A stretch of 64,000 nucleotides of DNA from positions 287,618,001-287,682,000 of the forward strand of contig OZ024740.1 in NCBI GenBank assembly GCA_964016885.1, written 5' to 3'. This document shows, piece by piece, positions 1 to 64,000 of this stretch. This DNA comes from Eledone cirrhosa. Taxonomy: Eukaryota. A program made the translations under genes and the position numbers. The stretch's first letter is position 1. Every line of letters begins with the position of its first letter. Below the pieces are notes generated by a model. The model saw only the letters and a list, made by a program, of their open reading frames with translations, ran no database searches and was not told the origin of the DNA.

Positions 1-259
1 TTTACAAAAGTAAATAGACAATAACTATTTCTATTAAATCATGTAATGTTTATGATTTGCAAAAAGAACAAATCAATAAAAAAAAAATTTAAAAAAAAGA
101 AGAAAATATGCATACCCAATTACAAACTACGACAGGGAATACTGGTGTTTCTCTCTAAAGATTATTGAGAAAAGCCAAGCCACTTATGTCATTACCACCG
201 GTGATGGTGGGACTAAAGTGCTGAAATAGCCAAGTTTTCTCATGAGCATCACTCAATAT

Positions 260-468
260 TTAACTCGTTAGCATTTACATTACTCTATATACTATTTTCA
301 TGGTAAAGGCTTTATCTCACATAATATTGAATCTATGAGATTTTGATATTATTTATTTTGAGAACAATACCTTAACATCAGTATGAGCAGCTGGTTACAG
401 CCAGTTTGAACAGAAAGAGGTGAGAGAATTCTGGCTGGATATGGCTGGTTTAAATGCTAAAGAGTTAA
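260..468. mobile_element. piggyBac-like MITE (TTAA-flanked), family copy 1
   Basis: TTAA-CTCGTTAGCATTTA...TAAATGCTAAAGAG-TTAA; internal sequence shared with copies at 10305, 23062 and 33115. Confidence 0.7.
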
Positions 469-664
469 GTAAGGCAAGTTATATAGCTGCTTGAAGGTCT
501 GAAATGCCATAGTCTGAAAAATGTAGTTTACTGATAAATCACAGTGTTTCAGTAGTTTAGTATGTTCAGTTGTAGATGCAGTGATTCCACCTCTATCACA
601 GCATTTAGGAAGTGAAAAGGAAAAAAAGTGTCAATGCAGTAGCATCCTATATGAGCCTCTAGCC

Positions 665-1818
665 CAGAGTTTGCCCAACCTGACCGATATCGCCCACTGG
701 TGGGCGATTTCAACTATCGGGTGGGCGATTTCAACTATCGAGTGGGCGATTTCAACTATCGGGTGGGCGATTTCAACTATTGGGTGGGCGATTTCAACTA
801 TCGGGTGGGCGATTTCAACTATTGGGTGGACGATTTCAACTATTGGGTGGGCGATTTCAACTATCAAGTGGGTGATTTCAACTATTGGGTGGGCGATTTC
901 AACTATTGGGTGGACGATTTCAACTATTGGGTGGGCGATTTCAACTATCGAGTGGGTGATTTCAACTATTGGGTGGGCGATTTCAACTATTGGGTGGGCA
1001 TTTCAACTATCGAGTGGGCGATTTCAACTATTGGGTGGGTGATTTCAACTATTGGGTGGACGATTTCAACTATTGGGTGGACGATTTCAACTATCGAGTG
1101 GGCGATTTCAACTATTGGGTGGGCGATTTCAACTATCAGGTGGGCGATTTCAACTATTGGGTGGGCATTTCAACTATCGAGTGGGCGATTTCAACTATTG
1201 GGTGGGTGATTTCAACTATTGGGTGGACGATTTCAACTATTGGGTGGACGATTTCAACTATCGAGTGGGCGATTTCAACTATCAGGTGGGCGATTTCAAC
1301 TATTGGGTGGGCAATTTCAACTATCGAGTGGGCGATTTCAACTATTGGGTGGGCGATTTCAACTATCAGGTGGGCGATGAACGAATTTTTAGGAAATGGT
1401 GGGTGATCTAAAATTTTGGTAAGTGACAAAGGATTTTCGGTAATTAAGTATGTTATTGATCATATAATGGCCGGTATGCTGTAATCACAGAGCTCGGATT
1501 CGCTCTTCCCTAGTGTGTTTGCACTAGCTGCATCTGAAACAATGAGTGAGTTTGTTGAACATTTAATACATGTATCATTTTTTTATTTTGTTTCATTGAG
1601 AAACATTTAGCAATCAAAAATTTCATTCTTCTGAATAACGTTTCAACTCCGAATCCCCATTTTGCAATATTTCATCTCAATAAATATTTCATTTTTTAAG
1701 CAACCGTTCTGAATAATGCTTTATTTTGGCGTCCTTAAAATTACTGCACAGGTGCGCAATGGGAATTTTTGTGTGTGGAAAAGTGGCCGATAACGACAAA
1801 AAGGTTGGGAACCCCCTG
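665..1818. mobile_element. non-autonomous hAT (Charlie-like) element containing a minisatellite
   Basis: Imperfect TIRs CAGAGTTTGCCCAACCT / AGGTTGGGAACCCCCTG (13/17 match); perfect 8-bp TSD CTCTAGCC at 657-664 and 1819-1826. Confidence 0.85.
700..1378. repeat. 21-bp minisatellite (GTGGGCGATTTCAACTATYRR), about 32 units
   Basis: Directly visible tandem array; explains the repetitive ORFs (WAISTIG, VGDFNY) in the track. Confidence 0.95.
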
Positions 1819-2120
1819 CTCTAGCCTAATGGCAAGGGGCAAGGCCATCAGTCTTATCCATTCAACTATCTGGCTGACTCCAGTATTGACTCTGGCTAGG
1901 CTCCATTTTATAATTAGGTTCAATTCGATGTGACCAGCAAAGCAATCTGCATGTATTAAAGATGACAATCCATGAAAACTCATGGAATGAAGGAGCTTGT
2001 CACATTAACATTTCAATCCAACACAGACATCAGTCCTGACTCTGAGAATGATGAAGATTCATCTAAACTGTGAGTCTGTCTTGAGAGATCATCAAAGTTC
2101 AACATTCTAAGTTCAATGTG

Positions 2121-2265
2121 ATTACCCAGTGCATTACTGGTACTTTATTTTATCGACCCCGTAAGGATGAAAGGCAAAGTTAACCTCGGCAGATTTGAAC
2201 TCAGAATGCAAAGGACTATAACTATGCTGCAAAGCATGGTATCTGACGCTCTACCGATACTGCCT
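2121..2265 (-). mobile_element. tRNA-derived SINE family A, partial copy
   Basis: Reverse strand shows A-box-like GGCAGTATCGGT, B-box GAGTTCAAATC and the core CTTTGCCTTTCATCCTTACGGGGTCGATAAAATAAAGTACC shared by about 10 copies. Confidence 0.8.
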
Positions 2266-2749
2266 GTAATGTTGAAGGTTTTCTTGTATAGCTATAATAC
2301 AAAACTGTTTCATTGATTATGTCTAAGCCGTTGAAAGAGGCTACAATGTCTTATTACTACTCAAGTATGTTTTCAAGGTCTCTGATCATGGAGACAATAT
2401 AGATTTGAGCTGAGAGGATTAAGGTGCAAGAGAACAATGCTGTGTGTGTGAACGGTTAAGGAGTGACGGATAGTATTCTCTGTTTAGGAGTGCATGTTGT
2501 TACAAAGTTGATGTGAAGAATTAATTAATGAATCGTGTGGGAAACAAAACCAAGCTTTATGATACCTCAGAGTTGATAGAATGTGTTTCAGAGACATTTG
2601 TTTGCATTTGTATTCAATTACACACTGCAATGATGGATAACAGTTGTATCAATTATATAGTGTATACTTTATAATACATTTACATGTGTATGTTTGTGTA
2701 TGTATACACTCACATATACACATATGTGTGTGTGTGTATATATATATAA

Positions 2750-3340
2750 AATTTATAATATGTAACCCATGTGCAACCACGCAGTATTCCTCCATGTTTT
2801 TCATACATATTTACCACGACCGCGATTATCTGTTTCTCTCTTTCTCTCTTACTGCTCCCCCGTTCTCTCTGTTTCTCTCACCTTCTTTCGCCCCCTCTGT
2901 CAGTTACACTTTCTCTCGACTGACCTCTTCCTCGCACTTCCACTCACTCATCCTCTGTTTCTCCCCTTCTCACTTCCTCCCGTTCGTTAGTAGTGGGGTT
3001 CCTTCTTTCTCACACCTCATTCACGGCGGATGGTCTGTTTTCTGACCGCTCATGAAATTCACCCAGCTTACGCTGACCGGATAACCATCATGTTGCTGTT
3101 TTCCTACCTTCGGTTTGCTTTCCTTCTATGTTGTTAACTTGTCTCACTCGCTTTACGCGATTCACTTGTCCCAATAGCTTATTTTAGTTATTGCTCGCAC
3201 CAACCTGAGGTATCTGATTTTTAATGCGATGAAATACCAATGATGGTTGGCAAATCACTGATGAGGGACTAATTTTATAATATGTAACCCATGTGCAACC
3301 ACGCAGTATTCCTCTTTCTTCCCATGTTTTTCATATATAC
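2750..3340 (+). repeat. TC-rich element bounded by about 60-bp direct repeats (possible Penelope-like remnant)
   Basis: TTTATAATATGTAACCCATGTGCAACCACGCAGTATTCCTC near 2752 and 3274, each followed by CCATGTTTTTCATA; sits in (TA)n. Confidence 0.45.
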
Positions 3341-3360
3341 ATATATATATATATATACAT

Positions 3361-4092
3361 AATAAATGGAGAAAGACTGTATATGAGGGAAAAGTTGCCT
3401 TTGAGGCATCTCGAATCGCATACGAGAAAGTAAAGCGGGATGTGAGGAAGGGCATTGCTATTGCACTTCCAGATGGCGAGGGTCCTCCTATGGTGCTGAC
3501 ATGCAGCGTCTGTGCGAGACTCTGCCTAAGCAAAGCTGGACTCGAAAGTCATCTTCGCAGTCATAAAGTAAGACCAGTGGTTGACTACTAGGCTGCTGTT
3601 GGAGATGCTACTCATCATGCTTGCCAAACATGTAGTAGAGAATGTAAATCAGCAGGAGGACTCAAGCGACATGCAAAAGTACACGAACTCCAACCACAGC
3701 CGACTATTCCCAGTGAATGTTTTGGTTGCCGACTCTCTGCAAGACATTTTAGATCATTGGCTGGGCTAAAAAGCCACATTCGATCGCAGCGCTGTTAGTT
3801 GCTATTGTGTGTGTGTATAGATATGTTTATGTGTGTGCGTGTGTGTATATATATATGTATATGTATATTATTATTGTTGTTGTTGTCGTTATTATTATTG
3901 TTGTTATTATTATTATTATTGTTGTTATTAATGTATATGTGTGTGTATATATATATATGTGTGTATAGATATATATGTATGTGTGTATATATATATATTT
4001 CTTTTTTTTTTTTATTTAATTTTTTTTTTTATTTATTTAATTTTTTTTTTTCTCGTGCAATGGCCATACTCGATAACGAGGGGGCAGCCATC
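3361..4092 (+). mobile_element. 3' fragment of BovB/RTE-like LINE (C2H2 region plus microsatellite 3' UTR)
   Basis: Near-identical to the reverse complement of 44223-45096; has a premature TAG; same terminal motif GTGCAATGGCCATACTCGATAACGAGGGGGCAGCCATCAT. Confidence 0.9.
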
Positions 4093-4499
4093 ATATATAT
4101 ATATGTATGTATGTAAAAGGTAAACAGAAATATCAACACAATCGGTACAGTATATGAAAGGAATATATTAGGTTAACACTTGAAATAGCAGGAAGAGTTT
4201 CGGACGCTAGTCTTTCATCAGAAGAAAGAATGAGAAATAAGATAGATTGAAGGGACGGGCAGGATGGAATTGGAAATATATACACACATACATATATAAT
4301 CATCATCGATCTATTTCAGTTTTCCATGCTGGATGGGTTGTCGTGGTCCTAGACAGATTAGGTTAGGAGGATCATACTTAACTCATACATTGTTTTTGGC
4401 TTGGTTTCTATGGCTGGATACCCTTCCTAATGTCGACAACATTACAGCATAATATCTATCTATTTATCCATCTATCTATCTATCTAAATATATTACATA

Positions 4500-5765
4500 C
4501 AGGGTGTGGATGATATTTGTTCGCAATTTTCAACTGCTAATTTTATGCTTTTTTTACTTCCGTTGTCACTCTTGTCTTCATAAAAACAGTGACTATATTT
4601 CCATTATTTATTTTCAGAATAATTGATTATGAATAATTTTGAACCTCCAAATTTGTGGAAGAGACACAGAGTTCTTCTTGGAATCCGCACCGGGAGGACA
4701 AATAAGGAAATTTCAGACTTTCTCAGCGTCAGCAGGAGAATGGTGGAAACGGTCAGAAAGGAATTGGAAGATTCAGGATTCGACTACGAAGCAACATCAG
4801 AGAGGAAAACACATGATCGACGATTTGATGCCTTCAGAACCTCCGAGTTTGTCGCTGAAGTACAGGATATCATCAACAATGAACCTAGCAAGTCAATGCG
4901 TGCCATTGCAAGTGAGAAACGTGTGGATGAAAAGCTCATTAGGCTGGTGGTACATGAAGACATTCGCTACGTTTCATACAAGATGAGGAAAGGACAATTT
5001 CTGTCAAAGGCGATGCAAGAAAAGCAACTGAAGCATGCAAAGAAGCTGATCAACAAGTTGAAACACCCACTGGAGCCAGACATGCTGTGGTTTTTCTCCG
5101 ACAAAGAAAAATTTCTGCCAAGACCAGAAGATCAACTCCCAGAACAACAGGTCGCACGCTGTCTCATCCAAAGACAAAGTTTCCAGCGACAACATTGGTC
5201 TTAGGTGTCGACAGCAGTCAAGGTGACGTCATGCCACCTCACTTCTTCCCTGAGGGCTTCAAGCTGAACACTGATGGCTACATCCGCTTTCTGAGCGAGG
5301 TAGTAAAGCTCTGGATCGACCAGGTAGCTGCAGGTAGGCCGTACGTGTGGCAGCAAGACTCAGCGCCCTGCCATACCAGCCGAAAGACCCAAGCCTGGCT
5401 GTCAGAGAACTTCGTCGACCACACTTCACCTGACATCTGGCCTCCCAGCTCCCCTGACTGCAACCCCCTCGACTTCTTTGTGTAGGGCACAGTGGAATGA
5501 GACACCAACAGATCTAGCTGCAATACAAAAGACGATCTGAAGGCCAGGATCACAAGTGCCTTTAGCGGCTAAGTCGGGGGACAGTGACGAAGGCCTGTAG
5601 CCGGTTCCGAGGCCGCCTTGAGGCCGTCATCAAAGCCAATGGCGGGTTTATTGAGCGAGATCGAAAGAACAAGTCATGAAGACAAACTGACCCAAGTTTG
5701 ATAAATAAATCTTAAAAAATAAAACTACTGTGTTATTTTTTCCTAGAAATATCGTTCGCACCCTG
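4500..5765 (+). mobile_element. Tc1/mariner superfamily, maT (DD37D) transposon, frameshifted
   Basis: TA TSD; TIRs CAGGGTGTGGATGATATTT / AAATATCGTTCGCACCCTG; transposase pieces with WFFSD, WQQDSAPCH, WPPSSPDCNPLD; 37 residues between 2nd and 3rd D. Confidence 0.9.
4623..5660 (+). pseudogene. DD37D transposase pseudogene
   Basis: ORFs 4623-5204 (HTH region and first D) and 5087-5485 (catalytic), joined by a frameshift; stops downstream. Confidence 0.85.
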
Positions 5766-5775
5766 TACACCCCAC

Positions 5776-6105
5776 ATTGGAACGAGACCTTTGGCGCCAT
5801 GCAGTTGTACAGAAGACCCGACTGCCATTGCATACAAACTTACAGTCAGTAGGCACCTCTTAACCCAATGTACACCCCACCCCACACACCCTACCCCATC
5901 CTCCCTTTCCCGTTCCATCCACTGTGTCGACACTGTAAATGTGGTTGGTGTTAGGAAGGGCATCCAGCTGTAAAAACCCTGCCAGAGACGCTTCCGTGCG
6001 AGCGAAGCATGGTCTCCCGACCATTACCGCATCAAATGGAACAAAACCGTCTAACCCATGGTTACCGTGGAAGATAGCCGTTAAACGATGATGATGATGA
6101 TGATG
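5776..6105 (+). mobile_element. RTE (PHD-type) LINE 3' end fragment
   Basis: ORF terminus (RDLWRHAVVQKTR), GGTTGGTGTTAGGAAGGGCATCCAGCTG motif, (GAT)n tail. Confidence 0.85.
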
Positions 6106-6203
<98 letters not shown>

Positions 6204-6265
6204 CAAATAACGAAACGAAATTAAATTTTGTTTCGTTTGTAACTCACTTTTGTATGACTGACGCT

Positions 6266-6831
6266 TAAACAATTAAGTTAAGAATGTACATCCACATATG
6301 TATACTGAAATACTAGTATGCATATGAATACACACACGTGTACATATGTAGATGTACCGAGTTTTTCACTGGTCACTTTACTGTGAGTGTCCAGCTATTC
6401 TGTATGTAAACACACAGACGTTTCGTTATTTGTTTTTATCGTCTCCGTTGAACCGGTACGTACTCACGCTCTATGCAAATTAGTCTGCCCACTACTAATT
6501 TTCATAGAAAAAGCATATAACGATATGTGCTTTTACGATTCTCTAGAAAGGCCGGAAGATGGGTAAATATTGCTGATGAGATGTAACAACATCGAAACTA
6601 GTCCAATATTCCTTGTCTGGCTTTCTGGAGAATAGAGGAAAGGTGTTTCCTCAAAAACCAGTATGACTCTAAAAACCGGTTTGTCTGTGTGTTTACATAC
6701 AGAATAGCTGGACACTCACAGTAAAGTGACCAGTGAAAAACTCGGTACATCTACATATGTACACGTGTGTGTATTCATATGCATACTAGTATTTCAGTAT
6801 ACATATGTGGATGTACATTCTTAACTTAATT

Positions 6832-6836
<5 letters not shown>
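6266..6836. repeat. 154-bp inverted repeat with 263-bp spacer (Penelope-like inverted pLTR remnant)
   Basis: 6266-6419 is the reverse complement of 6683-6836; flanked by (TA)n; spacer holds a hammerhead. Confidence 0.85.
6566..6610 (+). ncRNA. minimal type I hammerhead ribozyme
   Basis: Stem I AATATTG/CAATATT; CTGATGA; stem II GATGT-AACA-ACATC; GAAA; short palindromic stem III ACTAGT; GUC cleavage site at C6603. Confidence 0.85.
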
Positions 6837-6902
<66 letters not shown>

Positions 6903-7133
6903 TTATATAGATATATATATACATATGTATGTATATGTGTGTTTTCCTGTCTAAGAAATGGGAAGCATGGCAAGGAAACTCCAAAGTAACAGACTACAGG
7001 ATTTGCCTTAATAAACTATAAATATAATATAAGTGCATTGGAGTTTATAAACAAAAGGAAAAGTACTGAATACACACACATAAACACACATATGTGTGTA
7101 TGAGAGTGTGTATTATACACACATACACACATA

Positions 7134-7235
<102 letters not shown>

Positions 7236-8301
7236 GAGAGACACTCACACACATATATATAAATATATACACACATACACACACACATATACACATACAC
7301 TTATCTATATTATGCGCATTACTAGGCAGTTGCCAACAATATTCAATATGGTAAGATCAATAATTTCTGTAGTTTTCTCATACAAAATTAGCTTTTACTG
7401 ACATATAACCTTATGGTTTTCTTATTTCCCTTAATGTCATTCTGACTCCTGTAATATATACACAATGTCTACACGCATCTATACACACATAAGTATATAC
7501 ACCCACTTAAAATACGTCAGCATTGATTCAGTTATTGTAAATATACTGAATGTAATATCAATTGTTTCAAATCGCTTTACGTGTGTGCAAAGTATGTATA
7601 TAGATAATGTGTAGTAATGTATGTATATAAATGATGATGATGATACACACATATGTATTCATCTTCCACAGATTCTAAAGAGAAGGGAATAGGACTAATC
7701 TTGTAAGAGTCATTGTTTTCATATATATATATGGGAGAGGGAGAGAGAGGGAGAGAGTCACATAAACACAAATACACGCATTAATTCGTAATAAACACAC
7801 ATACACACACATACAGCAATACCAATGTCCATACAAATATATTCAGTGTTTAAAAAATCAGTCTGGAAAAAAAGAATTTAAACTTTGTAATAATATATCA
7901 TTTACTGAAAACTGAATATTAAATAGTATTAATACAATATATAAATATGAAGTAGTGATAGTATAATATCGCTATAGCAGAGTGTACTGATATATAGGTG
8001 GTATGATATCTATGTGGTGTACTGTACAACCATATATTTTAATATCTATATAGTGAAGTAAGCTTATATATTTAGAGATGATACAATATCTATATGGTGT
8101 AGCGTACAGCTATGTGTTACAATTTTTATATGGTGTAGTGTATTTCTACATAGATAGTACAATATATATATAGTATAATGTACACATATACATATGGTGT
8201 AATATCTATATTATAGTTTATAGTTAAATGGTACAATATCTACATAGTATAGTTTAGATATATAGATGGTGCAATAGTGTAGTGTATAGTTATATGTTAC
8301 A

Positions 8302-8898
8302 ATGGACATGTGATGAATATGAAGGATGACAGCTGCATAAAATGATGCAGAGTGCTCAAAGCCGATGTGAGCCTTGGAGTGGGTAGGCCCAGTTAGACAT
8401 GGGGTGACGTGATAAAAGCTAGCCTTGCTCAGTTACACTCAAAGGCGATGAGACAGGACTGAGATCTCTGGTGTTACGTAGTGATACAGAAGACCCAACT
8501 TCCAACAGGCACAGGCTGAAGCTGAAGCATATATACAGTATGGACCACTTCACCCCACCCTCCCATACATCTCCCACAAGAGCAGCACGATGTATGAATC
8601 TATGAATCTAGTCAAGCCCCCAGCCCACACTGTAAAGTGGTCGTGTAGGTATCATGACAAAAACGCACCCAGTCCACACTATGAAGTGGCCGTGTGGTGA
8701 TACGGCTAAAAAGCACCCTGTACTCACTGTAAATGAGGTTGGTGTTAGGAAGGGCATCCAGCTGTAGAAACCATGCCAATATCAGTTCTGTATGTGCAAG
8801 ACATGGTCACCTGATCTAGCATTACCCACAATAGGATAACTCGTCTAATCCATGTTAGATGGAAAAATTGACGCAAAACGGTGCTGATGATGATGATG
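8302..8898 (+). mobile_element. RTE (PHD-type) LINE 3' fragment
   Basis: GHVMNMKDDSCI-like coding remnant, 48-bp UTR repeats, conserved tail motif and (GAT)n. Confidence 0.85.
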
Positions 8899-9526
8899 AG
8901 TGTACTTTTATATAGATAGTACAACATAGATAGCTCAATATATATGTGGTGTGGTATACAGCTATACATTACAAAATCTATAGTATAGCTTACAGGTGTA
9001 TAGATAGTACAGCAACCTTCATGTAACCAGGTGAAATTTTAGTCATTCGCCAGTTTTCACATCAGCCTGTGAAACATTTTTACCAAGTCATCATCTTTCC
9101 CAGCTGCAGTTTACAGTACAAAACTCTAGAACAGACTATTTCACTTTACTAATAAGCTCAGTTTTCTTTGGAAAATATATGGTAGCCTGAAACACAAACT
9201 TATATTTGTTTGCCTACTAAAACATTCTCTTTCTACAGATTTACTTGTACAAAAGTACATACATCATGCAAACTCATTTGTATCTTGCATACACATCATA
9301 CAGATTCATTTGCAATTCATGCACATATCATGTAGACCGACTTGTATCTTACACATACACATCAGGCAGACCTACTTAGATCTAATGCACATATCATGCA
9401 GGGCCACTTGCATCTTGCACATGCATACATAGTACGTTTCTATCAGTCTTTTTGCTGACTTACCATCAGTAACATTCATTCCATTGAATATATTTGTATC
9501 ATTCTGTTTTCTATACCTTTATATGC

Positions 9527-9561
<35 letters not shown>

Positions 9562-10304
9562 AAGAAATCCTAGTGGAAGGGAGTTACAGTAGAGGGAGGC
9601 TAAGGAAGACTTGAGCACAGGTTGTGAGAGCTGATCCCAAATCACTGAAGCTCACAGTGGAGTTGACGAAGGACAGTGATGAGTGGAGAGATGTTGTGCT
9701 GGAAGAGACTCATCCAACCTATGCAAGTATGGAAAAACGGATGTAAAATGATGATGATGATGATATATATCAATTACTGCTTTCCCAATAAGCAATTAAG
9801 GGGGTTAATTGTGTGACCCTCAAGCAAACAGGTGTAATTTAACTGTTCACTGGTTTATTGGATCAATCAAAGAGCACTACCTCTTAGCCAAGCACTGGAT
9901 ATATAGAGAGGAATTCAAAGCTCTCATCCCCTTTCCTTGACAAAATGCAGCAAGAGCAGGCTGTTCACTTTTCAGAATTCAACTAGCAAAGACATGTTCT
10001 TTTATTTTTGTTCCACTAGTTTTGACATGTTTTAGTTGAAACACCAAATTGCCATATCTCTTTTTGCCAGGTTACATATGTTGATTTCACTTATATTTAC
10101 CTTAGCAACATTTACTTTTCACACAACACAATACAAAAAGTAATTTAATTCAAGGACTTATGTATAATGCTACTTCTACAGCACATTTAACTCAGTGATT
10201 TTTTATTAATATTTTAATTGAAAATCAATGCTTTTTCTCAGTATGAATTACTGTACCATTCAAAAATGTTATATATAAAACCTCTTGAGATAAACATATA
10301 TTGT

Positions 10305-10525
10305 TTAACCCTTTACCATTTACATTACTCTATATTTACTATTGTATTTTCACAGAAAATGCTTTATCTCACATAATTATCTCACATAATATCGAATCTA
10401 TGAGATTTTGATATATTCATTTTGCAAACAATACCTTAACATCAGTATGAGTGGCGATTTATAACCACTTTGAACATAAAGAGGTGAGAGAATTCTGTCC
10501 GGATATGGCCAGTCTAAACGGTTAA
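10305..10525. mobile_element. piggyBac-like MITE copy 2
   Basis: TTAACCCTTTACCATTTAC...GGTTAA; homologous to 260-468. Confidence 0.7.
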
Positions 10526-11067
10526 ACATATTAATTTCTCAAATCACACACACAACAAACACATGTATATAGAGGCCACTTGCTCACCTTTTCTTTCTCT
10601 CTCTCTCCAAGACCACCCCACTTACATTGCCAAATTTATCTCTGAATTCTCCTCCCCTCATTGCCCAATCATACAAATATGGAAAGCTAGGTGCACTCCA
10701 CAATAATGCCAAACATCACTCACTTCTCTTAAGGCCACCAAACTCTCCATTTGCAAGCAACATGTAGCCTACACACTGCCCTTATCCTTCTCACTCTCTA
10801 TCACTGTCCTCCTAATCTGGCCAAGAGCACAAGCACCCTATTATTGAAATGTAGTAGTGCTATTTCCACAATAAAATGCACTCAGCCCACTCTGAAAGTG
10901 ATAGTGCTGGTGCCACAATAATATGCACCTAACACACACTGCAAAATGGTAATGCTGATACCTAAAAAAAAGCATACAGTCAATCTTGTTGTGTAGTTCT
11001 GGTAGAGCCACGAGAAAATGAATCCAGTGCATGCCATGAAATGGTTGGCATTAGGAAGGGCATTCGA

Positions 11068-11960
11068 CCATAGAATACCCTTGAGCTTCTCCATCAGCTT
11101 TGGGAATATCCAGAAGTTGCATGGGGCTATGTCTGGACTGAGGATGAGGGACAGTCTTGATTTCCATATCAGCCTAGTTGTTGGTCACCAGGATGGATTT
11201 TGGCAGGGGACATTGTCCTGCTGCAGATGCCATTGACCAGACTTGAAGAGTTCTGGTCTCTTGTGATGAAATCTCTTTCTGAACTGCCTCAAAACCACTA
11301 CATAATACTCTTTGTTGACTCTGGCCATGGGGGACCCAGTGAACTTGCTTGCCTGGCCTTCTTGGGTCTTGGGGAGTCAGAATGTTTCCACTGGGCGCTC
11401 TGTTTCTTGGTCTCTGGTTCATAACAATAGAGCCATCTCTTGTCACAGGTTACCAGAGACTCAAGGATACTTGGATTCAAAGTGATCCACTCAACTATCT
11501 CCCTGCTGTCATCAATGCACCTCTGCTTTTGATCTTCATTAAGCACCCAGGGAACAAACTTTGCACATGATCAGATTGTCATGAATGACTTTGTACACAG
11601 TGCCCTCAGCCACTGCAAATTGTTTAGCAATCATCAGAACAGATGCATGACAGTCCGCATCCAGAAATTTGCGAATTTTGTCAACCAGCTTTGGCATCCT
11701 GATGTCCCTCTTCCGACCACATCTCTTGTCATCTCTCACCTTCTCCCTGCCTTCCTGGAAATTCTGTGCTAGCGGTAAACAGTTGCCCAGTTCATGAAAG
11801 TTAGTCTGTAAGCAGTTTTGACCACATAGGTTTCTGCAGCAATTTTGCATATCATCCCTTCAAATTGTCCTCATGTCCTGACTGCATTGTGGAACCAGTC
11901 ACCTGTGACAAGACATAGTATGACGGGTAGTGTTTAAAGTGTTGTAGCAGCTTGAACCTT
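11068..11960 (-). pseudogene. degraded mariner-type transposase remnant
   Basis: Minus-strand pieces: VRDDKRCGR, LVTCDKRWLYCYEPETKKQSAQW, WHLQQDN, SPDIAPCNFWIFPKL; frameshifts and internal deletions; ends approximate. Confidence 0.8.
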
Positions 11961-12290
11961 CAGCCTGCAAAAAAAAAAAAAAAAAGATTAGGTATGTTAG
12001 CTTATTTTAACCAGATCAAGGATATATTAGAGTGACAGCTATGTAAGTCAATTGAAATGCTTGAAAAAAAAAGTTACAAAACTTCCTATATATATATATA
12101 TATATGCTGTGAGGTGTACAAATATAGAGATAGTCCTGTGTAGTGCACACCTTTATAGATATTACAATATTTATGAGGTGGAGTTTTTAAAATGGTACAA
12201 TATGTGTGTGATTTAGTATGTACATTACAGCATAAATGTATATATATGTATATATATATACATATATGTTGTAATATACATACTATGTAT

Positions 12291-13015
12291 ATCATCATCA
12301 TCATCATCATCGTTTAACGTCCATATTCCACACTTGCATGGGTTTGGACGGGAGTTTTCCCACCTGAGGCAAAAGTGGTTGTCTTGCTCGCATAGGACTG
12401 TCTGGCGGGTTTTATACAGCTGGATGCCCTTCCTAACACCAACCACATTTACAGTGTGGGACTGGGAAGTTTTTACCGTGTTGCCTACACGGCCACATTA
12501 CAGCGTGGACTGTGTGTTTTTTTTGTCGTGACACCTACACGACCTCATTTGTTTCGGCCTGGATGTTGTGGCACCAACATAACTTTACATTGAAAGGGGC
12601 GGTGTGGATGGGTGGGGGTGGTGGGACGGGGGTGTATTTTGTTAGAAGTGCCTACTGACTGTAGTAGGTTTTACTTTGTATTTAGGTAAGGCGGGTCTTC
12701 TCTATTACTGAGTACCGCCAAAGGTCTCGGTCCAATGACATTGTCTTGGAGAGGTGTAAGTGAGTGAGGTCGGAATTTATCAAGTCGTCCCAGATTTTTC
12801 TGGGTCTGCCTATTCCGTGGCTACCGTCTATCTTTATTGCCCTGCACTTTTTTATACAGCTGTCGTCTTTCATGCGCATCACTTGACCATACCAACGTAG
12901 CCTTCTCGAGTAAACAACATCTGATCCCTCTTATTTCTAATTTTTCCCTTAGTTCGTTAATGCTTTGCCATTCACGTATATTACTATTACACATCCAGCG
13001 GAGCATGCAAGCTTC
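12291..13015 (-). mobile_element. RTE (PHD-type) LINE 3' fragment
   Basis: Highly similar to 47761-48496 (EACMLRWMC...KTRLT, UTR, (GAT)n tail). Confidence 0.92.
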
Positions 13016-14698
13016 ATATATGTATATGTACATTACAACATATATGTATATATACAGACTGTACAATATCAACATAGAGCAGTGTACAACTGTATAGATT
13101 GTATATCTGTGGTAAAGTGTACAGATGCCTAGATGATATAGTATGTGGTTTTCTGTACAACTAGATAACTACACTGCTAATAATGACACAACACCACCAA
13201 CACTAAAACCACACCTACCATCTTTACCATCACAATCATCATCGTTGTTGTTTTAGTCATTGTTGTCATTATCATCATGATCATCAAGCTACCATAACAA
13301 TAAGGAACTTCTCATTTTCCTTGTTGACAAACCATGGGTACATCTACATGGTTGATTAACCTGCTAAAAAAATAACAACCAAATCTCCCTCAAATCACAC
13401 CCTTTAAAAAAATAGGGATACATTGAGCAATACAGTACCTGATTAAGATGAGATGGCCATGGCTAAACACCTGTATTTATAGTTTTGCTCAATTAAAGCT
13501 GACCTGGGTATAAACATCAACAGTAACAGCAGGCAATTTAACAGCCATGTATCTATAAAAGAAGAGTCAAGTTTCCTATAAGGTAGCCACATTCTATGAT
13601 TGATGTACATCCTAGGACTCAAGAATTATAAAGACAAGCTACAGTAACAGCAACTTAAAACCCTTTCCTTACCATATTTCTAATGAAAGACACTGCCTTT
13701 GATATTTAAATAATTTTGAAACTAATCCTGAATCTGGAAGGACTTAATAAAATAACTAACTTTCTCTTGTGTTTGAAGGATAGCTTTACAAAAGTTCTTA
13801 CATAAAATTACGATGCAAAGTTTTTAGATAAATATAAATACTTGAAAATAAAGTCTTGTATCATAGAACCAAAGGGTTAAAAATGTTGAACACTTTTGGC
13901 ACACTTTCTTTTTTAAATTAATTATTCACAGGAAAGTGCTAGTCCCTCGCAGACAGGTGAGATAGTTTGCTTGGTCGTCTATAATTTAATCCGTTAGAAA
14001 GATGAAGACAGGATGAGAAATCTAGACGGTTGTAGCTCATGGGAAGAATGACTGTTTAATACAAAAGCCAGCTGGGAAAGATGAGAAGGAGAGGTGGGTC
14101 AATTAAAAGTTGTGTGAAGCTGGTGGGTAGACAGTTAATTCAGAGGGCCAGAGGCCATTGTAGTAGCAGTAGTAGAAAAAGAAAGAAGAAACAATGCATC
14201 CATCTATGAAAGTAGTGTATTGTGGTGTGAGTGAATCTTTAGTAATCAGTCAGAGGATTTTCTTTTAATATGTTGTGTAGCAGCAGCAGACATATACACA
14301 CACAGATACATACTCATACTCATACAAACATGCATGGAGACACACACACACACGAGTTTGGGGGTTGGTGGGTGTGTAATACAGTATTTTCCCATTCCTC
14401 TCAAATCTACACTGTGTGTATGTTATCGTAATTAGGATTTCAATGACTGGATGCACTCCTCATTACTAATGTCAGTCTCAGAACAATCAGAGTGTTGTTT
14501 ACTTCATCACCAACTCCAGAGAACTGGTGCTTCCACAGGCCAATGAGGAATTCTCTATGAGGCTGTTCAACCTGCTAGAAGCAGCAGTCTAATCTCCTTG
14601 AATGTATACTCTACTATTTTTAAATAAGGAGGACTCGTTGAGTAATGTATTCTGACCAGGGGCGAAGGGTGCGTTATAGAATCTTGAGTTGATTAATT

Positions 14699-14859
14699 GC
14701 GTCGGTTGAAGCAAGCAGAATTTTGGCTGCTTGCTAAATCGTAGACACATAAAAAGATAACAGACACACACACACATACACACAAACACACGACAGCGTC
14801 GGTTGAAGCAAGCAGAATTTTGGCTGCTTGCTAAATCGTAGACACATAAAAAGATAACA
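14699..14859. repeat. 64-bp direct repeat pair with internal hairpin
   Basis: GCGTCGGTTGAAGCAAGCAGAATTTTGGCTGCTTGCTAAATCGTAGACACATAAAAAGATAACA at 14699 and 14796, each followed by (CA)n. Confidence 0.85.
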
Positions 14860-15187
14860 CACACACACACTAGATAACATCACATGCGGCTTTGACCGGG
14901 AGGGTCATTTAGAGGGAATTGGGGGGGGGGGGGGGGGGTAAGGCTGCAAAGCCCCACTTTCCGCCATGGCGATTGGACTGCATGCCCTGCTTTTCAGATT
15001 ACCCTTCACCACTGATTCTGACATACACTATGAACACAAATTGGATGGTTATGGCTGGAAAACCTTTGATAAAAGATTTGCCCAGAGCTGGCCCATGGTT
15101 GAACAACAACAACAACGACAACAACTAGTGTCTCCAAAGGCTGATGGTGATACTGAAATTTATAATGAGGATGACGGTATTCATGAT

Positions 15188-15797
15188 AATTGTTTCTACT
15201 TTAGGCACAAGGCCAGCAATTACCCAGTGCATTACTGGTACTTATAATAATAATAATGATTTCTACTATAAGCACAAGACCAGTCATTTTGCGGGAGGGG
15301 AAAGTCGATTAAATCGACCCCAATGTATTGCTGCTGCTTTAATTTATCGACCCCGTAAGGATGAAAGGCAAAGTTAACCTCAGCGGGATTTGAACTTAGA
15401 CCGTAAAGGGCTGTAATTCCATGCTGCTAAGCATGTTGTCCAACGCTCTACAGATTCTGCCAATGTTGGTTGTATGATATTAGTAATAATGGTGATGGAG
15501 TTTATGGTCATGATGATATGATTCTGTGGTCATAATAGTGATGGTAGTGAAGATTTCAACAATGAAAATAATGGTAATGTTTATGGTAATAATAATGATG
15601 ATGATGATGATGGTGATGATGATGGTGGTGGTGGTGGTGGTTGTGGCGGCGGCAGTAATAGTAATGATAATAATTGTTTCTACTTTGGGCACAAGGCCAG
15701 CAATTATCCCAGTGTATTTCTGCTACTTTATTTTATCGACCCCGTAAGGATGAAAGGCAAAGTTAACCTCGGCGGGATTTGAACTCAGACCATAAAG
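15188..15797 (-). mobile_element. cluster of SINE family A copies separated by (ATG)/(GGT) microsatellite
   Basis: Three partial copies of the shared SINE core and tail, starting near 15188, 15325 and 15672. Confidence 0.8.
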
Positions 15798-16269
15798 TTA
15801 TGATAATAGTAATGATAATAATAAATAGTGATTACTGTCATTGTCATTGCTGTGAAACCCTCTCTTCAAAATAGCTCTTACTGGACAACTTTAATGATGT
15901 TGATCGTGATGATAATGGTGACAGTGTTATTTTGAGAAGTAAAAAACCAAACCTATTATATATACAGAATATAGATTAAATATAGATAAATGACAATGAG
16001 ACAAATAAAATACAAAATAAAATTTTTTTCTTTTAAATAATCAAGAAAGAATCACTGGACAGATTTTAGGGGCAAAACCAACCGACAGGAGACCCAGGGG
16101 TAGAGCCGGAGCAAGATGGTTGGATAACATCCATGAGCTTATCTGGTCATGCTTGGGAGTTCAGCCAAATCAGTTGGAGATGGTTGCTTCTGACAGGACC
16201 TGCTGAAAGGAGTGTTTGAGGACTCTGCTCCCATGACCCTCTCATGAATAAGTGGACAAAGAAGAAGAA

Positions 16270-16560
16270 TATCGTGATTCTGGGTTAAGTCCTGCTGCAT
16301 GACATCTTGGGCAAGTGCCTTCTATATTCTGAACTAGACCAATGTTTTGTGAGTAAATTTGGTAGAAGGAATCTGTAGGAGCCCATTGTATATGTGTATG
16401 AGTTTGTCTATGTCTCTTGTGTCTTTGTGTTTATGTTCAACAAAAAATGATCGCTAAAATAAGTACCAAACTTGAAAAACAAGTACTGGGATCGATGTGG
16501 CTGACTAAATCAAGATGGGCCTCCATGTTTGCAGTCTAATGACTGAAACCAGTAAAAGAA
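16270..16560 (+). mobile_element. degenerate tRNA-derived SINE, second family
   Basis: B-box-like GGGTTAAGTCC then CTTGGGCAAGTGCCTTCT; related pieces near 33910 and 39750. Confidence 0.5.
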
Positions 16561-18796
16561 TAAAAGTATAAATATATAATTCATATTAAAAAAAAAACAA
16601 TAAAAACAACAACAAACTGACAAAATTGTCCACAGCTTTTGTTTGCTTGTAGAGATAGAATGTATTGTTGATGTAGCATGATGAAGAGTTGGTATTATTG
16701 TTCACTTTGGTGTAGTAGTAATGTTGCTGGCTTGATGGGTGATTCCGCTCTCTCCCATATGATCCCTGTGGGAATGTTTGTGACTCGGTGAGTCGAGATG
16801 TGTGGCTGAACTCGTTGCCATAGTCAGTAGTTGAAAGTTGGAGGTTGAAAGTAAAGCTGCCATTAACAATATCCAATGAATAATAACAAACATCACTACT
16901 AAAATAATTTTTATTAAGAAATAACTTATGTTGAAGCTATTGACAATGTAAGAAAATAACAATAACCAAGTGAATTGTAAGTTATTTTTGTATGGTTGGT
17001 TTGCATGAATGCAGTAGTAGTCTGACAAGATGCATTGAACTAACTTTTATCAGGGTGCCAGCCCTGTCGAGAGGGCTGGAGTTTTTTGGCTATGTGCTAC
17101 ATCTCACTACTTGTTTTAACAACTATTAGGATGTCTGCCTTTTCCAAGAAATGAGAGCGGAATGGCTTTAAGAAAATCTTATCTCAAATAACCTCGAGCT
17201 GGTCAGTTTCTCCAGGCTAACTGGTGCCAACTCAAGATAAAGAAAAACTGAACATTATGTTGTTTAAGGGTCAGTTTATGTGGAGGGATTTCGCTATAAG
17301 CTCACCTCCACCAAAACAATTGTAATTTATTTACAATTTAGCTGTCTTGTATTTTATATTGTATACTATCACATATTGATTCTTACAAGGAGTTTGCCAA
17401 AATATTAATAATTTTTATAATTTTCTTTTGTTTGTTTGATAATTAATGCAATAATTAAGATAGTTTGTTTTGTTTTGTAATCATATTTTCAATATTTTAT
17501 TATTAGCAATATTATCATCATCATCTGATATCCATATAAACCCACCACACTCTATACAACATATTCTTGAAATGCCTCCTTCATCCGGCATCCTTAGAGC
17601 AAATGAAAAAGATATCATTATTTTCAAAATCCCGCTGAGGTCTACTTTTTCCTTTCATCCTATCGGGATCAATAAAATAAAATACCAGTCAAGTACTGGA
17701 GTCAATATAGTCAACTTTCTCTTATTAGCCTCAAATTATTTTTAAGGGAGCAGAAATTTTTGGCAGAAATGTTAGTGCATCGGACAAAATGCTTTGCAGT
17801 GTTTCTTCTGGCCCTTTATGTTCTGATCTTGCCAAGGTTAACATTGCCTTTTATCCTTACGGAGGCGATAAAATAAAGTAGTTGAAACACACTGAGGTTA
17901 ATTTAATTGACTTTCCCCTGCCTCAAAATTGCTGGCCTTGTGCCTAAATCAGAAACCATTATTATTATCATTATTATTATTTATTATTATTATTATTATT
18001 ATTATTTATTATAATATCCCATTTAAAATCTTTGAAGTTGAGCACTCGCAACCAGTTCCAATTAAAGTTTTATTCGTTCACAATCTCTCATTCAGTGATT
18101 TTTCTTTTCTTTTCTTTTTTTTTTTGTCTGATTTTCAATCGGGTTAATTAGTAGGCAACATTGATTGAAGTTTCCAGATAAAGACGTGTGTAAATAAAGA
18201 ATTAATCTAGCTTGTTTCTTACGATAGAGAAAGCACTATGGGAGGTCTAGGTTGTGTCTGTTGATTACTTACTGCTAGGCAACTGTGTTAGGAGGGTTAA
18301 AGGTCATTCCATTGTTGATATTATAAGGTCACACTGATATGGAAGAGAGAGAAAAAAATAACAGAATAGAATAATAAGAAACATAGTAAACTTGGCTTTC
18401 AGCCAAACTATTGAATGCGAGTGTGCATAGATAACTCATGTGCATGCAGCTTGGTGTTTGTTTTTGTTTCAAATTTTAATTTTACATCTCTTCACATGAC
18501 AAGTATTTTTGTTGTTTTTGAAAACTGGTCATTAGTAATCAGCTTACCCAGACACAGATGAATACAGACGAGAGGCCGTCTATGTAAGTGCTCAACATGC
18601 TAGAACTAGCAACCAAACCTCCCTCAAATCACATACACGCACTCACACGCACAACTACCTTAAAAGTAAGGCACACATACTGAATAGTATTATTCTCGAT
18701 ACACACTCTATAGATGAAATGTTAGGTAGATGATAGGATGGTCAGGGCTGGAACAAGTTTTACTGTGTGGTTGCTTTAGCATGACTGAATAGCACT

Positions 18797-18846
<50 letters not shown>

Positions 18847-19035
18847 TATATCACCATCTTCGTATATATGCATATATTTATATATATATGTATACATATA
18901 CATGTATATATGTATATGTATGAGCAAGACATGGTCACCTGACTGGACACTGCCCACAACAGGACAACTCATCTAACCCATGCTAGCGTGGAAGAATGGA
19001 CGCAAATCGGTGATGATGATGATAATGATTATATA

Positions 19036-21074
19036 TCATCATCACCGTTTTACGTCCGTTCTTCCACGTTAGCATGGGTTAGACGGGTTGTCCTGTTGTG
19101 GGCAGTGTCCAGTCAGCTGACCTTGTCTTGCTCATACGGGAACTGATTCTAGCTTGATTTCTACAGCTGGATGCTCTTCCTAACACCAACCTCATTTACA
19201 GTGAGTGCTGGGCGCTTTTTTTCCGTGGCACCTACATGTCCACTTTACAGTGTGGGCTGGGTGCTTTTTTGCTGTGGCACCTACTCGACCACTTTGCAGT
19301 GGGAGGGTGTGGGGGCATATGCTTCAGCTTGTACCCGTGAGGGGTCGGGTCTTCTGTATTACTGCATGACGCCAGAGGTCACAGTCGTGTGTCATCGCCT
19401 TTGAGAGATGTAATTGGGTAAGGTCGGCTTTTATCACCTCATCCCAGGTCTTCTTGGGTCTCCCCACTACGCGGTTTTCATCGACTTCTAGTGCTCTGTA
19501 CCTTTTTATGCAGCTGTCATCCTTCATACGCATCACATGTCCATACCAACGCAACCGCCTCTCCTGCACACAGCATTTGATTCCTCTTATGCTCAGTCTC
19601 TCTCTCAATTCATTTATGCTTTGCCATTCGCGTATATTACTATTACACATCTATCGGAGCATGCAGGCTTCGTGTCTTTCTAATCTACGCAAGTCTTCCA
19701 CAGACAGCGCCCAGGACTCACTACCATGTAACATTGCTGATCGTATACACGCATCATACAGTCTGCTTTTCATTTTGAGGGAAAAGCCTTTTGCAGCTAG
19801 CAGTAGCAGTAGCTCCCTGAACTTCTTCCATCCCGTTCTTACCCTAGTTATTGTACTTTCTGAACACCCACCTCCGCTGCTAATTCGGTCACCTAGGTAG
19901 CAAAAGCTGTCTACTGTTTCTACAGAGCCCTCCCAGTTTGGTGGTACCTGTTTCCTGTGGCTGTTTGCTGCTTGCTGTCCCAGCACAGCTGCTACATGTG
20001 AAGCCTACATTCTTAGTTAAGCTTCCTGAGATCCCCCTACATCTCTTGTGTACCCATTGTTTACATTTGGGGCAGAGAATGGAGTTCCTACCTACACCTT
20101 TCCTACATACTGAGCAAGGCCATTTCCCTGAGGGGATCTGGGTTCTGTTTTCTCGTCTACTTACAAGGACCTTAGTCTTTGTCAGGTTGAATTTGAGACC
20201 CTTTGTTTCTAGTCCCTGCTTCCAAGTTGGAATTTTCTCTCTAGTTTTACCATAGATTCAGCTATAAGTGCGAGGTCATCTGCATACAGGAGTTCCCATG
20301 GGTATCTGGTCTTAAACTCCTCCGTTATTGCCTGCAGGACTATGATGAACAGGAGAGGGCTAAGAACAGAGCACTGGTGGACTTGTACGCTAAATTCCTC
20401 GCTATACTCATTGCTAATCCTAACTTTGCTGACTGCTCCCCTATACATGGCTTGTACAGCTTTCACAAGCCATTCCTCTACTCCTAGTTTTCTAAGAGCC
20501 CACCAGATTATAGCACGGGGAACTCTGTCAAAGGCTTTCTCGAGATCGACGAATGCCAGGTAGAGTGGCTTACTTTTAGCTAGGTACTTTTTCTGTAACT
20601 GCCTCACAAGGAAGAGGGCATCAGTGGTGCCTCATCCTAGCACAAACCCAAATTGCATCTCATCTAGTTTCACCCAGACCCTAATCAACTGTGCTATAAC
20701 TCTTTCTGTTACTTTCATGACCTGGTCCATCAGCTTTATACCTCTATAGTTTCCTCTATCTAGTGCATCACCTTTACCTTTGTAGCAGTTGACAATGATG
20801 CTACTGCACCAATCCTTTGGTATGACACCTTCTAGTATTACCTGGTTAACAATACGTTTGGTTATGGTGTGACCTACCGACCCAGATGCCTTCAGCATCT
20901 CGGCAGCTATACCCGATGGACCGGTTGCCTTCCCCGATTGATTGCCTTACTTACTACGCTGCTGCTCATTTGTACTGCTGGCCCATCTACAGGGTCTACT
21001 TTGGGTAGGGTCTCTTCTTCCCATGCATTCTCCTCATTTAGTAATCTATCATAATGGCTCTTCCATGCATCTTT

Positions 21075-21078
<4 letters not shown>
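19036..21078 (-). mobile_element. RTE (PHD-type) LINE, 5'-truncated, frameshifted, about 2 kb
   Basis: Minus-strand ORF pieces colinear with 46232-48097 (NYRGIKL, FVDLEKAFDRVP, LLYADDL, RLRWYGHV); UTR and (GAT)n tail. Confidence 0.95.
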
Positions 21079-21117
<39 letters not shown>

Positions 21118-21217
21118 GAAAGATGCGTGGAAGAGCCATTATGATAGATTCCTGATTATTACTAGAATTCTATAAGAATCAAACATTCATGATTTTCAGC
21201 AAACGGGTGGAGTACTT

Positions 21218-21262
21218 GGCTTTGATAAGTACCAATCAGTACGAAACAGAGCTCTGTCAGCT
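21218..21262 (+). ncRNA. degenerate hammerhead ribozyme (core mutated)
   Basis: GCT-TTGATAA-GTAC(CAATCA)GTAC-GAAA-CAGAGCTCTG-TC-AGC; core differs from CTGATGA at 2 positions. Confidence 0.6.
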
Positions 21263-21416
21263 TTATCTCCCCTGTTTGCTGAAAATTTAAAGTGAGACTG
21301 TCACTACTCTAAAACAATAGCGTAAGGTCTTCGAAATGCTTTTAATTAAGCATACAGTGTATTGCAATATACACTATATATACATTCATATATATATTGC
21401 TATTTCAGAGCACCAA

Positions 21417-21454
<38 letters not shown>

Positions 21455-21569
21455 TAATTTAATATATCAACTAACATAAGCGCACAGATGCACGCCCATG
21501 CTAGCAAATACACAGGTTATGTCATAGTACCTAGGTGGTTCAATGCAGGAGAATGCATTGTTTTACGTC

Positions 21570-21621
<52 letters not shown>

Positions 21622-23061
21622 TTAATAAATAAAACAACAAAACACAGGAGGCAATTTTACACAGTTATATTAGGTACACACTTGGTGGAAATATATATAT
21701 ATATATTGACTTGGTCCTTTCAAAAGTACTAAGTGATGGCATACTAACTAGCTAGAGTATCACTTTACAGATCCCTCAAAATAAGAACCCCCTCCTTGTC
21801 ACACTAAATTTTTAGGCTTCTTCTTTCACTGTTTAACATTATAACACTTCCTCACTCCTAACCTCCACCACCATGACTACTCCAGGAGAAAGCCTGATAT
21901 TGCATTCACTCTGTATGTAGTTAGTAGTCACTAGTTCGAATCAAGATTAACTATTTAAATTGAAAAAGTGAATTTTATTGATTCGAAATTTCATATTTAT
22001 TGGTATATTTACAAATAGAAAGAGACAAAACAAAAGGTGGATGAGATAAAAAAAAAAAAAGGAAATGGGGCAGAGGCAAACTCTACACTATTGCCTGGAC
22101 AGTAGCACATCTCAGCTGCGCCTTGCAGACAAGACAGCAGAAACAATGTCTCGGAGCACAGGCAGCAATGCTTGCTATATCAGCCATTCCACTTTACAGG
22201 TCTCTTTCCTTATGTGAGATGCTCTCTTCCTGGCACAAAAGGAAATGGTCAGACAGGGCTTGATATTTAGTTTAGTTATCTACCATTTGTCTGTGTTATG
22301 GCTGCCAGTGCTTGGGTCCGTGGGCAAAGGGATGAGGTTGGTATCAGAGAACATGTAACAACTCGTTAAACAGGAAAAGGGTTATCTTGTCATTGCAGTC
22401 GAGGTTAACAGGCTTGCAGCTGTGATGAGAAACCAGCCGCATCAAAGCTCTTTTTTGATGATATCATTCAATAAGGCAATGCCAAGGGAACCAACCTGCA
22501 CAGTAATGGCATTTGGGTGGCTCACACATAGAGATGAAGGTGTATGGCTACTCCAAAACAGGTTCACTCATCATCAAGAAGGGCATCAGTTGATGAAGAG
22601 AGCACTGAAGTAAACCACACGCCACTATTTGGCTGCAAGGTAGATCAGAGGCAGGAGAGATGGTGTTGATCTAGGAAAAACTCAATCCTCGAACAGGTTG
22701 AACTGCATTTGATGACATCCCAGTTGCATTTGAAACCTGCATACTGGGGAACAAAGAGTCTATCATCAACCCAAACAATCAGAACTGATTCGAGTTGCCA
22801 GTCCACATTAGGTTCTAATGCTTTACAAAGAACTCCATAGATGAAGACAGGAACTCAGAATTTAAAGGGTTATAACTGAATGCCTCAAAACATTTTGACC
22901 AACACTCTAATGATCCTACCAATCTGCCACTTTTGTGTGTGTAATAATAATAATGATAATACTATTGACAATGACTTTGAAGTTTCACCCCATAGTAGCC
23001 TGTTCCAACTGAGGTGAAAGCTAGTAATAGATCTTAAGTATCTATCTATGAAGAAGAAAGA

Positions 23062-23173
23062 TTAACCCTTTAGCATTTACATTACTCTATATATACTATT
23101 ATATTTTCATGATAAAGGCTTTACCTTACAAAATTCTGGCAGGATACAACCAGTTTAAATGCTAAAGGGTTAA
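23062..23173. mobile_element. piggyBac-like MITE, internally deleted, perfect TIRs
   Basis: TTAA-CCCTTTAGCATTTA...TAAATGCTAAAGGG-TTAA. Confidence 0.85.
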
Positions 23174-23396
23174 AGAGCAGGAAGAGAAGGTATTTGAGAT
23201 TTGAGGGTTTCTAAGCACTCCTGTAACTACTCTATCTTCCCCATTGTAGCTATAATTCTCTCATCTCCATACCAATATACACCTCCATCAACAATTAAAT
23301 ACCAACCACTATCATTATTTCTATTATCTTTCTCAATCCCAATCCCTCTAATTTTAACCAATTCCTTTCTCCTCTTTATAGTATTGATAGATATTC

Positions 23397-24213
23397 ATGA
23401 TGCCTGTATACGAACAGCAATGTTACACGGCAGTGAGACATGGGCATTTCGTGCAGAGGACCTGTGCAGACTGGAAAGAAACGAAGCTTGCATGCTCCGT
23501 TGGATGTGTAATAGTAATATACGTGAACGGCAAAGCATAAATGAACTAAGTGAGAAATTAGGAATAAGAGGGATCAGATGCTGTTTACTTGAGAGAAGAC
23601 TACGTTGGTATGGCCACATGATGCGCATGAAAGACGACAGCTGTATAAAAAAGTGCAGGGCAATCAAAATTGATGGTAGTTACGGAGTAGGTAGACCCAG
23701 AAAAACCTGGGACAATCTGATAAATTCCGACCTTACAGACTTGCACCTCTTTAAGACAATGTCATTGGACCGAGATCTTTGGCGCTACGCAGTAATACAG
23801 AAGACCCGCCTTGCCTATGTACAAAGCGAAACCTACAGTCAGTAGGAACCTCTTAACCCCAACCCACTACCCCTACTCTATCCTCCCACTCCCACCAACA
23901 CCACCCTCTCTCTGTAAAGTTGGTACCACAATATCCAGTCCAAATAAATGAGATAATCAGATCGAGATCGTGTAGGTGTCACGACAAAAAAACACACAGT
24001 CCACGCTGTAATGTGGCTGTGTAGGTAACACGGTAAAAAGTTCCCAGTTCCACACTGTAAATCTGGTTGGTGTTAGGAAGGGCATCCAGCCGTAGAAAAC
24101 CTGCCAGATAGTCTTATATGAGCGAGACACGGTCACCCGACCAACCTTGCCTCAAGTGGGACAACTGCCGTCTAACCCATGCTAGCGTGGAAGATGACAA
24201 TGATGATGATGAT
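23397..24213 (+). mobile_element. RTE (PHD-type) LINE 3' fragment
   Basis: DACIRTAMLHGSETW...KTRL coding remnant plus UTR and (GAT)n. Confidence 0.92.
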
Positions 24214-25254
24214 TCAAAATCTGATGATAATCTTCACCTCACAGATTGAACAAGCCACCATGTGGTTGGAGAGAATGAGAGAATGAAGGGTAAAAACAGT
24301 TTCACAATGGAAAAAAATGATTACGATAAAGAATTTAACATCAACAAACATTGCAGAATTGTAAGATAACTTTGGGTTAGAATGCACTACTACTGCCTGA
24401 ACAGTGATACAGAGCACAACATGTCAAGTGTATATTTAATAGGGTCAATTTGGTTTTGTTGTTCTTTTCTTATGTAAGAAATCTGTTATTAATAAATAAG
24501 AAGCTATTAGTTGTCCTTCCTCTTTATCAGCTTCAGGAAGTTTAATCTGAAGTCTGCTCTTTGTAGAATAAAACAGTCATTACTATTAATCACTGAAATA
24601 ATGACCATGACTTACTAAGCTTCCACTGGAACTGAACTATTGTCTGCTAGAAATATATAGTAGGATAGTGTCATTATCTGCATTTCTGAGATGAGTAGCT
24701 CTATGACATCTTTTCCTTTATTTGTTTCATGTGTTGCATTTTGATCCTTTGTTCTTATCTTTTTGTTTATTTTTCTTTTCTTAATGGTTTGGTCTTCAAG
24801 AAGGGCTGTACCCATTGCCTTCTCAGACCCACTAAGGCCAGTGAGACTGATATGATATGGAAAGAATTCCAGGGAGGGGGAGAACTGGAAATGCTGGTTA
24901 GCTCAGGCATAAGGTGGTTGAAACAATATGAGTGTTGAGAGGAGGAAAGATGAGTGAGCTGGATTGGGTCTGAGTGGAGGTGGCACAAGATTAAAAGAGG
25001 AAACAGCACATCTGTGAGGCAGGAGTTCCAAGACCACCAATCAAGTAACTTCTTTTTTTAAATGCTGTCAATGAAGTTCATGTGCAACATCATTGTCTCA
25101 TATATGGGAGCAATATTTCATTGTGAGTCTTATTCAAGCTTTGCCGAGAGGTAGCAACTGTTAGGAACTGAAGTATAAGGCCTTAGTTTGCTCTTTGATA
25201 GTTTTTAGGTGTTTTATATTTAGTTAATTTAAAAGATAAAATCTAGAGGTTATT

Positions 25255-25440
25255 CATGCTGGAACTTATTCCAGTTTCAATGGCGTTAAGTGACTGATGC
25301 TGGTACTCATTCATTTTCGACTGGATTGATTGGAGCAACATGAAATGAAGTGTTTTGCTTCAGGACACAACATGCTACCTAGTGAGGAAATCAAACCCAT
25401 GACATGATGAATGTGAGTCCAACACCCTAACTCCTTGGGA
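25255..25440 (-). mobile_element. degenerate tRNA-derived SINE
   Basis: Reverse strand has a tRNA-like head (GTTAGGGTGTTGGACT...GGGTTTGATTTC) then GTGTCCTGAAGCAAAACACTT. Confidence 0.5.
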
Positions 25441-25508
25441 AAACTGACATTAAATGATGATGATAATGATGATACATATCTCTCTCTATTTTTTTACATG
25501 CCTTAGAT

Positions 25509-25823
25509 CAGAGGTTCTCAAAGTGGGCGCTACCGCCCTCCGGGGGGCATAGAGATGTTCCAGGGGGCACTGGGGTAATATTAGATATTAGATATCAAAT
25601 GATACATATATAAAAATATAGTAAAATAAAAAAAATATATAATATTTATTTATACATAGTGCATATTGTATTATTTATTATATATAAATTAACTATTTAA
25701 TTTATTATATATTATTTACAATTTGCATGTAAGCAGGTCTCTCTGGAAATAGGGTTACGAGGGCATTGGGGGTATTACAGAGCTGTGAGGGGGGCAGTGG
25801 CCCCAAAAGTTTTTAAACTTCTG
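25509..25823. mobile_element. non-autonomous hAT (Charlie-like) MITE
   Basis: CAGAGGTTCTCAAA...TTTTAAACTTCTG termini; imperfect 8-bp TSD CCTTAGAT / CCTGAGAC. Confidence 0.7.
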
Positions 25824-27459
25824 CCTGAGACTGGTGCAAAGAATTAATTCTTAGAATAAAGACATGATCCAATTCTTGCAACAGAGTGTGCTTTGTTAAA
25901 AGTTCCCAAGGACCAAGTAGTAGTGTTAAAGCTAAGATGATTTGAACTCAGGATTTTTATTTTTATTCAAAAGGTTCCAACACTCTACCCTCTCAGTTAC
26001 TATTTTCAAAAAATTTATGTTGGTACAGCAAGTTGTCATTTTATAAATAACATATATAGAAATGAGGTATTCATTGGCGTAATTAGACAGGCATTTGACA
26101 AGGTTACCGAGTTTCTGATGCATGCTATTTCATGACAGCAATAGCAGCCTGTGAAATTACAACTAAGTGGTCAATGTCAACTTCATAATTCCTCATTCAG
26201 TCCATGTAGCTATAAATAGGCAGTTCAGAGTTGTTGGTGCAGCTTAATGCAGTAAATAACAGGGAGACAATATAATTGTTAAGTATTTTTGGTGATTTGA
26301 GATACCAAGTGTAAATCCTACAACTTTCCTAAATTTAACTGTTAACCATCTATTGATGATATCTATTATTAAACTGTTAATATATCCTATTTAAATCAGA
26401 TTGACTTTTTTTTTATCACATATTCCTTGGCTTATATTCGAGTATATACTGCAGTACATTGTATTTTATCCTTGTTATGCACTATTATACATATTTACGG
26501 GGTCGATAAAATAAAGTACCAGTAATGCACTGAGTAATTGCTGGCCTTGTGCCTAAAGTAGAAACAATTATACATATTTACCAATATATTTCATTTTTTT
26601 TCTTTCAACAGTTTATTATTTCATTTTATCTAACAACAAATACAGATTATAATGAAACAACTTATATTAATATAAACACACACAGGTATATTTTACAGAT
26701 AGTATTTTATAACAGGGCTCGGGTGGGATTAGAATTGTTTTTATGTCTTGCAGGACAAAGCAAATATATGAAACTATATTCATACAAAGCTATGGAAATG
26801 GTTTGCTTTTTTAAATTACTTTAATGGTTTTCATTATAAGAAATACAGTTTAGAAATAGAGAAAAAGAAAGGAGGTAGAGAATTGTTGCATAATGAATGC
26901 CAAGAGAAAATGTGTATGTGTGTGCACAGAACTATGAATGGTCATAACATGTACGTCTTATCTCAAGGAATAACAATACTCTACATCATATATTCAGTAT
27001 TTTGAATAAATAATGTAACTGTAATGTATATATGCATGTGTGTCAACTGGCAATATGTCATACTGCAAAAGACTCATCTTCTTGCACAAACATGGTGAAA
27101 TGCAAGAAATAGAGAATTAGACAGGCCCAACCCTCCTGTCCGCCTTATATCCCCACTTCTCAAACACCCTTCCCACACACACACATACTTCATCTCCAAC
27201 TCCTCTCCTCTAACCAGGATAGTATAGAAAGAAAAAGAAGTGTTCCCACCCCAACCCATATTGTGCTCACCCTCCACTCTACATCATCCCCAAATCACTT
27301 CCCTGTACAATCCATGCCAGCAAGGAAGATGTACTCCCTCTATCTCACCCACATACCTGATTCACTCCCATATCCAGCCCATTCCAGCATGGAAAGCCAG
27401 GCACACCTCCCACAAGATCTACCTTTCTAATTCCCATGCACCTCCTCCACCCCAATCCC

Positions 27460-27790
27460 AAGTCCACACTGTAAAGGGGTCGTTTTTGGTGCCATGACAA
27501 ACAACACCCAGAACACACTATATAGTGATCATGTAAGTGTCATGACAAAAAGCACCCAGTCCACACTGTATAGTGGTCATGTAAGTGTCACGACAAAAAG
27601 CACCCAGTCCACACTGTATAGTGGTCATGTAGGTGTTACAATAAAAAGCACACAGTACACACTATATAGTGGTCATGTAGGTGTTACAATAAAAATCACC
27701 CAGTACACACTATATAGTGGTCATGTAGGTGTTACAATAAAAATCACCCAGTACACACTGTAAATGTGGTTGGCATTAGGAAGGGCATTC
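27460..27790 (+). repeat. 48-bp tandem array (about 6 units) of the RTE 3' UTR
   Basis: CACCCAGTCCACACTGTATAGTGGTCATGTAAGTGTCAYGACAAAAAG units followed by GGTTGGCATTAGGAAGGGCAT. Confidence 0.85.
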
Positions 27791-28563
27791 AATATAACAT
27801 CTGATGTAAGTCACTCTCTTCTAGGCCACCCCCAGGACCTGACATGTCCTCTCCCACAGCCATATGACCCACACATTGCTAATTTGGTCACCCAGGTAAC
27901 AAAAGCTGTCATATATCATCTTTGCTTAACTCTGCTAGCAAGAGTTAGACATGTTGTCATAGACCACATGCATTTTATCATGGCATCAACACTAGGGAAG
28001 ACAGTGTGTAACCCTTTGTTTTGCAAGTTTTCTACAACTGGATGCCCTTCGTATAAACAACCACTTTGCAGAAGTGCATTGGGTGATCTTTTATCATGTG
28101 GATCACCATATAAATAGAAACAACATAGAGTAACACAAAATCTTTAGTCTTGCAGAGTGCAAAGCAACCTCATTAGTGCTGGTACCAGGATAAAATGCAC
28201 CTAGTACACTTTGTTAAGGTGTTAGTGCTAGGAAGGTTATCCAGTCATAGAAACCATTCCAAAAAAGGAACATACATGCATAATATTTTCCTCAGACCTG
28301 TCAGTAACTCTTAACAATTGATATGGACTTCGATGACCTGGACCAATCTATGCTAACATGCCCCTCCTTCTCCTGGGATAAAGTAAAATTATGATAATTA
28401 TGATAATGTAAAATTATGATAATATATATGTTACATGATAAGCAGATATACATTAGACACAAATACAGATATACATACATACAGATGTACATTTCATGAA
28501 TCATTTTACTATTTATCTGCTTAGCCTATTTTGTTTCTTCTTCAGCAGAATGTTATAACTTAC

Positions 28564-28650
28564 CTTAACCAACAGGCCATAAATTAGTAGGACCAGGGTT
28601 ACACATAGTTGCCAGCAAGGCTTTTGTTTTCCTATTATCATACACGAAGC
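28564..28650 (-). CDS. candidate host exon (87 nt, ASCMIIGKQKPCWQLCVTLVLLIYGLLVK)
   Basis: Minus strand: acceptor TGTTACAG, consensus donor AAG|GTAAGT, open frame, non-repetitive sequence; no homology recognised. Confidence 0.35.
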
Positions 28651-29126
28651 CTGTAACACTAGTTCTGTGAGTTATTTGACACAATGAATTTAGTATTTTG
28701 AAATATGTTTTGTGTTATTGTATAAAGATATATCACTGCTTTATTAGTATGATAATGTACATCTATGTGTAAAGTCAATGTAATATACAGTGTGCAATAA
28801 TATTGCTTTGGTTGGGTGGCAATTTTGTTGCTTTGGTGAACTAGTTTTGTTTTGTTGTTTGATATTAGTGTATCAGTGAGGTATATCTGTTTACTCATTT
28901 GATAATGTTGTTGGTTTATTGTTATGTCACTGTTTTGTTAGAGTGATATTGATATTGTTGTCTCCTTGTGATATCTTGTTTTGCTATCTGGATGATACTA
29001 TTGTTACATCAGAAGAATATGTTTTTCGCCAACACTACACCTGATATTCCCCCTCCATACACACGCACACGTGTGTATGTCTGTGTGTATATCATGACTC
29101 ATACACTGTTCACTTTCCTCACATTT

Positions 29127-29260
29127 ACGGCCCTTTACGATCCGAGTTCAAATCCCGCCAAGATTAACTTTGCCTTTCATCCTTACGAGGTCGATAAAAT
29201 TAAGTACGAGTAATGCACTGGGATAATTGCTGGCCTTGTGCCAAAAGTAGAAACAATTAT
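29127..29260 (+). mobile_element. SINE family A, 5'-truncated
   Basis: B box, shared core and ...GTAGAAACAATTATT tail. Confidence 0.8.
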
Positions 29261-29856
29261 TCTATGTACTGTACATGCACCTTCGATGAGTTGTAGTGCA
29301 CCTGAGCACTGTACACAATAATTTTCATTATTTTATATATGTTAAACAGATAGTATTGTTGTGGTTGGTATATAATGTGCCAAGCATGACATATATGCTT
29401 AACCTTTTGAATACAAACTATTCTGATTCTATGATACAAAGTTTTAGATTTTATTTTAAAGTGTTTGGATTTATTTAAAAGTCTTCCATCATAATTTTAA
29501 GTTTCAAACACTATAGTAATAATGAGAAATATAGTTTTATTACTAAATCCTTCCCAATTTTTTTATTATTTTCAAAATTATTTGAAAATTATAGGCAGTG
29601 TCTTTCATTAGAATATGGTAGTGAAAGGTTTGAACTAATATTTAGCTTTCAAGACTTGAAAGTCAGAATAGCACAACTTACTTTCATTAGTATTTCTTTT
29701 TAATTCAAATGAATATATTCACAGAGATAACAGGCTATCATTTGAAAATATAGAGGCTCATACCTTATTTCATTGCTCCAGCATTGTGTTCCAGGTGAAA
29801 ATACTTAACTGTAAATAGTTTAAATAGTTTAAGTGGGTATTATTTACAGATGTATT

Positions 29857-30035
29857 GGCAATAACGGTAGAGGGTCGGACGCCATGCTTTGACGTATAGA
29901 GTTACGGCCCTTGCCATTCTGAGTCCAAATCCCGCCGAGGTTAACTTTGCCTTTCATCCTTATGGGGTTGATAAAATAAAGTACCAGTAATACACTGGGT
30001 AATTGCTGGCCTTGTGCCAAAACTAGAAACAATTA
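29857..30035 (+). mobile_element. SINE family A, near full length with TSD
   Basis: A/B boxes, core and tail; direct repeat ATTATTTACAGATGTATT at 29839-29856 and 30032-30049. Confidence 0.88.
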
Positions 30036-30612
30036 TTTACAGATGTATTTCATCTCTATACATAGTTGGACTCTAGTATGAACTTATAAGGATTCCATTG
30101 CATGCAATGCTGGGCTCAAATGATGCCAGAGACTAAGAAAGTATAATATAAAACCAGAAAGTCACTCCAGTATAGCCTCTCTTTAATCCTGACAAAATAT
30201 GATGTCTTTAATGGTGTCTCAATACATTATTAAGTTATGAGAAAACATAACTGATAACAGTCAAATACACACACACACCCACACACTAACACACACACAA
30301 TATACTAGTATATAGTGAGTGTGAAAACCACAATCAATTGAAATTATCTTCACAATTTAAAGAAAAAATTTCCTTTGTCTGGATGTTAAAATCTAAAAGC
30401 AGCAAGCAAGGGTGAAAACTTCTACAATATCAACTAATCCAAACTTTTTGTAACATTTAAAAAATGCAGTGGCAGTGGACCTTCTTTTTATAGCCAACTG
30501 TGAAAACAACAGATATGTTTTGATCTTGTTAGATCTCATCAGTGAAATATTTTAGCTAACAGCTTGTTTGACTTAAAATGGTAGAATTATATACAGGAAA
30601 GGGGAGAAGCAA

Positions 30613-31920
30613 TCATCATCATCATCCCTGTTTAACGTCCTTTTTTTCCATGCAAGTGTGGATTAGACGAATTGTCCTGTTGTGAGATAAGCCAGATCAG
30701 ATGACCATGTCTAGCTCATACCAAAATGATTTTGGCTTGGTTTCTACAGCTGGATGCCCTTCCTAATGCCAACCACATTTACAGTGAATACTGGGTGCTT
30801 TTTATCATGACACCTACATGACCACTTTACAGTGTGGACTGGGCACATTTTGTCATGTCACCAACACAACAACTTTAAGTGTGGATTGGGTGCTTTTTGT
30901 CATGGCACCAAACTTTACGGTATGGACTTGAGGCTGGGGTGGGGATAGAAGAGGTAAATCTAAGGTGGATGTAAGAACATGGATGAAGTATGAGGTGTTA
31001 GAACGAGGGAGAGTAAGGTAGGGGAAAGTGGTGTGTACTAGATGGATGCTTCAACCCGTGCACATGTGAAGGCAGATTTTCTGTATTACTGCATAATGCC
31101 AGAGATCTCGGTCCTGTGCCATTATCTTTATGAGGTGCAATTATGCAAGGTCAGCCTTTATTACCTCAACCTAAGACTTCCTAGGTCTTCCTACTCCATA
31201 GATTCCATCAAATTTGAGTGCCTTGCACCTTTTTATCCAGCTGTCATCCTTCATAAGCATCACATGTCTATCCAATCCAATTTCCTCTTTTGCACACTGC
31301 ATCTGACCTCTCTTATGTCCTGTTTCTCTCTTGGTTCATTTATGCTTTGCCATTCATGTATATTATTATTACACATCCATCGAAGCATGCCAGCTTCATT
31401 ACTTTCCAAACTTTGCAGGTCCAGAGGTCTCACTAACATGCAATATTGCTAGTTGTATACATGCATCATACAATCTGCCCTTCATTTTGAGGGGAAAACC
31501 TTTTGTAGCTAGCAGTCTGAACTTTTTCCATCCAATCCTCACTCTGGCTACTGTACTTTTGGAACATCCTACTCCACTGCTAATTTGGTCACCCAGGTAA
31601 CAAGCTGTCAACTGCTTCCACGGAACTTTTGAAGAATTTGAGGGTGCTTGTTTTCTGAAAGCAATTTCTGCTTGCTGCTCCTATGCAACAGCAACATATC
31701 AAACCTATGTTCTTAGCTAACTTACTTTGGATCCCACTACATCTCTTGTGTACCAATAGGTTGCATTTGGGACAGAGGATGAAATTTCTACCCACCCCTT
31801 TCCTACACACTGAGTAGGGCCATTTCTCTAAGGGAGGAATGGGTTTTTCTTACTTACTAGGAATTTAGTTTTTGCCAAGTTGACTTTTAGCCCTTTTGAT
31901 TCCAGGTTGTGCTTCCAGTT
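30613..31920 (-). mobile_element. older RTE (PHD-type) LINE fragment
   Basis: Minus-strand CRKGVGRNFILCPKCNLLVHKRC, YLGDQISSGVGCS, UTR repeats and tail. Confidence 0.88.
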
Positions 31921-32923
31921 TTAATTTCAGAAAAAAGAAAGAAGAAGCTCTTAGGTGTTGTGATTGCAAGAAATTGAACTGAACAACAAATCGCTGAAGT
32001 TGTTTTGAAAAAAAATTCAACGACTTAATTCTAACATGGGCATAATCAACTTGAGATGATTGGCAAAAGTTTGCAAAATGAACACCCTAGTGTTGATGCC
32101 ATGATAAAATGTTCTCAGTAGAGTGCAAGATGGTATGTCAGATCCCTGACCTACTTGGAGGTCGGTAGTTCTATTTGAGTACTGACCTGTCTGTGTTGAC
32201 ACATCCAACCTTTGTTAGCAGGGAAAAAGACGATGATGATGATGACTAAAAATGTTCAGTTGGTTTTAGTCATAACAGCCAAGGTCATGCTGGATCAAAG
32301 CCTTTTTTTTTTATATACAATCTAACTGAATATTTCATATTCAAGTTGAATAAAGTTATTGAACTGTTGATGCTTTGTCTTCATTATAGTTGGTCAGAAC
32401 GTTTGCAAATATGAATCATAAAAGAAAGGCTGACAACATATATGTATACATACACACATATATGTATACACACCCATATGTATATATATATATATACACA
32501 CACGTGTATGGGGGGGTATCTATATATATATATTTATATATATATATATTTATATATATATATATACATCACGCATGAATAAATTCACACAAACACATAC
32601 ACACATACATAATATATATTTCTCTTGCATTATATTCCTACCATTTCCTTTTGTATTTTTTGATCTTGTATACCGTTTTTGTCCAAACTTCTAAACTCAA
32701 CTGAATAGACTAAAACATTCTTTTTCATACTTAAACGTGAATTATTAATATCATATTTGATCTATTTACCAACAGTTAAACACATTTCTTAAAATGTTTA
32801 TATAAACACTACCCATTTACTGTATTATTTTAGGGAAAGAGGTTTGCTATAGTTTGAGTCTGAGCTGATTTCAGTTGTATTTTTTTTTTGTCCAAAACCT
32901 CCAATTTTTCAAGATTATTACTT

Positions 32924-33110
32924 GTGGATTGGCAGTATCGGTAGAGGGTTGGACACTATGCCTTGACGCATAGAGTTACGGCCCTTGCCATTTTGAGTTC
33001 GAATCCCGCCAAGGTTAACTTTGCCTTTCATCCTTACGGGGTCGATAAAATAAAGTACCAGTAATGCACTAGTTAATTGCTGGCCTTGTGCCAAAAAGTA
33101 GAAACAATTA
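32924..33110 (+). mobile_element. SINE family A, full length with TSD
   Basis: A/B boxes and core; ATTATTACTT at 32914-32923 and 33107-33116. Confidence 0.85.
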
Positions 33111-33114
33111 TTAC

Positions 33115-33330
33115 TTAAATCTTTAGCATTTAAACCAGCCACATCTGGCCAAAATTCTCTCACCTCTTTCTGTTCAAATTGACTGTGCATAATGACATTA
33201 AGGTATATTGTTCTCAAAATAAATAATATCAAAATCTTGTAGATTCGATATTATATGAGATAATTATGTAAAGCCTTTACTGTGAAAATACAATAGTAAA
33301 TATAGAATAATGTGAATGTTAAAGGGTTAA
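33115..33330. mobile_element. piggyBac-like MITE copy 4 (opposite orientation)
   Basis: Reverse complement of the 260-468 family; ends AAAGGG-TTAA. Confidence 0.7.
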
Positions 33331-34129
33331 ACACCAGGAAACTTCTACATCTCAAACCCACCTAGAAACAGCAAATTTATCCTAAATTATACTGTACCAT
33401 CTTAACCATTCCGTAACCACATTCATGATGAATTACACTCTATTTCAATTAATTAATGAAGAATTTTGAAGGATTTACTAAAACCATTAATTATTTCATT
33501 ACCAAGATAGTAACTTAACATATGGTTCTTATATAAAATTATGTTGGAAAATTTTAATCTAAATAGAAACCCTTTAAAAGGGGTGGTTTGGCTTCATAGA
33601 ACCAGAGCCAATTTTGGCCAGGTTGGTATCAAAAAGGTTAAAGAAAAAATATTTAAGACTACATTGGATTACTTAGAATTAGATACAAGATGTCTGATAA
33701 AACAAAATGGAAATGATCATGGCTGGAATACTTTTGATCAGAAGTATGCTCCAATAGGCAAAGTCATTAGAGAACGGAACAAAATGCCTTGCAGTATTTG
33801 TTCGAGCGCTCTACAGTCTGAGTTCAAATCCAACATAGTCCGACTTTGCCTTTCATTCTTTTGTGGTCAATAAAGATATCTTGCAGTATTTATACTGACT
33901 CTTTGATTCCTAAGTTTAGATCCTGCTATGGCGTACTTGGGTGATAGACAATCCATCACCCAGGTTAACACTACCATTCAGCCCTTGGGTGCTTTTAGAA
34001 GAGTCCACTCTGTTGTAAGTATTAGAAGGAGGTTTTCAGTTTGAAGATAATTTCCTTCCTCCTTCTCAACAAGCTCGGAGACCCAGTAAAGAATCCTGTG
34101 CACTGCCCATCCCTCCTTGACCAAACAGT

Positions 34130-34600
34130 CATCATCATCATTTTATGCTCATTTTCCACACTGGGATGAGCTGCCATGGTCTGTGACCAGATGAGTCAGA
34201 ATGACCTCTCTTGCTCATGCATCTCATATTGAACATGCTAAGATAAGAGTCACAATAATATTGTTCAAGACTAGACTAAGCTTAATTATCCATTCACAAA
34301 CTCTGAATAACTCACTTATCGTATCTACCCATCTCTCAGCTAATAGCATGCCCACCCCACCCACACCATTGTTTTTTTCTACACAGTATAACTTATACTT
34401 ATGTTTCTTGTCCACAAGGAATCTACCCAAAGCTGCCCACTATCTTATCTCTTACATACAACACACATCTACATGCCTCTACTCAAGCATCTCAACAATT
34501 TCTCTGGGCCTACTTTTTATTATATAAACATTAAATGTTGCAACCTGGAAGTTTTAAACCTGACATGGAGGTGCCTTGGACTTGTACATCTTTTGCACAT
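34130..34600 (-). pseudogene. internally deleted RTE LINE: AP-endonuclease N-terminal remnant joined to 3' tail
   Basis: YKLYCVEKNNGVGGVGMLLAERWV...IIKLSLVL resembles the RTE APE domain; RTE-type tail at 34130-34220. Confidence 0.6.
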
Positions 34601-37388
34601 GAAAAAAGATTATTTGCAATTGCTTACCAACTGAGAGTAAGCTCTTGCACATGGTCAGATGTTTCTATTTAAAGACTATTGTAATCACTAATTACAATGT
34701 AACCCATCTGGCTGGGACAAGCATGTGCAGATGTCTAGGCAGGCACTAAATAGACCTCAACTAGGAGTGCTGTGCTAGCAAATATGTACACTTTTATATA
34801 TCCATGCATGTAATATGTGTATATATGTACATGTGTATATGCACATGTATGCAGATATCATCTTTCTTTAAAGTCTCTTTTTCTCGATAGCAAGGGCTGG
34901 ACAGGTTGTCACAGGCTAGGTTAATACTCAAGCGAAGATACTAATTTCTCAGATGGTCTGATGGGTTGCTTCTCAATTACATTCCCACACTCTATGGATT
35001 GCTCAGATGGGACAGGAGCCCACAGATGCAGTCAATATAAACCATTGTATCGATATGCCACAACTCAAGTGCATGCAAAGGAGTGCATGATGAAAGCCCA
35101 CATACATGTGTGTACATGTCAACCAATATAAACTTGTACATGCACACATATGCAGCCACAGTCATAGCTATAAACTACATAAAGCTTGTGTGTACAATTG
35201 TGATTTTATAAGCTGGAGAGAGAAGTTGTAGGCTTTGAAGCAGCTTTTCATAAAAGTTTTTGTAAATATTTATGTATATATTCTATTCATTGCAGGAGAG
35301 AAAAAGATTTTCTTTAGTCTGAGTCCAGAAACTGGTTTCAGTTTTTGATTGAAGCCAATCTATATGAAAAAGGCATAAATGTTACACACTCTCATTTCCC
35401 AATCTTGAAAAAGAATATGCCACAACTACAATATTGGGTCAACGAGGGAGCCACAGCTCAGTCACTCAACCTCCTACTATTTGAAAAAAATGATAATGTA
35501 ATCTGAATGAAAGATAGAATTGTTACAGATGGCTATCTAATCATAGATCTAGATGATCTTGGCTACACTGGAGCTAAACAACAACAAAAATAATATATAC
35601 TGTATACAAGTTATAATCTATATAATATACTGGATACAATATATATATATATATGTGTGTGTGTGTATAAGTATAAAGGATGATGTGCTCAAGTGCAGAG
35701 ATGCTATAAAATAACTTATAAAATAGAGTAGAGACCCTTAAAAGATGGAAAAAGAAGTTGCTAACTACTGTCATAAGGAAATGAACCCCATATCTCTCAG
35801 ACACCAACTAGGCGCTTCAACTATTAAGCCAAGGAGTTATGACAACTCTTCCTCTGTCTTTTTTTTAACTAGATAACTGGACAATAGCTTTCAGATGTCA
35901 GAAGACAGGCAGGCAGAATAACAGAGACACATCCGTGTGGAAACAAACAATGTATAAAGGTGAATTTTCGTCTTTTTAAGTGCTGAGAATATCTGTTTCA
36001 TACATTGTGTGTGTGTGTTTCATCATTATGGGTTAAACACACCAAATGACTGTCTTGCTTATATGTTGTTTTGCCATGGTTTCCACAGTTGGATGTCCTT
36101 CATAACGTCACCTGTATCACAGTATGCACTATTTAGTTTCTCAAGGTACACCCACTTCCGTCTGATTGGGTGGATAGGTGCTTTTTTCATGATACCAACA
36201 CTACCACTTTAGTGTGGACTGGGTGCATTTTATCATGGCACAAGCACTATCATTTCACAGAGTGGATTGGGTGTATTTTAGCATGACACCAACACTTCCA
36301 TTTTCCACATTTTATTGTGACACCAACACTTCCATTTTCCACATTTTATTGTGAAACCAGCACTGTCATATTTCAACATATTTCAACACTTGACATTGTG
36401 AGTTGTTGGGGAGAGGGCAAGAAGAGAGTAAGTGTTGGGTTGTAGGGTGGTCTTGGGGAAAAAGAGAGTGAGAGAGCAGCATTTGGTAGTAGAGTGGATG
36501 TGCATCATTCTGGCACAGGTAGGATGGGAGAGGGGGAGTCAAGAATATGAATAAAGAGAAGACTAAGGTGGGGGAAGATCGAGTATGCAAGGAGGAGACC
36601 AGGTGGGAGGAATAGATAGTGAAGAGGGGACAACAGCGGGGAGACAGCTTAAATATTGTTACATCTTTCTGCCTTTTACAACCTTGCTCCACATGCACAT
36701 TTCATCTTGCTTGTGTAGAATTGTAAGTCTTCTTTAATACAGCATATTACCAGTTGACTTGATTCTGTATCATTTTGTACTGTGGATGAGAGGGTTTATT
36801 ATCTATGAGATTTTGAAAATTGTTCAGTTTATCAAGATAAAGTAAGATTTCCAGAAATCGTTTCCAGCTTTCTTTGATATATCAGAAAATTAGGGAACCC
36901 TACACCAGAAAAATCCCTGAGTCAAAATAAACAGAGTTGCAGAGAACAAACCATGCCAAATGTCAATGTTTACCCATTCTACATATCACTGTAGTAATTC
37001 AGCAACAAAGCAGCAATGTATCAATAAAGAAATGTATTTTAAAACCAAATACAAATGAAAATTAATCTTGTGCTTCAGCTAACATATGACACTGGATCTC
37101 ATTCATATTGAAACTAGAGTTGAGTCCTTTGTCATTACAACATAAGAGCCAGCAAAGAAATATCCAACTGTGTCCTTTGTCAAAGAAAAGATGTAAGTGA
37201 TACATAATGGCACATGTTAAAAATATTCAACATAAAGATATAACCTTAAACCACAAACCCTCCATCTCAATTCTACTTTTGAAAAGCACAAGAACTGCGA
37301 AACTGGTAAAGGAACCAAATAAATATATTTAAAAAAAAAAGACTCCAGTTGCATTTTCGATTTCATCTTTTTTCCTTATATATATATA

Positions 37389-37762
37389 TCATCATCATCA
37401 TCATCACCGTTTTACGTCCGTTCTTCCACGCTAGCATGGGTTAGACGGGTTGTCCTGTTGTGGGTAGTGTCTGGTCGGCTGACCATGCCTTGCTCATACA
37501 GGAACTGATGTGTAACAGTAATATACGTGAACGACAAAGCATAAATGAATTGAGAGAGAGACTGAGCATAAGAGGAATCAAATGCTGTGTGCAGGAGAGG
37601 CGGTTGCGCTGGTATGGACATGTGATGCGTATGAAGGATGACAGCTGCATAAAAAGGTGCAGAGCACTAGAAGTTGATGGAAACTGCGGAGTGGGGAGAC
37701 CCAAGATGACCTGGGATGAAGTGATAAAAGCCGACCTTACCCAATTACACCTCCCAAAGGCA
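37389..37762. mobile_element. RTE fragment with inversion (minus-strand tail joined to plus-strand coding piece)
   Basis: 37389-37508 is the 3' tail on minus; 37507-37762 encodes MCNSNIRERQ...HLPKA on plus. Confidence 0.85.
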
Positions 37763-38066
37763 ATATTATTAGTACAGAATTTAAAATTTAAGCAATAAAT
37801 TTCTGCTTTCACCCTAAGTGGGATCATCTGAAACAGATATATAAAGAAAGAGAGAGAGGAGTAGGGGGGGGGGGGGTTATTTCTGCTCTGAACAGCTGCT
37901 GAACCTTTACAAGACATGTGTACCTTCCCTACATTGCATTGGAGTAATGCTTATATATCTGGTACAAGGCAGCTGCTACACCCTCAAACATCCTAGACTA
38001 CATCAAAACATGCCTGATAAACTTTCACTAATTGACACACAGATATTCGTCCCCTCCCAACCTATC

Positions 38067-38331
38067 TCTACTACTACTACTACTACTGGTACTACTGCTT
38101 CTGCTGATGCTATTACTACTACTACTACTATTACTACTGCTGCTGCTGCTGCTGCTACTGCTACTACTACAACTACTACTACTACTACTATAACTACTAC
38201 TGTTGCTGCTACTACCACCACCACCACTACTACTGCTTCTGCTGCTCCTGCTACTACTACTACTGCTGCTGCTGCTGCTACCACTACTGCTGCTACTACT
38301 ACTACCACTGCTACTGTTGCTGCTGCTGTTA

Positions 38332-38375
<44 letters not shown>
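38067..38375. repeat. compound (ACT)n/(GCT)n trinucleotide microsatellite
   Basis: Directly visible; source of the poly-T/A/S/L/V ORFs. Confidence 0.95.
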
Positions 38376-38477
38376 AAAAGGAGTCAATGGGGTGCCTGTA
38401 TATTGTCACTTGACATACAAGAAATGACAGCCAAATCTCTCTTAAATCACACCTTACTTAAAGGAAAGAGTCATCAA

Positions 38478-38677
38478 ATAATTGTTTCTACTTTAGGCAC
38501 AAGGCCAGCAATTACCCAGTGCATTACTGGTACTTTATTTTATCGACCCCGTAAGGATGAAAGGCAAAGTCAACCTCGGCGGGATTTGAACTCAGATCGT
38601 AAAGGGACATAACTATGCTGGAAAGCATGGCGTCCGACCCTCTACCGATACTGCCAATCCACTGCCAATCCACCGCC
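38478..38677 (-). mobile_element. SINE family A, full length with 16-bp TSD
   Basis: AGAGTCATCAAATAAT at 38467-38482 and 38678-38693. Confidence 0.9.
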
Positions 38678-38825
38678 AGAGTCATCAAATAATGTAGTCC
38701 TAGATACACTATTCCTAAGATCATAGGCTGATCTAGGACTAAGCAAGAAATCCAACTAACACAACAACAGTTCTTGCCCCACTCCACTAGTAAGTAATGT
38801 ATCACTCCTACCTATGATCTACATC

Positions 38826-39011
38826 GGATTGGCAGTATCGGTAGAGTGTCAGACACCATTCTTTGCAGCATAGAGTTATGGCTCTTTACGTTCTGAGTTC
38901 AAATCCCACCGAGGTTAACTTTGCCTTTCATCCTTACGAGATCGATAAAATAAAGTACCAGTAATGCGCTGGGGTTATTGCTGGCCTTGTGCCCAAAGTA
39001 GAAACAATTAT
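38826..39011 (+). mobile_element. SINE family A
   Basis: GGATTGGCAGTATCGGTAGAG head, GAGTTCAAATCC, core and tail. Confidence 0.85.
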
Positions 39012-39016
39012 CATAA

Positions 39017-39478
39017 CTAGCAGAAAAACCACCCTTTGGGTGGTTTTCTGCTAGCATGTGTAGTGTGCATATTGATATATGCAAATATATATATGCATGT
39101 AGATATGATACATCAAATGAAATCATAATTGACAATATGCACAGAAATTGAAGAGAGACTGTGTTACACTCTCTTCCGTAATCAGTAAAGTAATCCATGA
39201 TACATTAAAAAAGATGATATTATATATAAACTGCATATATATTAAACTAAAATGTTATGAAAACGAAAAAGGAGAAAATTAGCGACAGAAATATAAACCA
39301 TATATAACGATGCAAATATACGAACGTTTATATAAGTGATGTGATAAGTGTTATGTTATAACGGACACTAACCGGAAATGTTGAAATTTGAATATTTTAA
39401 AGAAGTGAATCGTAAAATAAGCAATACTTTATATATAAGAACATTTATGTTTATTCAAGAGCTACAAAATTTAGTAGA
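39017..39478 (-). mobile_element. non-autonomous Helitron, relative of 62314-62863
   Basis: Terminal palindrome CTAGCAGAAAAACCACCCTTTGGGTGGTTTTCTGCTAG; 39240-39340 matches the reverse complement of about 62557-62665; putative A|TCTACT start at 39478. Confidence 0.7.
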
Positions 39479-39931
39479 TAAATTACATAATATTCATTCA
39501 TTATTTATTCAAAGTAAGTCCCGCCGAGGTTAACTTTGCCTTTCATCCTTACGGGGTGGATAAAATAAAGTACCAGTAAAGGACTGGGTAATTGCTGGCC
39601 TTGTGCCAAAATTAGAAACAATTATTTATTCAAAATAATCCAACTTATTTTACTAACGGGATAAAAAAATATATTCAGGACACAGTTCCGCACTCCTTAC
39701 TTTATTATATAATTTCTATTTCATTTTTCAAACCAACACTAAATGGCCATAGATATGGCTGTGTTGTAAAGAAGTACACTTCACATCCAAGTGACTTTCG
39801 TATTTGAAGACGTGAAGAATTTGGTACATGGAAACTATGCAGCAGCCCATTGTTTATGTGTGTGCATGCACGAGTGTGTGTGTGTGTGCATTTTGAAAAA
39901 TAAACTTCTTATTGTAGTGTTTTGTCTTTCA

Positions 39932-40160
39932 TTATCATCATCATCACCGTTTAATGTCCATTTTTCATGCTAGCATGGGTTAAACAGGTTGTCCTATTAG
40001 AGGTAAGTTTGGTCAGGTGACCATGTCTTGCTCATATAGGACTGTTTCTGGCCATATTTCTACAGCTGGATGCCCTTCCTAACACCAACTACATTTACAG
40101 AGTGGGCTGGGTGCTTTTTGTCATGACACCTAAACGACCACTTTACAGTGTGGGCTGGAT
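39932..40160 (-). mobile_element. RTE 3' UTR fragment
   Basis: Conserved tail motif and 48-bp repeat units. Confidence 0.8.
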
Positions 40161-41188
40161 GTTTATCGATGTGTATTAGCAAAAAATATAAACATCAACA
40201 AGACAACCTTTGAAAGAAGTCCATTGTGATATTTGTTCTGCACCCTTGTTACTTTTGCTATCACGAATGCACTGAACCTTTTATTGGTCGTTTGGAAACA
40301 TATACCTAACAATGCTATTGTTTACCAAGTGTACTGTAAGCAAATTTATTAAACAAGCAAACAATCAAATAAATAGATAAGTAAATAAACAAACATGATT
40401 TATATTTAGCCAGAACTGAAACCACCAAAAATTCCCAGAGAAATTTTAGCTGAACATCAACAACATTAATTGCATTGGTCAGCAAAGGTTGAAAAATGTT
40501 ATAGCACAATACTGTACCTCTCCAGACTAAAAGTAAACCCTACTCCTATGCAAAAGCTACATTTATATCCTTAGACACATTCAAAATTCCTTATCTAAGT
40601 ATATACATGAAGGACATAGAAGTTCTGGATTGATTTAATAAGCTGTCATGGAGTAAGCTCTTCTTTGCTACAAAGACTTTACTTTTTTATCTTTTATAGC
40701 TTGCCATACCAACAGTAAATGAAATATCATTCCTGGATTAATCCTTGTACACTTGGGTTTCTTGCAAGGTAGCAATATAGAAGTACATGTGCTGACATAT
40801 TTATTGCTTGATATAACTGTTTTCTTTACATTGCCCTTGATAAGCTTATATTATATATTGGTAACAGATTTTCTTTTTAAACTGTACAATTAAGTAAGTA
40901 ATTGTCAATAAAAATTAGAAATTATAAAAAGAAGTAGATTTAAATAAACAAAATTGAAACATTTTTATATTATATGAAACAGTTTTTTTGCTGTTTTATT
41001 TTGCCTTTGAAAGAGTATATTAACCATAATAATACATGATGTGTGTTTGTGTGTATGTATGTAGAAAAGAGAGGATAACAGGGCTCTGATTCCCTCAGGA
41101 AAATTGCCTTGTTAAGTGTACAAGAAAGGAGTAGGTAGAAACTCCATCCTATGCCCCAAATATAAACTATGGATACACAAGAAATGTA

Positions 41189-42082
41189 GTGGGATCTCAG
41201 AACGCAGGTTTTGTATGTGGTCATTGCACAGATGCAGTAAATAGCAACAGCCCACAGAATAGTAACTCCTTTAAATGCCCTGAGTGCTCAGTGGAAGTAG
41301 TTGATAGTGTCCGTTACCTGGGTTACCTCATTAGCAGTGGAGGTGGATGTTCCAAAAGTACTGTAGCTAGAGTGAGAAAGGGATGGAGAAAGTTCGGGGA
41401 GCTACAACCGCTGCTAGGCATAGGTTTTTCCCTTAAATGAAGGGCAGATTGTATGATGTGTGTATACAAACAACAATGTTGAAGAAAGACCTAGGAGGAC
41501 TTGGGGTGAGGTTCTAAAAGCTGACCTTGCACAATTGCACCTCTTGAAAGCAAGGACACAGGATCAAGATCTCTGGTGTTATGAAGTAATACAGAAGACT
41601 TGCCTTTCCATGTTCATAGTTTGTAGCATACATCTTGAACGCACTATTTTCCCAATCCCCCATCCATACAGCTCCATGCCCTAACAACCCTACCCTGTCC
41701 ACGTCCCTCTCCCTCTTGCACCTTCCATGTCCTGACACTCCACCCATGCCTGAACACCCTGCCTCTTCACACATGCCCCTAGATCTACCTCCATGCCCCC
41801 AAGTCCCCAGCCCACACTTTAAAGTAGTTGTGATGGTGACACAACAAAAAAACGCCCAGCCCACACTGTAAAGTGGACATGTAGGTGACATGACCAAAAG
41901 CCCCCAACCCACACTGTAAAGTGGTCATGTAAGTATCACAACAAAAAGCACCCAGCCCACACTGTAAAGTGGTCATGTCGGTTTCACGACAAAAATTCCC
42001 CAGCATCCACTGTAAATGTGGTTGGTGTTAGGAAGGGCATCCAGCAGTAGAAACCAAGCCAAAACCAGTCCTGGATGAGCAA
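41189..42082 (+). mobile_element. degraded, internally deleted RTE (PHD-type) fragment
   Basis: VEVVDSVRYLGYLISSGGGCS...; UTR with about 4 repeat units. Confidence 0.85.
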
Positions 42083-43779
42083 CTAATAATGAAATACTGC
42101 AATACATTTTATCAGATACATTAATGATTCTGCCAATCTACTAGTAAAATAATACAAACAGTAAAAACAAAAACAAAAAAAAAACCAACATACTTTCGCT
42201 TTGAAATCAAGAATTAACATAGTAGGTATGCACACACACACACACATATATATACACATACACATATATGTATGTACAGTCTCTTCTGTTTTTCTCCTTT
42301 AAATTTCTCTAGTAAAGAACAAAGTTATTTTCCAAATGAAAAAAAAACAAGGTTCCTTGGATAATGTTGGGAGTTACAACTGGAATTGCTTTGATCATAG
42401 ATCATCAAAAGCTACATATATTAATATTACGTATATTCTATATTATATTCTATCTATACCACACATACCATATAGAAAGACATTAGATAATATAGTTCTT
42501 GATAAAAATGTTATGGTAAAAGGCCTTCAACTCCCCAGTGTGTCTTGAGCAAGGAGGAACACAGCCAATTTCTTCCAGAGAAAGAAAGATAAAAAAGGAA
42601 TTGATTCCAGTACTGGACTGTCATTTTAGTGAACTTGAAAAGGTGAAAGGCAAAATTGACCTCGGTGGAAATTTCAACTCAAAGCACAGTCCACCACAAT
42701 AAATCTTGAGACATTTTTAATCCAACATCCTAATGACTTTGTAGCAAAATCTCTTCACTCACTGACCCCTGGATGGCACCTAGTTATTATTTTCTCTGTT
42801 ATCCGGATTGACCTCAGTTTGTCTGGAGTGGTAGGTTAGCTTCAAGTGAAGAGAAAATAACTTCTTTCAGTTAGTCTATTCTGGGCCCTTGCAAGAGACA
42901 CATCAAATTGACTTGCTTAAGTAACTAGCAAGGTGTAACACTTAACAAAAAAACTTTGGCCCTCTTAATAAAGGCCCAGCAACATTCTTCCATCTGCATT
43001 TCAACTCATCAATGAAGTTTTAGAATCAAGGAATCAGAGCGATATAATTGCAAGCAATACCTCTTGCCTGCCTGTGGACGGGGCCACTAGAAATAGCAGC
43101 CAACCACTTCTACAAGGATGTTAACTTGTATTACTGCACACATGCATTCATCCTACCTAAACATAGCTCACACACATTCCTCGTGCAACACAAATTCTTT
43201 CCTCATTGTTTGTTGTTCATATCTTTTGACTATAACAAAATGTTAATTCATATGTTTCCATCATGAAATACTTCACAATAAATCTCATATAAAAGTTGGT
43301 GGTGTTTTTTATCTTCTTCCATAAACCTAGCAATATGATCGGGGAAACCACTTTCCCCATGGATAAAACACATTCACTTTCCAACAGATGTACACATTGG
43401 TTACCTACCGCAATTATCTACAACTAATACACATCATCATCATCATTTACTCTTCTACTACAGTGAGAACTACCATTCACAACCACATGCAAACCTACCA
43501 TTACAACTCTGCAAATTTGACACTTTTTAGTTCTAGTATACTGTATAAAAAATGATGAGATGGTCAAGAGTGGAATGTCGTTGATCAGAGATTTTCTAGT
43601 TCAGTTTGATTTGGAGCTAAACAAGATACATTCTATGAACTTTAGATGGCGCCAAGTTGATTTGATAATTTTTGAATATTTGAAATGTCTTGATAAATTT
43701 TTACTATCTTGATTAGAGAAAAGTACATGTGTCCTGTCAATGTTTATGTACCACTTTCTTCTCTTGCATCCATGTATAT

Positions 43780-44222
<443 letters not shown>

Positions 44223-44329
44223 ATGATGGCTGCCCCCTCGTTATCGAGTATGGCCATTGCACAATAAAAAAAAAAATAAATAAATAAAAAATAAAAATAA
44301 AAAATAATAATAATAATAATAATAAATAA

Positions 44330-44361
<32 letters not shown>

Positions 44362-46105
44362 GGAAAAGATATATATATATATATATACACACATATATAT
44401 ACATATATATATACATACACATACATATACACACACATACATATACATACATATATACACACACACATACATACACATACACTCACACATATATACACAC
44501 ATACATTAATAACAATAATAATAATAATAATAATAATAATAGCAATAATAATAATAACGACAACAACAATAATAATATACATATTCATATATATATACAC
44601 ACACACGCACGCACATAAGCATATCTACACACACACACACACAAACACACGATAGCAACTAGCAGTGCTGCGATCGAATGTGGCTTTTTAGCCCAGCCAA
44701 TGATCTAAAATGTCTTGCACAGAGTCGGCAACCAAAACATTTACTGGGAATAGTCGGCTGTGGTTGGAGTTCGTGTACTTTTGCATGTCGCTTGAGTCCT
44801 CCTGCTGATTTACATTCTCTACCACATGTTTGGCAAGCATGATGAGTAGCATCTCCAACAGCAGCCTGGTAGTCAACCACTGGTCTTACTTTATGACTGC
44901 GAAGATGACTTTCGAGTCCAGCTTTGCTTAGGCAGAGTCTCGCACAGACGCTGCATGTCAGAAACATAGGAGGACCCTCGCCGTCTGGAAGTGCAACAGC
45001 AATACCCTTCCTCACGTCCCGCTTTACTTTCTCGTGTGCGATTCGAGATGCCTCAAAGGCAACTTTTCCCTCATATACAGTCTTTCTCCATTTATTACGA
45101 TCAGCAGCAATATTTTCCCATGTATCAGCAGAGATGTTAGCGTCTTTCAGAGAGGCTTTCAAGGAATCCTTATACCTCTTTTTTGGTTTATGTGGCGGTC
45201 GTTTTCCTTTAACCAACTCTCCATAGAAGAGTTGTTTTGGTATTCTAGAATCCTTCATCCTGGCAAGGTGACCACTCCAACGGAGTCGCTGCTTAAGCAC
45301 AAGAGCTTCTATACTGTCACACATAGAGCTTTCCAAAATCTCGACATCACTGATGTGGTCCCTCCAGTGAACGCCATGTATCCGTCTGAGACACATCTGA
45401 TGGAAACGCTCCAATTGCTTAAGGTGGCGTCGATATGTGACCCAGGTCTCGCAGGCATAAAGAAGACAAGAGAGTACACATGCCCTGTACACCCTTACCT
45501 TTGTCCTCCTGCATATGTCTCGCCGACCCCAGAGTCGCCTTTCTAGCTTTCCGAAAGCATCACTTGCTTTCCTAATCCTAAGTGAGATTTCACCGTCAAG
45601 GTTGCCGTATCGATTGACAGTGCTTCCCAGGTAGACAAACTGATCAACCACTCCAAGTCGTTTGCCATACACATAGATGTTTGGTTCAGTGTACTGCCCA
45701 CCAGGTGCAGGTTGGTACATGACGACGGTTTTCTTGAGACTGACAGTCAAACCCAGGGCAGTGCAAGCGTCAGAAAATACATTCAAAATGTGCTGCATAT
45801 CACTCTCTGTGTGCGCTACAAGATCGCAATCATCTGCATACAAGAGGTCTCTTATGACTGATGTAAATACTTTTGTCTTCGCAGCAAAGCGCCTGATGTT
45901 AAATATGCTGCCTGAGGTTCGATATCGGATGTAAACACCATGCTCGCAATTCCTGAATGCAATACAGAAAACCATTGCAAAGTATATGGCAAACAGGGTC
46001 GGTGCTGGAATATCCCCCTGCTTCACTCCATTTTTTACTGAGATAGGCTCCGACATGTTACCTCCGACATTAACCCAAGCCTTCATGTCGTCATGGAAAG
46101 ACCTA
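44223..46105 (-). mobile_element. BovB/RTE-like LINE, 5'-truncated
   Basis: Open RT C-terminal half plus microsatellite UTR and conserved terminal motif. Confidence 0.92.
44659..46105 (-). CDS. LINE reverse transcriptase (partial) with three C-terminal C2H2 zinc fingers
   Basis: GVKQGDIPAP, LLYADDCDL, FVYLGS, RLRWSGHLARMKDSRIPKQLFYGEL; CSVC..H..H, CQTC..H..H, CRLC..H..H; the ORF-track N-terminus is microsatellite. Confidence 0.9.
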
Positions 46106-46118
46106 ACATATACATACA

Positions 46119-46154
<36 letters not shown>

Positions 46155-46185
46155 TATATATAAATGAAAGGTATAGAAAATATTA

Positions 46186-48496
46186 AAAAAGATATAAGCA
46201 TGTTCTACAACGCGAGGACCAAAAACGTGAGGTGTTCAGGATTGCTAGGCAATGCGTCAAGGAAAACCGTGATATTGTCGGGGAGAAGTGTGTACTAAAC
46301 GACGATGGCGTCCTTGCCATCACCGACGCTGATAAGAAGGTAGCATGGAACTGTCACTATGAAAGGCTACTAAATGAGGAGAATAAATGGGAGAAAGACA
46401 GTCTCCCCCATATCGACCCAATAGAGGGACCAGCAGTGTTAGTCGAGGGGAGTATAATAAGTAAGGCAATCAAGGATATGAAGACGGGTAAGGCGGCTGG
46501 GCCTTCGGAAATAGTTGCTGAGATGCTGAAGGCATCTGGCACGGTGGGACACACCATGGTCACCCACATAGTTAACCAAGTCGTACAGAATGGGGTTGTT
46601 CCGAAGGACTGGCATAGCAGCATCATCGTTAACTGTTATAAGGGTAAAGGAGACGCCCTAGATAGGAGTAACTATAGAGGCATTAAATTAATCGACCAGG
46701 TCATGAAGGTCACGGAAAAAGTAATAGCGCAACTAATCAGAGAGAGAATTGACCTAGATGAAATGCAGTTCGGGTTTGTGTCAGGCAAAAGTACCACAGA
46801 CGCTCTTTTCATAGTACGACAACTACAGGAGAAGTACCTAGCTAAAGGTAAACCCCTCTACTTAGCTTTTGTCGACTTGGAGAAAGCCTTCGACAGAGTC
46901 CCCCGCTCCATTATCTGGTGGGCTCTTAGAAAACTAGGCGTTGACGAATGGGTTGTGAGGGCTATACAAGCCATGTATAAAGAAACAGTCAGCAAGGTTA
47001 GAATTAACAACGAATATAGTGAAGAGTTTAGCGTAAAAGTTGGCGTCCATCAGGGCTCTGTTCTCAGCCCCCTACTATTTATTATTGCCCTTCAGGCTAT
47101 AACAGAGGAGTTCAAGACAGGCTGCCCATGGGAACTCCTATACGCAGACGACCTGACACTCATAGCGGAATCAATAGCCGAGCTAGAGAAGAAATTCCAA
47201 ACATGGAAGCACGGCCTAGAGTCAAAAGGACTTAAAATTAACCTGGCTAAGACCAAAGTACTAGTTTGTAGGAAAGAAAACAAGGTGGCGGTCCCTTCTG
47301 GGAAATGGTCGTGCTCGGTGTGTAGGAATGGCGTAGGTAGAAACTCCATTTTATGTCCTAAATGCAAAGTATGGGTGCATAAAAGATGTAGTGGGATCAC
47401 AGGTAAGCTAACTAAGAACATAGATTTTACATGTGGCCGGTGTTCTGGTGCAATAAGTAGCAGCAAGTGCCCACAAAATACTAGCTCTTTCAATTGCGCA
47501 GAGGGTTCTATAGAAATAGTGGACAGCTTCCGTTATCTGGGCGATAAAATCAGCAGTGGGGGAGGGTGCTCTGAAAGTACTGTAGCTAGAGTCAGAACTG
47601 GTTGGAAAAAGTTCAGAGAGCTTATACCACTATTAGCTGCTAAAGGGTTCTCCCTAAAAATGAAAGGCAGGTTGTACGATGCCTGCATACGAACAGCAAT
47701 GCTGCATGGCAGTGAGACCTGGGCATTGTGTGCAGAGGATATACGCAGACTAGAGAGGAACGAAGCTTGCATGCTCCGCTGGATGTGTAACAGTAATATA
47801 CGTGAACGGCAAAGCATAAACGAACTAAGGAAAAAATTAGAGATAAGAGGGATCAGATGTTGTTTACTCGAGAGAAGGTTACGTTGGTATGGACACGTGA
47901 TGCGCATGAAAGTCGATAGCTGTATAACAAAGTGCAGGGCAATAAAGATAGACGGTAGTCACGGAATAGGCAGACCTAGAAAAACCTGGGACGAGCTGAT
48001 AAACTCCGACATCACACACTTACACCTCTCCAAGACAATGTCACTGGACCGAGACCTTTGGCGGTACTCAGTAACAGAGAAGACCCGCCTTACCTAAATA
48101 TATAGTAAAACCTACTCCAGCCAGTAGGCATCTCTAACAAAATACACCCCGTCCCACCACCACCACCCCCACCCCATCCACACCACCCCGTTCTATGTAA
48201 AGTTATGTTGGTGCCGCGCCATCGAGGCCGAAACAAATGAGATCGTGTAGGTGTCACGACAAAAAAACACATAGTCCACGCTGTAATGTGGCCGTGTAGG
48301 CAACACGGTAAAAACCTCCCAGACCCACACTGTAAATGTGGTTGGTGTTAGGAAGGGCATCCAACTGTAGAAAACCTGCCAGACAGTCCTATGCGAGCAA
48401 GACAATCACTCTTGCCTCAAGTGGGACTACCCCCGTCCAAACCCATGCAAGCGTGGAACACGGACGTTAAACGTTGATGATGATGATGATGATGAT
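46186..48496 (+). mobile_element. RTE (PHD-type) LINE, 5'-truncated, uninterrupted reading frame
   Basis: Continuous ORF, 3' UTR repeats, conserved tail, (GAT)n; flanked by TA-rich microsatellite. Confidence 0.95.
46232..48097 (+). CDS. LINE reverse transcriptase with PHD-like C4HC3 insertion; APE domain lost by truncation
   Basis: NYRGIKL, QFGF, FVDLEKAFD, GVHQGSVLSP, YADD, FRYLG; CSVC..CPKC..HKRC..CGRC. Confidence 0.92.
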   Translation: MFRIARQCVKENRDIVGEKCVLNDDGVLAITDADKKVAWNCHYERLLNEENKWEKDSLPHIDPIEGPAVLVEGSIISKAIKDMKTGKAAGPSEIVAEMLKASGTVGHTMVTHIVNQVVQNGVVPKDWHSSIIVNCYKGKGDALDRSNYRGIKLIDQVMKVTEKVIAQLIRERIDLDEMQFGFVSGKSTTDALFIVRQLQEKYLAKGKPLYLAFVDLEKAFDRVPRSIIWWALRKLGVDEWVVRAIQAMYKETVSKVRINNEYSEEFSVKVGVHQGSVLSPLLFIIALQAITEEFKTGCPWELLYADDLTLIAESIAELEKKFQTWKHGLESKGLKINLAKTKVLVCRKENKVAVPSGKWSCSVCRNGVGRNSILCPKCKVWVHKRCSGITGKLTKNIDFTCGRCSGAISSSKCPQNTSSFNCAEGSIEIVDSFRYLGDKISSGGGCSESTVARVRTGWKKFRELIPLLAAKGFSLKMKGRLYDACIRTAMLHGSETWALCAEDIRRLERNEACMLRWMCNSNIRERQSINELRKKLEIRGIRCCLLERRLRWYGHVMRMKVDSCITKCRAIKIDGSHGIGRPRKTWDELINSDITHLHLSKTMSLDRDLWRYSVTEKTRLT

Positions 48497-48671
48497 ATAC
48501 ATATACATATACATATATATCTTTGTTAATATTTTGAATTAATATTAATAACTCTGGAAAACCAATTCTGTTGAGTGCTTCCAATCTATTGTAAAACTCA
48601 TTCTATGATTTATTCATTGAACATTGTTTAACCTTTAAATATATATATAAATATATTAAATATATATATAG

Positions 48672-49550
48672 CTATATCCAAAATTAAGATAATCAAAATT
48701 ATGGGTGTCATGCCAGAAAGACATGCGCCATATCACCCGCAAAATAAGCTCTAAGATTCTAACGAATAGGTCCGAGCATTTTATAATAACTAGAAATTGA
48801 TTAACATATAAACAAACATGAATAATCACAGGAGATAATTTTTACAAGTGTGTAAGCACACATAGCTAGGTAGGTAACTAAATAAAGTTAACCAGAACTT
48901 CAAAAATAGATACCTTATAATATGATTAATCTTCCCTGCAGGGAAGATTAATCATGTGATTATTCATGTTTATTTATATGTTAATCAATTTCTAGTTATT
49001 ATAAAATGCTCGGACCTATTCGTTAGAATCTTAGAGCTTATTTTGCGGGTGATATGGCGCATGTCTTTCTGGCATGACACCCATAATTTTGATTATCTTA
49101 ATTTTGGATATAGATATATAAATACGGCTCCTTAATTGTAGAGTTAACTCTGTTGAAAGGATTTGACTGCTGTTTCTAGTTGTCGATAACCCTATTCACG
49201 CCACTGTGACAAAGCTGGTATGATGTGTGTATTTCTAGTAGATACAGCACGTGTTGCTGGCCAGTCGCTGATTTGAACTTGAAGTGTAAACATAGATCGC
49301 TGGACTTCTTCCTTGTTGAAAATCCAAGTACCGGCCTCCATGGTTTACCATTCGATTAATTGGTGAAATATATTTCTTTAATGGAATATATACAGGGAAG
49401 ATTAATCATATTATAAGGTATCTATTTTTGAAGTTCTGGTTAACTTTATTTAGTTACCTACCTAGCTATGTGTGCTTACACACTTGTAAAAATTATCTCC
49501 TGTGATTATTCATGTTTATTTATATGTTAATCAATTTCTGTTATTATAAA
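48672..49550. repeat. compound inverted-repeat element (Penelope-like remnant?)
   Basis: 48672-48830 inverted at 48955-49113; 48780-48938 inverted at 49393-49550; central palindrome 48922-48955. Confidence 0.8.
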
Positions 49551-49555
49551 TATAT

Positions 49556-49963
49556 ATATATTAATAAAAGGAATTCCAACTTTGTCTGATTTACTCGTTT
49601 TATTTACAATCCTTTAAAATTTATAATGGTATTAGAATGAAATAGTATGGTAGAATATTAAATATTAAGTGTTAATTGAACAAGTACTTTCATGCTTTCG
49701 CAATCTTCAGGTTTATATTCTGTGGTGACAGTCAAGTTTGCAATTTTCAACTGTTGAAATTTTCACAGTTGAAAATTGCAAACTTGACTGTCACCACAGA
49801 ATATAAACCTGAAGATTGCGAAAGCATGAAAGTACTTGTTCAATTAACACTTAATATTTAATATTCTACCATACTATTTCATTCTAATACCATTATAAAT
49901 TTTAAAGGATTGTAAATAAAACGAGTAAATCAGACAAAGTTGGAATTCCTTTTATTAATATAA
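49556..49963. repeat. about 200-bp-arm palindrome with 10-nt spacer
   Basis: 49561-49754 is the reverse complement of 49765-49958, extending into flanking TATA. Confidence 0.92.
49806..49840 (+). ncRNA. minimal hammerhead-like motif (mirror copy on minus strand at 49679-49713)
   Basis: AAC-CTGAAGA-T-TGC(GAAA)GCA-T-GAAA-GTAC-TT-GTT; stems short. Confidence 0.55.
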
Positions 49964-50040
49964 TCTTCTATACACACTCATACACACCCGTGTATATTTA
50001 TTTATATATATATATCTACATCTATATATATATATATATA

Positions 50041-50109
<69 letters not shown>

Positions 50110-50125
50110 CATATATACATATATG

Positions 50126-50176
<51 letters not shown>

Positions 50177-50689
50177 TTGTGTGTGTGTGTGTATTTATGT
50201 ATGAATATTTGTATACATGCATATATATATATAAATGTAAATATTTATATGCATGTATACAAATATCCATACATAAATACACACACACACAAATACACTT
50301 ATATACCTACATACATATGTATGCATGTATGTTTGTGTGTGCAGGTATGTTGTAATATCAATTAATTTTTATGTCATCCACAGAGAGCACCCTAAGTTGA
50401 TGACCTTAAACTGTGTAATCTTCTATTTAGCTCCGCTACAAGCTAGATTCTGTCTAACTCCATGATATCATCTCCCAAAGGAACAAGATATTTTAGAGCC
50501 AGACAGTATCTATCTTATGGGTTTCACTAGCACCACTTGATAGCTTTGTGTTATGTTTCAATGTATATATTTATCTATGTGACTAAGTATGTGTGTGTAT
50601 GAATGTATGTGTGAATGTATGTTTGCATGTCAGTATATATATATATCAAGGAAAACAGATGTTAAATGAAAGAAAATTACATTCATATA

Positions 50690-51115
50690 TACACATATAG
50701 CTATGGTGTTGCACAGAAATAAGACATAGGCATTAAATGCAAAGGATGTGCGAAAGTTAAAAAGAAATGAGGTATGCATAATGTACAATTTTAATGTGCA
50801 TGAATGACATAGAATAACGGAGTTAAAGAAAAAACTAGGCTTAAGAGGAATCAAATGTGTAAGGGAGAAGGTTGCGCTGGTATGGACACATGATGTGTAT
50901 GGATGATGCCTGTTAGGTGAAGGCATGCTAGCAACTCCAAGCAAAAGGCAGTTATGGAAGAGGAAGACCAAGAAAGACTTAGGCAGATGTGATGAGAGCC
51001 AATATCAGGGGCTAAACCTCAGAGTAGATAATAAAGGAACATGTCAGGTAGAGGCAAGCTGTGCTGTGCTATCCAGCCCATACAAGCACGGAAAAGCAGT
51101 CATAAAACTGATGGT
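50690..51115 (+). mobile_element. old RTE LINE 3' fragment
   Basis: Degenerate ELKKKLGLRGIKC and RLRWYGH coding remnants. Confidence 0.7.
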
Positions 51116-51591
51116 GTGTGTGTGTATGCATATTCGTGTGTTGTAACTGATTTCTATGAAATAAAACTTTGTCACTGAAAAGAAGAATTACTGACACACT
51201 GAATCTACAGAATGAGTATTAAATGGTTACTTTCTTCTTTATCTTGAAACACCATATTTTTCATACAACTACTTAAACACTTGTTAACATAATTAAGTGC
51301 ACCGGTGATTATTGTTAATAAATGTAAATTTATAATGAGGGTAGAGAAGTTGTAGGTTTCTCAGCACTTGTCAATTAAAGTTCTTTTTTGTAGTAATTGT
51401 GAATGAAATGTTCACATTAGTTGGACAGCTGCTCTCCACATCAGTACACAATCTTTCCTTTTCTGTTTAAGCAACTATTTGAAAACTGTTGTATTTATTG
51501 GGTCTGTTGATGAGAATGTTCCACAAATATCTTATATGTTAGGATGTATTAACTCTTCTGTTGCCATATTTCTAATGAAATACATAATATT

Positions 51592-51840
51592 TCATCATCA
51601 TTGTTTAACGTCTATTTTTCCATGCTAGCATGGGTTAGACAGGTTTGTCCCATTGGAGGCAAGTTGGGTCGGATGACCATGTCTCACTCATATAGGACTG
51701 CTTCTGGCTGGTATTCTATGGTTGGATGTCCTTCCTAACACCAACCACATTGACAGTGTGTGCTGGGTGCTTTTTGCTATATCTCCTATATGACCACTTT
51801 ACAGTGTGGGCTGGATGTTTTGTGATATCAACATAACTTT
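51592..51840 (-). mobile_element. RTE 3' UTR fragment
   Basis: Conserved tail motif and repeat units. Confidence 0.8.
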
Positions 51841-52354
51841 ACAGAGTAAGTAAATGAATTAATGAAAAACTTGGATGGATTTACTAAAATTTTCATTTCA
51901 ATATTAAGGTATTATTTGTAACATAACAAAAAGTCCTTATATCAAATTATGGAAGATTTTAATTTAAATAGAAATCCTCTAAAATGGATAGGTTTGTTTC
52001 ATAGAACCAGAGTCTGATTTTGGTAGGTTGGTATCAACACCAAATATTTTTGTATTTATTCCTGAGCAATCCTTCCTACTTATGACATTATGTATGTATA
52101 TATATGTATGCACATATGTATTTATGTATGTACAGATGTATGTATGTATGTATGTATGTATGTATGTATGTAGTTTCTAATAAAGAAAAAAAAGACCGCC
52201 ATTGCTAAAATATAAATAACAACTGTGAAGTGTTACAGGTTGAATTGTGGAAAAGCTGGTATATGTGGAAAAGCCTGGTATATTCTACTTACAGTTTGTT
52301 GATGTAGAGTGTGTTAGCAAGTCACTTTCTTTCTCAGAAAACCATACTTTTTCA

Positions 52355-52621
52355 AGATTGCGCTGGTACGGCCATATCGAGCACAGTGAGGGCTGGATCG
52401 GCAAAGTGATGAATATTGATCCAGGAGGCAGTAGAAGCCCAGAAAGACCAAAAAGGACTTGGATGGAGGATGTCCATCGGCATTAAGCTAGGCTTGGCCT
52501 GGCCAAATGAGACCGGCAGATAGAAACACATGGAGCGGGATGCTAAGGAGTGCTGTCAGGCAGGACCCACCCTTCTTAGGAATTAATTGTGTCCTGCATA
52601 ATAAAAAACAGGATGATGATG
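52355..52621 (+). mobile_element. divergent RTE-like LINE 3' fragment
   Basis: RLRWYGHIEH...RPKRTW remnant ending in (GAT)n. Confidence 0.7.
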
Positions 52622-54377
52622 AGCCCAAGTATACCAATAATTATAGGTTTAAAGATGAATTTATAATATGGATACAGAAGCAGTTGATTTTGAAGCATTT
52701 ATCCATAAATATTCTTTCTCATTGATTTTGAAAGAAATGTCCACATCTGCTAGACCAGCTGATCTCTATATCTACATATCTGTGTATATACATCGGTGTG
52801 AGTAGGCGGGTGGATGAGTGTATGTGTGTGTGGATGGGTGCATGAATACATGTGCATGTGTGTTTTCTCTTCATGATTTGATATTCAGTGTGGTTTAACA
52901 CTTGCTCCATTCTAATCTAAATATATGAGAAATATGTGATACTGTCTTCTTTTTTTCTTCTTAGTTAATCAGAGGAGGAAGGACAATGCCCACGATTTTC
53001 ATAGGACCACTTGAGGGAAATCAATGCAGTTGATATTCAATTCGAGCATATTAACTTTGTTTTCACATCAACTTTTCCATGCTGGCATGGGTTGGGTGGG
53101 ACCTTTTGAAGCAATGTTTTTCAGCCAGATGCCCTTCTTGGTACTAATCATTTTAGTCACTTCTTATGACATGCAGGGCTGTGGTGTACTATTTTGTAGA
53201 TAAATATTTTCAGGGAAACATGAGCAGGAAAGATAGGGTGTTAGATGAGACACAGAAGAGATAAGAGAGTCAGGTAAGTTACATGGGCCTGAGTGTGAAG
53301 GGAGAGGGTGTAGTTAGCTAGTTCAGAAAGCAAATATTGTAGTAGTAGTAGTGGCAGAAACAGAGAGAAGAAGCAGAACACCTGTGAGCCAAAGGTTTTA
53401 ATGTGAATATTAGCCAATCACTGGGATGGATTTCTTTTGGATGCATTCTATAATATTTATGTATTTATAGATATGAGTAGTACTCAAATGTACTTTATAG
53501 AAGGTCATAAACTGATCAGTAGATTTCTGACCCCCAAAAGAAATCCTAATCTTTGTGATGCAGTTTTGGCAATGTTGCATCACCATGAGAGATCATCATA
53601 AATTGTAAGACTTAGTATTTGTAGCAACTTTGAACATTTATATGTGTGTTGTTCATAACTAGAAAGGTTGAAATACAATTTTTTGATGTGTAGTGATTGT
53701 GTCTTTGTACTATTGAAATAAAATAGTTTGTCATGTTTTATTGATGAATGTTCTCAATGCTTTGTTCGTGAAAGAGGTGTGTGTGTTGTCATGAGGTGTT
53801 TAAATTTCATGCGTAAATAACACCTGTGTACAGAATATTGAGTGAAGTATAGTATCATCTTCTACCTAGGAATGTATGTTATTAGGAAGTGACAGCTAGA
53901 AGGTTGCTAATGTACAGAAGGAATTGTGCCTATACAGTGTAATACAGTGTATTGTAAAGCAATGTAATTTAGTGTAGTGTTGTATAATGTAATATAGTTT
54001 AGAACTGTGTAATTTATTTAGTGTAGTGTAATACAATGTAATTCTTGTGAGTTGTGTAATGTTTGGGTGTAGTGGTGTGAGTCTGTGTTGTAACTTGAAG
54101 AAAAGAATGTAAGTTAGTTGCATCAAGATGGCTTGTTTCTGAAGCTTAAGGTATGCATAGGAGGGTGATGGATCTGGTTGATGCTACTTCAATTGGGTTT
54201 TTATTGAGCTTTAAAATTGTTATGATTCTGAACAGTTTCCAGATTATGGGAATTTGACAGTGATGGTTCATTTGACAGTTGTAGATATTAGGGAACACAT
54301 TGATTTTCTTTGGGCCTTGGCTGTATGTTTGGAATTTTCAGAAACCCCAAGACTTTTGAGTTTGGGGATTTCTGCAT

Positions 54378-54573
54378 TACAAGGGTCAGCTGAAAATTTC
54401 ATAGGCTGACTATGAAGGATTGATGCTAGAGTTGTGAAATCTTACATACATCAATTTCACCTCTTATTAATAACTGCATTGTTTCTCCCCAGGGACTATT
54501 TTGAAAAATAAACCTCATTTGGTCATTCCATGAGTGTCTTGATCAACCTATGAACTTTTCAACTAAACTAATA
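54378..54573. mobile_element. mariner-type MITE
   Basis: TA-CAAGGGTCAGCTGAAAATTTCATAGGCTGA ... TCAACCTATGAACTTTTCAACTAAACTAA-TA imperfect TIRs. Confidence 0.65.
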
Positions 54574-55578
54574 TGTTTCTAGTATCTGTTGAAAGAAAAA
54601 CGTTTAAAGACACATGGCCTAGGTGCTAGGTACATGTTTTACATCATGTGTTCCTGTCTTGTTTCTGTGGTTTTTTAGTAGTTAATTTTCGAAAAACATT
54701 TGTTAGGGGGTTTATTTGTTACCCTAGTGTGGGTGTGTTATCTGAAATCATAATTGGGATGTGTGGTATGACCATTTTTAGTAGTTTTAATGATGCAAAT
54801 AATTTTGTATAGTATTTTAATGACAGTTTTCTAGTTCATCTAACCAGCAATTTCTCTGTCTGTCTGTCCGACAGTGGAAACACGTGCGTAGAGAGAGAGT
54901 GAGAGTGAAAGAAAGAGACAGACTACGAGAGGGGGATAGCGGGAGGGAGAGAGGGAGAGAGAGAGAGTGAATAGACGCTAAAACACGTGCTATAGAAACA
55001 TTACCTTCCCCTCTCCACTGACTTTGGTCACTGAGGCCGAGGGAATCGCTGGTTGCACAAGCCAGAAGTAACCAGTTCGAGGCGGTTCTTACTTGACACC
55101 ATGCGAAAAAGGTTGCCATTGAATTTGTGGTTTGAAGAAGGTTGCCATTGAATTTGTGGTTGTTGCTGCTGATAATAAGGACCATTTGAAGAAGGTTGCT
55201 GCTGATGAGGTAATTTATTAATCAGATTGCAGTTCCATAACCGACGTTTGATTTGTTCAATTTTTTTCTTCAATTTTTTTTGTTGTTTTTTTTAATTTCT
55301 TATTAAAAAAATATAAATAATAAAATAAGGTTGGAAATTTAAATACAATTAAATACGATTTAATTTTCATTTCCAGCAGCCAATGTCCAGTGTTCAATTT
55401 CATGAAAAAATTGGAAATAATTCAAAAAATTGAAGTTTAACTTTTGAACATTTGTTTTGACAATAAAAAAATATTTCCTTATTCACACCTAATGGTATGA
55501 TTAAAATTTCATAGGAATATTTTTTTCTAACCACCAGTTATTTAAATATTATTAAAAATAAATTTTTTTTTTAAAAGA

Positions 55579-57635
55579 ATGGAAGATTTTGTGGATTTTT
55601 TTACCACCTTCCAAGCCTTAAACACTAATTCTCGCGAATTTGTGTTTTGTAATGACCTTCAGGACGCTGCTATTGTTGATTCCAATAGTGCCTGGTATTC
55701 GAATATGTTAGTATACAATTTTTTAAATAAAATTAAGGCGCAATTAGAGCTGCCAAACAAAATTCTTTTCGGCTTCGGCCTATATTATTTTGGGGAATAA
55801 TTCTATTGGCTCTAATGAGTCTCCCTCTGTTGGCGGTATTTGCGACAGTCACCATTTCTTGACTTTCAAGTTTGGTTATGCTTGAGCTGGCAGATTCGGG
55901 TCTTCACTTCAAAAATTTTGACTTTTTTGATCGGATTAAATATTACCTTGATGATGGACACAGGGCTACAGTGAAAAAAATTGGAATTCTGAATGGATTC
56001 AAAACTTTTTCCTTGACCCAAAATTTCGTTTTTAGGTTCAGGGTTCTAAATGTGCAGCAGCAGACTAATGGAACTGATTGTGGTCTTTTTGCAATTTTAT
56101 ATTCTTTGATATGGGTTCTAAATTCTAATCCCACAAATTTTGAGTTTTCCACTCAGAATCAAATTAATCTGCTCAGAAAAATTTTCAGGGATTGCTATAA
56201 TATCAATAAAATTTTGGAGTGTAATTTTTTAAATCGCAGGGAAGTTGTGAATCCCATTTTATATGAGAATGTTTTTGTTTTCCACGCTATTAGAAAAACT
56301 CTTTCTAATTTAAATAAACTAGGTCTGGCTGCACACCTATCTGACCCCTTGATGATAAATTTCCAAGAAAATCATTATGGAAAAACCTCAACCTTTCTGT
56401 CCAACCCGGTTTTAGCTCAAATCCCAACTATAAAAGGCAATAAAAAGCCAATTATAATTGAGGAAGATCAAAAAAGTCCAAAAATAACCAAAACTGGAAA
56501 CGAATTGCCTGGAATCACTGCAGACGTATTGCCAGCTGCGGTAGTTTCGCCTCCAGCTGATAAAACTTTGCCGCCTGCAAAACCGACAGAAGATTCCAAA
56601 CGCAAGCCCAAATATTTTTTGGATCCAGTTTTGGTTGCTGAGTATATGGCTCAGCATAAGTGCACCGAAGCCTCTGCGAAAACAGCTTTACGCAGAAAAG
56701 CTCAAAAGGCCTCTGAAACCGAGTCGCAAAGAAATAAGCGACTTGAAAAGCAGCGAAAAGATAGGCAGCGTTCTAGGGGTCAGGAGTCTAAGGACTCAAA
56801 AGGCATAAGGAAGGAAAAAGACCATGAGCATAAAGATGCTACTCGACAATCTGAGACTACCGAAGAACGGGAAATCAGATTGAACAAGGACAAAGTTGGG
56901 CACTCTGAGGCCTATTACAATAGGACCTTCAAAAAGGACCCAAAATACTTCCGTATTGCTTTTAAGCCTATAGATGAGGTGGATTTCGACTCAGAGATAA
57001 TCCACCTCAAATATAAGGACAATCCGTGTGAGCATTGCGGGGCGTACAAATTGCCCTTAGAGCCACCTGGATTGTGTTGCATGAATGGCAAGGTTAAGCT
57101 CCCTGAATTTGAACACCCAGGGGAGGAAATCACCAGTTTATATGAGGGTAATGACGAATATGCAAAAATGTTCACTAAATTCTCAAGGTGTCTTAACACA
57201 GGATTTGCCTTCAGTAATATGCACTGTACTGAGCTTCCAATCAGTGAAGTGAAGCCGAGTATGAAAATTCATGGGTTTTCGTATCAAACGATGGTCCCAC
57301 TTGAGCCGCAAGCAGGCCAAAGACCTAGATATGCGCAGGTGCACATCTTTGATAAGGAGACCCAAAAACTCGATAGGGAAAAATTTGAGTTCGAGCCTCG
57401 GTACCGTGCAATTCTGAACTATATCCAGGCTAAGTTCAATGATTTCATCCCGGATGAGAATATTCTATCAAGAACTTTCAAAACGGGATACAAAATGCTC
57501 AAACAGATGCCCGAATATAGGCTGGTGTTAGGGGATTGTCTGCCTGCCAATAAAACTCATCTCCTCCCTACGGTGTCTGAAATAGCGGGGTCTACCAAGA
57601 GAAGGATATTAAGGAACTTGGGAGGGTCATTTTAG
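55579..57635 (+). pseudogene. RepHel N-terminal region: Ulp1/C48-like protease, charged (STPR-like) repeats, zinc finger
   Basis: AWYSNMLVYNFL, DSHHFLTF (shifted frame), ELADS, QQQTNGTDCGLFAI; ETTEEREIRL; CEHCGAYKLPLEPPGLCCMNGKVKLP. Confidence 0.8.
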
Positions 57636-59423
57636 TGAGAAAATGGGCAGGCAAAGAAGGATACGTCCGTGTTGACTTCCTAAGCCCGTTTTATGAACCT
57701 CTGGGCTATCCCCTTATTTTCAATTATGGCCAGAATGGGTGGAGCCGTTGGAACCCGAAAACAGAAACTGGCCATAAAGAAACTTTGTTGCAGTATATCA
57801 AGTACTATTTAATGGTCCGGGACAATTTTTTCAACCCTCTTATATTGAGCGGTAATCTGTTGCACCATTATACGATAGACATGAAAATGCGTCTGGATTA
57901 CATTCATTTCCAGTTTCAGGTTAAGCATCAGCAAAGGATTAAGGGGTCATATAGGTTTGAATCGGTCGACACTCTAACGGATTGTGAAAATCCTGCAGAG
58001 GTTGGAGTCGGCGGCGTCCTGTCCGAATCGACTCCTGGGACTCCAAAGTGGTACAAAAAATTGTACCGAGATTCAATGGCACTGGTCAGAGAATTTGGAT
58101 GTCCAGACCTTTTTGTGACCATGACCTCCAATCCTAAACTGCCTGAAATAGAAGAAATAAAGATGAAACTGCAAAATTTAGGCCTGATCTAATTTGCAGG
58201 AGTTTCATGGAACGTGTGAGGCTTCTTTTTGATGTGAAAATCAAAAAGAAAGGTATTTTTGGTAAATGTGTTGCATACACTTACAAAATAGAATTTCAGA
58301 AAAGAGGCCTCCCACATGTCCACGCTTTAATTTGGTTGGCCGAGGCCGATAAGATTTCATCCACAGAGGATGTTGGTAGTCTCATTAGCGCTGAAATCCC
58401 GACAGGGGATACCAAAAATCAGAAGCTGGGCTATAATTTTGTGATTACAAAAATGATCCACGGTCCTTGCGGTGTTTTTAATCCCCGGTGTCCTTGTATG
58501 AAGCAGTGTAAAAAGTCCAAAAACGGAACTTCTTGCTCTAAGATGTTTCCGAAGGACTATAACAATGCGACCAGGTTTAACGAGGCTAACTACCCTAAAT
58601 ACAGGCGTAGAACGCCCGATAATAATGGTGGACAGGGGGAAATTCATCAGAAAGGTAAAAAAAGTGTGTGGTAACAAGCAGGGATGTTGTTCCAATCTTT
58701 TTCTTGGGATCATATTTCAGTGCCACATTAACGTAGAGGTGGTGGCCGGGGTCACTATATTTCAATATATTTTTAAATATATACTAAAAGGTGCCGACCA
58801 CATCAACTATGAGGTGGAAAAGGTCTGTGATGACCAGGGGAACCCTGTGGATGACCAGGAAAAGGACGAGGTTAGGATATACCTTAACGGTAGGTATATG
58901 TCCAACGTTTGAGGCGATGTGGTGGTTACTCTGCCTGGCCCAATACGGAATGTACCCCTCGATCCTAAAGCTGGATATCCACCTCGAAGGGAAACAAAAA
59001 GTTTTTTATGACCCCAAGTTAGCTAAACCCGATTAAAAAACCCTGGAAAAACTATCCAAGACGAAATTGACCGAATTTTTCACTCTCAATCGAGAAGATG
59101 AAAAGGCCAACAATTTTTTGTATTTGGATATTCCGAAATTTTACGTCTGGATGGTCCAAGAAAGGTTTTGGAAGCGTCGAGTACAGGGCGAGAATGATCC
59201 TGAGTTCGGCATGCTCAGGGGTGATCAGATATCCTGCATGCCGAACATTTTACCAAACTCAGGTGGTAATCAGGAAACCTTTGCCCTCTACCTTTTGCTT
59301 TTAAAAACAAAAGGTCCCAAGTGCTACACCGATCTCAGAACAGTAGGCGATCAAGTTTTTCCGACCTTCAAAGAGGCAGCAGTATTCCGCAAGCTCATGG
59401 AGGCGACAACAAAATCAGTTTAG
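57635..59423 (+). pseudogene. RepHel HUH/Y2 Rep domain, frameshifted
   Basis: Motif 1 PDLFVTMTSNP, motif 2 IEFQKRGLPHVHALIW, motif 3 YIFKYILKG, spread over several ORFs. Confidence 0.92.
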
Positions 59424-61176
59424 TATTGCATGAGGCTCAGATTTCGATGAGCCCTCGCATGATGCGGAGGATGTTCGCAATGCTTATCCACCTTTGGAAG
59501 CCGACTGACGCCCTGTCACTGTGGAATGACCACAAAGACTGGATGTCACATGATTTAGCCCGAGCAGACCCCACTGCTGATGTGGATATCATACACAATA
59601 GGGCATTGCACCAGGTTTACGCTTACCTGCTAAATTACGGCACCAAAATGGATACCTGCAACCTTCCCCAGCCAATCAAGGAGGTTAGAGTGCCCGAGAA
59701 TCAGAAAATTGGGATTTCTTATGAGAGCACAGCAAGCTCGGAGTCCATTTTGGAGGTTGAAAACTCCCTGAATGCTGATCAGCGGGCGCTCTATGACTCC
59801 GTATTGGAATCGGTGAGGCAGAATTCGGGAAAAAACTTTTTCGTGGACACACCCGGGGGAACTGGCAAGACTTATCTTAGCAATGCGATAGTAGAAAAAG
59901 TTGCCAGTGAAGGTTACAAGGTGATTGCTTGCGCCTCATCTGGCATTGCGGCACTATTTCTTAAAGGCGGCACAACCTTGCACTCAAGGATGAAGTTGCC
60001 TTTGAATCTGCAAGATAAAACAGCGATTAGTATCCAGAAGGGATCAAAACTTGCAAAGGAACTTGCGAAACTTGACCTGATTATTTGGGACGAGGCCCCC
60101 ATGTTCAGTAGGGACCTGATGGAGTTTTGGGATAAAACTCTAAGATTCGTCCGCGGAGGGGTGAAACCATCCAAGAAAACCTTCAGAGGTGTCACCATGC
60201 TACTCTCTGGCGATTGGCGACAAGTTCTCCCAGTTGTTCCTAATGGAGAGCGACCACAAATTGTCGCTTCTACTTTAAAAAATCACCCATCGTGGGATAC
60301 TTTCAATATTTTCAAGTTGAATACAAACATGAGGGTCAACGGGGTCGATCAGGCTTCCATTGATTTTAAAGCCCTCCTTTTGAGGATTGGGGATGGTGTC
60401 GCCAATCGCAGACAGGACAATCGGAGGACCCACGACTTTGAAGTTCCCCCTCAGTTTCTCATGACAGGTGACATGCCTGACCCATTGATAGATAGGATAT
60501 ACCCTGTGTCAACTAGGTTGGGTGAGAATGATTATGTGAATTGGGTGACCGATCGCGCAATCATTACTCCCACGAATAAGGATGTAGACGAGATCAATCA
60601 AAAAGTCCTTGACAGATTGCCCGGTAGGGAAATAGTAATCCCTTCGTTTGATCGTAACCACGAGCAAACAGACCGAAAGCATCATGTTTCAGTGGACACT
60701 TTGAACTCGATAGTTCTTCCTGGAATGCCGGATCACCTTTTGAAACTGAAGATAGGTGCTCCGGTTATTCTGCTCAGAAACATATGTCCCGCCGAGAGAC
60801 ATTGCAACGGTACTCAATACGTTGTAAAAAATATCCACCCACGAATACTCGAACTTGAAGTAGCGGTGGGCCCTCGGAAGGGACAATTGTTTCATTTGCC
60901 TAGATTGAGCTTCATAGCGAAGAAGGGAGGGTTCCATTCGATTTTTACCGGAAACAGTTTCCTGTTAAATTATCGTTTGCGATGACCTCCAACAAATCAC
61001 AAGGACAGACCATTACCCATGTTGGTATAAGCTGCCTGAATGATTTCTTTTCGCATGGCCAGTTCTATGTTGCAATAAGCAGGGTAACAAATCCGGCGAA
61101 TGTTACGATTTTAGTTCCCGAAAACCAAAATGGTGTAGTAAAAAATGTTGTCTTTCCTGAGGTTTTTAGGAACTAA
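59321..61176 (+). pseudogene. RepHel Pif1-like SF1 helicase domain, frameshifted near C-terminus
   Basis: PGGTGKT, IIWDEAPM, GDWRQVLP, ILLRN..CNGT, MTSNKSQGQT, HGQFYVAISRV. Confidence 0.93.
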
Positions 61177-61202
61177 AGTGTAACAATGTATTCATCGTTT
61201 AT

Positions 61203-61315
61203 GCCAAACTGATGAGTCCTAAAAAGGACGAAATACCTTATTTTTTTTAAAAACGAAATCGAGGAGAAACAACCTTTCTAATTCTGATTTTGTTAAAAAT
61301 TGAGGTATCTTTGGC
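61203..61315 (+). ncRNA. type I hammerhead ribozyme in Helitron 3' region
   Basis: Stem I GCCAAA/TTTGGC; CTGATGA; stem II GTCCT-AAAA-AGGAC; GAAA; stem III ATACCT/AGGTAT with long extension; AUC cleavage site at C61309. Confidence 0.85.
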
Positions 61316-61793
61316 TAACAAAATTAAATTCTAATTAAAATATTAATAGGAAAAAAATTCAAACAAAGTGCTGATTGACTCGCTGGGTAATTGACTCTGT
61401 TGATAATTGGTTCTCTTGATAATTCTCTTGATGCTTCTCATCTCTTGGTAATTTTAAAATATTAATTAAAAATAATAATTATTCAACAAATTATTATATA
61501 AGCTTTATAAAAAAAATAGATATACAAAACTGAGATACAAAAATAGATATACATATCTGTCTGTCTGTCTGTCTGTGTCTGTGATGCAGCAACTTTTGAT
61601 CCGCAAAGCCGATTTTCAATTTTTTTTTTGTAATCAACCATAAATTTATCAGGGCAGATCGGCACAATATTGCAAATAATTGACAACCGCTTTTTTTAGG
61701 TGAAAAATCGATAAAACTGACAATGGGTCAAACTTTGCACAGGTTTCTTCCAATCTCTCACTACAGGCTGTGTGTGTGTCGACATCTGTTTTT

Positions 61794-61885
61794 AATGATG
61801 GTTCATATATCCTATTTCTTTGAAATGATGGTTCATATATCATATTTCTTTGAAATGATGGTTCATATATCATATTTCTTTGAAA
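61794..61885. repeat. 30-bp tandem repeat x3
   Basis: AATGATGGTTCATATATCMTATTTCTTTGA. Confidence 0.9.
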
Positions 61886-62313
61886 TTTTTTTACAGAGCT
61901 TCTTCTAGCATAAGACCTGTAATTGAGCGGCACAGGTTTTCAAAAATCGATATTTCGGCCTTTGGAGATATATCAAAATTTGGATTATTTTTGCCAATGT
62001 TCGTGATTAAGTATGACAAGAGTTATCTTTCTCCGCGACCAGCGTCTCCGATTTCGAACACTGGTTTACACACACATACATTAAAAGTTATTTAAGTTTA
62101 TGCCATCACGCGCTTTTAATGTTGTAAAAAAAATGTTTACCGGATAACGGATAACACCGAGCTCACATATTAATTATTTCGCTGGAATAGTGCCTAAAGT
62201 TTTCATGTTTACATAAAGTACGTATTTCTTCTATGTATTCAAATTTACTTTGTTTACTTTAATGAGCTACATCGAAAGCTACTTCACCCGTCCAAAGGAC
62301 GGGTACTAGATAG

Positions 62314-62863
62314 TCTACTTATAATATATAATGGGCATTTCTCTGTTTGTTTGTCTGTCTGTCCGTCTGTAAAAAATGCCAAGGAAACAAATAGACACGG
62401 TTTCAAATCTCTATGCTTTTCAAATTCATTACATTAATCTTTATTTATACGTTTCGCTTTACGAGTGTTTCGGCTTACGAGTGTTTCGGCTTACGAGTGT
62501 TTCGACTTACGAGTGTTTCGGCTTACGAGTGTTTCGACTTACGAGTGTTTCGGCTTATCATTATATATAAACGTTTCTATTTCCATCGTTATATCATAAC
62601 GTTTATGTATCATAACGTTTATATTTCCGTCACTAATCTTTTTTTCTCCTTTTTCGTTTTAACATATATTTATTTCCAAGATTTCACCATATAGATAACA
62701 TATATATTTATACATAACATATATATTTATACATGCATAAAAGACACACCGAGAGACGGTGAACATGTGGTGCCGAAAACATTTCTCATTCAAATCTCAA
62801 CAATATCAGTATATACACTAGATTTGCTAGCAGAAAACCGCCCACCGGGTGGTTTTCTGCTAG
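62314..62863 (+). mobile_element. non-autonomous Helitron unit 2
   Basis: Starts TCTACTTATA, (TCTG)n, ends in the palindrome CTAGCAGAAAACC...GGTTTTCTGCTAG; dispersed relative at 39017. Confidence 0.78.
62459..62557. repeat. 16-bp minisatellite x6
   Basis: TTACGAGTGTTTCGRC units. Confidence 0.93.
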
Positions 62864-63365
62864 TCTATATATATAAAACTGATGTTGTCTGTGTGTGTGT
62901 GAGTTTGAATCCCTAAAACTAGAGAAAAACCCAACCGACTGTTTTCAAACTTTACACATGTAATACTTATGTTTCAGGGAGTGTTCTGAGCCAAAAAATT
63001 TCAAATTTTCAATGCCCTAGGGACCGCATTAGGCGATTTAGCGATCTCTATAATTCTTAGTCTTTCTCTTTTTAGATAGATACATATAACGTCGCGCCCT
63101 TATAATATCTGTCTGTATGTCTGACTGTCTGCTGCCTCCGGTTATTTTGCTACCCTTGCTCAAGACAAATCTCACACTCATTCCCCAAACAGTTGGTAAG
63201 TGCACACAACTTCTTCCTCACATTTTAAGCCACAGTGTTGCTTACTTACGTACCACCAGACCCTTACTTCTTTGCCAGCCGTGGTTGTGGCAATACTAAG
63301 CTTAGCTAAGGCGGTTATATATTTCACAATACCTTATCCCGTGCAACGCCGGGTACCACTGCTAG
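62864..63365 (+). mobile_element. non-autonomous Helitron unit 3 (possibly itself composite)
   Basis: Starts TCTATATATATAAAA; ends with hairpin CCCGTGCAACGCCGGG then TACCACTG-CTAG|T. Confidence 0.8.
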
Positions 63366-64000
63366 TGTTAGATAAAAATGTTTGCCAGTTTTCTATGATT
63401 TATTTTTAATTTCTTGGTGCTGATTTTATTTCTGTTGTGTGAGATGTTAGTGTAGTGTGTTTGAGGTTATCTATAGTTTTTATCAGGTTGCCATTTCAGT
63501 AATATAACTGGGGTTGCATTTTTTGTGTTACTCTGTAGAATATGTTTCTTGGAAGCATCTATAATTATTGTTTTATTGACTGTACGATAATAGAGTTCTG
63601 CAAAACATTTTTTTGGGAGGGGTCCCCTGGGTTTATTAAAGTTTGTGAGAGTGTATTTATTTTGTTCATTGATATGCGAATGTGTTGGAATGATGACAGA
63701 TGGTTAAAGGAAAGTTGAGGGGATTATTTTGCCTATGGTTGTGATAGCAAGGAATGCAGCACAAAGCTGGTTTACTTTTCAGACCCAGCAAATACTTTAG
63801 CTCCAGCAACTCTAATCTTTTACAATGCTCAGGTGAGATACACAATGGATTACTACTTCCATATATGTGGTATTGTTGCTGCTACCCATACAGATATCAT
63901 AGACTGCATTCAAATAAAAACCATCTGACTGATTAGCATGAAGTCATTCACCAACACATTCCAACCCTTGGCCCACAGACATGCTGCCTTTCCTATTATT

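Follow-up and report, generated by a model that had tools for sequence, protein, structure and literature searches.

A type I hammerhead ribozyme motif behind the transposase gene of a Helitron family in Eledone cirrhosa

A complete type I hammerhead ribozyme motif (61203-61315, + strand; sequence and pair check) is located 26 nt downstream of the stop codon of the transposase gene (RepHel) in a Helitron on contig OZ024740.1 of Eledone cirrhosa. The whole stretch of DNA analyzed, 64,000 nucleotides in length (contig positions 287618001-287682000), is from now on referred to as the window. Judging from the sequences of its copies, the ribozyme was in the active master of this Helitron family, and among everything examined it is confined to this one family. 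A known ribozyme is found here in a known kind of transposon, and the combination was found nowhere described. The original prediction had likewise held that no association between hammerheads and rolling-circle transposons was on record. In the available text of the literature searched, no published link between Helitrons and hammerheads was found, while an annotation in Repbase/Dfam or in a subscription journal is possible; the word "helitron" is also absent from the available part of a 2026 ribozyme survey preprint.

The hammerhead motif and its host element

All positions of the conserved hammerhead core are present (C3-U4-G5-A6-N7-G8-A9, G12-A13-A14, A15.1-U16.1 and H17), together with three helices, an open-ended helix I and the G10.1-C11.1 pair. 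The minimum free energy (MFE) fold of 61195-61325 corresponds exactly to the hammerhead (-32.9 kcal/mol, z=-4.75) and none of 200 shuffled sequences was as stable. A type I descriptor run across the 64-kb window returned a single match, namely this motif (stems 6/5/8). Stems of at least 6/4/6 did not occur in any of 200 Markov-1 random 64-kb windows and a loose match was found in six of them. The proposal of a canonical, complete type I hammerhead on the sense strand, 26 nt past the TAA ending at 61176, is thus borne out by sequence, pair check and MFE fold, and so is its 6-bp helix I; helix II comprises 4-5 bp. With 30.2 bits the motif stays below the Rfam gathering score of 52 for HH9, and the alignment is partly incorrect, because the long helix III lies outside the HH9 model.

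Table 1 Features of the hammerhead and of its host Helitron in the window.
Feature	Position	Strand	Basis or remark
Helix I	GCCAAA 61203-61208 / UUUGGC 61310-61315	+	6 Watson-Crick pairs
Core CUGAUGA	61209-61215	+	Sequence, pair check
Helix II	61216-61229	+	GUCC/GGAC, 6-nt loop UAAAAA 61220-61225; alternatively 5 bp around AAAA
GAAA	61230-61233	+	GAA 61230-61232; A61233 opens helix III
Helix III	61233-61308	+	First pair A61233-U61308; ~30 bp with bulges
Triplet AUC, predicted cut	after C61309	+	Pair check
Loop 1, 5' side UUAU	61199-61202	+	HH9 consensus UUAC at the equivalent place (by-eye comparison)
Competing hairpin, spacer side	61190-61199	+	Predicted pairing with 61206-61217, hiding the catalytic core; -6.7 kcal/mol
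HLE1-type Helitron copy, ~8 kb, composite ends	54838-62863	+	Sister alignments from 54838 to the second CTAG end
RepHel gene	55579-61176	+	Open for 1,877 codons in the family; disrupted in the window copy
Ulp1/Peptidase_C48-like catalytic stretch, RepHel N-terminus (weak)	56034-56207	+	Pfam E=0.0036, below the curated cut-off
HUH motif (H-V-H), Rep domain	58315-58323	+	Helitron_like_N matches
PIF1 helicase domain	59768-60418	+	Pfam PF05970, E=2e-63
RepHel stop TAA	61174-61176	+	Common end of sister frames of 449-1458 codons
First two ATTAAA candidate poly(A) signals	61323-61339	+	Located 14 and 25 nt 3' of the cut
3' segment common with a different resident Helitron family	61874-62330	+	Pieces 61874-62031 and 62142-62330; 82-96% identity
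First Helitron 3' terminus	62287-62309	+	7-bp hairpin and CTAG
Second 3' terminus	62827-62863	+	Long palindrome ending CTAG/T; common to non-autonomous derivatives

The motif resembles canonical metazoan type I hammerheads (Schistosoma Sm-alpha, non-LTR retrozymes and amniote HH9; Rfam clan CL00010) in its core, 6-bp helix I and 4-bp helix II with a 6-nt A-rich loop. Its loop 1 is also near the HH9 consensus. As regards a possible tertiary contact between loops 1 and 2, loop 2 UAAAAA and the 5' UUAU can be compared with CAAAAA/UUAC in HH9, but the distal part of helix I is weak at only ~3 bp. It differs from them in its ~30-bp helix III, where the canonical motifs have 1-2 bp with a palindromic loop, and in occurring singly within a DNA transposon, whereas theirs are found in 150-400-bp tandem repeats.

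Folding of the motif depends on its context. The probability of the hammerhead fold is 0.39 for 61195-61325 and at most 0.05 in four longer stretches, in which helix I is outcompeted by other pairings. The highest stability is seen for helix III, whatever the context (pair probabilities 0.73-1.0). In a co-transcriptional fold series, a hairpin between the spacer and the core is predicted to form first and to persist until helix I can close. The core was paired equally well by 12 of 150 shuffled spacers, placing this hairpin within chance, and it was rejected as a proven switch.

The host element has the hallmarks of an HLE1 Helitron, specifically, a RepHel protein with an HUH/Y2 Rep and a PIF1 helicase, a 3' hairpin followed by CTRR and a 5' TC in sister copies. 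The 5' terminal TC(T) of these copies is not clearly kept in the window copy, whose 5' end is degraded. Compared with the column majority of copies, the RepHel gene in the window carries 11 indels. The position of the hammerhead after a RepHel stop stands as originally described, with the qualification that TAA 61176 is where the family frame stops, the frame of this copy being no longer open. The 3' pieces common to another resident Helitron family indicate that element ends were captured. Captured ends, an HUH and PIF1 RepHel and termini with a hairpin and CTAG are all features that the element has in common with the HLE1 Helitrons with added domains described by HELIANO (PMC11417382). The E. 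cirrhosa RepHel differs from these in forming its own clade with metagenome proteins, and the word "ribozyme" is absent from the available main text of that paper. At the RepHel N-terminus, the nearest ESM Atlas clusters are Peptidase_C48 (score 0.94). The original prediction held that the hammerhead and the protease together may define an undescribed Helitron lineage; for the protease this does not hold, since Ulp1/Peptidase_C48 is already listed among the domains stably carried by Helitron-like elements in the available text of PMC11417382 and thus marks no new lineage.

Further features of the element were observed along the way. The 3' end palindrome (62827-62863, also present at 39020-39054) has CTAG on both arms, as opposed to the usual short hairpin set back from CTAG. 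Short tandem arrays occupy parts of the 3' region (61374-61424 and 62451-62557 with 16-nt units, 61794-61886 with 30-nt units). A candidate spliceosomal intron is found in the 5' UTR at 55211-55380, upstream of ATG 55579, with GAG/GTAATT at ~55211 and a pyrimidine tract leading to CCAGCAG at ~55380. A second ribozyme in the 5' UTR was rejected, as none was found there by regex or Rfam.

Family copies and other Helitrons

A DNA search of the 3.0-Gb assembly with 61000-61450 returned 10 places, all belonging to the family. The whole hammerhead is found in nine of them at the same distance from the stop, that is, in every copy keeping the region, while in the tenth an internal deletion took the 5' half of the motif plus half of the ORF. 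Two further coding copies (L205, L206) break off before the helicase end, so no copy was seen that has the RepHel end yet lacks the hammerhead. Sister copies without the motif would have pointed to a secondary insertion into one copy, an explanation that the nine out of nine copies led us to reject. The family is star-like, with copies 1.7-3.2% apart and mostly private changes; one recent duplicate pair differs by 0.45%, leaving eight independent insertions among the nine motif-bearing copies. The core and proximal stems are unmutated in seven of the nine, one copy having a C17 to G change and one a helix II mismatch. In the column majority of six copies, RepHel comprises 1,878 codons with a single stop at codon 1878. 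It follows from the open family ORF and the intact motif in the copies that neither RepHel nor the hammerhead was damaged in the active master.

Changes within RepHel among the six copies (60 synonymous, 204 non-synonymous) are as expected under neutral decay after insertion. Substitution counts across copies gave no sign of selection on the hammerhead, with two of nine copies altered at C17 or helix II; there are 5 changes over 112 columns in the motif, 159 over 1,777 in the ORF and 12 over 185 just downstream, numbers too few to separate. There is also no covariation to test, because the family is star-like and its copies are nearly identical. Each element has one hammerhead and two were never found within any 10-kb copy locus. 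The copies sit in nested, head-to-tail Helitron arrays.

A protein search with the first 246 RepHel residues yielded 150 scored places, most of which cover only residues 1 to 70-100. Well over 100 short derivatives, in which the first 70-100 codons of the protease-bearing ORF lie between Helitron ends, were observed, often in head-to-tail arrays and far outnumbering the coding copies (~12). Eleven short-derivative loci (L207-L217) have the Helitron ends in common and contain nothing that matches the hammerhead region, suggesting that the motif is not needed in cis for DNA transposition.

From other Helitron groups of the same genome, 41 loci were examined, 40 of which reach the helicase end and fall into 10 clusters. 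In none of these 40, representing ~10 groups, does a sense hammerhead lie 700 nt or less from the stop; two sense hammerheads lie further away, at ~+740 and ~+1290, and two are antisense, each in a single cluster member. From 80 metagenome Helitron loci, 65 were scanned after exclusion of weak partial matches (L145-L159). The motif was found in none of the 60 that reach the helicase end, 47 of which have at least 150 nt downstream. The descriptor detected three of three positive controls. A hammerhead near the RepHel stop is present in all nine family copies that keep the region and in none of the 40 genomic and 47 metagenome loci, and it should be noted that all of the latter lie outside the RepHel clade of the family (17 metagenome loci were placed in the tree, none within the clade).

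Within the E. cirrhosa genome, RepHel is an orphan, with 32% identity over a pre-Rep region for the next match. It groups with five ENA metagenome proteins (P0001, P0002, P0119, P0170 and P0207) with a support of 1.00 (FastTree, 470 helicase residues, 50 rows) and a helicase identity of 43-49%; P0269 and P0270 are extra candidates outside the tree. This distinct clade has GDWRQ, GHCNG and FFxHGQFY motifs and was seen only in ENA metagenome contigs and the E. cirrhosa genome. A protein search found no long proteins sharing the N-terminal protease region (weak evidence). RepHel alignments to viral contigs gave no match for A1 and A3 and one weak 31-aa match for A2, and the exact pattern of the Helitron hammerhead is absent from the viral contigs. 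Two loci in GTDB contigs (L250, L251) are 36% and 43% identical to P0207 and have no hammerhead core downstream; these helicase-like matches in two bacterial MAG records are probably eukaryotic contamination. A young, low-copy orphan family would fit a recent horizontal arrival, and the motif could have come in together with the element from a different host. A wider reading holds that a whole clade of horizontally moving Helitrons, made up of this family and the ENA metagenome RepHels, ends its transposase message with a monomer-active hammerhead, possibly gated by the anti-core hairpin abutting the footprint of the terminating ribosome. We consider this unlikely; if true, it would be the first eukaryotic DNA transposon lineage with a self-cleaving RNA setting or limiting its own transposase expression.

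Predicted effect on the transposase message

Hammerhead chemistry requires a 2'-OH and an action on single-stranded DNA was rejected for this reason. In the literature available to us, the hammerheads of eukaryotic mobile elements go together with RNA-based replication, as in Penelope elements, retrozymes and viroid-like circles, where cutting makes the replicating RNA. Helitrons have no RNA intermediate, so a ribozyme kept in the master could only act on the mRNA. We tentatively favor, while giving it somewhat less than an even chance, the reading that the 3'-UTR hammerhead cleaves the nascent transposase transcript as a monomer and dampens transposase output. The master Helitron carried a complete type I hammerhead in the RepHel 3' UTR, and in this scheme the nascent RepHel transcript is predicted to cleave itself 133 nt past the stop codon, with all candidate poly(A) signals lying further downstream. 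The cut would leave part of the RepHel mRNA without a tail and would stop read-through, and both effects together would lower transposase output. AATAAA is absent from the stop to 62870 and all four ATTAAA are located 3' of the cut, so cleavage would separate the coding part from the poly(A) site.

Self-cleavage is suggested by the core, the helix sizes and the loop signature. According to the available text of PMC4209133, most metazoan type I motifs combine a helix I of 6 bp and a helix II of 4 bp with an unstable helix III and act as dimers, while variants with a large helix III from fungal and protist Penelope elements function as monomers. By analogy, the Helitron motif should be monomer-competent like the latter and unlike the minimal, dimer-dependent metazoan retroelement motifs, as canonical helices I and II with HH9-like loops and a long helix III predict that it cuts alone. 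Cutting is expected to be partial, not complete, given that helix I is outcompeted in longer contexts, that the competing hairpin forms first and that the triplet is AUC. This triplet is essentially absent from natural hammerheads and lowered co-transcriptional cleavage according to the available text of a viroid-centered study from 2006 (PMC1636495).

A precedent is provided by the mammalian Clec2 hammerheads (Martick et al. 2008, via the accessible part of PMC2950038), which are likewise located in the 3' UTR of a coding message and contain a large insertion in a loop. A negative effect on expression was shown there, with reporter output lowered by 80% by the Clec2d 3'-UTR hammerhead. The two cases differ in that the Clec2 hammerhead belongs to a host gene, is discontinuous and is conserved across mammals, while the Helitron motif belongs to a transposase gene in one family. 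The hammerhead may benefit the element; against dampening stands the fact that ~10 other Helitron groups spread in the same genome without one. If active and conserved, the motif would cleanly exemplify how a transposon controls its transposase through a catalytic RNA, and the role of isolated genomic hammerheads would become directly testable by means of a point mutant and a transposition assay.

The same cut could have the opposite outcome. Cleavage would then make a working mRNA end that replaces polyadenylation and insulates the gene from variable captured DNA downstream, the 5' product ending in the helix III hairpin with a 2',3'-cyclic phosphate and being protected from exonucleases. The stability of helix III, which would form the extreme 3' terminus of the cleaved mRNA, the lack of AATAAA in the 3' region and the patchwork of captured ends downstream are consistent with this. 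We nevertheless consider it improbable, as Pol II mRNAs without a tail are usually poorly exported and translated, ATTAAA signals do follow shortly after the cut and a U-rich triple-helix element is not evident on fold inspection. The Clec2d precedent also lowers expression (available text of PMC2950038).

Even less probable, and in our view very doubtful, is that the functional product is the 3' fragment, a non-coding RNA with a 5'-OH, or a retrozyme-like circle formed between the hammerheads of tandem copies. The head-to-tail arrangement of the copies would permit the latter, and type I cleavage can enable cap-independent translation of what follows according to the available text of PMC13725137. 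However, each element has a single hammerhead, never two per 10-kb copy locus, the fold of the 136 nt that follow the cut is not more stable than that of shuffles (z=+0.47) and no ORF of at least 100 codons is found between 61176 and 64000.

Resident hammerheads and the origin of the motif

The pattern CTGATGAGTCC-N4-12-GGACGAAA has 3,172 exact matches in the genome and none in the control. Thirty of these were inspected and represent one family of minimal hammerheads, often in inverted pairs, with a 3-bp helix I and a 2-bp helix III. One minimal hammerhead lies beside a Penelope-like reverse transcriptase (RT) frame (L059; recognized by eye, no Pfam match). The center of the Helitron motif is identical to the Penelope-type hammerhead at 23 of 25 nt (92%), and both have GCC before, GGCTAA after and the same helix II. 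This form is the commonest among the first 100 listed of the 3,172 matches. A common descent with the Penelope-type hammerhead is plausible on this basis, yet the similarity is no proof of it because much of the 23/25 match is forced by function. The Helitron motif probably descends from a hammerhead of the Penelope or retrozyme type.

These similarities bear on a close rival of the dampening reading, which we rank just behind it as a possible explanation: the motif may be a passenger. Not long before its burst, in the present or an earlier host, the master would have acquired a piece of a retrozyme or Penelope-like element that included a hammerhead, and the copies would have inherited it without use. 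It would be tolerated because of its poor folding in context, or the element would be moved in trans by resident RepHel proteins. The abundance of hammerheads in the genome, the helix II and flanks of the commonest resident form and the captured ends common with resident Helitrons all speak for this. Against dampening stand the 92% match of the center to the commonest Penelope hammerhead and the demonstrable capture of neighboring DNA by the family at its 3' end. In favor of a passenger, the star phylogeny also reduces the nine out of nine copies to a single event, the co-transcriptional series predicts the competing hairpin all along up to the closing of helix I and no other Helitron examined has a hammerhead near the stop.

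On the other hand, no donor combining the Helitron helix I with its 76-nt helix III came to light. The DNA search returned the 10 family places only, the exact patterns of the Helitron hammerhead matched eight family copies and two Penelope variants, and a second pattern (71 matches, 30 inspected) found helix III of the Helitron motif in family copies only. Among the hammerhead loci compared, BLAST similarity to the Penelope-type motif stops at the central 25-31 nt, and a dimer-type motif with its short helices I and III could become the Helitron form only through paired changes on both strands. The stretch from the stop to the motif showed neither a Penelope flank nor a coding remnant. The original prediction likewise saw no retroelement around the motif, in agreement with the DNA search and the exact patterns, which revealed neither a retroelement flank nor a donor. 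A retrozyme array was rejected: around the hammerhead there are no 150-400-bp tandem repeats each with a type I hammerhead, and every copy locus has one motif. The hammerhead is also part of no repeat common with Penelope copies, as the DNA search yielded family copies only. If a passenger, the motif would still document the spread of an intact ribozyme through a genome by a Helitron.

The hammerheads of Penelope pLTRs and Terminons are similar to the Helitron motif in that they are type I motifs on the sense strand just past the ORF of a mobile element, and Terminons carry Rep-like ORFs and a 3' hammerhead (available text of PMC6431247). In contrast to Penelope-like elements, the Helitron host has no reverse transcriptase and moves through DNA.

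Several minimal Penelope-type motifs had been assumed elsewhere in the window; one other core was found, at 6573. It belongs to a Penelope-type hammerhead at 6566-6610 (Rfam HH9, 37 bits), whose helix I measures 7 bp and whose helix III is the palindromic ACTAGT and which sits in an inverted-repeat arrangement at ~6260-6840; a similar motif is found in L207. Dispersed repeats at 10 loci (L160, L167, L168, L174, L177-L180, L187 and L189) contain a hammerhead core and a longer region after GAAA. This L160/L167-type family, distinct from the main Penelope-type, is possibly a non-autonomous retroelement. The window also contains an RT ORF at 46187-48097, which we take to be RTE-like, with a PHD-finger-like insertion after the RT domain.
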